A stretch of 64,000 nt of DNA from Vermamoeba vermiformis. Taxonomy: Eukaryota. Position numbers and translations under genes: made by a program. Below, in pieces: positions 1-64,000 of this stretch. The notes beneath the pieces were generated by a model that worked only from the letters and a program-made list of their open reading frames with translations, searched no databases and was not told where the DNA came from. Position 1 is the stretch's first letter, and each line of letters starts with the position of its first letter. The stretch spans positions 124,001 through 188,000 of the forward strand of contig JBEWZL010000253.1 of the NCBI GenBank assembly GCA_045837725.1. The letters are read 5' to 3'.

Positions 1-1249
1 TTCAAGCTGCAAATAATTGCTCGTAGGATAAGCTGGAATTTTGATGACAATCTTTTTGACATGTTGACAGCGCATCACTAATGTTTGCAACTGTTCTGCT
101 TTCATGAATTGCGGATAAATGAACTCCAAGAACCACAGCCGCGTCAATTTGTTCGAGATCAGCAGTTCAAGCACCGGATCCAACTGTCCAGCACCAGGTT
201 TGATCGTCAATTTTTCTATATTTGGAATTTGCGCCAGGAATTCGCGATTAAAAACTTGAGTTTCCAAATATAGCGATTTTAAATTCGTGCAATCTTTGAT
301 GTCGGGCTTTTCCACGCGCGTTGTCAGTCTTAACTCCTCGCAGGATGTTATTCGAGTTTTGGCGCTGGGGCTGAGCGTGACGGACTTGGGATTATATTGC
401 AACAATTTTGGAGTATCAACGTTAGGACTGTCAAATGGAAGGAGCAACTCTTCCATATTTGGAAAGGCTTTGGGTACGTGAGCACATCCAGCGTTGTCGA
501 GATCACCTGGATAAAGAGACTTGACATTCACGTCGCGTATAGTCTAAGCGCGTGACTGACGGACATAGTGGCTGGTGGAATATTTCTCCTGCTTGTGAAC
601 CTGTTAATAAACAAACAGTTAGATCAAGCTGTAAATCCGGACAAGGTACTCCAAAATCCGATCAAAACGCATCACGATAGTATAACACGATATAACTATT
701 AATATGAAACCATAGGTATGTTTGGCTTTAATCAGGACATACCTACAGACGGCAAAGCGATCGACTTCAAGTTCGGAAATTGGGTCAGCAATACCTTGAG
801 CCCTGCATAGCCGATTGAAGTGCAGCCTGATAGGTCTAGGGATGTTATATGAGGGTAATCTCGCGCTAGCACTGCCAATTGCGCATCTCCGAACACATCT
901 CGGAATCGAACTGCCGGCTTGTATTGAGTAATCCTATGTTAATATAAATCTTAATAATGATCGAGTTTACTATGGTTGAATCAATATGCTCACAATGCGC
1001 CAGGTTCGGATCGCGTGTCAGAAAAAATAAAGAAATTAATTGATTTTAATTCAAATGACGTATTTAGCACAGCCGATTGCACTAATCACTCTATTTTAAA
1101 TTATTGGCGATTACTGGTAAAATTCTTACTTACAGTTCCTGCGTGTAACGGAGATATTCTTTGTTTACGGATTTGAACGTTGAAATTAAATACTCAGCAG
1201 GGAAGAACGACAATATGTACTCTCTAATCTCAGGAGGCAACGTGTCCAT
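1..1249 (-). CDS. F-box/leucine-rich-repeat protein (3' end runs off the window)
   Basis: Manual splicing gives ATG at 1249, MDTLPPEIREYILSFFPAEYLISTFKSVNKEY (F-box pattern), then exons with LRR-like segments (ITSLDLSGCTSIGYAGLKVL, NLKSLYL, NIEKLTI). The last exon is open to position 1. Confidence 0.8.
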
Positions 1250-1647
1250 ATTTAAATTATGAACAGCTTCTTGTTGATTGCGACGGACAAACTGGCGAAA
1301 AATTACCTTTTTTATTTTTTGTCACCTGGCTTTCTGCACAGAAATTCTTGTAAATTAACCAAACCAATAAAGATATTTGTCAGAATGACTGGGCGTGTGT
1401 TTTGGTGGTTTTGATTTTTGGTTCGGGACAGAGAGGGATTGAATTTGGAGCCAGGACTAAATCCCGACCCCCGAAGATGGAGAAACGCGAGAAACGGCGG
1501 ACAGAAAAAACCCAAAAAAATTTTTGGTCAGAATAATTCCGGAATTCCGATCATTTTACACACGCCCACTCCGATCTCAGTTGCACAAACTGCACATCGG
1601 AAATGAGTTCAGAATCACTAGGCACTAAAACAAAAGTCAAATCCACT

Positions 1648-2985
1648 TTAATCCGTGTCCTCGTCATCGCTGAAAGTAATGTCAGGATTATATACAATTT
1701 CTTCGTCGTTAGTATTCGCTGCGTTGTTGTTACTAGCCTCGTTGTCATCGCCACCGCAGATCCAGTCCACTTGCATCGACAACACCTCGCACTGAATGTC
1801 TTTGCAACTATTCAGCGGACTGTCACTCACAATCTCGCGTGCTTCAGATTCGTCACGTGCTCGAATAATCAAAAATAACTCGCGTGCAGCTGTTGTGCCA
1901 GCCATCACCAATTTGTTCCAGAATTTCAACTCATTCACGTAAGCTTGGTGCTTCGGCAGTAATCGTTGCAATTCTTCGTGCGAAATTCCTGCAAAGACTA
2001 GAGGTTATTTCACCCGTGAAAAAATGAACAAAATATCTAGTGTCATCCGTGAAAAATTGAAAGATATTTTGACCCGGGTGTCAAGTTGACTTTAGACTTG
2101 CCTTTTAAGGAATATTTGAGCATAAAGTTCTGTTTTGGTGCCCAGAGTCTTTGCAAATGTTTCAAGAAGTGTTCCGCGCTCGTTGATTGGCCGCTGAGCT
2201 GTCGTTCAATCAACAACTGCGATGCTCTTGAAAACAAAGTTGTGACCGTGCTTTTGTTGCTGATTGATGTCTCTTGATAGGACTCGGCTCCGATGTCTGC
2301 TGCGAGCTGTTCTCCTAATTAGGAAATAAGATTAAGTAGATTAAATCCTTTCTTCTTGAATCATACTAATTATATTACTAATTATTGGATTAACTTACCT
2401 TGTTGCGTACTAATATTCTTGTCGGTATTATTGTCTCGTGCATCACAATGCGTGGCTACTAGTATTCGAATTTGGTTTCGGATCTGACTTGCCAGAGAAC
2501 AGATCCACGAACCACTGTAAAAATAAAATATAAGGATAAATGTATAGTGTTGAATGATCTATGTACGTACTCTGATGTAGAAATGGGATAAGCTCAAAGT
2601 TGAAATTGCTGAAAAACAAAGTAGGACTAAATTGGCCTTTGCGGCGGCAGCACTGAATTAAAATTAGGATAAGTATTGATTAATAATCAATTAATAATAA
2701 TATTAAAATAGCTGGTTATTCCTTAGTCCAAGTGATTTTGTTTTTGAAAAATTTCAATTATTTACTAAATTACCTAGCACTCGAAGGATCATCGTATTCA
2801 ATGAATTCTATTTGAGTCCGCTGAGTGATGATCTGATTAGGCTCGATTATCATCAATATTCCGCCGTGAGGACCTTTTTGATCGAGACTCGATCCCAACA
2901 AATGACCAAACTGCTCTATTAACGATGATTTGCCTACTCCTTTGTCACCCAGTACTAAGCAAGTAATTATTGATGCGTCTGACAT
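1648..2985 (-). CDS. Divergent Rho/Ras-like small GTPase fused to a C-terminal YCII-like domain and acidic tail (5 exons, one +1 frame break near 2472)
   Basis: P-loop GDKGVGKS; NLVLLCFS; G4-like ILVATHCDAR; ISTQQGEQLAADIGAESYQETS; then FMLKYSLKGISHEELQRLLPKHQAYVNELKFWNKLVMAG (YCII pattern), joined by a GC-AG intron at 1989-2101. Confidence 0.65.
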
Positions 2986-3118
2986 TGTTATACTTCTTAT
3001 GTGTTCGGGATCTTGGGATAAAAAGAAAATTTGACGTCTGGCTTTTTCAAACTGATTGTATTTGTGAAGACATCACCTAAATATACTAATATTGTAGATA
3101 GCTACGTTGTTGTAGAAG

Positions 3119-4690
3119 ATGGAGGTGCAAGCTGCTAATGAAATTACCGAAACGAAAGATCAGATCCCGAAACAGGAGGTTAACAAGCAGTGCGCCATGT
3201 GCAAAAATGATCAAGGAAAATATAGGTAATTATATTGAGGTTTTAAATAACTTTAAACCAACATTTTTTAAAATTAATAAATCCAGATCACGATCTGATC
3301 GATGTCAATACCTCTTTAATAGTTGATCATAACTTTAAAATTAATGACGTATTTATTCATAAATTTAGTAGACGTGTATGGTGTCCAATTTCAATTTTAG
3401 ATCGAACGCGGTTGGATTTTACACCTAACGATATTAAAACAGGTGCCCTGGCTGCGAAAAAATGTTCTGCAGTTTAGATTGCAGCAAAAAACACAAAACT
3501 GAATGGGATTGCAGTGGTAAACGAGATAAGACCAAGTTTATTCCTATCAAATATTACTCAGAACAAAATATGTGGGATGGTACGTCGATTATATTATATA
3601 GTTATGCAAATATATTAACCTATATACTATAGATATCGGATTTTTAGAAGAGGTCGCAAAACAGGCGCAAGAAACAATTCAAAAGGCACCAAAAGTCGCC
3701 AAGCCCAGATCTAACAATAATCAACGATTTCAACGAGGAAATAATCACCATAATAACCGAAGGCATCATAATAACAATGTTCAAGACTTGCCTAAGCATT
3801 TACAACTGCTCGTTAAGAATGCCAGGAGAAATAACATCAACTTGCAATTAATGCCCGCTTTTATGAGCAAACGAAAGACTAATACGACTATATTTGACTT
3901 TAAGTAAGGATATATATTATATTTATGCGTATATTGATGATATTAATATTATTGTTTCAGACGAGAAATGATTTTATGGCGAATCGAATGGATCTTTGAT
4001 TTGGCGGACAATTACCTGATAGTCAACGATAAAGTCGAGGATATTAAGACAATAGGCGAGATATTGTCGGAACATTTAATGAAACCGGAAATTAAAGAGA
4101 AATTAGCGGCCTACGAGAGCACGCCTGTTGAAGACTGGCGCGTTTTTATGAAAGCAGAACGATCTCCAGTACGTATAATTAGCATTCATATTACTGTGTA
4201 GCCATAGACTATCAATTCATTAAGTTATATTGCATTTGCACCGAGAATAACGAGTATTTCTCCTAATTAGGCAAATTCACCTCAATACCACAAGCTTTAC
4301 ACGGTTGACACGCTGCGGCGATCGTTTGCTTATAAGCACGTGATAGAATACCCTACGATATATGTTACGTTGGCATCGAATGAGGATAAATACCCCTTGA
4401 AGACCTATGATGATAAAAAGCGCAAGTTAGATGAGACAGATCTGACCGAAGAAAACGAGAATAAACGACAGAAAATTGAAGGTGACGAGTCAAATAGTAT
4501 TGAAGGCGATAGCGACAGCGAGGATGCTGATGAAAACCACGAACAAGACAATAATAGCAATCAAAATGCAGAAGAAAAGCAACAAAAGGCAGTTAACACG
4601 TTTTTAAATTTTTTAGAAGCATTTCCGTTCAATTGGAACAATGCCCCGCAAGAATTATTTACCGTTGAAGAAGAGAATCAAAATAAATAA
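3119..4690 (+). CDS. BCD1: Box C/D snoRNA protein 1 (zf-HIT, BCD1/ZNHIT6)
   Basis: Spliced CAMCKNDQGKYRCPGCEKMFCSLDCSKKHKTEWDCSGKRDKT zf-HIT motif, then DIGFLEEV, LQLMPAFMSKRKTNTT, ILWRIEWIF and VIEYPTIYV. Confidence 0.9.
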
Positions 4691-4699
4691 GTCTTAAAT

Positions 4700-4945
4700 T
4701 TAATTTTTATTCCCGATCGTGATTGTGACCATGTCAGCGACATCAGCTGGTTCGTTTTTTTCTCCTGTAAACATTCCTTTAATTGTTGAACCAGCTAAGA
4801 AGACGCAAATTAGCACCAAAGCCCAATAAAGCACGAACTTGGCTCCGAATATGACTGCAAGGCCGCAGACCAAGTTGTAAGGTCTTGGAATGATGTACAA
4901 TACGATTGCTAAGCCTAAAAAATCTACTGTTTGGATGTCGAACAT
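4700..4945 (-). CDS. Possible small hydrophobic/membrane protein (~81 aa)
   Basis: ATG-initiated ORF MFDIQTVDFLGLAIVLYII... with two hydrophobic stretches; no recognised family. Confidence 0.3.
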   Translation of the reverse strand: MFDIQTVDFLGLAIVLYIIPRPYNLVCGLAVIFGAKFVLYWALVLICVFLAGSTIKGMFTGEKNEPADVADMVTITIGNKN

Positions 4946-5291
4946 GTTGTGGAGTGTTGAGCTGTCTTTGATTTGAGTTGCTGGATGAGACAGAGACAAG
5001 ACAAAAGTTTTTAAACCCTCTTCATTAATGACACGTCAGACTAAGGACGTCATTCGCAAATATACAATAATCACGTCGGTTGAATAGGGAATTGTAGTTA
5101 TAAATGTTTGCCGATGACTCAGCAGTGGAGTTTACTTATTCTGATCTGAATGAGACCCATTGTGATCGGAATAAATTACCTCTTCTGCACGGTTGAGACC
5201 GCAAAATACTTGTCATTAATTTCCGCTTCTTATATGAGAGCAGACTAAGAGGGATTTTAGTAATATTAACGTAGATAGGCGCTATCCAAGG

Positions 5292-7122
5292 ATGGAGGAA
5301 ATAGATGGAAGCTTGTTTTTTTACGTATTCGATCTGGTTGGAACGATTGTTGGTCTCTTAGCGGCAGAAAATGAAGTAAAAACAATTTTCAGTATTGGAT
5401 CAGCTTCTAAGAGGTTAGTAGTAAATAATTATGCATAATTTTGCCACAGCCTTTTTTTAATTTTTTTATTATCGCCGTGCAATATAAAGCATTCTATAAA
5501 TAATACGGAAAATATGTAATAATATTGATTAATTTCAGACACTATGAGTACATCCACTCGAAAAGGCTTTGGCAACACTTCTACGACCGAGTATTCTACG
5601 ACAAATCTACTACTCAAATTAGCAGCCGCGTAATCAAAACATTTTTCGACTCTACACAGATTAATGACGAGATTCCGCTTTTACCGGTAAAATCAGATCT
5701 TCATTCGGACGACAGAGCAAAACAATTCCAAGCTGCAGAACACCTGCGCAAACTGCTAGTACTTTGTAAGCATATCTGACACCAGCTATCACTATTCATA
5801 TTTATCATTAGATAGCGATCCTCAGGAATCAGCAGTTCTGCTGCCTCGCTTAGTGCAGATATTAGACACCGCAAATGACATGCCAACGCTGCAAGTAAGT
5901 AATACAAGGTTATTCTTTGCAATTATAATAATTTGATTAATCGGACATTTTAAGTATGAAGTGATCTGGATCTTGACGAATATTGCAGCGGGCACAGAGT
6001 GGCACACGCAGAGTGTGATTGATGCAGGGGCTATAACACCACTCCTGCGTCTGTTTAAGAGCGACAATTTAGACCTGCAAGAACAGTGTGCTCTGGCTTT
6101 GAGCAACATTAGAGCTGACAACCTCGAGGTACGGCACGTGATTGCTTTTAACTTTAGTAACCGTCTCTAAATAGCTTACCGCTTCCATGCTAGCCGAAGG
6201 AGTTGTACCTGTCATTGTCACTGTGCTCGAGGGCTACAAAAAGATCGAGGCAGTGCGCTCGTGCACGATGTTCTATGAAAATATGTGTCGTAACAAGCCC
6301 GTTGATCATTTTGACTTGCTTTTGCCGGCCATTCCCAGCCTCATTGAACTGCTCATGAGAGACGAACGTGATCAGGTGACGTGTCTATATGCGTCTTGGG
6401 CTCTCGCTTGGCTCTTGGACATGAACAACGACACCATTTTTCAATTGCTGCAGAACCGCACGAATGCTATTCAAACCTTAATTGAGCTAATGCCGTAAGC
6501 GGCTGTGCATTAATAATAAGATCTCAGCAGCCTTATGTTAATTATCCCATATAGGACACAAATACCAGTGCTTAAAGTTCTCGGAACTATTATTTACGGC
6601 AGTTCCGAGCAGATCCGAGCAGTGTTGAGCGCAGGGTTCATGAAACAAGCGAGGACTATGATAACAGCCACTAACCCTGTGAGCCAATTGGATGATTTGT
6701 TCTGGGCACTCTCTAACGTCATGACGGACCAATCAATAATCAGTCAACTGCTCATCGAGGACGGAGATATATTCCCGCATATAATCGCACACGCTAACAA
6801 TCCCGCGTCAACTGCTTTAGTGAAAAAAGAAGTCATGTGGACCATAGCCAATGTCATGGAGGAGGATCGTCGGGAAAGCACCCACAAGTATTTCTTACAC
6901 ATCGGTGTACTTAAACCTATTTACAACGCACTGAGTGAAAGCGAAGCGGATCTCGTTACTGCATTGCTGAAAGTCTTGAAAGAACTGTTGGCGTTGGACA
7001 AGAGAGAAGATCTGAATGTCCAAGCACAACTACGAGACTGGGGTGCTAAAAACCTGCTTGAAAGTCTATCAGACGAGGATTATGTTGCTTCGGAGATACT
7101 AAGTGATTATTTTGAGGATTGA
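5292..7122 (+). CDS. Importin-alpha-like armadillo-repeat protein with an F-box-like N-terminus
   Basis: ARM motifs LQYEVIWILTNIAAGT, EQCALALSNI, SWALAWL, WALSNV and EVMWTIANV. N-terminal DLVGTIVGLLAAENEVKTIFSIGSASKRHYEYIHSKRLWQHFY resembles an F-box. Confidence 0.75.
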
Positions 7123-7362
7123 AAATAAGATCCAGATCAACAATAGTGTTGTTTCCATTCTGTACATAAACAGTTAATGTATCAAAATCGGCGAGTATAA
7201 TAATAATTTCCTACGTAAAACGTACTTAGCCGCTGTGCATATTTGGTGAAAACATTTTTCTTTGTTCGGCGGTATTTTTACACGTAGCTGGTGCAGATCA
7301 CCACAAAAGACAGTTATAATATTATATTTACACAGAAACTATTAATTGTCGGTGCATTGGCC

Positions 7363-9270
7363 ATGTCTAAGTTCTCCAGTGCACTCAAGTTAGCGGATCT
7401 TGATGATTTCATAACCCCATCACAGAACTGTGTCAAACCTGTTAAAATCGAGAAGAAAAATGAAGATAAAAAGGTAATAATATTTGATAGGGACTTCTTT
7501 TTGAAAGAAAGTTTGGTAACTTCGAGAAATTTACGCCACGCGCCTGATCCAAAAATTATTTATTTATTAATAACAGATTATCATTTGTCATTTACATTAA
7601 TTATTCATATTAATCGCCCCTTTATATTTCTTATTAATATTCCAATATTCGGGATCTAATTCTCAGTTATTATTGCAACGTGTCAATAAGAACTATTTTA
7701 ACAAAGCAATCATTTAGGTTACAAAAATAGAAGTCAGCGATGGTGGCGATTACGTGGAGGTCCATGAAGACGGCTCTCGATCTGTCCTACAAAAGACTAC
7801 GATCTCGCTGAACGATTGTTTAGCTTGCAGGTAATTAATTTGCGTATTAATTCGTGTTAGGAAGTATATTAATATTTTATAGTGGCTGCATTACCACAGC
7901 TGAGAGCGTGCTCGTGTCAGCACAGAGCGCCGAAGAATTTTTGAAGCACGTGCCAAAGTTCCCCGCGGCCACAGATCAGCCCGCCACAGAACTATCTCCT
8001 TACCTTCCTATAGTCATATCATTATCACCTCAGTCGCGTGCTTCTATTGCCGTACACTACGGACTCGATATTTACAAGACACATCGCAAGCTCAAGTCAT
8101 TTTTGTCGCTGATCGGCATCGACTATTTGACGGACACATCAGTCTCGCGCGAACTCTCACTGTTAGAAATGACAAAAGAGTTTATTGATCGCGTCAAAAC
8201 GAATACAAACCTGCCGCTAATGACGAGCGCGTGTCCTGGTTGGATTTGTTACGCCGAGAAGACCCACGGCGATTATATTTTACCGTACATTTCAACAGTC
8301 AAGTCACCGCAGCAGATCATGGGTGCCATCGTGAAAAATTATTTGCGAGAAAAGATGTCACAGACGAAACAAACGAAGATTACAGACATTTATCACGTCA
8401 CGGTCATGCCCTGTTACGACAAGAAGTTGGAAGCCTCCCGCGATGATTTTTACGACGATATTTTGCAGACTAAAGAAGTAGACCTCGTGCTCACAACAGC
8501 AGAACTGACAGATATAATCGCGCTTTATGTCCAACGAAAGCAACAAGCTGGTGTATTGGCATCGGACCTCACTCCTCGCGACTGGTTCGTCAATCACTTG
8601 CCTGAAATGGACATGGACGCCAACCAGCCCGAAGTGAAGCTAGTAAGTGCTTAGTATTATGTCACTTTCTAGGTTTGTATTAACCTTGAAATAGGTGAAT
8701 GAAAACAAAGAACTTGGGGCCATTGAAAGTTTCACAGAAGGCAATCACGGTGCCGGAGGGTACTTGGAATACGTTTTTAGACGAGCTGCTAAGGAGCTTT
8801 ACAACGTTGATGTCACCGAGATTAAGTACCAACAAGGCCGCAACCCTGACTTCCAAGAGATCAATTTGTGCCTGCCTGACAAGCCGGACCAGCCTGTGCT
8901 CAAGTTTGCCGCGTGCTACGGATTCAGAAACATTCAAAACGTCCTTCGAGCCATTAAGAGAAATGCGTGCAAGTACCAATTCATCGAGGTCATGGCTTGC
9001 CCTGGTGCCTGCTTGAACGGTGGAGGACAAATCAAAGTTGAAGGAGCTCAAGTGTCACTGCAACAAACCAAACAGCACCTGCAGGTCGTGCAAGAGAAGT
9101 ACAAAGAACAGCGCATGACATTGCCTTCAGACAATCCCGTGGTTCGCACGCTGTACGAAGACTGGCTAGGCGGAGAAATCGGCTCAAAGAAGGCTGAAAA
9201 ATACTTGCGCACTCAATACCACGCAGTACCGAAACTAGAGTTGTCAAATCCGTTGGCGATCAAGTGGTAA
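7363..9270 (+). CDS. NAR1: Cytosolic Fe-S assembly factor Nar1/CIAO3 (Fe-hydrogenase-like)
   Basis: [74 protein letters not shown] and a terminal Trp. Confidence 0.95.
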
Positions 9271-9334
9271 AAACAATGTACATACCCTTCCAAGTGGACT
9301 GGTCCTGTTTTTCCCAAAGCGTCGGACCAACAAC

Positions 9335-9408
9335 GGCCTAATAGCATAGTTGGTTATTGCGCCCGCCTAGTAAGCGGGAGGTCCTCGGTTCGAATCCGAG
9401 TTAGGCCA
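9335..9408 (+). tRNA. tRNA-Thr (anticodon AGT)
   Basis: Acceptor stem GGCCTAA/TTAGGCC, anticodon arm CCCGC-CTAGTAA-GCGGG, T-loop GGTTCGAATCC, downstream T-run. Confidence 0.95.
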
Positions 9409-9855
9409 GTTTCTTTTTTGCCTTTTACTGGATGCGCACCGTGCCATCTCTTTCTCTTCCTGCCCTTTTGTGGCGAAGTCTTTTTTGCGGAGACGGCCGG
9501 TTGCTAGTAATAATGATACATTTTATCACCGCTGAAGTTGCCACCTGCCAGGTAGATCTCCCGATGCCCAAGTGAATCGGTTCAAGACGTAAGTAAACTC
9601 ATAAGTGACTCTCCTTTAGGAATTAATTAAATTCTATCATTTTTACTGGAAGGCGAAGTGACATCAAGCAGTCTATCATCAGTCCTGATTTTAACCATTG
9701 CGCAGGTGTTCGTGCCTTTTTCGCTTCGCAATTGTCACTGCCGTTGCTGATACCGCACCACGTTGCTCAACCGACCCTGCAACACCAGTAAGCCACTTCC
9801 GTGAAATGCTCATCCAAGATCTAATTAATTGACAAAATTGCAGACTGAATCAAAA

Positions 9856-12800
9856 ATGCGACTCTCTTGGGCATTCAAAATATTTGTGGTCATGGCAATG
9901 ATTGCTGTTCTAGCGACCGCAAGTGTATCGAGCGAGATCAAAAGCAAACACCAGCTGGCATACGGAAGAGCATATTTCTCAACTGTGGAAGCGGGCCAAC
10001 GCCTATTTTTTATTGGAGGATTTGAGCGCCACGATTTTATAGCATCAAACCAGATTGAAGTATTTAATTTGGCATCCAATTCCATGGATCAACCGCTCAA
10101 TTTACCAACACCTCGCGGACATATTTCAACTGCTATTATTGGACCTAGAATATACATGGTTGGCGGTAACAATTTCACTTCCGTTCCTTATCAATATTCA
10201 AAGGGACTATTCAACTTCACTAACGTCGGATTCACCTCCGGACCAACTGTCCGACGCCCTATTCGACTATCTCTACATAACTCCACGCTAACTGCAATTG
10301 GCTATTTTTCGGTTGATTTCATGGACACCACAACGAAACTCTGGACTCACAACGCACAACTGACAGATGTCATGGCAAAGCTGTACGACACAACCACCGT
10401 GGCGCACCTCAACTTCGTGTTCGTCGTTGGCGGCATCAGCAGCACCACTCAACAGCAGTCAACGAGTCTTTGGGTCATCAACTCACCGACTAGCGCGCCC
10501 AACGAGGTTCAGAACGTCACTTCAGCGTCGAGCAAAGAATTTGTTGGATCTTGGTTCGACGAAGACCACGAGGCAGTCGTATTTCAGTTCTTCACTCAGT
10601 GCCTCGTGTATCATACCTCCAGTCAGCAGTGGTTCCTCAGAGCCACGCTCAACAACTCCGTGTCATCGGTGTCCTATCAGAACAGCACCATTGTGTTCTT
10701 CACCGACGGCTATTGGACTCTGGACTGGCATTCAATGACCGACACGTGGACCTCTCTAGATCAAGTCAAATTTGCATTCACGATTGCCGATCAGCTGGTG
10801 TATTGTGCCGGCGATCAGATGTCAATTGTGACACCAACCAGCACTGACACTCGTTCGATTAATGCCACAATCACACTTGCAACAGCGATGTCTTCATCAA
10901 TCTACGTCCTCGTAACAGTAGATGGCACCGTATTCAGATACCACGCAAACACGAAGCAGCTGATCGAACTGACAAATTACTCGACTGGCTTCAAGATGCC
11001 ACTGCGCCTCTTTCGAGTCAACGACACTCTGGTCCACCTTGTCGGATTACGAACAGACAATACAAGTTCGTACAGAAGTGATTGGCGACAGTGAGACCTA
11101 CCTGTTCCCAAATGCACCTATACGCTCCATACCTGACCTACTGATGGACGGGCACTACTTCAACTTCGCTAAGGGTGTTGTGATGTCCATAGACCAGCCC
11201 GCCCAAGTTGCGAGTTATTTCACGCCAGTTAACGCATTGATATGGACGCAGCAAGGCGATATTTGCTACTGGATGCTCACGGCCGATGTGACTTCTAAGC
11301 CCGCATCTTACGTGCAGTACAAAGCAATTGACGTGTACAATTACGTCGACAACAAATGGGAAGATTCTATTCCGATACCTAGTATCCTGACCACTGGTGG
11401 TGCTTTCTTACCAATTGCGGTGCTGGACAATACACTGTGCATCATTACTGCACACCTCTTCTTGCAGTTGAACGAGACCGGCGGATGGACGATACACGAG
11501 TCATTTATCAACGGCCCGATGCTTCCCTTGTACGCGCATCCAACCTATGCCCCTGTGGCTGTGGTCAATAACACGGCGTATTTGATCGAACAAGGCGCTT
11601 CCCTGCTCGTCACTTCAACAGCTGTGAATGTCCGAAGACTTCCGACGGGCATCTCGGCTTTCGCGAAGCAGTCCGTCAAAACCGACACCAAAATTATTGT
11701 GTCGCTGGCAAGCTCCGGAATATATACACAACTGTCTATATTCGACATTGCCACTGAAACTTGGGCCACAACGCTGTATCAACAACGTAATGTGATAGTC
11801 TCGATTGTCCCGTACGATGGTCGGCTGCTGGCTTTTGGCGACGACATGCAGTCCTTCAATTACTTGAACGTCACTACCTTGCAGTGGTACAATCAGCCCT
11901 TCAACAACCCGTTTGTGCCTGCATCAATGTTCACCTTAACGCAATCAAATGGAACTACATTGGTTTTAGCTGGAGGATATCACAGAACTGGCTATTACTA
12001 CACAGACGAAGTGACATTCGTGACACTGAATTTGACGGAAGATAGTGTCTCCACTCCCGCTGCAGAACCAAACGCGACAGTCACCAGTCCTGACACCAGT
12101 GACACTAGCACTATTGTCGTTGCTGTTGTCGTTCCAATTGGTGTTGTTGCTATTGCTGGAGCAATTCTTATCGTCTTCTTGGTGCGCAGAAAGCAACGAC
12201 GAAAGAGAGCCACGTCGACTTCAACGGTCGGATTGGAACAACAGTTCGGACAGTGGTTCGTGCCCTTCAGTGACATTCGCTTTGGAGCACAGTTAGGACA
12301 AGGTGCTAATGGCCAAGTGTTCAAAGGCAAGTGGAAGAACACCGATGTCGCGCTGAAAATGAGCATGACACAGGCCAATCAAAGTGTCATTTCGGAGCTG
12401 TCACTCATGATTAACTTGCGACCACATCCCAATGTCGTGCAGTTGTTTGGCTTCAGCGTCAATCCTGAGACCAACAGCATCATATTGATACTCGAGTACT
12501 GCGATGGTGGTTCGTTGGATGAGACACTTTACGGTGGTACTGGTGTCATTAAGATGGAGACCAAGCTGTACTGGCTGAAGTCTATTTGCAAAGGCATCAG
12601 TCATTTGCACGCTAACAACTTGGTCCATCGTGACATTGCCGCACGCAATGTGATGCTGCACAAAGGCGAGCCCAAGCTGACTGACTTTGGCATGACTCGT
12701 GTCGTGGATGAGCAGCAACAGCACGGCACGACCAAGTCAGAGCTGGGACCTATTCGATGGATGGCACCTGAGTCACTCAAAAGCAAGCAGTACTCGACCA

Positions 12801-13101
12801 AGTCAGGTACGCTAAACATCACCAGATCCAAAGTTATCGTAATCAATTGATTACCGCAGATGTGTGGTCATTTGGCATCCTCATGTTTGAAGTCCTAGCA
12901 CAACAAGAGCCACACATTGAAGAAGACCCCATTGAAATTGGTCGCAGGATCAGAGACGAAGGACTCACGCCGCAACTACCCGCAACATTGGAGTGCTTGA
13001 GCGACTTCACCTCGATCTTGAATTTGTGCTGCGTCGTGGATCCGAACTATCGCCCTAACATTGAACAAGTGCTTGAAAAGCTAGAACACATCCCACTATA
13101 A
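9856..13101 (+). CDS. Single-pass receptor kinase: signal peptide, Kelch/beta-propeller ectodomain, TM helix, tyrosine-kinase-like domain (+1 frame break at ~11070-11094)
   Basis: Signal peptide MRLSWAFKIFVVMAMIAVLATA; Kelch-like FFIGG, YMVGG and FVVGG; TM IVVAVVVPIGVVAIAGAILIVFLV followed by RRK; GQGANG, VALK, HRDIAARN, DFG, PIRWMAPE; intron near 12807-12859. Confidence 0.85.
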
Positions 13102-13359
13102 TGTATTATTTAGATTCTACTAGAGAATTGATGGTGATGACAACATGTACCAGGGATAACTGTGTTTTGTTGCAAGGATTGCAGTTAATCATCCGTGATA
13201 CTACACCCGTGTTATAAATCAACCTATAAATAGTCCTTCAACTTCTCGCTTGCTTATGCACACGGCAAAGTTTTTGCTGGTCAACGTGAGCTCATTTTTT
13301 TGGATCTGAGCTTGTTGCTTTTATTTTAACGAATCAACCATAAGAACAACAATACGACA

Positions 13360-14182
13360 ATGAGTATATTACCAATTTTGCGTATGGGCCATCCCATCTT
13401 GCGTCGTGTCGCGCAGCCCTTTACGAAAGAGGAGATCACGTCAAATAGCACCAAGGAGTTGGTTCAAAATATGATTGCTACAATGAAAAAGGCTGATGGC
13501 ATTGGTCTCGCGGCTCCTCAAGTCGGCGTTGCGAAACAGTTGGTCGTAATTCGTAAGTTATTAATAATTATTTATTTTAAAATAATCTCAGCACTCGAGA
13601 AGAGTAATTTTAATATAAGGTGCAACACATAATGTTTACCAGAATTTTTTTTAATTAATTAACGTAACCCGATCTGGATCTGCCGATCAGTGTATGTTGG
13701 ATCGTCGATTCTGACGTTGTATTCTACTTTAGACGTGCCAAAATTCGCAAAAGAGGTCGACGACTTCCCTCTTACTGTGGTATTCAACCCTAAAATCGAA
13801 TTTTTGCTTCGACACGAGAAAATCCAGATGATCGAGTCTTGTCTGTCTGTGCCGGGCTTGACAGGCAAGGTTGAACGATACAACAACTTAATTATGACAT
13901 ACGTTGACGAGAATGGTATCGAGAAGAAGCTTGGTGCCACAGGGTAAGTGTTGATTGTGCGCCCACATCCCACTATCGGCGTTGTTTAAGAGTTATCAAA
14001 GGGCTGATGCATAATAATTATTTAGTCTTCTTGCTGGCATTATTCAACACGAAACAGACCACCTCTTTGGACGATTATTCGTCGATAACATCAAACTGAA
14101 GCAAGATCTTGGTTTTGAAAAAGAATGGGAGCAGTACCGAACAGAACAGTCGCCTATGATCGGTCATATTCGCTTCTATTGA
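13360..14182 (+). CDS. def: Peptide deformylase
   Basis: Three exons carrying motif I GIGLAAPQ, motif II ESCLS and motif III QHETDH. Confidence 0.93.
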
Positions 14183-14385
14183 GCTACATGTAGCAAATAG
14201 TCGGAAAATCAAACAAAATGCTCTGTTCGGCGCCTCGGAGAAGGTTTGAGCTTTGTACGCGTACAAATCGTCTGCGAAACTCTTTTGTGAATATTAATTC
14301 GAAAATAAACTCATGTAATTAGTCATTCGCTATTACTCTTCTTTATTTTCGTCAGAGATAGATAATAGGTCTGTGTCAGCCTGTG

Positions 14386-16125
14386 TTAATCCCTTTTCAA
14401 AGTCCGTAACGTCTCCTCGAACGAGAGATGCGACACAGGAGTCATTGTTATCAATATTGTAATTCTAGAATACATGTTCTTCAAGGCACGAAGAATCTCT
14501 TCATTGGGCACTCTGACCATTGCCCTGTCTTCGCGTACATTGACCTTTCTTCCAGTAATATACCCTAAGAAGTACAAGAGACTCCAAATTTGATAGTATC
14601 CATAATTGAGAGCAGCAAAGTCGATGGCTTCAAGGCGAGGGACACAAATCTCTTTGCCGTTGACCAACAAATCAATTTCCTTTTGCGTGTGAACTTCCTT
14701 ATTCGCTCGCTTCAATTGTTCTTCGAGCAGATCTGTACTGCCAGTCTCCACCCAGTAGGGTTTGAGTACTTTATCATTAAGGTAGTTGATAACCGACCAT
14801 GAATTGAATAATCGCGGTTTAGGATCAATGCCGACAGTGTAACCGTTGTAATATTTATCGACTGCATCAATATTGTCTTCAAGCCCCTCATAAGTGAGTG
14901 CTTCAATTGCTTCACTGTGAACGATGCCAATATCAGTGCTATAGGGCGATACAGAGTGGAGAAGCGAATGAACTACAAGGTTGTCTAACCCTGAAAGATA
15001 GTCGGCCAGGGCAATGCACAATTCTCCCATCATTAGACCTTTATACAAGTGCCTGAATAATCAAAAGTAAGAACTAGAAAGATATATCATTATTTATATC
15101 TTACGGATTGTCCTTGAGTGCCCCAGTAAGGGCAACGGACATGAAACCAAACACCTCTTTAAAAAACTTATTGATGTACGCGTGATTGAATGGCTTGTCG
15201 TACTCGTCGATGAGAATAATAACCCTCTTATTGTGATAATCAATGAAGATATTCAGATAGTTTGCGCAAAGCTCCTTTGTAGTCAGCGTCGGCATCCTGA
15301 TCTAAGATTGACTTAAATTGCTTTCTTTCATGTGAACTGAGGAAGCCATTTTTGTTGAAAATATATCGGTGTTGATTGTAAGCGTCTGATACGAGCACAA
15401 TCAACTTCTTCTTCATGCCTTCCCAATTATTGTTACTGCGATCGTTGAAAGTTTGCTCGAAAGAGATGAATATCACCGGGTATTGTCCGCAACGATCTCG
15501 AATATATTGTCCTCCTTGTTCGCTCCAAATCTTGGTCTCTTTGAACATCATTTCGCGCGATGATTGAGGCTCGTTCATATCGCTAAAGTACTTCAACATG
15601 GACATGGTCGTTGTTTTGGCGAACCCGCGAGGACGTAATAAAAGAGTAACCTATTTTGAAAAATATACAATAATGAGTTATTGGTCGCTGTTTATAAATA
15701 AATATTACCGCGGCACTATCATCGAAAAAGTGTTTTAAATACAGCGTTTTATCAAAAGCGAAGAATTTTTCTTCTTTGATCTTTTTGTAGTCACTTTTAC
15801 CAATAGGATAGCGACGTAAAGGTCTGTTATCTAAATATTATATTAACCAGGCTATAAGTGATAAAGCAATCGTTCATTTGCAATTTTTATCATTACCTTT
15901 AATACTGCTGTAAGGACGAGCACCTTTGCTGACCAGTAAATAAGATGGCGAGGGGGTTTTGGGTGAACCAGTCCACAAGGAATGATGTTTTAAGCTGTTT
16001 TTCGGATCAACTGCAAAAAAGTTGTTTTAGTTTCGAAAAAGGAGTAATACTTATATAAAGAACCTGATTTTCTGGCTCTCGTATATGCATATTTCCAACA
16101 GAGAAAGTGAACAAATACGAAGCAT
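14386..16125 (-). CDS. Bacterial-type predicted AAA-ATPase (AAA-ATPase_like family), intron-containing, with frame break(s); possibly a pseudogene
   Basis: YPIGKSDYKKI...DKT, Walker A LRPRGFAKT, GQYPVIFISF, Walker B IILIDEYDKP, ALKDN, SGLDNL, YNGY, FNSWSV, YWVETG, VPNEEI. The 5' start is uncertain. Confidence 0.8.
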
Positions 16126-16577
16126 TGTGGTGGTTGTTTTCGTCGGCTGCAAAAGATACGCGCTTTTTTTTTGTTGTTGGCCTGTTGGCCAATCAGGCCA
16201 CGTTGAGATGTTGGTCCGTCCGACCCAACAACGCAATATCGAAGCTATTATGCTCTTGTTCCTTCTAGCAAGCGATCGCAATCAGTCGTGAACAATCTCG
16301 GAATAAGTGCCTTCGTTTTTCTTATCCAATCTTGTCCAAAATCTCGTCCAATCTCGTCCCGGAGTTATTCTTCGCGCTCATGGCGCCTGACACAGGCATT
16401 CCTAATATCTATCTGGCTCGTCCGTCAGTTTGAGAATGAGAATAGCGCCACAACCAAAGTTACTCCATTTCAGAATGACTGTCGTTGAAGGCTGGTTTGT
16501 AATTACTAGTTAGTGCCATACCGGTATGAGTAGATCCGTTTCGAGCTCCAATTAAACCGAGATTGCAGCGAGATTAA

Positions 16578-18281
<1,704 letters not shown>

Positions 18282-18803
18282 TATAGTCAGATGCGCTTAA
18301 AACAAACAGGCGAATCTGAGCCAAATTATATATTTTATTAATAATTTAATTGATTTTGTGCTATTTTAAGTTTTAATTCAACAAAGCAAACAAGGACTTG
18401 TAGTCTTGGTTCTGTTGTTCTTCAACAGATCTGCTTTAACCGATCTTGTAACATAGTGTCCAAAGGAAATAAAATTGATCTTGATCATGCTATAAATACT
18501 AAGTAATACTAAGTCCACGACAAAGGCAAGAGGAAGCTACAGTAGATGTTTCTTTCAGCAGATTTGTACCAAGCAGATCAAGATTCGTCGAGTATGTTCT
18601 GGTCATTGATCCCCTCGATATCTCGACTATTATAAACAGTGGTATAAACCGGAGTCATACTGCAGGTAGCTCCGCACGAGATTATTTAGCTCAACAAACC
18701 ATTAAAAAAAACCGTTGGTACGGACCAGTGCGTTTAAAGCTGCTGCCAGCGAGAACACTAGTTGCACCATATTCATCAAGTACATCTCCTATAACGTTCA
18801 GTC

Positions 18804-21800
18804 ATGGCGGACAAAGGAGGTAGTGCTTTGCGAATCTCAGCACAGCGAGAACCCATTGCTCACTACCCTACTGGGCCTGATAGCTCACCACGCGTAGCCC
18901 CGCGAAGAAATAGCTCAACTTCTGTAAGTAAAGATCATAGCTATTTGTTTGGGTACAACACCAGATTTGCTCACACAAATTTCGAATCTACCATTATTAA
19001 AGCAAATTGACTTGAACTCACAATGCATGCCGATAGTGACTTTAATTTTGTGATTTCATCGCACGGATATTTTTAATTTTTAAACTGCTACCGGCCAAAA
19101 ACTCAATTTTCACAATTGTATTTTAAACCAAGAACCACGCATGTAACATAATTGTATTTATTATTTAAATAATAGGATATGTCGAGTAATAAAGTCATAA
19201 GCAAAGACAAAGAGATAGAGAAGAAAAACAAGGACAAAGACAAAAATAAAAATAAATCCAATGGCAAACCCAAGCATTTAAGCGCACCAAAGAAAAAAGG
19301 CAGCGATGACTCTGGAACTCCTAAAGAACGAAGGGTACGTATTTAATAGAAGTTTGCTATTATACCAATATTAAATTGTATTTCTGTTTGATTCGCAATC
19401 TGCTTGGCACGTTATTCAATTTATTTTGACGGCTCACAATGAAATCGCTGTTATTTAAATTAAGAATAATTCGTTTTGCTGGTTTTCTTTACTTTATTGC
19501 TGACAGCCCTAACGAAATCCATTCTTTTGGCAATTAAATTCCGATTAGTAGCCTAATTTTAACGACAACATTACTATAATCCAATATATTATGTATTGTT
19601 GGTCGATTAATGTGCGTAATTACTTGACGAGACGGATTTCGAGATGCAGCCGTTGCGATCAAACGAACTTTTTTCCGCGCTGCGTTCAATTTCGTGTCTT
19701 AATTAACCGACGTCAAGTACTAGCATACGCAATAATGTTATAATAGCTTTACTTTAATCGGCCCTCACGTATGCAGAGTATTTTATTTGTATTGCGCAAT
19801 CCGTTACTTTTTGGGCGTCGGTTTCAACTCAATAATTGTCACTATTACATAATCATTTTGATGCATATTCAAGCTTTATCGACCTAATTTTCGAGGCGCA
19901 CGCCTCCAAATCTAGGTACATTTACGCGCCCTTTTATTGATTTCGTTGCCAAGCATAATTACGAATTAAATATGAATATTCCACTCATAATCAATTGTGA
20001 CGTATTATATGAACCTAACGCCTTTGTATTATTCAGAAAATTATTGCCGATAACTTTTCAGAGCTACCAGAGGACATCAAGAAGCGCGTACGCGATGCAA
20101 AGCTGGAAGAGGAAGCAGTCAACAAACACTTCCCAGTATTGTTGAGCGTATTGCACTTTTTGACTAAAGATTCCTATCAAATGCGCGAAGAAGTGCCCGT
20201 TAAGAAAGATCACGCGCCTTACGCTACAGAACAGACTATGGATACAGCTAGTACGTAACTATGCTACAATATGCCTGTTTGTGACATACAATTCACACAG
20301 ACAGCTTTAATTACTGATTCAGAAAAAAATTACTGATTCTGGATCTTGATTGAATTTGATTTGCCGTTAAAATTTTTAATTACTATTTATGTATTTCTGT
20401 TGGATTTTAGTCTTATTTTATATCCACATTATTACGTAGATTTTAATCAGAGTGTACTAATTAATTAATTCGCCACAAGCTGAATTTCCTATTCGGTCCT
20501 ATCGATAAAAATAACTCTTATTAATTTACTTATCATTAGAGCGAATATGCAAGGTTTCAGAAAAGGGCGAGAAGGAGATGAAAAAGATATACAAGAATAT
20601 GACTATGTCCGGCAAAGGTGGATTTGGTCGCGTGTATTACGGACGAGAGATCTCCTCACCGAAGCGAAAAGTTGCCATTAAGAAAGTACCTCATGGTAAG
20701 TATTCTTACGCACTACGGAAAAAAACCTCTCCGTAATATCACGGGTTAATTTTTTCGCTGTCCGATCGCTTGGCAGATCTCGTCAATTAGTACTCTTAGA
20801 CATTTCTATTGTAGCAAAATTTTTAATCTCGATTACATTGCACTTACAAAGAGCAAATTTGCGTTAATATCCCAATTATCTGACCTTAATGATCGACAAG
20901 ATAATCTTAAGTTGGCAGCCAAATTTTCAGTTACCTTCAGTGAATTATCTCTTGCAAGACAATTCATTTCGATTACTAACGGTCATATTTCCTATTATAG
21001 AAACAGAAAAGCAAAAGAGAGACAATTGGAGCGAGATCGGCTTTTTACAACGCTGCAATCATCCGAACATTGTCAAATTCTACGACGCGTACGACATGGG
21101 CTCAGAGATGTGGATAGTGACTGAATTCCTCGAAGGAGGCACGCTCTCTGAGGCCGCCAATCGTCATCAGTTCAGCGAGCAACACATCGGCTACATTGCG
21201 CGAGAAATGTTGAAGGCGTTGACGTACTTGCACAACAACAAGATGGTGCACCGCGACTTGAAATCAGCGAATGTGATGATGTCTATTGACACAGAGATCA
21301 AATTGATCGATTTTGGGCTGTGTTGCGAACTCGTCAATGGAGAGCGGTTGCAAATGTTGGGCTCGCCTTACTGGATGCCACCCGAGATGATCCAACGCAA
21401 ACATCATGGCTACCCGGTAAGAACGACAATTCAATCGCTAAATATAGACTTGCCTCGGTCATTCAGCTGCGATCGCGCTCGAAAGACCGTTACTCGCGAT
21501 ATCAAAATATTTTCTTTAAAGGGACGCTTCGCAGGAGATCCAAGAAATGCATTAGTAGCGGGATCGTACGGGGGGACCCCGACTCATATTTCTCCCGGGC
21601 CGCAGCCAGACCACGCTGAGAACCAACGCGGCACGATTACTAGCGATCACATGTTGATTTCGAACGGCGTATTTTTAAAATATATAATAGTAGTAAGGAT
21701 TATCGAGCGCACTAGGGAAAGGCCGAAACATTTGCACGAAAGAAAAGGCCCGTAAAAATCACAATGATTTTTTTGGGGCTACGTCCCTTTAAACTCAATT

Positions 21801-22176
21801 GTACTAATTGATTTTCAGCCTGATTTTATATTATACTCGAGTACGTAACTAACGACAATATTACCAGGCTGATATTTGGAGTTTTGCCGTATGTCTTTTG
21901 GAGATGTACCTTCGTCACCCACCAAATATCAAGAACAACCTCTTTGCCATGTTCACTGCAGGCACTGTTGGTCTTCAAGACTGCATCCCCTCTACTGCCT
22001 CGGCCAATGCTCGCGACTTTTTGACTCGCAGCTTGGAACTGGATCCAGCCAAGCGAGCGACCGCTGCGGAATTGTTGCAGCATCCGTTCGTGACCCAACC
22101 AAAATTGGAAGAGGGCATCAAGGACGTGCTTCGAGATATATTCATTTCGGCCAACTTGGATATGTCCGGCATCTAA
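18804..22176 (+). CDS. STE20/PAK-like Ser/Thr kinase
   Basis: GKGGFG, VAIKK, EFLEGGTL, HRDLKSAN, DFG, GSPYWMPPE, DIWS and RATAAELLQHPF across spliced exons. Confidence 0.9.
21520..21788. mobile_element. Putative non-autonomous DNA transposon (MITE, Kolobok-like) in a kinase intron
   Basis: TTAA|AGGGACG ... CGTCCCT|TTAA: TTAA on both sides and a 7-bp terminal inverted repeat starting with two purines. Confidence 0.5.
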
Positions 22177-22306
22177 TCACTCGTATAATAGTATTTTTTT
22201 GCAATTTTTTTGGATTCAGGAAAAAAAGCCTGGTCCAAAACGGCCAAACAAACTTGTTTTTATTCTCTTTGTCTTAATATTAAATAAACCACTAATAAGC
22301 CTCAAC

Positions 22307-23461
22307 ATGTCTCGCAAGTGGACGTTTGATTTGAACAGACAACAAACTTCGCGTGTTGAAGCTTTGAAGCCGATCGGCGACGTGCGCACTTCCAACAATT
22401 TGTCCGAGGTAATTTATTAATACATACCATATAGTTAACATTTTAATGCGCATGGTTACACGATCATCGCTGCTAGAACAAAACGATAACATTTCAAACG
22501 TGTAATTATTAAAATCTCCAAAATTGCCCATTGTAATGAAAATTATAACCGTAATATAACCGGCAATATGTGAGCAATATAAAACGCATTTGAATATAAA
22601 TAATAATTTTAAAAAAATTGACGTGGCTACTTCAACGCTTTATAAGCTACAAATAGCATCTATTGCGCATCATATAATCAATAATTTCTCATGATATTAT
22701 TGTAGGTGATATCTGGCAAAAATGCAGGTCGTAAGCCGGATCAAACACAACTCAAAACACAGGTAAGATCCAACGTGACTGCAATCAGTTTGCACTAACA
22801 CTTCGTCCTCAATGAATATAGAAAGCTTGGGAACTCGCAAAATCACCGTTGAAATCGATCTTCATGGTCGCGCTGATGATGTGGATGACACCCAACACCC
22901 CGAACTTGATCCCGCTCAGTATCACCATCTACTCGATGATGACGCCTATTACTGCTATTTTCAGAGTTAACACGGGTACGTAACAATAATTTTCCGTGCG
23001 AATACTCTTGCAACTGCAGCACCGCATGGTGACAGCTACGCTAAAGTAGCTCCTCTCAAATTTCACACACGCACAAATATTATTTACAAATACTTTTACT
23101 CATATGTATGAGTCTCTATAATATCCTATTAAGAAGCAATATGATATTTTTGTTGTACTGAATGTGCGTGCTGGTCTAACACGGTTGAATTGTTACAGCA
23201 TTCGCCCAGTTCTCAGACGAACACAACTCGATGAGCCTGTTGCCCGCTAAGATCGTGTACATATTCAGCAACTTGCTCGTGTTGGCAGTGTGCATGTACA
23301 AAGTGGCCAAGTTTGGTCTGTTGCCCACCACGCGCGCTGATTGGATCACATTCCACCCCGTCAGAACTGTACGTGTGCTTGGTTCTTTTTCACTACAAGT
23401 ATTGATAACTAACTTCCGATTACAGACCGAGGACTTTTCATCGGGTGGCGAACAGTTTTGA
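22307..23461 (+). CDS. EMC4: ER membrane protein complex subunit 4
   Basis: KAWELAKSPLKSIFMVALMMWM, and MYKVAKFGLLPTTRADW. Confidence 0.9.
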
Positions 23462-23756
23462 AGTTGTAAATAGGAGTTGTTGAACGAAACAATAAATAGT
23501 TCGCAGATTCGATCGCGATCCAGCTTGCGTGACCACGATGAAAGAACAATACCTCTTTTCTTTCAGTTATTAAAGTCTGCTCGTAGTTTGGTGGTTGCCT
23601 AGGGTTCGCCTGCTTGTCCTCGACCGGCCAACAAGCACGTGGCAGAAAGCTCCGTTACTTTTTTTTCTTGCGATCGGCTGCTTTCATTTTGTTGCCGACC
23701 AATCAATTGAATACTTCAATAGTCACTCAGGAGTATTATAACACAACCAAGCAAAA

Positions 23757-23891
23757 ATGATCTACGTTTGTGGTGAATGCGGAGCTGACAACGACATTAA
23801 GCCGAAGGACCCTATTCGTTGCCGCACCTGTGGTTACAGAATTTTGTATAAGAAGAGACCAAAGAGATTAGTCCAATTCGAAGCTCGTTAA
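23757..23891 (+). CDS. RPB12: RNA polymerase I/II/III shared subunit RPABC4 (44 aa, below the ORF-track cutoff)
   Basis: [44 protein letters not shown]. Confidence 0.95.
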
Positions 23892-24298
23892 GTGCGAACA
23901 ATTTACACCAGATTTGGATTTTGTTAATAATACCAAAATTAATCAAAACACTTCGTTAGCATAAAAAAATACAAAAATGTTATAGAAGAATTTGGTTAAT
24001 ATTTTTTGTACAAAAAAAACTCGAAAAATAAAATATTTGGGTCGCATCACGGCCCGTTACAAAGATCGGTCTTGTTTCCTGCAAAAAAGGGTGATTCAAT
24101 ACATCTACTAGCTACAATCTATTAAAACATGTCCTATTATCGTTGACATGTCGCCTGCCTCGCTTTCTGGCCGCTCGAACAGCTTCAGCTAACACGAAGA
24201 GTTTCGGCGATCGCATTTTTAAACAGTTCAGTTACTGACAATACAATGTATCAACGGCACATCCATATATATTGATTGAGTACAGACGCACAAACACG

Positions 24299-26802
24299 AT
24301 GATTAATACGATTAGCTCAAAAAAGAAAAGACAAAAGAAGATCGAAGAGGATCCAAACCTTTGTAAGTTATTTTCAGTTTAACATTGCGTTATAATATAG
24401 AAAATATTTGTCAAGGAATTATAATACATCATGCCGGCGCTCTTAATGAGCTTTACCGTGGGATCTGTCTTTAAGTAGAATTCTGTTACAAGTCCTGCAA
24501 TTAATTGAATTGATTTTTAATATATTAATATATTTTATGCTACGCTATAATTATTCTTGGCGGGCCACATTTGATTTACGAAATCACTTCATAATTCTTC
24601 AAACGGACGTGCCCGTCGCTATTTTAACAATAATAACAATCAAATAATTAATAATAGATAAATGACATATTATTTTTCGCTATGGCGCTTCATCAATCAT
24701 CGTTTTTGGAATTCAATTTCGGGTTTGATTGATGACATGCATGTCGTTACACTACTAATGCAGTGCTTATAGTCCCCTTCAAAATTATCAAACCTGTCGG
24801 TGATGTAGCACCGCACGAGGTGTACGGTCATTCAGCAGTGATTGATGGACACAAAATGTACGTCTTTGGCGGATGTGACAAGACTGGCAAGTTCAACAAC
24901 GATTTGCTCGTCTATAATTTCGGTAAGTAATATAAATTGAGAATTCAAAAGGAGTGGTGTCGTTTGTTGTCGTGCCAATCAACGTCGACAGTCACTTTGA
25001 CACAATGCCAGTGCTGTACAGTCACGTGACACTGACCGCTCTCGACAGACAAGCTCAAGTGGAAGGTGGTCGCAGTGGAGGGCACACCACCCAAGGGCCG
25101 GCACTTCCACGCGTGTGTGCTGTACAACAACGGCCTGTACGTGTTTGGCGGCAAGAGCAATGGCTACATGAATGACTTGCACTGCCTGGATCTCAGTACG
25201 CGCACGACATTACTCGTTGATATTTATACTCACACTTCGCGCTGCAGAGACCAACACGTGGACACAACAAGAGTATCACTCGGGCAAACCTCCTTCGAAG
25301 CGTTACGGCCACTCAGCCGTGGTCTACAGCAACTGCATGTACGTGTTTGGCGGCTACGATGATTTTGGCTACAAATCCAACGAGCTCTACGAATACAGAT
25401 TCGGTAAGACTACCTTCAAGCACGCTATTGTGATTGTGAAATTGACACGTGCATCGCGTACAGACAGTCACGAGTGGCGGAAAATTGAAGCCTTCGGAGC
25501 AATGAACGAGAAATTTCATCACGCAGCTGTGGTGTACGGCAACTCAATGTATATTTTTGGCGGCAACGACGGCTCAAACGTGCTGATGGAGTATCGATTC
25601 GGCACACGCACATGGGCCAAAGTGCTGACGGTGGGCAAACCCCCTGACGGTCGATGGGGCCACTCCGCACTCGTGTACGGCAAGAAGATGTACATCTGCG
25701 GGGGCTGCGACAATGTAATCAACTTCAAGGACATGCACAAGTTTGATTTTGGTACGGCAATGTGTTGCATGTGAAGCACTTATTGAGGACTAACGACGCG
25801 TGGCAGAGAAGTGCAAGTGGTCCAAAGCACCGTGCAGTGGATTTGAGCCGCGATATTTCCACTCGGGCGTCATTTACAACAACAAGTTTTATTACCTCGC
25901 GGGCAAGAACATTCACAACTACTGCTTCAACGAGCTGTATCAATATAATATAGGTGCGTTGGGCTAATCTGAAAATATCTCGGCAACGTGCTAATTTTTT
26001 CACGCCCAGATGTTTACTCCGAAATGCGTCCTGATAAGTATTTGGACAGTAAGTGCTACCGCGCAGTGTGCCATAGATGTCGAGTACTAATGTCCAAATA
26101 TAGGCATGAGAAATCTGGTGGACAATCAAGAATTCTCCGACATTGTATTTATATTCCCCGAAGAAGACAAAAAAATTTACGCACACAAAGGCATATTAGA
26201 CGCACGATGCGATGGATTTCACGCACTACTAAGGTATGTCGATAATGTATTATACTGATCGATGTGCTTATGCGTGGTGAGCAGATCTGGCATGAAGGAA
26301 GCGATCGAAGGCAAAATAGAAATTAAAGACGTGCAATATATTATTTTCAAAGCACTGCTCGAATACATTTATACCAATCAATTGCCGCGACTAAAGCCAG
26401 CTGTAAGTATCAACTAGCTCACCTACCACCAGATCTGACAGCCTCTCGACAGGACACGTTAGATCTGCTCAAGCTCGCCGATCGATACATGTTAGAACAC
26501 TTGAAGAGCCTCTGTGAACGATATTTGAAGAAGTACATCGACATTGAGAACTTCACCTTGTTGTTCGACGTGAGTATTAGTGATTTAAACAAATAAGGCA
26601 AGTTAGTGTTTAACGACGTGCCATGCCACAGGTCGCGGAGAAATACAAAGCACCAGAACTGCGGAACTTTTGCGTCAAATACTGCGTCAAATATTACGAT
26701 GTGCTGAAGAAAGAGAAAAAACTGACGGTCGGATCTCCTTTGGAAATTGAAGTGACGGCGATATTTGAAAGCAACAAAATGAATTATACGCCCACCATGT
26801 AA
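24299..26802 (+). CDS. Kelch-repeat + BTB/POZ protein (LZTR1-like architecture)
   Basis: Repeated HSAV...MYVFGG Kelch blades, then BTB FSDIVF...IYAHKGILDARC, FKALLEYIYT and LADRYMLEHLKSLCE. Confidence 0.88.
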
Positions 26803-27054
26803 TAAACAAGCATTATACTTGCTGGCTGGTACGTTAATCAACCACATCCAACGATTCAGACTTTGGTGCTTAATTTAGACTGCACCTTTAAATCATACGT
26901 GAAGTGATGCCCATTGATAGCGGCTGATTATATAAGGGCAATCATGTCTATAGTACTTCGATACTAAGTTCAGAATCGTTGCAAAAACCGTTGAAAATCC
27001 GAAACACGGTTAAATTCGATGTCAGCTCGAGTATCATTGTTAGTTTGTTTTGCC

Positions 27055-28507
27055 ATGAACACAGCATATTATTTCAAGGTATTATTCAGCATAGCGCTGG
27101 TCACTTTTGTTAGTATAGTGTATGTGACAGGCAGAAATGCGGATTTGCAGTGCCAGTGTTCAGATGTTCAGCAAAACGATAGCACGGCAATTAATAACAG
27201 TAATAATATTATATCCATAATTGATACGGACCAAGACCATGAGTATTTTGTGGTAATTGGAATTCCAACGCCATCTACCACCACAGAGCGGCGGATGCAG
27301 ATCAGAATGACGTATATGAATAAATACTCGGAGGTTTATTGCCCCTATTGTTCAACACAGCGTCCAAAGCCCAAGGTAATTATGACACTTTATGACACGT
27401 CTAAAAAATTAATACTGCCGCCAACAAAGCCAATATTATTTAAATTTAAATTATTTATATTTAAATATATAGGTGCGCGTATTATTTTTTGTTGGTAAAG
27501 TGAAAGAAGGATTGGAATTAATACAAGCTGAACAAAGAATGTTTGGTGACATTGTGTTCCTGAACGTGGCTGAAGCAATGAACGAAGGCAAGACGTATGA
27601 AATGTTATCATGGATCACAAAGCATATGAAAGCACGCTATGTGATGAAAGCAGATGATGACAGCTTCGTTGTGATTCCAAATCTGCTCAAACGATTGGAA
27701 CATTACAGCAAACAGCTTAATAGTACGTTATTTCGTTAATAATGCACAAGTACGCTTTCTACATTCTTATATTAACTCCCTCTACTGAAGATGGTCACCT
27801 CTATTACGGATTCTCAATCTTTGAAAAGCCAACGACTCGCAACGTGTTCATGGCTGGCATGGGGTACGATTATCTTGATTAATGTTCGACTTATTAACGT
27901 AACATGAGTATAGTTACGTATTGGACTTTCCTTTAACGAAAATGCTGGTTGACCATCCTACGAAGATGATCCGCGGCCCTGAAGACATCAAAGTCAGTCA
28001 CTGGGTGCATCGAGCCATGTCTGAAGGTAATAATAATCATCTGAGCCTTATTTGGTTATTAGAGAGTTTATTCGGCATTTGAGAAAAACAATTAAGAAGA
28101 ATTCAAGGGGGCAACTTTGACTATTATTTTCGACACTCGATTAACTCTCGTATATGTGTCTAGGTGCCAATGTCGTTCAGATCGGCAACACACGTCACTT
28201 CCACGACACACCACATTACAGCGGCATTGTGTCGTGGGAGTACAACTGTCACGATGTACTGCTGCACCAAGTCAAAACAACTTTCTTGTGGAACGAAGCA
28301 GCCAACTACTATCTCAACTGCTGTGGTGTGGATGAGCAGAGTGCTGCACAACATCCCATTTGCACCACAAAGATTGTCAGCAACACGCTCTGCAACAATA
28401 ATGCAACACGTGGCATTGACTGCTATCACTTGAAGCTGCACACCTTGAAGACTTTTGAGGTGCCGAAGAATGAAGTGTTCATACACGATGATGAACTGGA
28501 GCTCTGA
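27055..28507 (+). CDS. GT31 beta-1,3-galactosyltransferase-like type II membrane protein, copy 1
   Basis: N-terminal TM, RRMQIRMTY, EQRMFGDIV, MKADDDSFV, FMAGMGY, PEDI. Confidence 0.88.
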
Positions 28508-28751
28508 GCGCAACTAGCGAATGTAAATAAATCACTCGAATCAGATCCGGAGTATGTTCCGACTATTTATGGCAACTGCAATAGATGCAGGTATTCTTTA
28601 ACTATTCCCATTAAGCTAGTGTTACGTTCTCCCGCAGAATGTAATTCTGACGTATCTGCCTATTTTCCTTAATTAAATTGTACCATCGGTTTTTTGTACC
28701 GGAAATGAATTGAAACCGTTTCTCGCTCATCATTATTTTATTTATTCTAAA

Positions 28752-30111
28752 ATGAACACATCACACTTTATCAGGTTAGTATTCAGCGTTGCCTTGATTA
28801 TATTAGTTGGAAGCATTTTTGTAATGAACAACGGCATAAAAGCTGATCTAACTTGTGAGTGTCCAGAAAATAACAAAAATCTACAAAATAATCCTATAGC
28901 CCAAGCCCCTGTGGCTTGCAATAATTCCATCCAACTCAAACCAGAAGTAAAAAATAATTATCCGAATTATACATTGGTGATTGGAATTCCGACAACAGCC
29001 GCTACAACTGAGCGGCGCATGCAGATGAGACTGACATATATTAATCGGTACAAAGAAGTTTATTGTCCTTACTGTTCACCGCCTCATTCAAACCCTCAGG
29101 TACAATTTTTTTAATTAACAGTCGGTCGAAATCAGTACTAACTACAGTGATTATTATAGGTGCGCGTATTATTTTTCCTTGGCGCTGTGAAAGAAGGATT
29201 GGAATTAATACAAGCTGAACAAAGAATGTTTGGTGACATTGTGTTTCTGAACGTGGCTGAAGCAATGAACGAAGGCAAGACGTATGAGATGTTATCATGG
29301 ATCACAAAGAATATGAAAGCACGCTATGTGATGAAAGCAGATGATGACAGCTTCGTTGTGATTCCAAATCTGCTCAAACGATTGGAACATTACAGCAAAC
29401 AACTAAATAGTACGTTATTTCGTTAATAATACAAGCAACATTTCTCTCATATTAACAACTCTCTACCAAAGATGGTCACCTCTATTACGGATTCTCAATC
29501 TTTGAAAAGCCAAATACGCGTGGTGTGTTCATGGCTGGCATGGGGTACGATTGAATTGACCAATCACTAGTTGTTGTCAGGTGTTAATATCGAAGCAGGT
29601 ACATCATGGACTACAGTCTGACATATACACTTGTCTCACGGCAGCAGATAAAACGCGGCCCTGAAGACATCAAAGTCAGTCACTGGGTGCGTCAAATCAT
29701 GGCTGAAGGTACTGTAACACTAGCACTTCTACTATCTTCGCGGCGAATAATGCTCACACAATTCCAGGTGCCAATGTGGTTCATATCGGCAACACGCGTC
29801 ACTTCCACGACACACCACATTACAGCGGCATTGTATCGTGGGAGTACAACTGTCACGATGTACTGCTGCACCAAGTCAAAACAACTTTCTTGTGGAACGA
29901 AGCAGCCAACTACTATCTCAACTGCTGTGGTGTGGATGAGCAGAGTGCTGCACAACATCCCATTTGCACCACAAAGATTGTCAGCAACACGCTCTGCAAC
30001 AATAATGCAACACGTGGCATTGACTGCTATCACTTGAAGCTGCACACCATGAAGACTTTTGAGGTGATAAATAATGATGTATTCATAGACGACGGTGAAT
30101 TGGAGCTATGA
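28752..30111 (+). CDS. GT31 beta-1,3-galactosyltransferase-like protein, copy 2 (tandem paralog)
   Basis: Same motifs and exon structure as 27055-28507. Confidence 0.88.
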
Positions 30112-30201
30112 GCAATGTAAATAAATCACGGGCGGACTATAACAAACAAAATTTATTTCGCAAATTGAGTTATTAAACAAGTTGTGTTACCCGATTATTG
30201 T

Positions 30202-30285
30202 TTAGTGCTTTTTGAAGCGTTTTCTCTTCTTATTCTAAAAGGGAATGAGTCAGTATTGCAACTATATTGAAGTATGATATTGTTG

Positions 30286-30317
<32 letters not shown>

Positions 30318-33067
30318 GGCATCATCATGTTACTCACCGGGTTGACATCAGTAATAATATTCGTGCGCTCATAGCTCTGATCTTGCATTGCATCGCTGTA
30401 CTTGCGCTTGTTGGAGTTGCGCGACAAAGTTAACAGAGGATTTGATTGCGCGTTCAATTTGCGTTTCTGTCAGTAGAAATTAGCATCGCGCAAGCTTACA
30501 TGGGATTACTACGTACAAATTGTCTGAAGTTCTTGTTGTAGCCAAGAATTTCATCAGGCTCTTCAGTGTGGATCTTGGTGCCCGCTGATTCACCTTTCTT
30601 TTGCGGCAACAAGTAGTGCGGCACGAACTTCAAGTGCGTCAACACACGCGAGGCCTGCATTGATAGGGTTAATGGGTGATACTATGGCATGTGCTCGGCG
30701 AGGTGTGACTTACTTGCAAGGGGCGATGATGTTGCAAACTCTCCAAGTCACGAGGATTGTCTTCAAAGTGCGACTGAACAACGAATTAGCTGCTGCAACG
30801 ACAAATAGTACCTCTGGCGGTCTTTTCTTACCTTGAGCTTTTCAGAATTGAGAATTTCAAGCTTGATGTCTTGAATGCGCGCATCTTTGACGTGGGCGCC
30901 AGTGACGGATCTGAGCACGTCTTCAACACGATAACGGAATCCTTCGACAATAGCCATCTTGAACTCATAGGGCTGAATAGTGCGACCTTCATCTTCTTGG
31001 TCTTCTTGCACTTGGGCCAACAGCTGTTTGTCGTCATCGGTCACAAAACTCAACGCAACACCAGCATTGCCAGCTCTGTTACAGTGCGATTAGTACGACT
31101 ACGTTATGTTCATATGGAGCTATCGAGTACCTAGCAGTACGACCAATGCGGTGCACGTAGTTCTTGGCAGTGCGCGGGAAGTCAAAGTTGATGACAATCT
31201 GCACGGACTTGAAATCAACACCACGTGTAACGCCGTATTCTTTGTCTTGCGACTCGGTCTTTTGACTGTGTTTCTTGGCCTTCAACTTGTCGTGCTTGGC
31301 CTTGTTGCGCAGTGCTTTCTTCTCTTCTTTGCTCAACTGTTTCTTGACGTCGCTCATCAGTGCCGTGTCAAAGTCATCACCGCTCTCGCTCTCCTCTTGC
31401 TCCTCGTCCTCTTCACCGCTGTGATCTGCGTTGTCCTCGGACATCTCTTCATTGTCGTCCTCGGCGTCATTCTCGTCCTCGTCATCGTCTTCGTTGTCGC
31501 CCTCGCTGCCATTCTCCACGTCATCGTCGCTGTCTTCAGCTGCATTGTCATCACTCGCCTCTTGTGCCTCGTTCTCTTCACCGCTCTGATCATCTTCAGC
31601 ACTCGCCTCGTCGTCTTCTTTGTTGTACTTGGACTTCTCATCGGTAGCAATTAAAATATCGAAATAGCCGTGATTGAATTCCTAGTATTAATCGCAGTTA
31701 TATACTGGTGTATCGTTTAATATATCAATGCAATGTACCTGCACGATGTGATAGCGTGAGTTGTGCGGCAGTTCAGAGTTGAGGACTGCAGATTTAATCG
31801 AGAATCGTTCCAAGAACAACTTCAATCTGAATGCTTGATCGATCTCATTCACGAACACGATCATCTTGCCGCTGATCAACTTGAGCTTGAGCATGACGTA
31901 GATCAGCAAAAACTTGTCTTTTTGAGGACAGAAGATGACGTATTGCTGCAGCTTAGTCGCCAAGCTAGTGTCCTCTTCGAGTTTCAATATAGCAGGTGTG
32001 TGCAGCACTAATCGCTTCAGATTTTCAACATCGTCGTCCAATGTAGCGGACATGAGGAAGCCTTGACAGATCTTCGGCAGCTTTTGTACAATTGTTTCGA
32101 TATCGCCCTAACAGACGTTAATACAGTGCATTAGATATTAAACGGTCACGCGTACCTTGTAACCATAAGACAGAATAAGATCTGCCTCGTCTATCACCAG
32201 AAATTTGAGTGTCTTTGTCACGGAGATGTGCTATTAACGGAATTAATATCGAGCATACTACAGTGCCTTATTATATGCACGTACTCCTTTCTTTAAGTGT
32301 TCAACCAATCGACCAGGAGTGGCTACAACTATGTCTGGCAGTTCCGCCAAACGAGGTCTGAATACTCGTCAGCTCTGAGCAGTATATACTATAGTATTGC
32401 ATACCTCTGTATATCGATGCTTTGATCAGCAGCCAACTGCAAATATGAGAAGAGATTGGCACAGTATTTAGTCAGGCCTGCCAACACGGCAATCACTTGA
32501 ATGCAGAGCTCGTGCGTGGGTACTAAGACTAGGACCTTGACGCCAGGTGTATATTCGCCATTCTATTCGACGAATTAGAATTAGTAACAGTTAACAATAA
32601 CGATCTGCGTGATCCAAATCCGATCCGAATCTCAAGCGAAAACAAAATGTCGAATTAAATTGCCACAAAGCGTATAAAATTGTAATAATAATTACCTCTT
32701 TTTCTCTCAATAATTGTTGCAAAATTGGAATGATGTAAGCTCCTGTTTTACCAGATCCAGTTCGCGCCCGGGCCAATATGTCTTTTCCTGTTAGTAAAAA
32801 TTAATGTAATTATTCGCCTGTTTAACTTCTCCAATAGATGAATTAACCGTGACATCTGAATGCGATTTGGATCGAATCCACTTTGAGTGAACATCAATGT
32901 TAAGCTCTAAATTAATACACACCGTTTAAAGCCAATTTAACAGCCTGTGATTGCACGAGAGTTGGTCTCTCCCAGCCCATGTCTTGTGAGATGGCCTTCA
33001 TCAGACGTGGATCAAGCTGAAAGTCAGCCCATTGCGCGTCACGATCGATGATTGAAGAATCTGCCAT
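30202..33067 (-). CDS. DBP9: DEAD-box RNA helicase DBP9/DDX56
   Basis: [74 protein letters not shown]. Confidence 0.95.
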
Positions 33068-33336
33068 TGTTATTGTGCTGTGCTAATTGACTGACGACAA
33101 ACTATAGAGTGATTCATCAAACAATTTTTTTCCATTTCACACAGCGAACTAGCAACCACCAGAAAAGTCTTCTTCCAGGACTGAATACAGGGACCTCGAT
33201 CCAGGGGATAGTAAACATGGGCTTTGCGGTGTTACAATACGGGGTTTTTGCCGCCAAAAGTTAAATTCGTGGGAACTAGCCGTTTTCAAAACAATTTTTT
33301 ATTTTGTCAATCTTTTGACAACCACAATAGCCACCG

Positions 33337-34057
33337 ATGGAAAATACTTATATTCACGTAGTCAAATTTTTAAACGGATCATCTTGCACCGAGTATCACC
33401 TCGCAATGGTTGAATTAGATGCGAATAGTGACCTAATACCATTTTGTGCCCACACACTAAGTAATTACGCCAAGAGAGTAATGAAGCAACTATTAATAGT
33501 AAGTTTACTTAAAAACTATGCAGAATAATCATTATAATAACACGAATTTTAGATCTTAAGCGAACTGCATGAACGGAACTTAGTTCATCGATTCATATGC
33601 CCAGAGGCCATCAAGTGGCGATGGAACTCTAAAGGCAAGCCAGACGTTTATCTTGGCAATTTGTTCCTGCTTACAGAGGTTGTCTACACACGCCCTGGTT
33701 TTCAAAGAGTCGCGAGCGCACCGTTCACAGGGCCTTATTATCCACCAGAGCATTTCATAGGCCGGGCTTCGGCCTCGTACGCACACGATATCTATTCAGC
33801 AGGAGTAATATTTGCCGAGCTGGTAAGCGCGCACCACTTCCGCGTTTTGCCTTACGCTGCTTTAGTTACTCAATGACCTGCCGGATACTACGATCATCGA
33901 GTGCTTCGGCAGGACGTTCCCTACGGCAATAGTAACAAAGGACGCAAAGTGGCGCAAGGTCGATAGAAGAGCACGTAAAATTGTCAAGAATATGATCGAC
34001 ATGCCGTTGTTGAGGGAACATTTATCTGAACACCTCAAGAGCAGCTACTTCAAGTAA
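33337..34057 (+). CDS. Short protein-kinase-like protein (probable pseudokinase, mostly C-lobe)
   Basis: Three cleanly spliced exons: VMKQLLIILSELHERNLVHRFICPEAI, VYLGNLFL, YYPPE, HDIYSAGVIFAELL. Confidence 0.65.
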
Positions 34058-34314
34058 TAGCTCTACGTTATTCTCTTGTAAATAGTGTAATTAGTATCGC
34101 GTACATCTATTGGAACAGAAATTTGCATTACGTTAAATTTACAACTACAGCTTGAAATCAAGTGCAAATACCCAACTCATACAACGTACTTGATATTTAC
34201 TTACGAGTTCGGGGCCACCAGCTTTTGGTAGCGCTACAAAATTTGGTTTACAACTGCCCTTGTGAGACAACTTCTCCATGACGTTAACCCGAGGCGCGTG
34301 TCGCAAATCAACAA

Positions 34315-34385
34315 GGCGCTTTAGTTAAGTGGTAAAATTCCTGCTTTGGGTGCAGGAGGCGTCGGTTCGATTCCGGCAAGCGCCC
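34315..34385 (+). tRNA. tRNA-Pro (anticodon TGG)
   Basis: Acceptor stem GGCGCTT/AAGCGCC, anticodon arm CCTGC-TTTGGGT-GCAGG, GGTTCGATTCC, then a poly-T terminator. Confidence 0.92.
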
Positions 34386-34432
34386 ATCTTTTTTTTTTTG
34401 TCTTCTCGTGTGTTACACTATTTTATTAAATC

Positions 34433-35646
34433 TTACAAAGCACTCAGATACTTGTCGATAGCCAGTGTAAAGAGCAGGTTGTCATCGTTTTGTGGAGATC
34501 GGCCCGTAATAAGATTAGTGCCGTTGAGCACCACTGGCTGGTCCAAGTAGATTGCACCACTGTTAATCAAGTCTAGTTTGATCGCTGGTGAACCGGTGAG
34601 TGGTGTGCCTCGTGCTAGCTGCGCTTCAATCAGCACTGTAGAGCCTGATAGTGACTATCAATCTTAAGTTCTGTACTACGTGTACACGGAGTACGTACCT
34701 GAGCAGACAGTGGCTACCAATCTACCAGAGAGGAACTGCTGTCGAATCAATCTGATGGCGTCTGTTCGTCAGCCTGCATTAACTACAGCTCTCTATTCAA
34801 CTAATGACGCACCTTCATCATTGCGCACGACTGTTGAGCTCCACACACCACCAGGCACCACTAGCGCGTCATATCGCAGGGCCAGTGCCTCCTTGAAGTT
34901 GCGATCACTCTTGGCTGCAGTGCACCAATCAGTACTATGGAACACAGTTGTATTGTAATGGTACGTACTCCATGTAGTGGCGCGAACAAATTCGCAGGCC
35001 ACAATGTAGCCTGGGACCCACCACGGTGTAATGACTTCCTAATGGTGCAATGAGACATCGCATAGCAAACGTCAGCCTATTTATACTACATACGACTGTA
35101 GCTCCACGACTAGCGAAGTAAATCCAGGGAAATGTCAGTTCAACTTCTTCAAAGCAGTGCGAGGCCACAAAACCAATTCGTTTGCCTAAAAAGTGTAAAT
35201 AGGTGTTCAATAACTACGGTAGTTCATACCTGCAAGAGATTGTGGATTATCAACAGGTGGCTGGTCGTCTTTGTACTTCATGCCGCGCAGTCCTCGTTGG
35301 TCTTCTTGATCTGCCAACAACTCGATTAATGGGTGCGTCATCCATCGTAGTCCTATATTCGAATAGCTTAAATTGAGAACTATCCTCTTCAACGTCAAAT
35401 CCACTTATTAATGCCGAAATTGTTTAATGGGTATGAAAGTTAATGGTCTGCTTTAGCGAGCTTCAATATAGACATGATTTTACCGAGCGATAATACTGGA
35501 GAGAAGGTGTTATTGTAGGCCGTTAAAACAGTTGCGTCGATTCCCAGCGAGCCGAGAAGTCGATTCTGTTGGTCGATCCAGTAGCTGTTCGCAGTGCAAA
35601 TCGCAATAATAGCACAGAATGCAATGGTAGCTAGTACACGGCGCAT
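34433..35646 (-). CDS. DJ-1/PfpI family protein with signal peptide
   Basis: MRRVLATIAFCAIIAICTA; GKRIGFVASHCFEEVELTFP; YDALVVPGG; ATVCSG; DQPVVLNGTNLITGRSP. Confidence 0.85.
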
Positions 35647-36184
35647 TTGTGTTGATTGTGTGCGTTGAATATGCAATTGTCAGTTGACATTTTTATCGTG
35701 GTCAGAAGAAGCTTCGGTCTCAAAGTTCGAACTTGGTCTGGTTTTCAGGTATTCCTATAATCGCACCATTGCCGTTGTTCTCATGGATGTGGCAAGCTGC
35801 TGTACTAAACCAATAGCGGTATTGCTCTGCGTGCTACTTAAAGGGCTCAAATAGGGAGTCCAAAGAGTTCGGCGCGTCATCAATCTCACTTCGTTTGACA
35901 GCGATTGTCAGTGCTTCAACGAGAGTGCCACGACATTAGCAGCACACTTCAATAGCACTCCCAAAGTAACCGGTACAGAATAGTACTGTGTGACCACATC
36001 AGGTCTGCACTGTGCCGTATCAGTGCTAGCACCACACCCGTGCAATGTTGCAGTCCCTCGCTGCAGTGTTGAATGTCGACTAGGTGCTGGTGTGGATGAG
36101 CACCACTGTCACTGCATCCAGTCACACCCGCTCTCAAGTGCACTATCTCTGGTACTATTGTAGCCTTAACCCGGGTCGTTTATT

Positions 36185-36592
36185 CTAAGATTTGAGTGCA
36201 AAGCTGACGCCACAGCCGCAGCTCTTGGACGCATTGGGATTGCTCACCACGGCAAAACAATTGCGCGCCAATTCGTCAATGTAGTCGATGGTGGCACCTT
36301 GCAGCAGGGGCAGCGAGATGTCGTCGACTAGCACTTGAGCACCGTCCTTCTCGAACACGACGTCGTCTGCGCGAGGGGGCTGGTCTTCAATCAGAAATTT
36401 GACTTCGAAGCCGCTGCAGCCCCCCGAGTCCACTTGAATTCTGAGGCGGATCTGCTCGTTCTGTTCCTCCGCGCGCAACTCTTTCACTTTCTGCGCCGCT
36501 GCTGCTGTCACTGTCAACTCGCTCGCTGTGCCGATGCGCGTGCTGTACAGTGCGCGACACGTGCTGATCACGTGACTGGTACTTGGTGACAC
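36185..36592 (-). CDS. ISCA2: Mitochondrial A-type Fe-S carrier IscA2/Isa2 (no in-frame ATG)
   Basis: LRIQVDSGGCSGF, DDISLPLLQGATIDY and NPNASKSCGCGVSF. Confidence 0.9.
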   Translation of the reverse strand: MSPSTSHVISTCRALYSTRIGTASELTVTAAAAQKVKELRAEEQNEQIRLRIQVDSGGCSGFEVKFLIEDQPPRADDVVFEKDGAQVLVDDISLPLLQGATIDYIDELARNCFAVVSNPNASKSCGCGVSFALKS

Positions 36593-37483
36593 GTGTCACT
36601 CGTCGACTCGCGCGCCACAGTCCTGTCACGTGACTGCGCAGTGTGTGATGTGCGAGTGAGTGTGAGCACGTGACAGTGCTGTACTGGCGCACTTGATTGC
36701 CATTTAAGGCAAGTGAGTCGTTGCTGTCAGTGGCTGTTGAATCAGTCGTGGTCGCGCGCGCAGTGTCCATATTGATCTGCGCCGTATTGTGTGCAACAGC
36801 AGGTGTGTGGTGCTGTTCATCGTGCTGCAGTGCGCGCAATTGATCGCGGATCAGCGCGCTCTTCAACTGAATGTCTTGCTTGTCTGAGTAGTGGCGTCAG
36901 ATCACTGGGCTCCATATAATGCAATACTTGTTATTAATACGTACTTTTTAATGTACAGGTGTATTGGTGCAGTATTTTGTTCTCAATGAGGTCCCAGCTG
37001 AACCCAAGCGACCGTAACTCGATCGCGCGTTCATTGACTGTAGGAAAGAATTCTTTGGCTTTAACTGCGGTCAATATGTCAGCATTATTATTATTATTTG
37101 ATAATGTTGTATTTGGAACAACGGCGGAGGAATAAATGAGTTCAGATTCCGAAATAATAGAAAAAACATGCAATTAATAATATTCCATTTTCCATTAATT
37201 ACTCACGCATTTTATCTCGCTCCTCCTTCATTAATTTTCTCTTAAAATCGACTTGGAATTTAGTTTTGGGCTGTGCGCGCAGTTGCAGATCCTTTTTGAT
37301 CCGTTGTTCCTCAGCAATCTGTTCGTTGACTGGCAGTGGATTGTGCTTCTTCATCTTATCTTGCAGCTCTAGATCTGCCACCTTCTGCTTCACTTTCTTC
37401 TTCTGCGCTTGTTTGGCGCGATCCAGCAGAATCCGCTTGACGGTTCTGTTGAGCGTAGTGCCAGGCAGTCTAATAGGTATCAT
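36593..37483 (-). CDS. Basic, probably mitochondrial protein whose reading frame runs into IscA2
   Basis: ATG at 37483, MIPIRLPGTTLNRTVKRILL...; two canonical introns; the third exon has no stop before the IscA2 region. Confidence 0.6.
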
Positions 37484-37612
37484 ATGTACAATATATACTG
37501 TTGTTGTATTCGCTCGAGTAGTGGCAATAAAATAATAATGTTCTACCAAGTTCCAGATCCGGTTCATTTTTCTCAACTTAATAACGAGCACAATAGAGCT
37601 CAGTGCATAGAG

Positions 37613-38432
37613 ATGGCTGAAGAACTGCCAAAGCGCACCACTCGACGCTATGACCGAGTACCTGACTTTTTAGAGCCTGATTTTAATGCCAACTCTATCG
37701 ATGCCCATCTCAAGGCTAGAGATCAACGTATTCGTGAATATGCAGTAGCAACAGAGGACTTTAAAGCTCTTCAGAGACAATTGAGTAAGTTAATGTGATA
37801 ATCAACGAATTATAGAGCTAAATCTGATGCGCACTTTTATAATAATTATTTGTGGTGGTTATTATAATTATTCTCACATGCAATAATTTATTATCATCAT
37901 TTTATACAATTATTGTGCTATTACTCTTATTATTAATGAAATTACAAATGTAAAAATGAAATTATAAAATAATATGGCATCCACAACGCTAGTACCACCT
38001 CACAATCACGAACTACTTTAGAATAATATACGATTATCAATAATCTTCTGGCTCAATAATTATCATTATTCAAATACACCCATAAATATCTCAGCTTGCA
38101 TCATTAATTAATCCCCTCCTTGACCCTATTCGCGCTAACTATGCACCCCCTGACTGACCACACTACTAGGCGATTGTTATTTCAAAGCTGGACCCTACGA
38201 GCACGTCAAGGCCTGTCAGCCCCTCGCGCGTGAAATACTGCGTCGCATGAAGTGTTTCCGCTACAACTGCGATGGCGGCGTGTTCTCGCAGCCCTATCAG
38301 TACAAACAACACTCGTGGTACAATGCGGGCCAGGACAGCGACACGGCCTATCAGAGCAAGGCCAATGCGCACGACGACCACATTGCCGCTGAACTCGAAA
38401 AGAAAGCTGCGCACTCGCCCTCGCATCACTAG
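37613..38432 (+). CDS. NDUFB10: Complex I subunit NDUFB10 (PDSW)-like
   Basis: ARDQRIREYAVATEDFKALQRQLSDCYFKAGPYEHVKACQPLAREIL matches the RE...CY..G..H...C pattern. Confidence 0.75.
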
Positions 38433-38767
38433 CTTATATATATAGCATTCGTAATACTCGTGGTACTATAGTCTCGTTGTCATTCAACTCTGTGAATAAA
38501 AACTAAATTAGAAACATGCCAATGACACTGGATCCCGATCTGTCAGTACGCAACACGACTCGCACAATGATGAGTGCACGGCCGAGTGATACAAGTGGTG
38601 AGTTTAATAACAAGAGTGATACAAAAACAGCGAGATTATGACACAAAAAGGAGTTATTTTTAGCTCCGCCCTTTGCATTGCACTGCAGGTATTAGCCTCA
38701 ATCAATGCACGAGGGGTGAACTAACCATAATAATAATAATGATAATAATATATTATACTACGAGTGC

Positions 38768-41523
38768 TTATTCATCGTCCTCATCAGGGGCCTGATCGTA
38801 GCCTGTCTTTTCGCGCACTGTCTTGAAAAAGCTGGTGAATTTGGAGCCAGGACAGGGCTTCTTCAAGTACAATTCTTTCGGGGCCTGGTGGACAGTTAGT
38901 ACCTTGCCTAATATGGCAATCGTGTCAGCGTACCGTGTTGATGAGTACTTCTAAACCACCCTGCGCTTCAATCTTCTTCTGCCCCTTCGAGCTCTTCAAA
39001 TAGACGTAATAGCCCGAGCGGTCCTTCATAATGTTGATGCGCTGATGTGAGATCTTGCCGTCCTTGCCCACCTTGCTGATCGTGAACGGTGTCTTCTCGG
39101 GCTCTGTGAGGGACACGCGCACCAAGTACGTGCCGGGCTTTTGCGGCTCCAACAGTGTCTCTGAGCCCGGTCGTTCAATGTCGCCGTGGAACCACCTGTC
39201 ACTGCGTCAGTCACTGTTTGACACATGTCACAGCGCGGTACTTACGGGTTCTCGCAAACAGTTTGCATTGTGTCTAAAATGTTCTTCTTGGGACCTTTGA
39301 GCGGACCAAACCACTTGGTGAACAGACTGAAGCGCTCCAATGTGGCCACTTGTCGGTCATCGCGCTTGTTGCTCAGCGCACACAGCGCAGACAAGAGACG
39401 GAATTGCAGGTCTTTGGGACCAGGGGGCGGCAGTTTGAGTGTGGCGTACAGGGCCTTGGCGAATTTGGCAAAATCAACGGTGCTAAATAGAGCTCGATTA
39501 GTCACATCACGCATTGATAGTAGTGCATTAACGGCGTACTCTTTGCCCTTGAAGTTGTTGCTCCACAAGCCCTGTGCATCGAGATCACCATCGAGGGCGC
39601 ACTCGATCATGGCCTCGTCGAGGTAGTTGATGATTTGATCGAAGGACGGACGCACACTCGGATCTTCATTCCACGCAGCTGCAAGAGTGTTCAGATGAGT
39701 GTCTGCCACACTAGACGGCAGTAGTAGTATAGGACGTACCTTCCATCAGCTTTTTGATCGGGCCCGGCACATCAGCAGGGATGGGCGGACGTTCTTTCTT
39801 GTCGCACACCGCGCGCACAAAGTTGTTGTACGAGTCGTGTGTCTCGAATGGCTCTTTGCGCGTCATGACCTCCCACAACACAATGGCAAAGCTGTACACG
39901 TCTGACTTCTCGTTCAACGGCTTGCCGCGCAACACTTCAGGACTCATCCACAGGGGCTGCAAGATGACACGTGTCAATCAGTGGTCGTTGTAAGAAATGG
40001 AATTCCAAAACCATATTTCAATGCCTAAATTAGGCAAACAAATCCTTCGCAAGAATACACGAAGAAGCCGAAAAGTGTAATTCAGTGAAAATCACAACAA
40101 GTCACGTGCTTCCACGATATTGCGATCATCGCTATGCATAGTACTACTAAATAAGGAAATGACTTACAGTACCAGGGGCTACACCATTGTCTTGCAGGGA
40201 CTCTGAGCGCTTGACAGCACTGAGCCCAAAGTCACAGAGCTTGACAGTCCAGTTCTCATCGACCTGTCACGTGATTGTCAGTGCTCGTTCAGTGAACGGT
40301 GAACACGTGCGTAACAGCGAATCATCAATTATCCGCAAGATTGTTACAATTCACATGTAGATTACAGCGCACATATCGACTATAAGTGGTATATATAATG
40401 TATGGTGCCTTGTATTAATTAATTGCAATAAAAGAAATTGTTGACCAGCTTGAAACTGAGATCGAGCAACAAAAAACACATGGAAATACATACCAGCAAG
40501 TTAGTAGGCTTGAGATCGCGGTGAATAATTGGTGGTTTTGAGCAATGCAGCCAGTTCATGCCCTGCGCGATGTCTTTGGCCCACTTGATCTTCTGGATGA
40601 GTGAAATCTCAATGTTGCTGTGCAGGATGTCGAAAAGATTACCGCGCGGCATCAATTCAGTGACAATAGCGAGGTGAGAGGGCTCAGTGCACGCACCCAT
40701 AAAGAGCACAATATTCGGGTGACGCAAGTGACTGGCGAGGAACAAGAATTAGTGCATCTGTTTGGCGACCATAAAGATATTACAATCACGTGTTGATATT
40801 ATTATTAATGCATATGACGCGTGTGTTTGTATTAAGAAATGGAAATGTAGCGCATAACGGAGAATGAATCCACAATTTAAAACTTAAAAAATTAATTAAT
40901 TGATATTAACTACTTAGGATAATAGTTCCGCTACGTATATAATGCACGATTATTTGAGTTAAAAATAATACAAATAAACCAATGCCGATCTGTCGGTTAA
41001 AAAAAAAAAAAAAAAATTCTCTGCTAGTCGCTACGTACGTCATGATCTGCACTTCCTTGCGGAACTCTTCGAGCACATTCTGATCAAGGTCTTGCGCCAA
41101 CAACTTCTTGATGGCAACTTGTTTGCCGCGACAGAGTCCCTTGTACACGGTACCGAAGCAACCACTGCCCAACTTCTCTTGAAACACGAGCTCGTGCGAG
41201 CCGATTTCAGGTGCTTGTACTTCAGTAGCATCAGTGTCGCCTGAGAGCGTGGAGGTGAAGAGCTTCTTCTTTTTCTGGAAATTAACAAGGTGGATGCAGT
41301 CAGTAAGTGGTCTGACAATCAGCGCCAAATAGTTCAAATGGTATGCAGTCAATTTCAAATATTACTGCGTTATTATGGTGATATTAAATAATTTTAAGGC
41401 CGTTACTAGAAGTAAAATTTCAGATTTGATCAAAAATAATAAACTCGTCATTGCTTGCTGAACGGTTGATTATCGTACATCGTCAATTGTAAGACTGTCC
41501 AATGAATCAGCAATATTGGCCAT
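38768..41523 (-). CDS. shk: TKL kinase with C-terminal SH2 domain (Dictyostelium Shk-type)
   Basis: GSGCFG, HPNIVLFMG, HRDLKPTN, DFG, PLWMSPE, then SH2 WFHGDI...GTYLVRVS...FTISKV...HQRI. Confidence 0.88.
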
Positions 41524-42085
41524 TTTTAGCTGAGTTGAGGTGTTCAGTTGTGGGCACTGGTGACAAACTAACAATCAAAGAAAAAATTCAAAACACCAAA
41601 TACTGCGAGCTATTTTCAGCACTTGTGACGTGCTGTACACCACACTATAGGACCATGTTATATACAGATCTAGTGTCGTCATCGCTGGTAGTTGCTGGAC
41701 CTACATACAGCGCACATAAGTCGTGAAGCTTCACGGGATCGGATCTATTCCGAAGCAATTATTGTGATTGTCATATTCGTTCTGCAAGCGCTAGCAGTTA
41801 AATATAATATAGGAGCTGTTGTACTATTGAAGTGTCAAGTGATCACGGGTAATATTTTGAAACAGTTAATTAAGTCTGTGCTTTAATTAATTAACAACGA
41901 ATGGCACTCAAGCAATATCCATCGATTAACACTATATTTAGTAATGTTAAGGGAGAGATTTGGTCGCACGTACTGTGCGGTCGACCGAACTACATCCACC
42001 AGTATGAGAATTATTATTAACATTTTATGTAGCGGTTGTGATATTAGTCACCACCGATGACAATATATTACACACGTGAGCACTA

Positions 42086-45000
42086 TTAATCCTCCTGACT
42101 CATAGGCATCAATCGTCGTCGCTTGGTCGGTCGTTCCTCGTTGTCGTTGTCGAGGGCCAAATCCAGTTCCAATTGATCGCTCTTGAGCTCTTCCTCGCTC
42201 TGCTCTCTCTTGCGCTTCTTTGAGCTCTTGTGACTGCGCTTGTCTTTGTGCTTCTTGCTCTTCTTCTTGTCTTTCTTGCGCTTCTTCTGCTCTTCAGCGG
42301 CACTCGTCTCATCCGCACTCAGCTGTTCAATGGTCTCGTGCGCACTAGTCTCGTGCTCCTCTGCATCGCTGGCATCGCGCTGAGATCTGCTCTTCTTGCT
42401 GCGACGCTTGTTCTTCTTTTTGGTGCTCTTCTTGTGCTCCTTAGTAGTGTCATCGTCGTCCAGCTTGCCTCGGAAGATTGATCTGCCAGATCTGGTCGCT
42501 GACTCGCGCTCGAGCTCCGGTGCGGTGACAGGCACCTCGTCCTCGCTGACCTCCACTTCAATCTCTTCTTCTTCCTCCACCTCGTCGTCACTCGCGGCAG
42601 GACAGCGTTGTGTGGCATCGATCAGGCCGAGCTCTTGCAGCTTGTGGTGGCACTGACACGCGGTGACATCTGTCATCAGATTCACAATCACGTCCAAGCA
42701 GTCCGGGCCGGTGTTGTAGCGCGCATAAGTACTGCGCAGCTCTTCCACTTCTTCCTCGCTCCACTCGCGCGTCTCAGGCACGTGATTGCTGGCACGTGTC
42801 ACTTTGCGCACAATCTTCTTGGTGACACGTCGCTTCTTGGTGTGCTCTTCCGCGGCTCTGTTGTCAGCAGCCTGTTTGAGCTCAGCTTCAATGTCAAAGT
42901 CCACGTCGTCCTCGGGCTGATCAGGACCGTCATCGTCTTCGCGGCCAGCAGAACTGTTGCTGAGACACTCGCCCTTGTGGCGCCAGAACAACACTTCAAT
43001 GCCCTTCACTTCTGGCTTCTTTTGCAGATCTGTGATGAAGTGGCGCACAATGTGAGCTGCAAATGAACGCATTTCTTTGAAGCGCGCATCGTGCTCAATC
43101 ATGGGGTCATTTAAGATCTGATTGAATACCCGCAGCACGGTGATCTGTAGCGCGGTGAGTAGCGTGTCAAACGTGTCACAGCGCGGCACTTACTTGATAG
43201 AACAGCCCGCGGTAGTGCAGTGGCTTGTCAGCGAGGCGATAGAACATCTTGATGATCATGTGATTCACGACCTCGCTGTTGTTCGTGTAGTCCTTGAGGG
43301 CCAACAGATAAGGACGCAGCACTGAGGCCTTGGCGTAGAGTGCGAGGTACTGTGGCACGGTGAGATACGTGTCGTCGGAGATGTGGCCGTCCTCGTCGTC
43401 TGACACACTCAGCGCATCATCTGCTGCACCCTCAACGAGTCCTGCGTCACCTTCCACTGGCTGTGCAGCTTCACCTTCAGCGGCGTATTGCTTGTCTGTG
43501 TCGTAGTGTCAGTACACCCCTAGTGGCTGCGAACACCCATTACCTTGCACAAACTCCTCAGTCTCGCCTTTGTTCGCGTGAGTGCTGCGACCAGAACGCT
43601 TCTTGCGCGTGATCAACTTGCGCGAGCCACTAGTCTCGAGCTCTAAGAGCTTGAGCACCGCGTGAATGACTTGAATGAGATCGACGAGATAGGTCTTGGT
43701 CTGCTTCGAGGGATTGAAGCCGCGAATGAACTGCACTAATCTGTCGAGACACAGCTCGCGGTGATAGAACAACTTCTCTGTCAAGATGCGTGCTGCACGC
43801 TTGAGCTCGGCATCGGCACTGGTGTACATGCTGACTACATTCGTGATCTGTCAAACAGCTCCATTAGTCACGCCGAGCAGTGCATCAGCGACACTCACCA
43901 GCTCTTTGAATGCGCGCATCACTAACTGCAAGCGCGGCCACTGTTTGAGTTCGAACCACGCCTGACACTTGTCCACCATCTCGCGCAGAGTGTCAAATGT
44001 CACGGAGACACTGACAGATGTCACATCGAAGGTTGGAGCAGTGCTGTCCTGCGTCTGCTGACTCTTCTTGGCAAGTTGAATGTGGTGATTGAGTCCGACA
44101 AAGTAGCCAATGAACCAGTGGTATTGATCTTCACTCGCGGCAAGGGTCTTCGCGGCTTCAAATCTGTCGCGGGCCAGCGCACTCACAAAGTCTGACAGGT
44201 GACACGTGTCAACGCTACGTTCACAAAGAGCACCGTTTGACACTTACCGTTGTAGCAGTACTCGATGATCTGTTCGCCAACACTCTTCAAAATCACTTGC
44301 ACGCGGCTGCTGCTCTGCGGTGTCACGTCACTCGCCAGTCGTTTGCGACCGCGAGGATTGGTCAGTGGCTTGGGCAACACATCGCGCGGCAATATGCGCT
44401 GCACGGACTTGTTCTTGATGGACTTGCTGCCGTCCTGCAGGAGGTGAAGTGAGTCACGTGACAATCAAACAGTAATGTTATGGCACGTACAGTGCTGGTG
44501 GTGACGAAACAGCCGCCAAATCGTTGATGGCGCGCACCGTGCGTTACATTAGTCAACAACTCGCTGTACTTCCTCTCGCGCTGCACTTGTGTCTTGAGCG
44601 TAGCGGAGACCTCTTTGTTCTGATAATAAGAGTTAGGCTTGAATCGCGAGTGAGTTTGTACGTACTTTCGAGGTCAATGCATCTTGATAGGCCGTGACGA
44701 GGTCAGCAGGCGAGTCTCGATGGAACAGTAAGTAGACGGTTTCGAGCATCAGATGCAAGAACTTTTTGTTTTCTGAACGATTGATGTTTTGCAAGAGGTG
44801 CATGTAGAACTCGAGCACATTTTCTTCGAAGAGGGCGATAATAAAGTTGTCCTAAGAGGCAATGGATCAGCTAACTTCGACAATGCTCAACGCGCTTACC
44901 TGCAAGCGGTGTTTGTGTGCATCGCCTGAGCTGGTGGATGGCTTGGGGTCTGGCACGGCCAACAAATTCTTAAACAGCACGAGAATGCCCTCCATCATCG

Positions 45001-45646
45001 CCTGATCCGTCTTCACATCGCTGAGGCAGCAGTCAGCTTTGGACGAGCAAATAATAATGTCGCGACTTACCGCTCAGGCTTGGCTAAGATGGTCACCAAG
45101 ACCTCCATAAGCACTGCGAGGGCATCTTGATCGAGAAATGCTTCTTTAGCTTGTTGCAAATAGAGCAATTGTCGATCTGCTTGTCGTGCATTGGGATCAA
45201 CAGGTCCCGTCAGCAGAATCATGCAACGTACTAACAATATGTGTTATATCAAATACTGCGCTTGCTATGCAATACAATGTTTCCTTACCGATCTGCATGA
45301 CGAGATCGCGATCGCTTCTGTAGTGGGTGAGCAGTGGCAACAAATGACGCTGTACAATCTCCCACTGACACAACAACTGGCGCAGGGGCCTCATCTCTTC
45401 GTTGTCCTTGCGCAAGAAGCGAATCACGTCCATCAAATAGGCTGTTGGACGAAATTTGTCAGATTAACACAGATCTGATACCATCGAATAGAATTGATAA
45501 TACAATCACGTACTAGTAGTGTCCGTCTCTTTTTCGTACACTTCGTTCACTGTATTGTCCTCATCTTCGACTTCTACAAACTTTCCAAGCCTTTCAACAC
45601 ATTTTAATAATCCTCGTTGTGCAGCTCGTTCAAATTGAGTGGCCAT
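42086..45646 (-). CDS. TIMELESS: Timeless/Tof1/Swi1 replication fork protection protein
   Basis: CLMDVIRFLRKD...LCQWEIVQRHLLPLL, ILVLFKNLLAVPD, RHQRFGG, LFYHRE, VNHMIIKMFYRLA...LFYQ, EVLFW. Confidence 0.9.
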
Positions 45647-45716
45647 GATAATATATTATAACGATATGTATTCACAGAGGCCTATTAATAATTAATATGA
45701 TAATTATTTTTAAATA

Positions 45717-45889
45717 TTAACGGCCACTTTGCGCGGCAAGCTTACAGTTCCGTAACTAACGCGTATTGCCTCGATATTAGCACTATATCGATATCGTCTG
45801 GTCTACTTCAGCTGTATTAACAAGTTAATGGCCTTAACAACTCGCTAATTTTTGAAATTCCCATTGGGCGGGAAAGTAACTAGCCGTTA
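45717..45889. promoter_or_regulatory. Bidirectional cell-cycle-type promoter (Myb, CHR, CCAAT and E2F motifs)
   Basis: TAACGG ~45718, TTTGCGCG ~45728, TTTGAAA 45851, ATTGG 45863, GGCGGGAAA 45867 and CCGTTA 45884, lying between Timeless and a KEN/D-box gene. Confidence 0.55.
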
Positions 45890-45961
45890 CAAACAAAACA
45901 AAAAAAACTTGTTTTAATTCCGTATTGTTATCATTTATTTCAATACATAACACCACGCGAC

Positions 45962-46554
45962 ATGTCCCTTCAATACGCAGTTCAAGATAAAGAGAATTTG
46001 ATTGCAAATGGTCCTGTTGTCAAGCAAGTTCAAAAGCAGGTTGTTAAAGCACCACTCCAGAAGAGCACATCTGGCTTGCAGCAACAACAGAGAAAGGCGC
46101 TAGGCAACATTACTAACATGGCCAACGCAGCGCCTTTGACTGTAGTGCCGGTATGTATTCCATTTGAGCCGGATTTGCAATTGTTTTCTGATAACCAAAA
46201 TCATAGGTTAAAACCAAGCTTGCTGCACCAAAACCAGTGCTCAAGCACACTGAAGAGCGCGAATATGCGCATTATAGCAAGCCTGTAGCACACAGCGACG
46301 AGTACATTGAATCTATTGATTTCACTCGCTTACATTCTTTGCCCATCATCTTTGATAAGAAAGTGCCCTCATTAAGCACCCTCGACGATTTTCCTATTGA
46401 ATTGGATCAAGAACCTCTCGGTAAGTCCTGTTCTTCCTTAGCTTTCCTCCATCTAGCTGATCTTGTCGTAGCTGTCGACGAAGAGCTCCCCAGCGACGAG
46501 TTCAATGCTGGATTTGATGCCCTAGCACCTCTTGAATTGGAGCTTACATTCTAA
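45962..46554 (+). CDS. Small APC/C-substrate protein with KEN box and D-box; securin-like
   Basis: DKEN, RKALGNITN, basic N-half, EEREYA motif and acidic C-half; three exons. Confidence 0.65.
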
Positions 46555-46699
46555 GGGAGTAATGTTCCCAATTTGTTGTATAGTTGTAGTTAAATAAATT
46601 TGTACAGTTTTTATTGGATCCGATCTGATTCGAAGACCACATCTTAGTCATTAATTTCATAGTACATTTAAAAATACTCGATCAATCTCGGAAGAGCGG

Positions 46700-47935
46700 A
46701 TGACAGAGTCTACAAGTAAGTTACGCCCAGCTGCGGATCAGAAACCTTACCAACAACATACCGAAAAAATTTTTAATTAAATAATTATTGCTGGTAAAGC
46801 ACTGGACAATTCCATGTGACAAAAAGAAATGCAATTAAAATTCAAAAAAATAATTTTACTTTCAGTCGAGGACGCAGAACTCGATGCATGGCTGCACCAA
46901 TTAGACGAGAGTGAGATGAGTGTCAAACTCGATGCTGCATCACGTGTCACAAGTGTCATTCATCGACTTGCACCACGCCATCACATGCGCGTACTGAGAG
47001 TAAGTGAGCTCTGAAACACCAGCACCGAGCTGACACGTGTCAAACAGGCACTCCTGCAATCACTGTCATTTCGTGACACGGCACTCATTGAGCACGTGGT
47101 GCCCGCAGTCAGTCACGTGACACGCGCACTGATAGCACAGCACGAGAAGAGTCAGGTCACCGTCGTGGCACCTGTCACGCGCGTCGTACTTGGTGCAAAG
47201 ATTGCTGAGCGACTGGAAGCGGCAAAGCAAGCGGCGTTCACTGAATACAACGAACCCGTGGACAGCACAGCAGCCCTGGTTGATGAGGTGCTCGACAAGC
47301 TTGTGTATGAGTTCAAATACATCACCAACAATGCACATTTGAGGGTAAGCCTGCGGCAATGACACCTGTCAAAGTGAGACCCCCAACAACTCATCCTTCG
47401 ACAGATTTACATGCGCCACGTGCCATCACTGCTGGAAAGCGCAGGACCCCACGTGATTAAACATTTGAAGGTACGTCGCACTCGTAGATGACACGTGTCA
47501 CTCACTGACCTCAGCCACTACTCAATCACGTGACATATCTGCTCACCATTGCGGATCAACAACTGACACGTGATCTGTTGCAGACACTGCGAGTCATTGT
47601 GCAGCAGTGTTGGATTAGGTAATTTTCACTGAACGGCCGGTTAATCTGAGCTCACTATTACCTCTTTTAGAATGGACTATCACGCACAGGAGATCTTTCA
47701 GTCACTGCTCGTCGTGTACGTTGATCACTGGGGCACGAGTGACGAGCACGCAGAGGTGACGCGCACGCAGATCACAGCGCTGTTGATCGCACTCAAGCAG
47801 TGTGTCTCCACCGCGCACTGGCAGGTAAGTGTCAAACACCGTCCTCGATGCAGCACTTACGTGTCAATTTAGGAACTGTTAGATACCTTGCAGACCTGCG
47901 ATGAGCTGCAAATATTGTACAGTCGTGTCAAATAA
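46700..47935 (+). CDS. TTI2: TTI2-like (TTT complex) helical protein
   Basis: IYMRHVPSLLESAGPHVIKHLKPLL...LQTLRVIVQQCWIRMDYHAQEIFQSLL resembles the Tti2 C-terminal region. Confidence 0.65.
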
Positions 47936-48177
47936 ACACCGTGTAAATAGAGACTAGTACTACTACTACTACGACCGCAAGCCTGACTTCCATTCAATGA
48001 CGAGTGAGTTGCGGTGTGAATTCGATTTCGAGGGGTTTACTTTTCTATTTTACAAAATACATTACAATCAATCAAGTGCCAAAAAATAAATAATACAAAA
48101 ATAGTGCCGCTGAGTATAGTAACAAACTAATTCGCAAGGGTAACTAATAATTCGTTCAAACATTATTAGTGAGGTGA

Positions 48178-51100
48178 CTAGTGCGAGTGTGAGCGTGGAT
48201 CTGAGGTGAACGAGCTCGCAGAATTGGAGTTCAGTGAATTCGCGTTCAGTGAATTGGGTGCGTTCAGTGAATTGGTGTGCACTGCGTACTGATTCGGTGC
48301 GTACTGTTGGCGTGCAGTGTTGGGACTGTGATTCGGTGACGGCGCGTAGTTGGGCCGTGCGTACTGGTGGTACTGCGTCATCACGTCCTTGGAGTACTGT
48401 TCATTGAACCCGAAGGGTGGGCTGCGATATGATTGGTCCACGGTGTAGCCTGCCAAACTGCGCGGTGGTGTTTGAAAATTGTTGGCATTGCTCGCATTGG
48501 CCGACGAGGGTGATGGATAGAGGGCGTTGCTGTTGTAGTAGTTCTGGATCTGGTACGCGGTGCTATTTTTAGCGCTGCTCAGCTCGCGAGTGCTGGCACC
48601 AGTGATGGCAGCAAACAGCTTGTTGAGGGGTGCGCAGTAGTTGTCGGGGTACTTGTCGCGCTCCTCCACCACTGGCGCAATGAACGAGTGCAGCAGCGAC
48701 CACGTCTCCAAAGTGTTGGGCACCTCTTTGCCCAGCTCCAACAGCTTCTTCACCAGCTGTGTGTCGAGCCATATGGCCAGGGACAGGGCTGGACAGCACT
48801 TGATGCTCGGGACTCGTGCCAAATTCGCGCGTGCATCGCTGAGACAGTTGTGCACGTGACGCAGTCCATCGTCGAGTGACATCTGTTGCAGCTTGATGTA
48901 CTGCAAGTAGAGCAGGGCCAGTGTGCTCTCCAGGAAGAAGTGGCCTAGTGACACTTGCCTAATTGGGGAATGATGGTTAGTGTCAATCGTCGCAAAAGAA
49001 TTGAAGTCCAAAAATCACGTGACTCACTTGTCGTAGGTCAAGTTGGTATGGAGGTACTTGAGATAGATTTCGAGTTCTTTGACCTCAGTCATGCGCGCAT
49101 GGAGTCTAATTACAGCAATCAGTCGTGCTGCACAATGCACTTGTCTAATTAGGACTTACAAGCCCACATCCGAGGGCAGATTGAAGCTAGCCACGTTCTT
49201 GAACAGATTCCTGCGTGTGAGGTTAGAAGCATGATCGACAGGAGTCAAATGCATCTAATTTAATGCGTGCACGTACGAGGTCACTAAGAATACCAGTACT
49301 ATGTGCGCGAGTAGATCGTAGGGCCGCTCTTTGCCGGGATCTGTTTTTTCGTCAATGATCAGTTGTGAATAGCTCTCCCTGGAACATGATAGTAAGTACA
49401 CAACGCCGGGCAATCGCCTATAAGCTCACTCACCAGGCATATTGATCGTGACCGGTGTTTTCGAGCGCTGCGCGTAGTGCGTAAATTCTGTTGGTTCGGT
49501 CAGATCTGCTTTAATGCGCACGACCACAAATCCGAATCTTACCTCTGCCATACTGATACAGGGATGCGCAGTTTTGAATCTTGAAAAGATTGGCACGTAG
49601 AAAATGCACCAACCGCAAAGCGAGCTGCGATCTCAGTTTTGCCGTCGTTAATGTAGTAAAGAGCCGAGAAAAATTGAGCCAAGGCTAGTAGTGTAGTTGC
49701 GTCCTATTAATAAGTTATTAGTACTGGTTGCATCAAACCACGTGCTAATTTCCTAAAAAGGATAATTCCTCTGCGGGAAGCGAGTGTCTAATTAAAGTCG
49801 AGGTTGGGAAGGTCTTCGCTATGATTCAAACCGTGTAATTATAACAAACGAACACACTAGCAAGTATTTAAATGTGACTTGCATCCAAGTGCACGATCTG
49901 CGACACTTAGGAACGAAGCGAGCAGAGCAGAACAACCCAGCTGAACTTTGGATTTTAACGAGCGGATTAATTGAGGTGCGGTTTATCATAATTATGCTTA
50001 CTGGATCTAACGCACGTAATCTCCAGCTTCAACTCTGTCGTCTTGAAAGACCCAAGTGGATTTTAAAGAAAGAATGGATGCTTTGAGGATGTATTTTTCT
50101 TAAATTACAGGTGCGTAATAGGAACACAGGTAAATGGTGTCTCGTTCACACGTGAAATCCGGATTTGAAGCGAAATTAAAAGAATTCGTCGTTTACTCGT
50201 AAATACGCAATGGATTTTGATGTTCCAAATTTCAGTATTAATACCGTACTTAATGCTCATGATTTAATTTCCTACAGGAAGACGAGCGAAATCGATCTAA
50301 ACCACAATTGACATGTAAAGTGGAGGATGGGACTTACCAAGTTGTAGCCGTGCGGTGTCGCAGTCAGGTACTTAATTATCTCTTGCGTCGCTGCCATGAT
50401 TTGATGCGCTTGATTGCGTTGATTTTGCGTCAGCAGTCCTGCAACATTGCCGTCAGTAGGGCGCTTGATATTGCTTAGATGAGATGGAGCAGATCAATCC
50501 GTGCTGCATCTGGTTGGATTTATTGCACGGAATAATAAGCAACCACCGTGGATGCATAACCAGAGATCAAAAATTTATGGGATGTGTTCGCGCGGTTTTA
50601 GTAACAAGACCACCGTTCCATCGGTATTCGATGACCCTGGTCGAGTTAGAATTCGTTGCGCCTCGCTGCGGCTAATTTTTGTTGGTTGTGTCTAAAAATA
50701 TCTTTTCTATCTTTGCAACAATTTTAGTTTGGATTTATCAGCGGGAGCTTTTTCCGCCGCAAAGAACTGCCGTACAGCGCGTTGAACCTCCGACAACGAG
50801 CTGAGTAGCAGTTGCAGCGGTAATACAGTCCCGAATGATTTAATTGGCGCACCATTTGGTGCACCACGATCCTGATCTGATCGCAACCACTAAAATTTAA
50901 ATTTTTGATTTGAAATCACGTATTCCTTTGGGAAAATTAGCCAATTTGAATAAGTGTGATCGACGATCGCTTGATGCATTCAGTTTTCAAGTTTGAGCTT
51001 GGATTATTGCAAGTACGTATAAATATGTAGCGGGCTTTATCACCGCGCGAGGGTAAAATAGGCATATATATAAATATAGACGCTTAATTAAAAGACATAC

Positions 51101-51875
51101 CGAATGCAATCAACACGCCGCGATAGGCGTGAGCAGCGAGTAGTTCGGGCTGAAAGCAGAGTAAGTGCTGTTGCAACTGTTCGCCGGTACTCAACAGATG
51201 CAGTGTTGAGCTCGGCAGTGAATGATGAGCTATATTCATATGCATCGCATGTTGCGTCAGGTAGCGGAGCGGATGTGGCAATTGGAGAGCTATACTCGGA
51301 ACTGGCGTGCCCCAAGTCTGCAGCAGATCTGACCACGCAGCTTCGAGCAGTTGTTTGTCAGCATCGTCGTATGTCGATGATGTGAAGGGTGCGTTGCATG
51401 GGCCGTGCTCGTTGCTCGGAATTCGCACATCTAGTTCGCTGGGGAACTGCTCAGATAATTCCGCTCCTCCGTGCACGTCTTGTTTTGATTCCGCGAACGG
51501 ATTCTTGCTATTGTATAGTGTTACTGCACCGCTGTGTTGTATAATACTAGTAACATTGCGCTTGTGTTTGCCGGTTCGTTTTAAATTTTGATCTCGGTAA
51601 TTCTCGTCGCCATCTGCTTGACCTTTGCGGCTCTTGGGACCGCGCTTGGTGGGCTCGCCATACTCGCATACTATGCCTCGCTTTTTGCAATTACTACAAT
51701 TGGGTTGTCCATTGCACCGCCTGTGAAGGGCTCTGCAGTTCTTGCACGCATTCGAGATGTAACGTTGCGCACCAGATCGAGCGTCCTTGTTGCGAGACTT
51801 TGCTGACTTTTTTTCACCACTGTCACTGCCCTCTTTGTCTGAATAAGATGCGTCTCCGTATGCTTCGTTGCTCAT
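48178..51875 (-). CDS. Zn(II)2Cys6 binuclear-cluster transcription factor (8 exons)
   Basis: ACKNCRALHRRCNGQPNCSNCKKRGIVCEY. Manual splicing links the 51084-52103 ORF through exons at ~50340-50440 and ~49030-49705 to the 48178 ORF in frame. N/S/P/Q-rich tail. Confidence 0.8.
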
Positions 51876-53652
51876 TTGTCTAATTAAGCAAAAAAGACAA
51901 AAGTTAAAACGTAAACCACAACATCCAAAAAAAAATAAAATTAGGAAGGTAGTGGTGTTCGCTAAGGGTTTAAAAAATTGGAAAAAGAATATCACGTTTG
52001 AGCGAGCAAAAAGACAAAAAATGTCAAAAAAGCGGTAATAAAAATAGAACAAAAGATTTCGTTGAGATTTCCATCTAAAAAAGGAAAGGTGAATTATAAC
52101 CAAGCATCGTTACAGAATTCTTGCTCCGAGCCAAGCCGAGGCCCGGTCAGCGAGTGATTCCATTGACGATGTTGGATCTGCAACTTTTTGTTACAGTTCG
52201 GTGGCAATCAATTCTATATCTCTATTTTTGGTATAAATCGGAACTTGACGCCGACTAGTGGATAATTATTGTTAAGACATCTGCTCCACTCTGTAAATAT
52301 ATCGCATCTAATCGGTGCATGTATGATTATGTAAATGTTTTGGTAGCATTACGTGCTCGTCAGATGTCGATCTGCTTGACACGCAAAAAATATCGCGAAT
52401 TCAGCAGTGCCAGGCACGAATGAATTGGATGTAAAATTAATGTTAAATATTACCTGGATGTTGCGGGTGTATTGGCACGACTCGTTGCTAAAACAAATAA
52501 ACTGGAGCTGTGTGGTTGTTCAACTCGGATGCAACAAGTGACTTTTTTAAAAACTGACTGAGCTGAGTTTTGCAGGTGTGTAGTATGCTATATTAGTATA
52601 ATTACAAATACTTGATCTGAGAAAAACCGGGCTAGTCCGTGCTCAACACAAAATCCTGTGACATCTGGTTGACATGTGAATCGCAAACAGTTTTGGCGTA
52701 ACTTTCGGAACATTGCCGCCAAGCAGCACTACCAACAGCTGCGTGTGATATGATACCACAGCTCATTGATTCACTATGTAATATGTTGATCAATTTCTCG
52801 CGACATGCGTGCCTCGATCTGAGTTTGCAGATGTCACGGTCATGACAAACACTAAACTCACCGGAACCAAGGACATCGTAGAGAACTGTCGAGGAGGTAC
52901 AATGCGCTGCTATTAATAGTCGTGTATTGATATGCAATGTTTTTGCTTTCGGTAACTTGTCGAGACCAAATTCGAAACATTTCGATTGCTCGGACAACAG
53001 TGTTACATCGCTTGTTGTCGAGGTACCGTAGCTAGCTTAAATTAGCTGTTATATTTAGAATAAATCAATAAATTTTAGTTTTTAGTTGTGTGGTTTAAAA
53101 TAAACCAAAGAAGAGATATTGCAATGTTTTGAGACAACTACTTCGCGAATCGGAATCGGCATGTTTTCATTGTAACGACGCGATTGTAATTGAGAAGGAT
53201 ATTCGCTGTCAGTTCGGCGGATAATTAAATGGTCGGTGATTCTGCGCTCCGAGATAAATTTTATAAATTCCGCTGCAATCACGTAACAACTTGTCTACTA
53301 AGCGTAATTAATAGCATGGCAATGATGAAACACATGGCTGTAATAGTATACGATTGTGTTGCTCGTCATCACTGTTCGCGAATCATATTGACACTTTCAA
53401 AAACTAATCAGGTGAAACAATCTTTGACACGTGTCATTGCGCAGCTATCTCCGAGGCCACCAATTATCTAGTATATTGAAATTATAATTTCACCGAATTG
53501 ATGCTGGTTTGATTGCACTGTTCCTATTTACGATTTTAGTTCTTATCCGCGAATTAAATTTACATCAATGTACAAGCATTGATCGCGTGAAATTTCCAGC
53601 GATCAAATCGAAAGATTGGTAGCGCACGTGATCGAGTCTCAAACACACAACA

Positions 53653-56192
53653 CTAGCCCAGTCCTTTGAGGGGTCGCGGACTGGTGATGGCGTGGCGACA
53701 GATGGGACAGAGTCGCTGATTGACAGGTCCCGCGCTGATCAGTTGTTGACACGTGAGACACAAAATGTGACCGCAGTCTATGCTCACCGCGCCTTTTTTG
53801 GTAAAGTCTTCGTAGCAGATCGGACACGTGAGTGACTGGGCCAGTGTGTCGCGTTCTCGTTGCGCGTCCTCCACGTGTCGCTGCATAGTTGCAATCTTTG
53901 CATTCAGCGCCTCGTAGTCGCGCTGTTTCTCCTCCAATCTCGCGCGGAGATTGCGCACTTCAGCGGTGTTTGTTTCGCGCTCCTGGCAACAGAGTTAGTG
54001 TCTATAAAAGGCAAGTGGTACACGTGCCTGTTTGATCGAGACGCTCGTGCGGTTCATGAACTGATCCTTAGAGTGCGCCAGTTGACAGCTGACACCGAAC
54101 AGCACTTGACACCAGACACGTGTCAACAGGGCACTCTCGAGCGGCAGTTGATTGGCGATGAATGTCAGCAAGTACGCTGCGAGTGCGTCAATGACAGGCG
54201 TCAGAATGAGGGTTGGGCGAGTGACACTTACAGAATGAACCAGAGTCCAGCAGTTGACATCTGAGGCCACGTGTCAACAGAGTGGTCAGTGACGCGACAC
54301 TCGATTTGACACGTGTCTGAAGCTCTGACTGGAAGTCACCGCTTGACACCGTCGTGTGATTGAATTCAGTGAAAAATTCAAACAAATTCATCGATGGTCG
54401 TGGTGCTCCGAGGGCGAGGTCCAGCGGAATAATTTTGCTCATTTGCACCGCTATTGGCTCTGGGAAATCGCTGGGAACGCGCAACTTGGTGCAAATAGAG
54501 TGCGGATGCAAATATTTAGCCAAAAATAGAAGGTGTGTGGCTAGCACGTGCTTTTGTGGCTCCAGTCCCTCCACGTGATTGATAATATCGCACGAGAGGT
54601 CAACCAAATCATTTCTAAATTAGGTGATTAGGAATTGGTACCAAACCAAATATCTCCGCGTACCTCGCAGTAAAGAACGGCAAAGTAACCAGCACCAACA
54701 TGACATAATAACCTGCAAATATAATGAGAGTTGTTCATGAACCATTGGCTAATATCGGGTACCTCGCGAACCCCACGTGACTGGTGGTGGAGCACGGTCG
54801 ATGACGCGTGTCAAGATCTGCAGCACAGTGTCCATCAACTCCAAGTCACTGCGCAGCGAGTTAGAAGTGCTAAAAATAGCGACAACACTTACTTATTTGG
54901 AAATTCAAAAGTGTCAATATTGCGCTGAAATTTCTTCCTAAAATAGCTCAGTGATTGCAGCACGTGTCGCACATTGTCCTCCAATGGCGCGTGGTCGACA
55001 GCAGTGGTGAGCAGTGCTAAATTTAGCACCTCCCAGTCACGTGATTTCGCTGCAAAGATCTGCTGACCAATCACGTGTACGAGTAGCGCAGTCCAGTCCA
55101 CGTGTTCGGTGTGCTGCACAATAAATAGTTGCAAACACTGGTAGGCCAGGGTCGTCACGTGCGCGGAATTCTCTTCGCCGTACTGATCGATCGTCTTGAT
55201 CAGTGTTTGCAATAATTTTACGAGCACGTGTGCCGGCATGGTGCTAAATTTGGGAAATACTTTCACGAAGAGCTGCAAGATGTAACTCAAGCACGTGGTG
55301 TCTGGTTCATGAAGCAGTATTTCACTGAACAGTGCCACCACAGTGCTGAAGTGAGGTTCATCGACCAGGGCAGCAGCAGCATCGACCAGGGCACGCACGT
55401 GATCGCGTGTCTGATTCATGTTGGTCATCTTGTACGCGATGAGTGCGTTCATGAACGGCTTCCATTCAGTGAAAGCACGTGATCTTCCCTTTGTCTTCAG
55501 TGAACACGTGCTGCAGTGTGGCCAGTGACTTGAGAGACACATCGACCTCGTGCTGCCATTACCTTATTAGGCACTGCAAGTGGTGCAGGTGACTTACCGT
55601 GTAGGTGGCCAGTACTAATTTGGAAATCACGTGCGCGAACAACTCGTGTTTGATGCGCGTGTCAATCGTCATGACTGGCAGTTCGGGCAGAAAGGCGAGG
55701 TGTTTGACTGACAGGTGTCAAAGAGTGAGTGGCACTGGCAGGCTATTTATAGCACTTACTGAACGAGATCAAAAATCCTTTGCTGAATCTGCTCGGCTCG
55801 GCACTCAGCACGCGACCGATCAGCTGCTGTGCCGTCAGGAGTGTACGGGGACTATAATTAGACGATAAATACCTGCAAACACTGCACCAGGAACTCGTTG
55901 TAGGTTGACGCTGAGGTCGCGTCGAGTGTCTTTTTGAGCTGCTTGATTGCTTCGAGGATCTCCTCTCTATGGTCACTAGTTAGCATCGTTACCGCATAGA
56001 TATAATTAATTAATAAGATTTTAGATAGCGCCGCTGATGTTAAGGTTAACAGAACCGAAGACGATTTAATTAATATTAAAATGGATCGGGACATTAATTG
56101 CGCTGGAATATTGTGTGCATCTAGCGAGACTTAATTACGTACTCGTTGTTAGAAGAGAGCTTCTTGAGTAATTTATTATGCGAGTTTCCCAT
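53653..56192 (-). CDS. Helical-repeat protein with coiled coil and C-terminal C3HC4 RING (E3 ligase-like)
   Basis: MGNSHNK start; helical exons; CPICYEDFTKKGAVSIDCGHILCLTC...CPICR. Confidence 0.75.
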
Positions 56193-56468
56193 GCAGTAAT
56201 AATCGGATCAGATCTGTCTCGCGCAGCACATGCTTGACCACTCGTTATGGAGCGCTATTGGTAGTGAAACGCTAGTTCGTTATGAAAATGACGTTATTGC
56301 ACTTTGTTGTGCTCGTGTGGCTCACTAAGTGCATTAAATCCAATGACAGTGGCATCAATTGTCAATTTCTCGTGCGCCGCTGGTGCTGTTTTGCGAGACA
56401 TGTCTTGTGTGATTTGTTTGAAACACCGAGGTAGGGCCAAGTCAAGGCCATTTATAAACAGTTTATTA

Positions 56469-59400
56469 TTACACATCTTCCAAGTGCAGTCGCGGTACAA
56501 TGTTCATTGCCTGCAGCTCTTGGAACAGCAGTTTGGCAGCATAGGGGATCTTGAGCTGCGAGAGTTCGGTGGACTTCTTGCAGTACTGACACCAGCCCTG
56601 ATAGCCCACGAAGCCGCACTGCTCGCACACGTACACCGTGAACTGATCGGACGAGTGCATCAGTCGCTCCATCAGCAGTGCCGAGGCTCCGTAGCCAATC
56701 AGACAGTCGCGCTCCATTTCTCCGAGCCGCAGACCTCCGTCACGTGATCGACCCTCCGTGGGCTGACGCGTCAACACCGCACGAGGACCACGTGATCTGG
56801 CGTGCATCTTGTCTGCCACCATGTGCTTGAGCTTCTGATAGAACACCGGTCCCTCAAAGATGTACGCATTCAACATCTCACCTGTAATGCCTAATTTGGT
56901 CATCCGTCAGTTGACTGATACAGCGCATCGCATCACGTGCTTGACGTACCTGAAGTGAGACAGTCTTTGCCGGAATAATTAAAACCCCGCTTGATCAGTT
57001 CGCGGCTCACAAAGTCTACGCGATCTCCGCCGAATGCCTAAAAATAGATCAGTGCCCCGTCACTCGCAGATAACCATATTTAGCGTACCGTGCCATCGCG
57101 GAACTCGCCCATGAGCACACCAGCCTTGCCCGCCAAGAATTCAATCAACTTGCCCACCGTCATGCGCGAGGGGAAGCCGTGCGGATTCATGATGAGATCT
57201 GGCACTATGCCACTGTCGCTGAACGGCATGTCCTCGTGCTGCACGATGATGCCGACCACACCCTTCTGACCGTGGCGCGATGAGAACTTGTCGCCGAGCT
57301 CAGGTCTCCTCGTCTCGCGGAACAACACCTTGATGAGCACCTGATCGTCCTCGCTGCCACTCAGCATCACCTTGTCCACGATCACGGGATTGAGGCCCTT
57401 GTAGGTCTGGTGGTCAATCTTGTAGTCCTCGTCCGACACCTCGCCGATCTGGGCCACGGGATCTGCCGTGTTGCGCGGTGTCTGCTTGTTGATGTACACG
57501 TCACCGGTCTTGAGTGACACGCCAGGCTGTGCCAGTCCATCGCTGTCCAGTCCGTGGTACTTGAGCTGTGCATTGCGCTCGTCAGCTGCAGGCGGTGAAA
57601 TGATGCGATCGTGCGAGCCATTGGCGTACTTCTTGATCAGCGTGCTCGCCTTCTTGAGCACCATGCACCGTCCAAAGCCGCGGTCAATCGAGGCCTTGTT
57701 GAGCACCACTGCGTCCTCAATGTCGTAGCCGCTGTAGGACATGACTGCCACGATGGCATTCTGCCCGCCAGGTATCTTGCGGAAGTTGATGAGATCGATG
57801 GTCTTGGTCTTGACCATGGGCTGTTGCGGATACACGAGCAAGTAGAGCAGCGTGTCGATGCGATTGAACTGATTGTAGCCAATGGCACCCATCGCCTGCT
57901 TGCCCATCGCGCACTGGTACGTGTTGCGCGGGGACTGGTTGTGGTGCGGATAGGGAATCAGTCCTGCCACCACACCTAATATGGTCAGCGGCTCAATCTC
58001 GAGGTGCGTGGTGCGCGGATGAATGTCGCGCTCGTACATGGCGATGTAGCAGTCGTTCTCTTCATTCACATCCACGTACTCGATCAGTCCTTCGTGCAGA
58101 AAGTCGTCGAAGGACTTGTAGCCCTCCACTAATTGCCTAATATGGTGCGACTTGACACGTGGCACACCGTTCTCGACGATGATGAGTGGTCGACACAATC
58201 TGCCACCATCTGAGGCAATGTAGATCATCTTGTCGCCCTCGTGCACGTAGATCGACACGAATTCCTAAAAATAGCCTCGTCAGATGCCATTGCCTAATAT
58301 AGATCGAGTGGCCACTCACCGAGATCTGACCGCTGCGTCGCATGAGTCTGAATGCGCGCACAAACTCTCTGGGCCGCGTGTGCACGCCGAGAATGACGCC
58401 GTTGAGATTGACGAGATAGGTGTACGCGCTGTGTATCTCCTCGCCCGACAGCAGCGTGATGTCCTCCACGCCCAGATTGAAGGCCAGGCGGTGAATGGTG
58501 CGCACGTCCATGTCCGTGGTCACGTGGGTGAGCAGCGCGAGGTTCTTGACGAGGCCGCAGCTCTCACCCTCAGGCGTGTCGCTCGGACACAACATGCCCC
58601 ACTGACTGGGCTGCAGACTGCGCGGACCACTCACTTTGCGCGTCTTTTCGAACTGACTCTGAATGCGCGTCATCATGCCCAGACACGCGATGAACGACAG
58701 ACGCGACAGGGCTGGCAGCGGTGCAATTAGTGCTGGGGGACGTGATTGCCTAATATGGAAATAACCTACCTTGCGTGATGCCAGCGCGGTCCATTTTAAA
58801 TCGTTTGATGCGCCAGTTGCCACTGCTGAGTGCGGAGACGAATCCAAAGTAGATCTGATCGGGTGTGATGTAGCGCACCACATCGAAGGGCTGTGCGCGG
58901 TTCTGCTTGCCGAGTGCATCGTCAGCGCGGCGCGAGATGTCCTTGGTGAAGCGCTTGAACAAGTCCTCGAACAACAAGCTCAGCAGCTGTCCGGCCAGTT
59001 CGAGTCGCTTGTTGCCGTAGTAGTCCTTGTCGGAGAGCGCGCTCTGATCGTTCACTGAATGCAACAACTTGCGCAGCATCATGCCGAGGTAGATGGCCTT
59101 CAAGCGGAAGTCGTAGTTCTTGCACGGCACGTGATTGAGAATGATCTGCGCGAGGATGTCACGTGCTTCATCCACTTTGGTCTTGCGGCGTCGTCTGGTG
59201 CCCGCTTTGATCTTGCCACCAATGTAGTCGAGGGCCTGCAGCTGCGTGTTGACTCCGAGCGCGGCGCACTTCTGCAGCGAGGGTGCGAGGTGATCAATGT
59301 AGTAGCTCTCACTGCCCACCAGCTGCACGGCCTCTTGATCGGTCTCCACGCCCATGCCCTTCAGCACCACCATGATCGGCAAGTCCTCGCCAAAGGTGTT

Positions 59401-60408
59401 GTGCTTGAGCAGCAGCTCGCCATTCTTGTAGATGACCGTCGTCTTGGACTTGCGCTCGTAGTTGGAACTCGTGACATTGGCGGAGTAGAGGCCCTTGTTG
59501 TCCACCTCCAAGATGATTCTATTTTTAGACAGCTGTTCTTGAATCAGAATCACCTTCTCCGTGCCGCGGACAATGAAGTAGCCCCCCGGATCGAGCGGAC
59601 ACTCGCGGTACTGCGCCAACTGCTCCTCGGTGGCCCCGTGCAGTATGCAGTGCTTGCTGCGCAACATGATGGGCAAGCGACCAATCATCACGTTGTTCTT
59701 CGGCTTGAGTTCGTTGCTCGCGACTTGTGTGTAGCGCAGATTGACGTAGATCGGGGCACTGTAGGTGAGGTCGCGTAGTCGACACTCTTGCGGGGTCACG
59801 TCGCGCGTAACAAAGTCCTCTTCAATGCAGGGCTTGCCAACCCAGATGTCGGTGAATCTGCAAGCAAAGCGAGTGAGTTCCAGCACTCGATTAAAGCAGG
59901 TATATATATGTACGCACTCTAAGAAGAAGTTAGGATCAGCCTCGCAGCGCACAATCTTGTTCGCTTCGACGATCTTCTTGAGCTCGTGGTCAATGAAGAA
60001 GTTGTACGAGTCAATGTGTTGCTTCACGAGTCCTTTCACTTTCAAGAACGCTGGTAATAACTTCCATTTGTCCTAGTAGCAACGTGTTAGTACCCAACGC
60101 GCGTGTTTTTGCGAAAATTAGCAGATTTGGGCTTGGCAGTTGTGCGAAGTCAAGAAAATGAAGGAAATAATTTATGTGCATTTATAACCACCATAATATA
60201 GCTCTTGGGATGATCCGAGTAATTTAAAATTATTTTTGAATTATTAAAAATTAATTCTTACCTCGATCGTTTTGATGGGTTCTGTTAATTTGTCAGCGTT
60301 GTATAATTCTTTTGCGAATTCATTGCTGAATCCTTCTTTAATATTTTCATGCATAAGTTCATCCTCGATTTGATCGCCAGTGATCTTCTCAGCTAACTTT
60401 AACCGCAT
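56469..60408 (-). CDS. RPC2: RNA polymerase III second-largest subunit
   Basis: [74 protein letters not shown]. Confidence 0.97.
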
Positions 60409-60652
60409 CTTCAACTTGCTTGTCAGTCAACTCCGCGGCCTTAGTATTGGCACGGCGTGATTTAGATTTGTTAGCATCCATGGATGACATGCTTGTGCTA
60501 CTCGCTGTTAAATGTCACATCCAACTGCCGCCCCTCGTACTACGAGCTAACAGGCACGTGACAACAATCAACAACAAAATTTCACTCGCAGTGCGAAGAA
60601 GATACTCAATTAATTGCACACTAGTAATTGACTGCAAGCACACTGCTCTATC

Positions 60653-62778
60653 ATGCAGACTTACAAAACGAAGGTCAACAAGGTCAGTGCGCAGTATCAA
60701 GAGAACTACAAGCGCAATCAGGAGCTCGTGGCAGATCTGAACGCGCAGCTGGGCAAAGCACTGGAGCAAGGCAAGCCCGAGCACGTCAGACGTCACATTG
60801 AGGGCGGCAGATTGTTGGCTCGTGACCGCATTGAACTCTTGCTCGATCAGGTACAAGACAACATCCCACCGCTAATTACTTTAATATCGATGCAAATAAT
60901 GTGACTAACAATGCTAGTATAATTTCGAATATTTAAAATGTCTAAGGACAAATTTCTAACAACACGAAAAGGATTCGCCATTTTTAGAGTTGTGTCCACT
61001 TGCTGGATGGGGCAAAGACAATACACCATTGGGAGGTTCTGTTGTGTGCGGCATTGGTCTTGTTAGGTAAGTTAGTTCACCATAAATGAGGCTGTGTTGC
61101 TGGTACACAAAGGCAGATCGCAACCTTAAGTTGCCTTCAAGTAACTCATTTCAAACAGTGGTGTCGAATGTCTGATATCAGCCAATGTACCTACAATCAA
61201 CGGTGGCTCCGTCAATCGCACCACACTGAAGAAGTTCGGGCGCATCGATCAGATCATCACCGAGAACCGATTGCCCGCCATCTCCTTAGTCGAGACAGGT
61301 GGTGCAGATCTGCGCCAACAAGCCAAGGTGTTTCATGCGGGAGGTGCAGGGTTCCGCTCACTGACACGCCGTTCCAAGGACGGACTGCCCTCGATCAGCG
61401 TCGTGTTCGGCAGCAGCACTGCAGGCGGTGCGTACACTCCTGGCATGAGTGACTACGTGATCATGGTCAAGGTACACCTCCCGCACTCTGACATTGCATT
61501 TCCTGACTGACGCACCTCCACATCCAGAACCAAGCCAAAGTGTTCCTCGGTGGTCCACCCCTCGTGAAAGCAGCCACGGGTGAAGTGACTGACGCCGAGA
61601 CACTCGGTGGCGCAGAGATGCACAGTCGGGTCAGTGGTGTCTCGGACTACCTCGCTGAGGACGAACATCACGCGCTCTATTTGTGCCGGTAAGGGACTCC
61701 ACTAGTGACACTACCACGTGACACTACCACGTAACATTGGATGAGACTGACACGTGCTGGCAGACAGGTGGTGGCATCGCTCAACTGGCACAAGAAGACA
61801 CCGTTCCCTGGCGGACATCTCGTGCGCAAGATTGATGCGCCGCTCTACGACCCTGGTAAGTGGCATTCGCGCGGTGCTATTTATAGCTGCAGACTGACAC
61901 GTGTCAGATGAGTTGCTGGGCATTGTCTCGCCAGATGTGCGGTTGCCCTTCGAAGCGCGCGAAGTGATCGCACGGCTGGTGGATGGCTCGCGCTTCAACG
62001 AATTCAAGCCCAGCTACGGCACCACACTCGTCACGGCCTGGGCCGAGGTGCACGGCTTTCCGATCGGCATCATCGCTAACAACGGGGTAAGTGGCGGGTG
62101 TCGCGGTGGTGGTGCTATTTATAGCTGCAGACTGACACGCGTCACAGGTGATCTTCCCCGACACGGCGAACAAGGCCACGCAGTTCATCGAGATCTGCGA
62201 GCGCCGCGTGATTCCGCTGCTGTATCTGCACAACATCACGGGGTTCATGGTGGGCAAGAAGTACGAGCACGAGGGCATCATCAAGCACGGCAGCAAGATG
62301 ATCAACGCCGTCTCCAACTGCGAGCTGCCAGCGATCAGCATCATCATGGGGGCCTCGTACGGTGCAGGCAATTACGCCATGTGCGGCAGAGCTTACAACC
62401 CGCGCTTCTTGTTCACGTGGCCCAACTCCAAGGTCGCAGTCATGGGTACGTAGCTGCAGTCACGTGCTGCACACTGCACATTATTGACACGTGTTATTTG
62501 CAGGTTCGGATCAGCTGGCAGGTGTGATGGTGACCATTCAGCGCGATGCAGCGGAGAAGTCAGGCCGCAAGTTCAATGAAGAGGCTGCAGCACAGATGAG
62601 CAAGATGTTCAAAGACAAAGTGGACAGTGAGACCACAGCCTATTACTGCACGAGCAGAATGATCGATGACGGCATTGTTGATCCACGTCAGACACGTGAC
62701 ATCTTGGGTCTGTGCTTGTCGGTCATTTACACCAATGAGATCAAGCCGAGCGGCAGATATGGTCTGCATCGCATGTAG
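60653..62778 (+). CDS. Biotin-dependent acyl-CoA carboxylase beta (carboxyltransferase) subunit, MCCB family, AccD2/AtuC-like
   Basis: [70 protein letters not shown]. Confidence 0.9.
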
Positions 62779-63522
62779 TTATCTGTATAGTAGTGTGTTT
62801 GGAGCTAAGCTTGTGTTGGAAATAAAGACAGAGTTCAAACAGTATGAAATTCTAGTCTTTTAGTTGTTTTCATGAGCTGAGAAACTATGCTGCCTGCTGC
62901 TGACGTGCTGTCCATTGGATGAATCCAGGCTCCACCATATGCCATCCATGGAGGTTCTTCTCAACAACATAGTAATTTCTTCTTGGTGGCCATTGAAATA
63001 CTGCAATTTTTGGTGGCACTCTTGAGATTCTTGGGGTATCAGGAGGGTTTTTGGATCGCTGAAAGAAGAATGGTATGAAGATTTTGAGCCTGTCCATGAC
63101 TGCACCAGCGACCCAAGCTACTGTGGCATTAGAAGGCTTTGGGCTAAACGCGAGAGGCTGAAAATGGCAATGTTCTGTAAAGAACTTAAGTACTAGAACT
63201 TTGTTCTATTGGCTGCAATACCATTGAAACTTTGGAATCACCTAGATCTATCACTATCTAACAAGAAAATATAAGTAATCATCAAAAATATTGTAGTGGC
63301 AGCAATTTGTAAATTTTCAGCATTAAGTATGAACCCACCCACCAGCACATGTTTGGTACAACACAACTATACGTATTTTATGCAACCCTGAACTTTGGCT
63401 ACAATGCATTGTCACCTGCCTATGAAAAAAAAATTGAATCATCTATACTTTTTTATGTTGTAACTTTGTCCAGTAGGGTGGCAAACCTTGTTATAATGAA
63501 AGGATATGCTTAATCATATACT

Positions 63523-63695
63523 TGGCATATAGAAATCTTGTTAAAATCTTCATACTATATGATGTATGGTCGGCGGACATGTGGTCCGTGGTGGACGTCC
63601 AATTTTTGCCGGACAGGCGTCCGCCAAATGTACGTGGCATAGAAATCTTATTACAGTCCATATGATGTATGGTTGGCAGATGTTTGGTCAGTGGT
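63523..63695. repeat. Degenerate direct repeat (two copies of about 60-70 bp)
   Basis: TGGCATA(TA)GAAATCTT...TATGATGTATGGT(C/T)GGC(G/A)GA...TGGTC.GTGGT at ~63523 and ~63636. Confidence 0.7.
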
Positions 63696-64000
63696 TGTAA
63701 TTACAAGCCGGACATGTCTGGGCTGGCATTTTGGCCTTGCCTCACAACAATTGGCCATCCTCCAGTGGGTTTGAATGGACAGCGTTCAGTTTAGGGTTAG
63801 GTGCCAATGAACGGAATAACCCAATTCTGCAGTTATGAACGCAATTGGAAATCTTTCAGCGGTGTTGGAACTGATCAGTTCTTCACAGAACATTTTTGTA
63901 CGGCCAGGATTCTGACAATGAAAACATGAAACTTCAACGAACTCATGATTAAACGTCAGGATTAGCCTTTCCAATATGCTCAAATGGGGTCAGAGGTCAG

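Follow-up and report, generated by a model that had tools for sequence, protein, structure and literature searches.

One gene on the minus strand of the window, by which we mean the whole 64,000-nucleotide stretch of DNA analysed here, is best read as encoding a composite mitochondrial precursor of 364 residues that would be cleaved after import. Judging from the sequence comparisons set out below, we put the probability of this reading at about 0.55. In this proposal one gene gives one 364-residue precursor that consists of a basic, helical protein, a variable spacer, a 65-residue presequence-like stretch and an A-type Fe-S carrier of the ErpA/ISA2 type. The whole precursor would enter the matrix, where the mitochondrial processing peptidase (MPP) would cleave it within this presequence-like stretch, either at the conserved R-x-Y|S-T motif or beyond it. 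IscA2 and the N-terminal protein would thereby come apart, in the manner of Arg5,6, Atp25 and Rsm22-Cox11. Taken on its own, the internal cleavage has roughly even odds.

The gene, all parts of which lie on the minus strand, starts at ATG 37483-37481 and is made up of three exons. Exon 1 (37207-37483) provides codons 1-92 plus one base and is followed by a GT..AG intron of 142 nt (37065-37206). Exon 2 (120 nt; 36945-37064), which is the best-conserved part of the N-terminal protein, is followed by a second GT..AG intron of 61 nt (36884-36944). Exon 3 (36185-36883) completes the N-terminal protein, goes on to encode the spacer, linker and IscA domain, and closes with a TAG stop codon at 36187-36185. 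At the residue level, the N-terminal protein corresponds to residues 1-155 (36816-37483, with both introns inside), the Ser/Thr/Asp-rich spacer to residues 156-188 (36717-36815), the linker to residues 189-253 (36521-36716) and the carrier domain to residues 254-364 (36188-36520).

In the window as assembled this reading frame is split in two. The first-pass annotation had reported that the IscA2 frame has a TGA directly upstream and lacks a usable ATG. This is indeed the case: the frame is open over 36185-36595 on the minus strand (136 amino acids), does not contain a single Met and is closed on its upstream side by a TGA at 36596-36598. The same annotation had described a three-exon gene that enters the IscA region without a stop, and it had quoted one peptide from each of the two frames. 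Both peptides were read correctly, and the frame of the upstream gene meets no stop at the start of IscA and ends only at 36387, after 299 codons. The offset between the two frames amounts to one base and is located at 36585/36586. Annotation of the window as assembled would give a truncated chimeric protein and no IscA2. Because IscA has no start codon of its own, ribosomes at this locus must first translate the N-terminal protein to make IscA2, the one exception being a start at Met171 in the spacer.

Twenty-four public runs were listed, 20 of them holding part of the stretch, and contigs from four runs of four different studies (X1, X2, X3 and X8) were compared with the window over 36000-38500. 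The four runs are labelled only as guessed RNA; we take their contigs to be spliced RNA because three GT..AG introns are skipped exactly. Intron 1 is skipped in the contigs of all four runs, where the joint 37064/37207 coincides with the donor border of exon 1. Intron 2 is skipped in three of the four (X1, X2 and X3; X8 has no cover there), and exon 2 is bounded by two RNA joints. The third intron, that of the neighbouring plus-strand gene (about 37783/37785-38169), is again skipped in all four runs. Within exon 3 the contigs are unbroken and show no joint over 36375-36883 (X1), 36432-36883 (X2), 36211-36708 (X8) and 36174-36465 (X3). X3 is uncovered over 36466-36725. Near the start of the gene, RNA coverage gives out 25-30 bases before ATG 37483 is reached, at 37453 in X1 as well as X2 and at 37458 in X3, and 37459-37483 is left uncovered. 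A TATATAT run is present at 37491-37497. Contigs cannot show where transcripts end, and a contig that bridges two parts of a gene is no proof of one RNA molecule.

The RNA contigs lack one base at position 36585, which is one of the two G residues at 36585-36586. It is missing in all three runs that cover the position (X1, X2 and X8, from three studies), and the contigs of these runs also share a T>C difference at 36580. No other indel is found between the window and the RNA contigs in the coding region. With base 36585 removed, a single open frame of 364 codons runs through the N-terminal protein, the linker and IscA. The window and the RNA contigs differ at 13 coding positions; 11 of these differences are silent in the fused frame, and in the IscA part all seven are silent. 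There is very little doubt that the N-terminal protein and IscA share one real fused frame.

The fusion has relatives. A search for longer proteins containing the IscA frame returned two proteins among 967 candidates, and one of them, P0001, consists of exon-3 sequence plus IscA in one frame. The cluster of P0001 has eight members, among them P0005 and 239-residue forms. P0005 (376 amino acids) covers all three exons plus IscA, and its exon junctions are identical to those of the window gene. Five proteins of 239 amino acids (P0001, P0006, P0008, P0009 and P0010) hold exon 3 and IscA in one frame; the record for P0006 gives a longest contig of 457,969 nt. P0007 (181 amino acids), also from this cluster, departs from IscA directly behind the first of the cluster cysteines and then follows a different frame of the downstream IscA sequence; on that one contig, part of the gene may have been deleted or spliced aberrantly.

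A scan of metagenomes added 21 loci. Three of these (L001-L003) match exon 3 plus IscA throughout, while the other 18 match the carrier domain only, at 35-49% identity. The DNA identity to the window is 75.7% over 1,633 bases for L001 and L002 and 80.1% over 692 bases for L003. When spliced at the exon borders of the window gene, L001 and L002 give 363-codon frames without a stop, and the alignment with L001, a related genomic contig, has a gap exactly at the extra base of the window. Intron 1 of L001 (aligned to window 37200-37210) appears to start with GC and not with GT, the frame across the junction being kept, and is probably a GC-AG intron. The fusion is present in three lineages, namely that of the window and the two related ones represented by P0005 and by L001/L002, in DNA as well as in RNA, and is out of frame only in the assembly of the window.

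It is practically certain that neither recoding nor an intron is needed to join the two halves. The first-pass annotation had offered an assembly indel, a cryptic intron or real recoding as ways of joining them. The indel is borne out by the absence of base 36585 from all three covering runs and from L001, whereas the cryptic intron and the recoding both fall away. The window as assembled does need some joining device, be it a cryptic intron, a spliced-in IscA2 start, RNA editing or programmed ribosomal frameshifting at a palindrome, and a 54-base GT..AG pair can be drawn by eye around 36577-36630. However, no covering contig has a joint anywhere within 36211-36883, the related genomic DNA has an open frame without any device, and CACGTG palindromes are common throughout the window. 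We consider a joining device extremely improbable. The 54-base intron drawn by eye is itself ruled out by the unbroken RNA contigs. The scenario that had been named as contradicting a tandem gene, an IscA2 start spliced in at ATGGCAATC near 36703, finds no joint at that place, and the letters concerned are internal codons of the restored frame.

The 14-base palindrome GTGACACGTGTCAC, at which the shift region had been said to begin, is present at 36586-36599. Its core, CACGTG, is one of five such sites in 36558-36672. In the window as a whole this hexamer occurs at 79 sites against 18.09 expected, a fourfold over-representation, and none of 100 shuffles reaches 79. With its core so widespread in the window, the palindrome is nothing particular to the spot of the frame shift and does not point to a specific role. 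Besides the five sites close to it, dense clusters are found at 47034-47572 (nine sites) and 53428-55633 (26 sites). A coding motif present in many copies, a regulatory site or a general sequence preference of this genome could each account for the excess.

The extra base itself is likely to be an assembly error and not a true allele; otherwise it would be a very recent lesion of the sequenced strain. The RNA comes from strains that differ by about 1% from the window, which leaves room for the base to be a true allele in the window's own strain. The copy would then be freshly broken, with 66 out-of-frame codons ending at 36387 and no IscA2 made from it. That the RNA contigs stem from other strains is also indicated by the 13 coding positions at which they differ from the window. 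In keeping with a real allele, a second difference (36580) lies five bases from the indel, and the remaining three indels that separate the window from the RNA fall in AT-rich untranslated regions and have the look of ordinary polymorphisms. Against this, the IscA frame of the window is fully intact, all seven of its differences being silent, so that any break must be very recent. Moreover, the base is absent from two related genomic lineages as well as from three RNA data sets, and IscA2-type carriers are required for mitochondrial 4Fe-4S proteins. A broken allele is on the unlikely side.

The pattern of conservation differs along this frame. Residues 1-20 of the window protein are identical to those of L001 despite several silent changes in the DNA, and ATG 37483 is therefore supported as the start codon. 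Selection on the N-terminal 155 residues is as strong as on IscA. In the comparison with L001, dN/dS is 0.10 for residues 1-155 (0.10 for exon 1 and 0.07 for exon 2) and 0.08 for the IscA part. The corresponding values are 0.41 for the spacer, in which 42% of the residues are identical, and 0.44 for the linker. Synonymous divergence between the window and L001 is about 0.5-1.0.

The C-terminal domain is clearly an A-type carrier. It matches PF01521 with an E value of 2.5e-17 and 63.5 bits against a cut-off of 26.3, over profile positions 2-109 of 110. Cys288, Cys354 and Cys356 are the cluster-binding cysteines, the first of them separated from the second by 65 residues (Cys-X65-Cys-Gly-Cys), and the spacing expected in A-type carriers is C-Xn-C-G-C. 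The best NCBIfam model is ErpA with 114.2 bits, followed by SufA (79.7) and IscA (71.3). The ErpA score lies 2.8 bits below the equivalog cut-off of 117, as expected for a eukaryotic sequence. IscA2 is a mitochondrial matrix protein. The name IscA2, given to the frame at first inspection, agrees with the ErpA/ISA2-type assignment from these profile scores, which are not a tree, and the label is reasonable because ErpA and yeast ISA2 are placed together in class ATC-I in the accessible part of PMC2682760. The domain resembles the ATC-I carriers (bacterial ErpA and mitochondrial ISA2/ISCA2) in its PF01521 match, its Cys-X65-Cys-Gly-Cys arrangement and its best model. It is unlike them in being preceded by about 250 residues where a short presequence is expected. 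In P0002, an ErpA-like protein of 284 amino acids with 51% identity over the domain, the N-terminus is likewise extended, by a basic stretch of about 170 residues that is unrelated to the one described here. Other lineages, too, may carry long extensions before the carrier domain.

The linker contains 65 residues without any Asp or Glu, among them eight Arg/Lys, five His and 21 Ser/Thr. By a crude measure, the amphipathic moment along the protein also peaks here, at 1.59. These proxies fit a putative internal presequence. The MPP motif is defined as R-x-[FYL]-[SA], in agreement with the literature on composite precursors. This pattern occurs once in the linker, at residues 198-202 (36689-36675), in all three lineages; L001 has one further match elsewhere. 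The junction had been described earlier as an Arg/Ser/Thr-rich, acid-free stretch with a motif of the R-x-Y-S style, and this description holds over the full acid-free run, with R-x-Y|S-T kept in each of the three lineages. In the linker DNA over 36552-36676, a 27-base unit occurs three times in direct orientation, with imperfect matches (100%, 74% and 63% identity, at spacings of 58 and 40 bases), which hints at growth of the linker by internal duplication.

It is rather unlikely, in our view, that the fused protein is imported and stays uncut, with the helical part as a lineage-specific extension of IscA2 and the presequence-like stretch as the relic of an old IscA2 presequence that now serves as a linker. 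Constraint on the linker is relaxed, as its dN/dS of 0.44 indicates, the N-terminal part has no stand-alone relative in the searches, and P0002 likewise carries a long unrelated extension before its ErpA-like domain; all three points are consistent with an uncut protein. Yet the linker is still acid-free over 65 positions after a synonymous divergence of about 0.5-1.0, and retention of R-x-Y|S-T in three of three lineages is unexpected for a mere linker. The cleaved precursor is the preferred reading.

Within the otherwise variable spacer, Met171 (36770-36768) is conserved in all three lineages. IscA2 might be made separately from this residue, on a shorter transcript that starts in exon 3 or in intron 2, and the fused frame would then be used in parallel or at a low level. 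The neighbours of Met171 are kept together with it in the three lineages, and the starts of transcripts are not visible in the contigs, both of which would suit such a separate product. In contrast, the 18 residues after Met171 include four Asp, unlike the start of a presequence, and an out-of-frame ATG is located upstream of Met171 in exon 3. Furthermore, none of the three lineages has a stop codon that closes the N-terminal part, so that every translation of the long RNA yields a fused product. Separate production of IscA2 from Met171 appears improbable, and the composite precursor is preferred over it.

The N-terminal protein (residues 1-155) is basic, with 36 Lys/Arg against 21 Asp/Glu, and is predicted to be helical. 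By crude composition measures, residues 1-20 are acid-free and contain four Arg/Lys (net charge +4) with a moderate moment of 0.85, and they look like a weak-to-moderate mitochondrial presequence. No family was found for the N-terminal part in Pfam at E values up to 10, either with single exons or with P0005; PF25520 was rejected as a 14-bit chance match. Searches of PDB sequences gave no match for exon 1, while the matches of P0005 are confined to the IscA domain, and the ESM Atlas gave no usable match for the N-terminal part. An HMM search of this protein had been suggested by the first-pass annotation. An exhaustive HMMER search with exon 1 yielded one match among 1,835,955,588 representatives, which belongs to close kin, and did not lead to a family. 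Word-based searches with the N-terminal part gave no match among 58 candidates in one set and two among 17 in another, both of them exon-1 fragments of close kin; relatives of exons 2-3 were searched for with the word-based tool only. Because no stand-alone relative was found in these searches, the N-terminal half could be a lineage-specific extension of IscA2.

AlphaFold2 was run on P0005 without an alignment and gave a mean pLDDT of 45.4, with only the helices of residues 10-160 reaching values of 70-85. The IscA part is unfolded in this model because no alignment was supplied. A Foldseek search of the N-terminal fold against the PDB gave no match at an E value of 0.001 or better. The best hit of VIA-align is a helical hairpin of the yeast mitoribosome (3j6b_R; Z score of 8.1, r.m.s.d. 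of 1.4 over 56 residues). This match was discounted because it is tied with unrelated rows at Z scores of 7.2-7.6 and itself falls short of the level that the tool regards as meaningful for helical models.

A two-exon gene (37613-38432, plus strand) is transcribed divergently from the fused gene, and 129 bases separate their start codons. The intron of this neighbour extends over about 37785-38169; in X2 and X8 the joint is placed two bases earlier and an AA stands between the two sides. The RNA contigs of this gene have a higher word depth than those of the fused gene. Its assignment as a complex I subunit was rejected, with no support from Pfam or PDB sequence searches and no family found. 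A Pfam sweep over the 144 open frames of at least 90 amino acids gives a eukaryotic gene set (56472-60072 on the minus strand, 61145-62775 on the plus strand and 38928-39206 on the minus strand), and the same sweep found an SH2 domain, Kelch-kinase genes, a Zn2Cys6 domain and an Fe-hydrogenase-like gene. In the genes for the second-largest RNA polymerase subunit and for a carboxyltransferase, adjoining Pfam matches are in different frames and separated by about 45-60 bases, which we read as short introns. The GC content of the window is 44.3%.

Only a handful of composite mitochondrial precursors are known. About seven are named in the accessible part of PMC8734313, where Arg5,6, Atp25, Rsm22-Cox11, Etp1 and rice RPS14 are described as carrying an internal region that resembles a presequence, together with an MPP motif placed exactly where the two modules meet; composite precursors cut by MPP are also treated in the accessible part of PMC5063612. 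We found no paper in the open-access literature searched on an A-type carrier inside a composite precursor. If cleavage is confirmed, the gene described here would add a composite precursor with an Fe-S carrier downstream and an orphan protein upstream, in a different kind of eukaryote, and it would offer a handle on the role of the orphan protein.

Compared with Arg5,6 and Atp25 of S. cerevisiae, Rsm22-Cox11 and Etp1 of S. pombe and rice RPS14, as they are described in the same part of PMC8734313, the window gene has the same plan: two modules share one frame, and the junction itself bears an Arg-based MPP motif and what looks, by crude measures, like an internal presequence. As in those precursors, the downstream matrix protein has no start codon of its own and the fusion is kept among related species. 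The gene is probably a new member of the Arg5,6/Atp25/Rsm22-Cox11 group, as far as its sequence features tell. It is unlike the known examples in that cleavage is putative here and that the upstream module has no known family or stand-alone relative. The host, judged by its gene content, is neither a fungus nor a plant, unlike the hosts of the known composite precursors. A broader proposal, which we make tentatively, is that a conserved tandem precursor exists outside fungi and plants, in which a lineage-restricted, strongly basic helical protein and IscA2 would be separated by MPP at a retained, internally repeated presequence; a new mitochondrial factor would then be supplied in a one-to-one ratio with the 4Fe-4S carrier. 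Unlike in the precursors named in the accessible part of PMC8734313, the downstream module is here an A-type Fe-S carrier.

Follow-up and report, generated by a model that had tools for sequence, protein, structure and literature searches.

Genes and boxes at the RING/RPC2 locus

The window, i.e., the whole 64,000-nt stretch of Vermamoeba vermiformis DNA that was analysed, contains at ~52-63 kb three adjacent genes, which encode a RING-finger protein, the second-largest subunit of RNA polymerase III (RPC2), and a carboxyl transferase. These labels, already given in the original prediction, are confirmed: a C-terminal RING domain was found by Pfam in the first gene, and RPC2, which groups with amoebozoans, was recognised by homology. 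Elsewhere in the window, a minus-strand gene labelled Shk holds an SH2 domain in the exon that was checked, and a Zn2Cys6 label had no Pfam match on the one exon tested. The two genes that carry most of this analysis are the following:

53653..55986, minus strand, RING-finger gene; model of 9 exons and 8 introns, 631 aa; 11 boxes, 20 CACGTG in the coding sequence (CDS)
56469..60408, minus strand, RPC2; 7 exons, 1155 aa; CDS from model and homology

Both genes are encoded on the same strand and are separated by a spacer of 480 bp. The reading frame of the RING gene is open throughout once its eight GT..AG introns are removed, with an uncertain acceptor position for intron 3. Gene models come from a strict exon-chaining run and two hand-checked models (50 modelled introns in total); a permissive intron list and a first exon-chaining script over-predicted and were left out. 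RNA reads were taken from three runs labelled as the same species, which are thin and only 95-99% alike. Loose read ends back the RPC2 intron borders at 57088, 58319, and 58713, and reads back two joints in the carboxyl-transferase gene (one of them 62085/62148); no read support for the RING gene was found in these three thin runs.

The boxes under study follow the pattern CYW6RG, that is, C(C/T)(A/T)6(A/G)G. Those discussed individually are listed below, without strand; L001 is a contig of a related species.

53792..53801, coding, RING exon, D F T K K G
54002..54011, RING intron 8, 10 nt past donor
54520..54529, coding, RING, L F L A
54615..54624, acceptor end of RING intron 6 (CCTAATTTAG, up to the splice site)
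54870..54879, RING intron 4, 13 nt past donor
54937..54946, coding, RING, S Y F R K
55017..55026, coding, RING, V L N L A; within the 14-bp perfect palindrome TGCTAAATTTAGCA
55244..55253, coding, RING, P K F S
55562..55571, RING intron 3, 26 nt past donor
55743..55752, RING intron 2, 7 nt past donor
55852..55861, RING intron 1, 11 nt past donor
56890..56899, contains the RPC2 intron 6 acceptor (AAATTAG, splice site, G); absent in L001
57038..57047, acceptor end of RPC2 intron 5 (CTATTTTTAG, up to the splice site); absent in L001
57074..57083, RPC2 intron 5, 5 nt past donor; in L001 CCAAATATAG at 8 nt
57975..57984, coding, RPC2, ACC ATA TTA GGT (T I L G); identical in L001
58136..58145, coding, RPC2, CAT ATT AGG (H I R), then CAA TTA; in L001 CCATATTAAG, still fitting the pattern
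58265..58274, acceptor end of RPC2 intron 4; absent in L001
58293..58302, RPC2 intron 4, 17 nt past donor; in L001 CCTAATTTGG at 20 nt
58749..58758, RPC2 intron 3, 11 nt past donor; in L001 CTATTTTTAG at 10 nt
59519..59528, coding, RPC2, TCT AAA AAT AGA (S K N R); beyond L001 coverage
61877..61886, predicted intron 61856-61907 of the plus-strand carboxyl-transferase gene
62115..62124, intron 62087-62147 of the carboxyl-transferase gene (read joint 62085/62148)
38907..38916, predicted 49-nt intron of the minus-strand SH2-domain gene; full TTGCC..GGCAA dyad
48563..48572, predicted minus-strand exon, GCT AAA AAT AGC (A K N S)

Nineteen of the 20 positions that the original prediction had listed within 54002-59528 fit the pattern (10/11 in RING, 9/9 in RPC2), 55615 being the one without a match, and the four positions named outside this stretch (38907, 48563, 61877, and 62115) all fit. 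The word CCTAATATGG, said to occur three times in RPC2, is indeed found there at 57975, 58136, and 58749, with an additional copy at 38907.

Excess over chance

The window contains 55 CYW6RG boxes, compared with an expectation of 14.17 ± 3.59, and none of 100 shuffles reaches this number. When dinucleotides are shuffled locally, in blocks of 30-500 nt, the expectation for the window is 14.0-15.3, and the 19 boxes of 54002-59528 are to be compared with means of 0.35-0.61, the largest count being 4 in 300 shuffles per block size. Moreover, 15 composition-matched patterns of the type S-(Y/R)-W6-(Y/R)-S are present in 14-34 copies each. Among more specific forms, TTNCCW6GG appears 14 times (0.45 expected from shuffles) and CTAW4TAG 15 times (1.05 expected). 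Box density reaches ~1 per 300 bp across 5.5 kb at the RING/RPC2 locus. The excess is real, and it was confirmed over every control tried.

Coding boxes were compared with synonymous-codon shuffles (n = 3000), which yielded 0.22 boxes for RPC2 and 0.33 for RING, where 3 and 5 are observed; for both genes together, 8 boxes are found against 0.55, and no shuffle reaches 8. The excess foreseen over both codon-shuffled and local-composition controls is thus present. These boxes had been described as AT-rich codons in genes that are otherwise GC-rich, which is a fair description of RPC2 (GC3 0.752) and only moderately so of RING (0.614). In RPC2, codons found in boxes are rare ones: ATA accounts for 5/80 Ile, TTA for 9/117 Leu, AGG for 2/73 Arg, and TCT for 1/64 Ser. 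Beyond residue 100 of RPC2, TTA occurs just twice (codons 639 and 690), both times in or beside a box.

Position of the boxes within genes

Confident gene models include 25 of the 55 boxes, and because the other 30 lie outside them, the division of the whole window into exons, introns, and intergenic sequence is incomplete. All 25 modelled boxes are in transcribed sequence: 9 are coding, 11 are intron-internal, and 5 overlap an acceptor. The intron-internal boxes are located 5-28 nt past the donor, upstream of a separate CTRAY branch point. With only five acceptor overlaps, the boxes cannot be identified with a splice signal, nor do acceptor and branch-point sequences explain all copies; had they done so, the original prediction would have been overturned. 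Boxes at 53.6-60.4 kb lie in exons and introns instead of at promoter or enhancer positions, and the CYW6RG scan found none in the 480-bp spacer between RPC2 and RING. As regards position, the boxes of this locus are thus in gene bodies rather than at promoters, as predicted. This does not hold for genes in general, as internal boxes are present in 10/20 introns at 52-63 kb and in 1/30 introns of the other modelled genes; the pattern is concentrated at 52-63 kb.

This placement bears on a quite different reading, according to which the boxes would function in the pre-mRNA: those just past a donor could, for example, be A/U-rich enhancers of splicing, and the exonic copies would be exonic enhancers. 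Besides the location of the boxes in transcripts and past donors, it is favoured by the distribution around donor-like hexamers, with 21 boxes 0-29 nt downstream and 7 in the 30 nt upstream. In addition, all six boxes ending in ATATTAGG (five in RPC2, one in the SH2 gene) share the same sense orientation relative to transcription, which counts against a DNA site, because a symmetric DNA site does not predict orientation. However, the scarcity of internal boxes outside 52-63 kb (1/30 introns) indicates that they are not a general splicing requirement, and a general splicing signal is accordingly unlikely. Their position past the donor needs no special explanation either, since this is the only free space in a 40-60-nt intron. 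Internal boxes exhibit no A-versus-T bias on the sense strand, the box of RPC2 intron 4 switches its asymmetric form between species (CTATATTAGG in the window, CCTAATTTGG in L001), and boxes with a full flank are found outside gene models, at 216-462, 2098-2326, and 4262. On balance, an RNA-level element is rather improbable. A separate proposal, that the boxes act as in-frame stops marking retained introns, was dropped, as the TAG is in frame in the box of RPC2 intron 3 and not in that of intron 4.

The introns have also been inspected for signs of mobility, since introns or boxes might have been spread by small inverted-repeat (introner-like) elements, of which the boxes would be remains. 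Two adjacent carboxyl-transferase introns have 34 nt in common at 97% identity, box included, and two introns of the SH2 gene begin with the same 20 nt. Nevertheless, these are the only pairs among the 50 modelled introns that share more than 12-13 nt, so that sequence common along introns at unrelated sites, the mark of introner- or MITE-derived introns, is not observed among them. Furthermore, the RPC2 introns are old, being orthologous in L001 with diverged sequence, and boxes also occur in conserved coding sequence. This origin is therefore considered very unlikely.

Spacing, half-sites, and flanks

The boxes obey strict rules of spacing. The CC and GG ends need exactly six A/T between them: CCW6GG occurs 15 times, while CCW5GG and CCW7GG occur twice each and GGW6CC four times. 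Similarly, CTA-W4-TAG is found 15 times, compared with 7 for CTA-W3-TAG and 0 for CTA-W5-TAG, and its reordered controls are scarce (GAT-W4-ATC 1, CAT-W4-ATG 2, GTA-W4-TAC 3). As judged by eye from the box list, boxes starting with CT begin with CTA and not CTT in 27/30 cases, and those finishing in AG end with TAG and not AAG in 28/30.

Two types of half-site can be distinguished by their flanks, counted by pooling both half-sites of each box, with each half-site read outward on its own strand. CC-type half-sites are preceded by TTn in 23/50 cases against a background of 7.3%, with preferentially G or T between TT and CC, whereas for CTA-type half-sites this flank is seen in only 6/60 (background 8.1%). 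The latter prefer G at -1, often as GTG, without the TT. Three boxes hold both the TTnCC and the GGnAA flank, and 20 of the 55 are hybrids of a CC-type and a CTA-type half-site (10 CC..AG and 10 CT..GG). That the flank enrichment arises from half-sites pooled over both strands may be a further point against an RNA-level element.

These rules coincide with those of two published classes of MADS-box sites, as had been predicted for the SRF CArG box and the MEF2 site, with the TT flank as a feature that the original prediction had not covered. In the respective sources, the yeast Mcm1 motif is the 16-bp TTnCCnnnTnnGGnAA (PMC5880240), and the MEF2 site is CTAWWWWTAG (PMC3250504).

Conservation in a related species

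Conservation was assessed for one gene, RPC2, on one 3.4-kb contig of a relative (L001) with 84% DNA identity. All five L001 boxes coincide with boxes of the window RPC2, two coding and three in introns whose sequence has otherwise diverged, in support of the original prediction. The three intron boxes lie 10, 20, and 8 nt from the donor in L001 and 11, 17, and 5 nt in the window, and the chance that at least three of the four L001 introns would hold an internal box is about 3e-5. Letters of the A/T centre change between the species and are still A/T. The window boxes that L001 does not share are exactly the three that overlap acceptors; boxes off the acceptors are kept in 5/5 cases. No RING orthologue was found on L001, which leaves RPC2 as the gene compared.

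No such excess exists at 79 further eukaryotic RPC2 loci (1.11 Mb), where the boxes number 172 and matched patterns 248.6 (ratio 0.69). The corresponding ratio is 2.34 for the window, and L001 has 5 boxes versus 0.7. The T-I-L-G site is spelled as a box in 2/80 loci (L001 and L043), and the H-I-R-Q site in 1/67 (L001). Judging from the sequences compared, these two RPC2 coding boxes are box-spelled only in this lineage.

It could still be argued that there is no feature here, and that chance, A/T-rich patches in introns, and the sequences of acceptors and branch points have together produced the boxes. Five of the 25 modelled boxes indeed are plain acceptor ends (a Y-rich tract plus TAG), of the kind not kept in L001. 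Yet this reading is already contradicted by the shuffle results (19 boxes against about 0.5 with 30-nt blocks, and 8 against 0.55 with synonymous codons), by the matched-pattern and spacing controls, by the ratio in the control loci, and by the conservation probability, which leave it barely credible.

Other hyperabundant words

The boxes are not the only enriched word. The E-box CACGTG is present 79 times in the window (18.1 expected) and 26 times in the RING and RPC2 CDS, where synonymous shuffles give 7.0. CACGTG even shapes protein sequence, imposing 10 HV dipeptides on the RING protein, where 1.7 are expected. Palindromes are likewise in excess in the window (144 of 10 bp vs 80, and 52 of 12 bp vs 22) and not in 20 control loci (ratios of 0.97x and 1.11x, respectively). 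A general palindrome-making process was considered and rejected, as the excess consists of three word families, with the other classes at 18 vs 18.1, 33 vs 23.7, and 28 vs 19.1.

These data are the case for a rival reading, a signal in DNA with a reader other than a MADS protein, the boxes being one among several hyperabundant dyad words (CACGTG/TGACACGTGTCA, TAATTA/ATTAAT). The reader might be a different dimeric factor, or else a methyltransferase or a repair system, and a role in nucleosome positioning is a further candidate. A precedent exists in HIP1, the highly iterated palindrome of cyanobacteria, described as 15- to 300-fold over-represented and of unknown function (PMC5861425). Against this, the boxes are mostly imperfect palindromes (only 5/144 palindromic 10-mers are CArG-like), and both the TTnCC flank and the rules of the half-sites point specifically to MADS sites. 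Boxes and CACGTG also behave differently in L001, where 5/5 non-acceptor boxes and only 1/5 window copies of CACGTG are kept. No close coupling between both words was found, with the nearest E-box at 25 nt or less for 8 boxes (6.9 expected). Such a reader is thus unlikely.

A proposed MADS-type reading of the boxes

Because the boxes are far above chance in introns and codons and occupy the same places in a related species, they are probably working sites. The explanation that we prefer, to which we assign a probability of about one half, is that they are selected double-stranded DNA sites of the MADS-dimer type within transcribed regions. They would exist in three forms, namely, SRF/Mcm1-like TTnCC(W6)GGnAA, MEF2/Rlm1-like CTA(W4)TAG, and hybrids that combine both kinds of half-site. 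They are packed into the transcribed parts of the three adjacent genes and not into the spacer. According to this model, boxes would be placed wherever the gene tolerates such a sequence: in 40-60-nt introns, in the stretch from donor to branch point, and in exons, where the peptide allows A/T-rich, otherwise rare codons. The data show that the boxes are in excess, that their spacing is exact, how they are flanked and placed, and that their pattern is kept through letter changes, whereas we infer the identity of the binder, its binding, and the effect of this binding. A putative MADS-type dimer may bind the boxes and turn them into intragenic regulatory or chromatin-organising sites, comparable to the organisation of chromatin by yeast Mcm1 and Cbf1. 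Chromatin phasing, suppression of cryptic promoters, or coupling to splicing as the role of the boxes are speculation.

A crude peptide-motif scan revealed no MADS gene within the window. Amoebozoa can have both MADS classes, as in Dictyostelium, where two genes are SRF-like and two MEF2-like (PMC3640940). In a literature search conducted mainly at the level of abstracts, no report was found of CArG/MEF2 words enriched in gene bodies.

Should the boxes be bound, they would represent classical transcription-factor sites under purifying selection in very short introns and housekeeping codons, and thereby a clean, testable case in which constraint at the DNA level acts on the codons and introns of a microbial eukaryote, with a possible view of regulatory or chromatin factors acting within transcription units. 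They would also call for caution in annotation, as A/T-rich rare codons and conserved intron patches may here be DNA signals and not features of translation or splicing. A bolder and doubtful idea is that MADS-type boxes and CACGTG form a chromatin code, or one coupled to transcription, that this lineage writes within certain gene bodies. If true, this code would prevail over codon choice and, in the case of CACGTG, over the amino-acid sequence as well; its boxes would stay put from one species to another amid changing intron sequence; and words read by general regulatory factors would be used inside genes instead of at promoters. It would be to a eukaryote what hyperabundant palindromes inside genes are to bacteria.

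Comparison with known systems

Classical MADS sites are located in promoters or enhancers, and we know of no role for dense MADS-type sites across the body of a housekeeping gene. CArG boxes acting inside a transcription unit occur in AGAMOUS (second intron) and in smooth-muscle genes (first introns), and transcription-factor sites located in exons are referred to as duons. The boxes resemble these MADS-type or other transcription-factor sites in lying within the gene. They differ in that those known sites are few and belong to long regulatory introns of tissue-specific genes, whereas here many sites are found in 40-60-nt introns and housekeeping codons of a microbe.

With the SRF/Mcm1 CArG box, the boxes share the CC(A/T)6GG core, the exact 6-bp A/T spacer, and pseudosymmetry, as well as the TT two bases outside CC seen in TTnCCnnnTnnGGnAA; their letter-changing A/T centre agrees with the description of a motif whose central bases contribute little base readout (PMC5880240). 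In contrast, they are found in introns and codons at ~1 per 300 bp, with G or T preferred between TT and CC. With MEF2/Rlm1 they share the abundance of exact CTA(A/T)4TAG and the strong preference for CTA/TAG over CTT/AAG, and the words CTAAAAATAG and CTATTTTTAG, given in PMC3250504, occur in the window. They depart from these sites in their gene-body location, in the frequent hybrids with CC-type half-sites, and in the flank with G at -1.

The two enriched words match motifs of yeast general regulatory factors, the CArG type that of Mcm1 and CACGTG that of Cbf1. Reb1, Abf1, Rap1, Mcm1, and Cbf1 organise chromatin in yeast, where most copies of the Mcm1 motif in ORFs are bound in vitro only and functional sites are in promoters (PMC5880240); here, in contrast, the words are enriched and conserved in ORFs and introns. 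Finally, the boxes and HIP1 are alike in being short dyad words, hyperabundant in genes, under selection, and of unknown function (PMC5861425). However, HIP1 is prokaryotic and consists of one exact octamer, whereas the boxes of this eukaryote form a degenerate class that matches a known family of transcription-factor sites.

Abundance of the boxes

A scan of the full 64 kb with the pattern C(C/T)(A/T)6(A/G)G, a MADS-type (CArG/MEF2-like) word referred to here as the box, finds 55 matches. The original prediction had described such words as densely embedded in gene bodies at 54002-59528, and 19 of the 20 positions that it listed in this region match the pattern (the sole miss is 55615), as do all four listed elsewhere. 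The scan also places CCTAATATGG at 57975, 58136, 58749 and 38907.

The boxes could be products of chance, but their excess holds against every control built, and their abundance is beyond chance under all of them. Whole-window dinucleotide shuffles give 14.17 ± 3.59 boxes. Local shuffles, which confine dinucleotides to blocks of 30, 50, 100, 200 or 500 nt and preserve the A/T-rich patches of introns, give 14.0-15.3 for the window and 0.35-0.61 for the claimed region, where 19 are seen (maximum of 4 in 300 shuffles per block size). The other 15 patterns of matched composition occur 14-34 times apiece in the window, the ratio of boxes to matched patterns being 2.34; in 79 control loci (other eukaryotic loci bearing RPC2, 1.11 Mb) boxes are rarer than matched patterns (172 vs 248.6, ratio 0.69).

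The excess depends on the exact spacer length. CCW6GG has 15 copies in the window, against two each of CCW5GG and CCW7GG and four of GGW6CC, while CTAW4TAG has 15 (1.05 in shuffles), against seven with a W3 spacer, none with W5 and one to three of the GAT, CAT and GTA analogues. The extended word TTNCCW6GG appears 14 times in the window and 0.45 times in shuffles.

Gene models and placement of the boxes

The claimed region holds two genes:
53653-55986, minus strand: RING-finger gene, model without read support, nine exons, 631 aa, RING domain by Pfam
56469-60408, minus strand: RPC2 (second-largest subunit of RNA polymerase III), complete model, seven exons, 1155 aa

The RPC2 model starts at the in-frame ATG at 60408 (60408-60491 examined); an ATG at 60491, 5' of the gene, is out of frame and ends in TGA. 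Loose ends of RNA reads from a 95-99% similar relative, at 57088, 58319 and 58713, coincide with three of its intron borders. In the RING gene, the acceptor of intron 3 is uncertain. With eight further models retained from a conservative exon-chaining script, the set used for placement comprises ten models (16.3 kb of exon and 50 introns).

These models contain 25 boxes, of which 11 are internal to introns, with a distinct branch point downstream of them, five overlap an acceptor and nine are exonic; the other 30 of the 55 fall outside the models and are hence unclassified by placement. Acceptor sequence, which by the original prediction would refute it on accounting for all copies, covers just one fifth of the classifiable boxes (5/25). 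Intron-internal boxes are regional in distribution: they occupy 5/8 introns of the RING gene, 3/6 of RPC2, 2/6 of the plus-strand carboxyl-transferase gene and 1/30 of the remaining modelled introns. By 4-kb bins, all boxes together number 15 at 52-56 kb, nine at 56-60 kb and 0-5 in the others, and by the pattern scan the A/T-rich spacer that separates RPC2 from the RING gene contains none. Outside any gene model, three boxes lie within 250 bp at 216-462, one of them with a TTT-CC flank, and this trio may be a classical upstream cluster.

Some introns share sequence. The adjacent carboxyl-transferase introns 61856-61907 and 62087-62147 have 34 nt at 97% identity and an equal first 9 nt, and two introns of the SH2-domain gene (minus strand, 38.8-45.4 kb) are alike over their first 20 nt (95%), which hints at duplication or conversion.

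Codon choice in the coding boxes

That boxes override codon usage, as originally proposed, is supported by synonymous-codon shuffles preserving the protein and codon usage of each gene, and by the use of rare A/T-rich codons. RPC2 has three coding boxes (0.22 in shuffles), the RING gene five (0.33) and both together eight (0.55), a number attained in 0 of 3000 shuffles. Although the GC3 of RPC2 is 0.752, its boxes use ATA (5 of 80 Ile codons), TTA (9 of 117 Leu), AGG (2 of 73 Arg) and the sole TCT (1 of 64 Ser); beyond residue 100, both TTA codons are within or adjoining boxes.

Conservation in a relative

The sole relative compared is L001, one metagenome contig of 3436 bp with the RPC2 of a close relative (protein 96% identical in the large exon, DNA 84% over 2.4 kb). 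All five of its boxes coincide with window boxes. The coding box ACC ATA TTA GGT is the same in both, though adjoining third positions differ, and the other conserved coding box passes from CCATATTAGG in the window to CCATATTAAG in L001, an Arg-to-Lys change in which the pattern is still met. Codons for the same peptide make up a box in 2/80 loci at the first of these sites (L001 and a further locus, L043) and in 1/67 at the second (L001).

The four introns common to both genes are alignable at their ends only, and three hold internal boxes in the two species: CCATATTAGG and CTATTTTTAG (11 and 10 nt from the donor in window and L001), CTATATTAGG and CCTAATTTGG (17 and 20 nt), and CTAAATATGG and CCAAATATAG (5 and 8 nt). 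Each L001 intron, with its interior shuffled, yields a box 1-3% of the time, which puts the chance of internal boxes in at least three of four at ~3e-5. Three window boxes are absent from L001, namely the three of RPC2 that overlap an acceptor; this class looks incidental.

Half-sites and the nature of the boxes

The boxes follow two half-site rules, CTA/TAG and CC(A/T)/(A/T)GG, freely combined (15 CC..GG, 20 CT..AG and 20 hybrids among the 55). By eye from the window match list, 27 of 30 CT-type starts read CTA, not CTT, and 28 of 30 AG-type ends read TAG, not AAG. A TTn flank stands 5' of 23/50 CC-type half-sites (7.3% background), with T at -3 in 35/50 and at -2 in 32/50. It precedes only 6/60 CTA-type half-sites (8.1% background), which favour G at -1.

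An RNA element would fit the same sense orientation of all six ...ATATTAGG copies, but not the flanks on both sides of the dyad, nor an A/T centre that changes letters, not class, between species; these are expected of a dimer that reads duplex DNA. We consider it about an even bet (roughly 0.5) that the boxes are selected duplex-DNA sites of MADS type inside transcription units. Less likely explanations are a DNA reader other than a MADS protein, an RNA element, remains of mobile elements, and chance. As selected MADS-type sites, boxes would sit wherever the host gene tolerates them, and their position right after the donor would need no special mechanism, since in introns of 40-60 nt this is the sole stretch without splice signals.

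CACGTG and short palindromes

CACGTG is the most over-represented hexamer in the window (z = 17 vs an order-2 model), with 79 copies against 18.1 in shuffles, a density ~8x that of the 79 control loci, and is densest at 53428-55633. The RPC2 and RING coding sequences hold 26 copies (7.0 in synonymous shuffles), those of the RING gene occurring in all three frames; its protein has 10 HV dipeptides (1.7 expected), all encoded as CACGTG. Conservation is lower than for the boxes (1/5 window copies kept in L001), and the abundance of CACGTG may be linked to them. Word use and composition shift at ~36000, from ~40% G+C and 12 CACGTG in the left 36 kb to 46-54% G+C and 67 CACGTG in the right 28 kb.

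The perfect 12-bp palindrome TGACACGTGTCA occurs seven times (36587, 39965, 44200, 47031, 47489, 53425 and 61895), and forms the 3' end of some introns, with branch point and acceptor in a single palindrome (CTGAC-ACGTGT-CAG). Short palindromes are in excess generally (10-bp, 144 vs 80; 12-bp, 52 vs 22; ~1x in 20 control loci), mostly as words made of A and T alone around a TAATTA or ATTAAT core (42 vs 10.2), which are common in the RING gene's upstream spacer.

Lineage of the host

An amoebozoan host, rather than a fungal one, is probable for the window, judging from the RPC2 tree and from an SH2 domain in the exon adjoining the 38907 box (the 'Shk' exon, 38934-39194). In a FastTree analysis (single gene, support values not read), RPC2 falls outside fungi, grouping first with two unnamed proteins and next with Balamuthia and Planoprotostelium; the protein collection contains no close RPC2 (best match, 74% identical). 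Most RNA reads over 56466-62700 are 95-99% alike to the window, with matching that ceases at intron borders, and differ at many third-codon positions, which points to a diverged strain or sister species as their source.

Comparison with known MADS systems

Two SRF-like genes and two MEF2-like ones are present in Dictyostelium (PMC3640940). The CTA/TAG half-site rule corresponds to the MEF2 consensus CTAWWWWTAG, which yeast Rlm1 also binds (PMC3250504). The CC-type half-sites often carry the TT flank of the yeast Mcm1 motif, described in a genome-wide study as 16-bp and pseudosymmetric (TTnCCnnnTnnGGnAA), with little base readout at its centre (PMC5880240). The same source has yeast general regulatory factors, Mcm1 and Cbf1 among them, organising chromatin (PMC5880240), and by analogy these factors would be the nearest functional counterpart for the role of the boxes.
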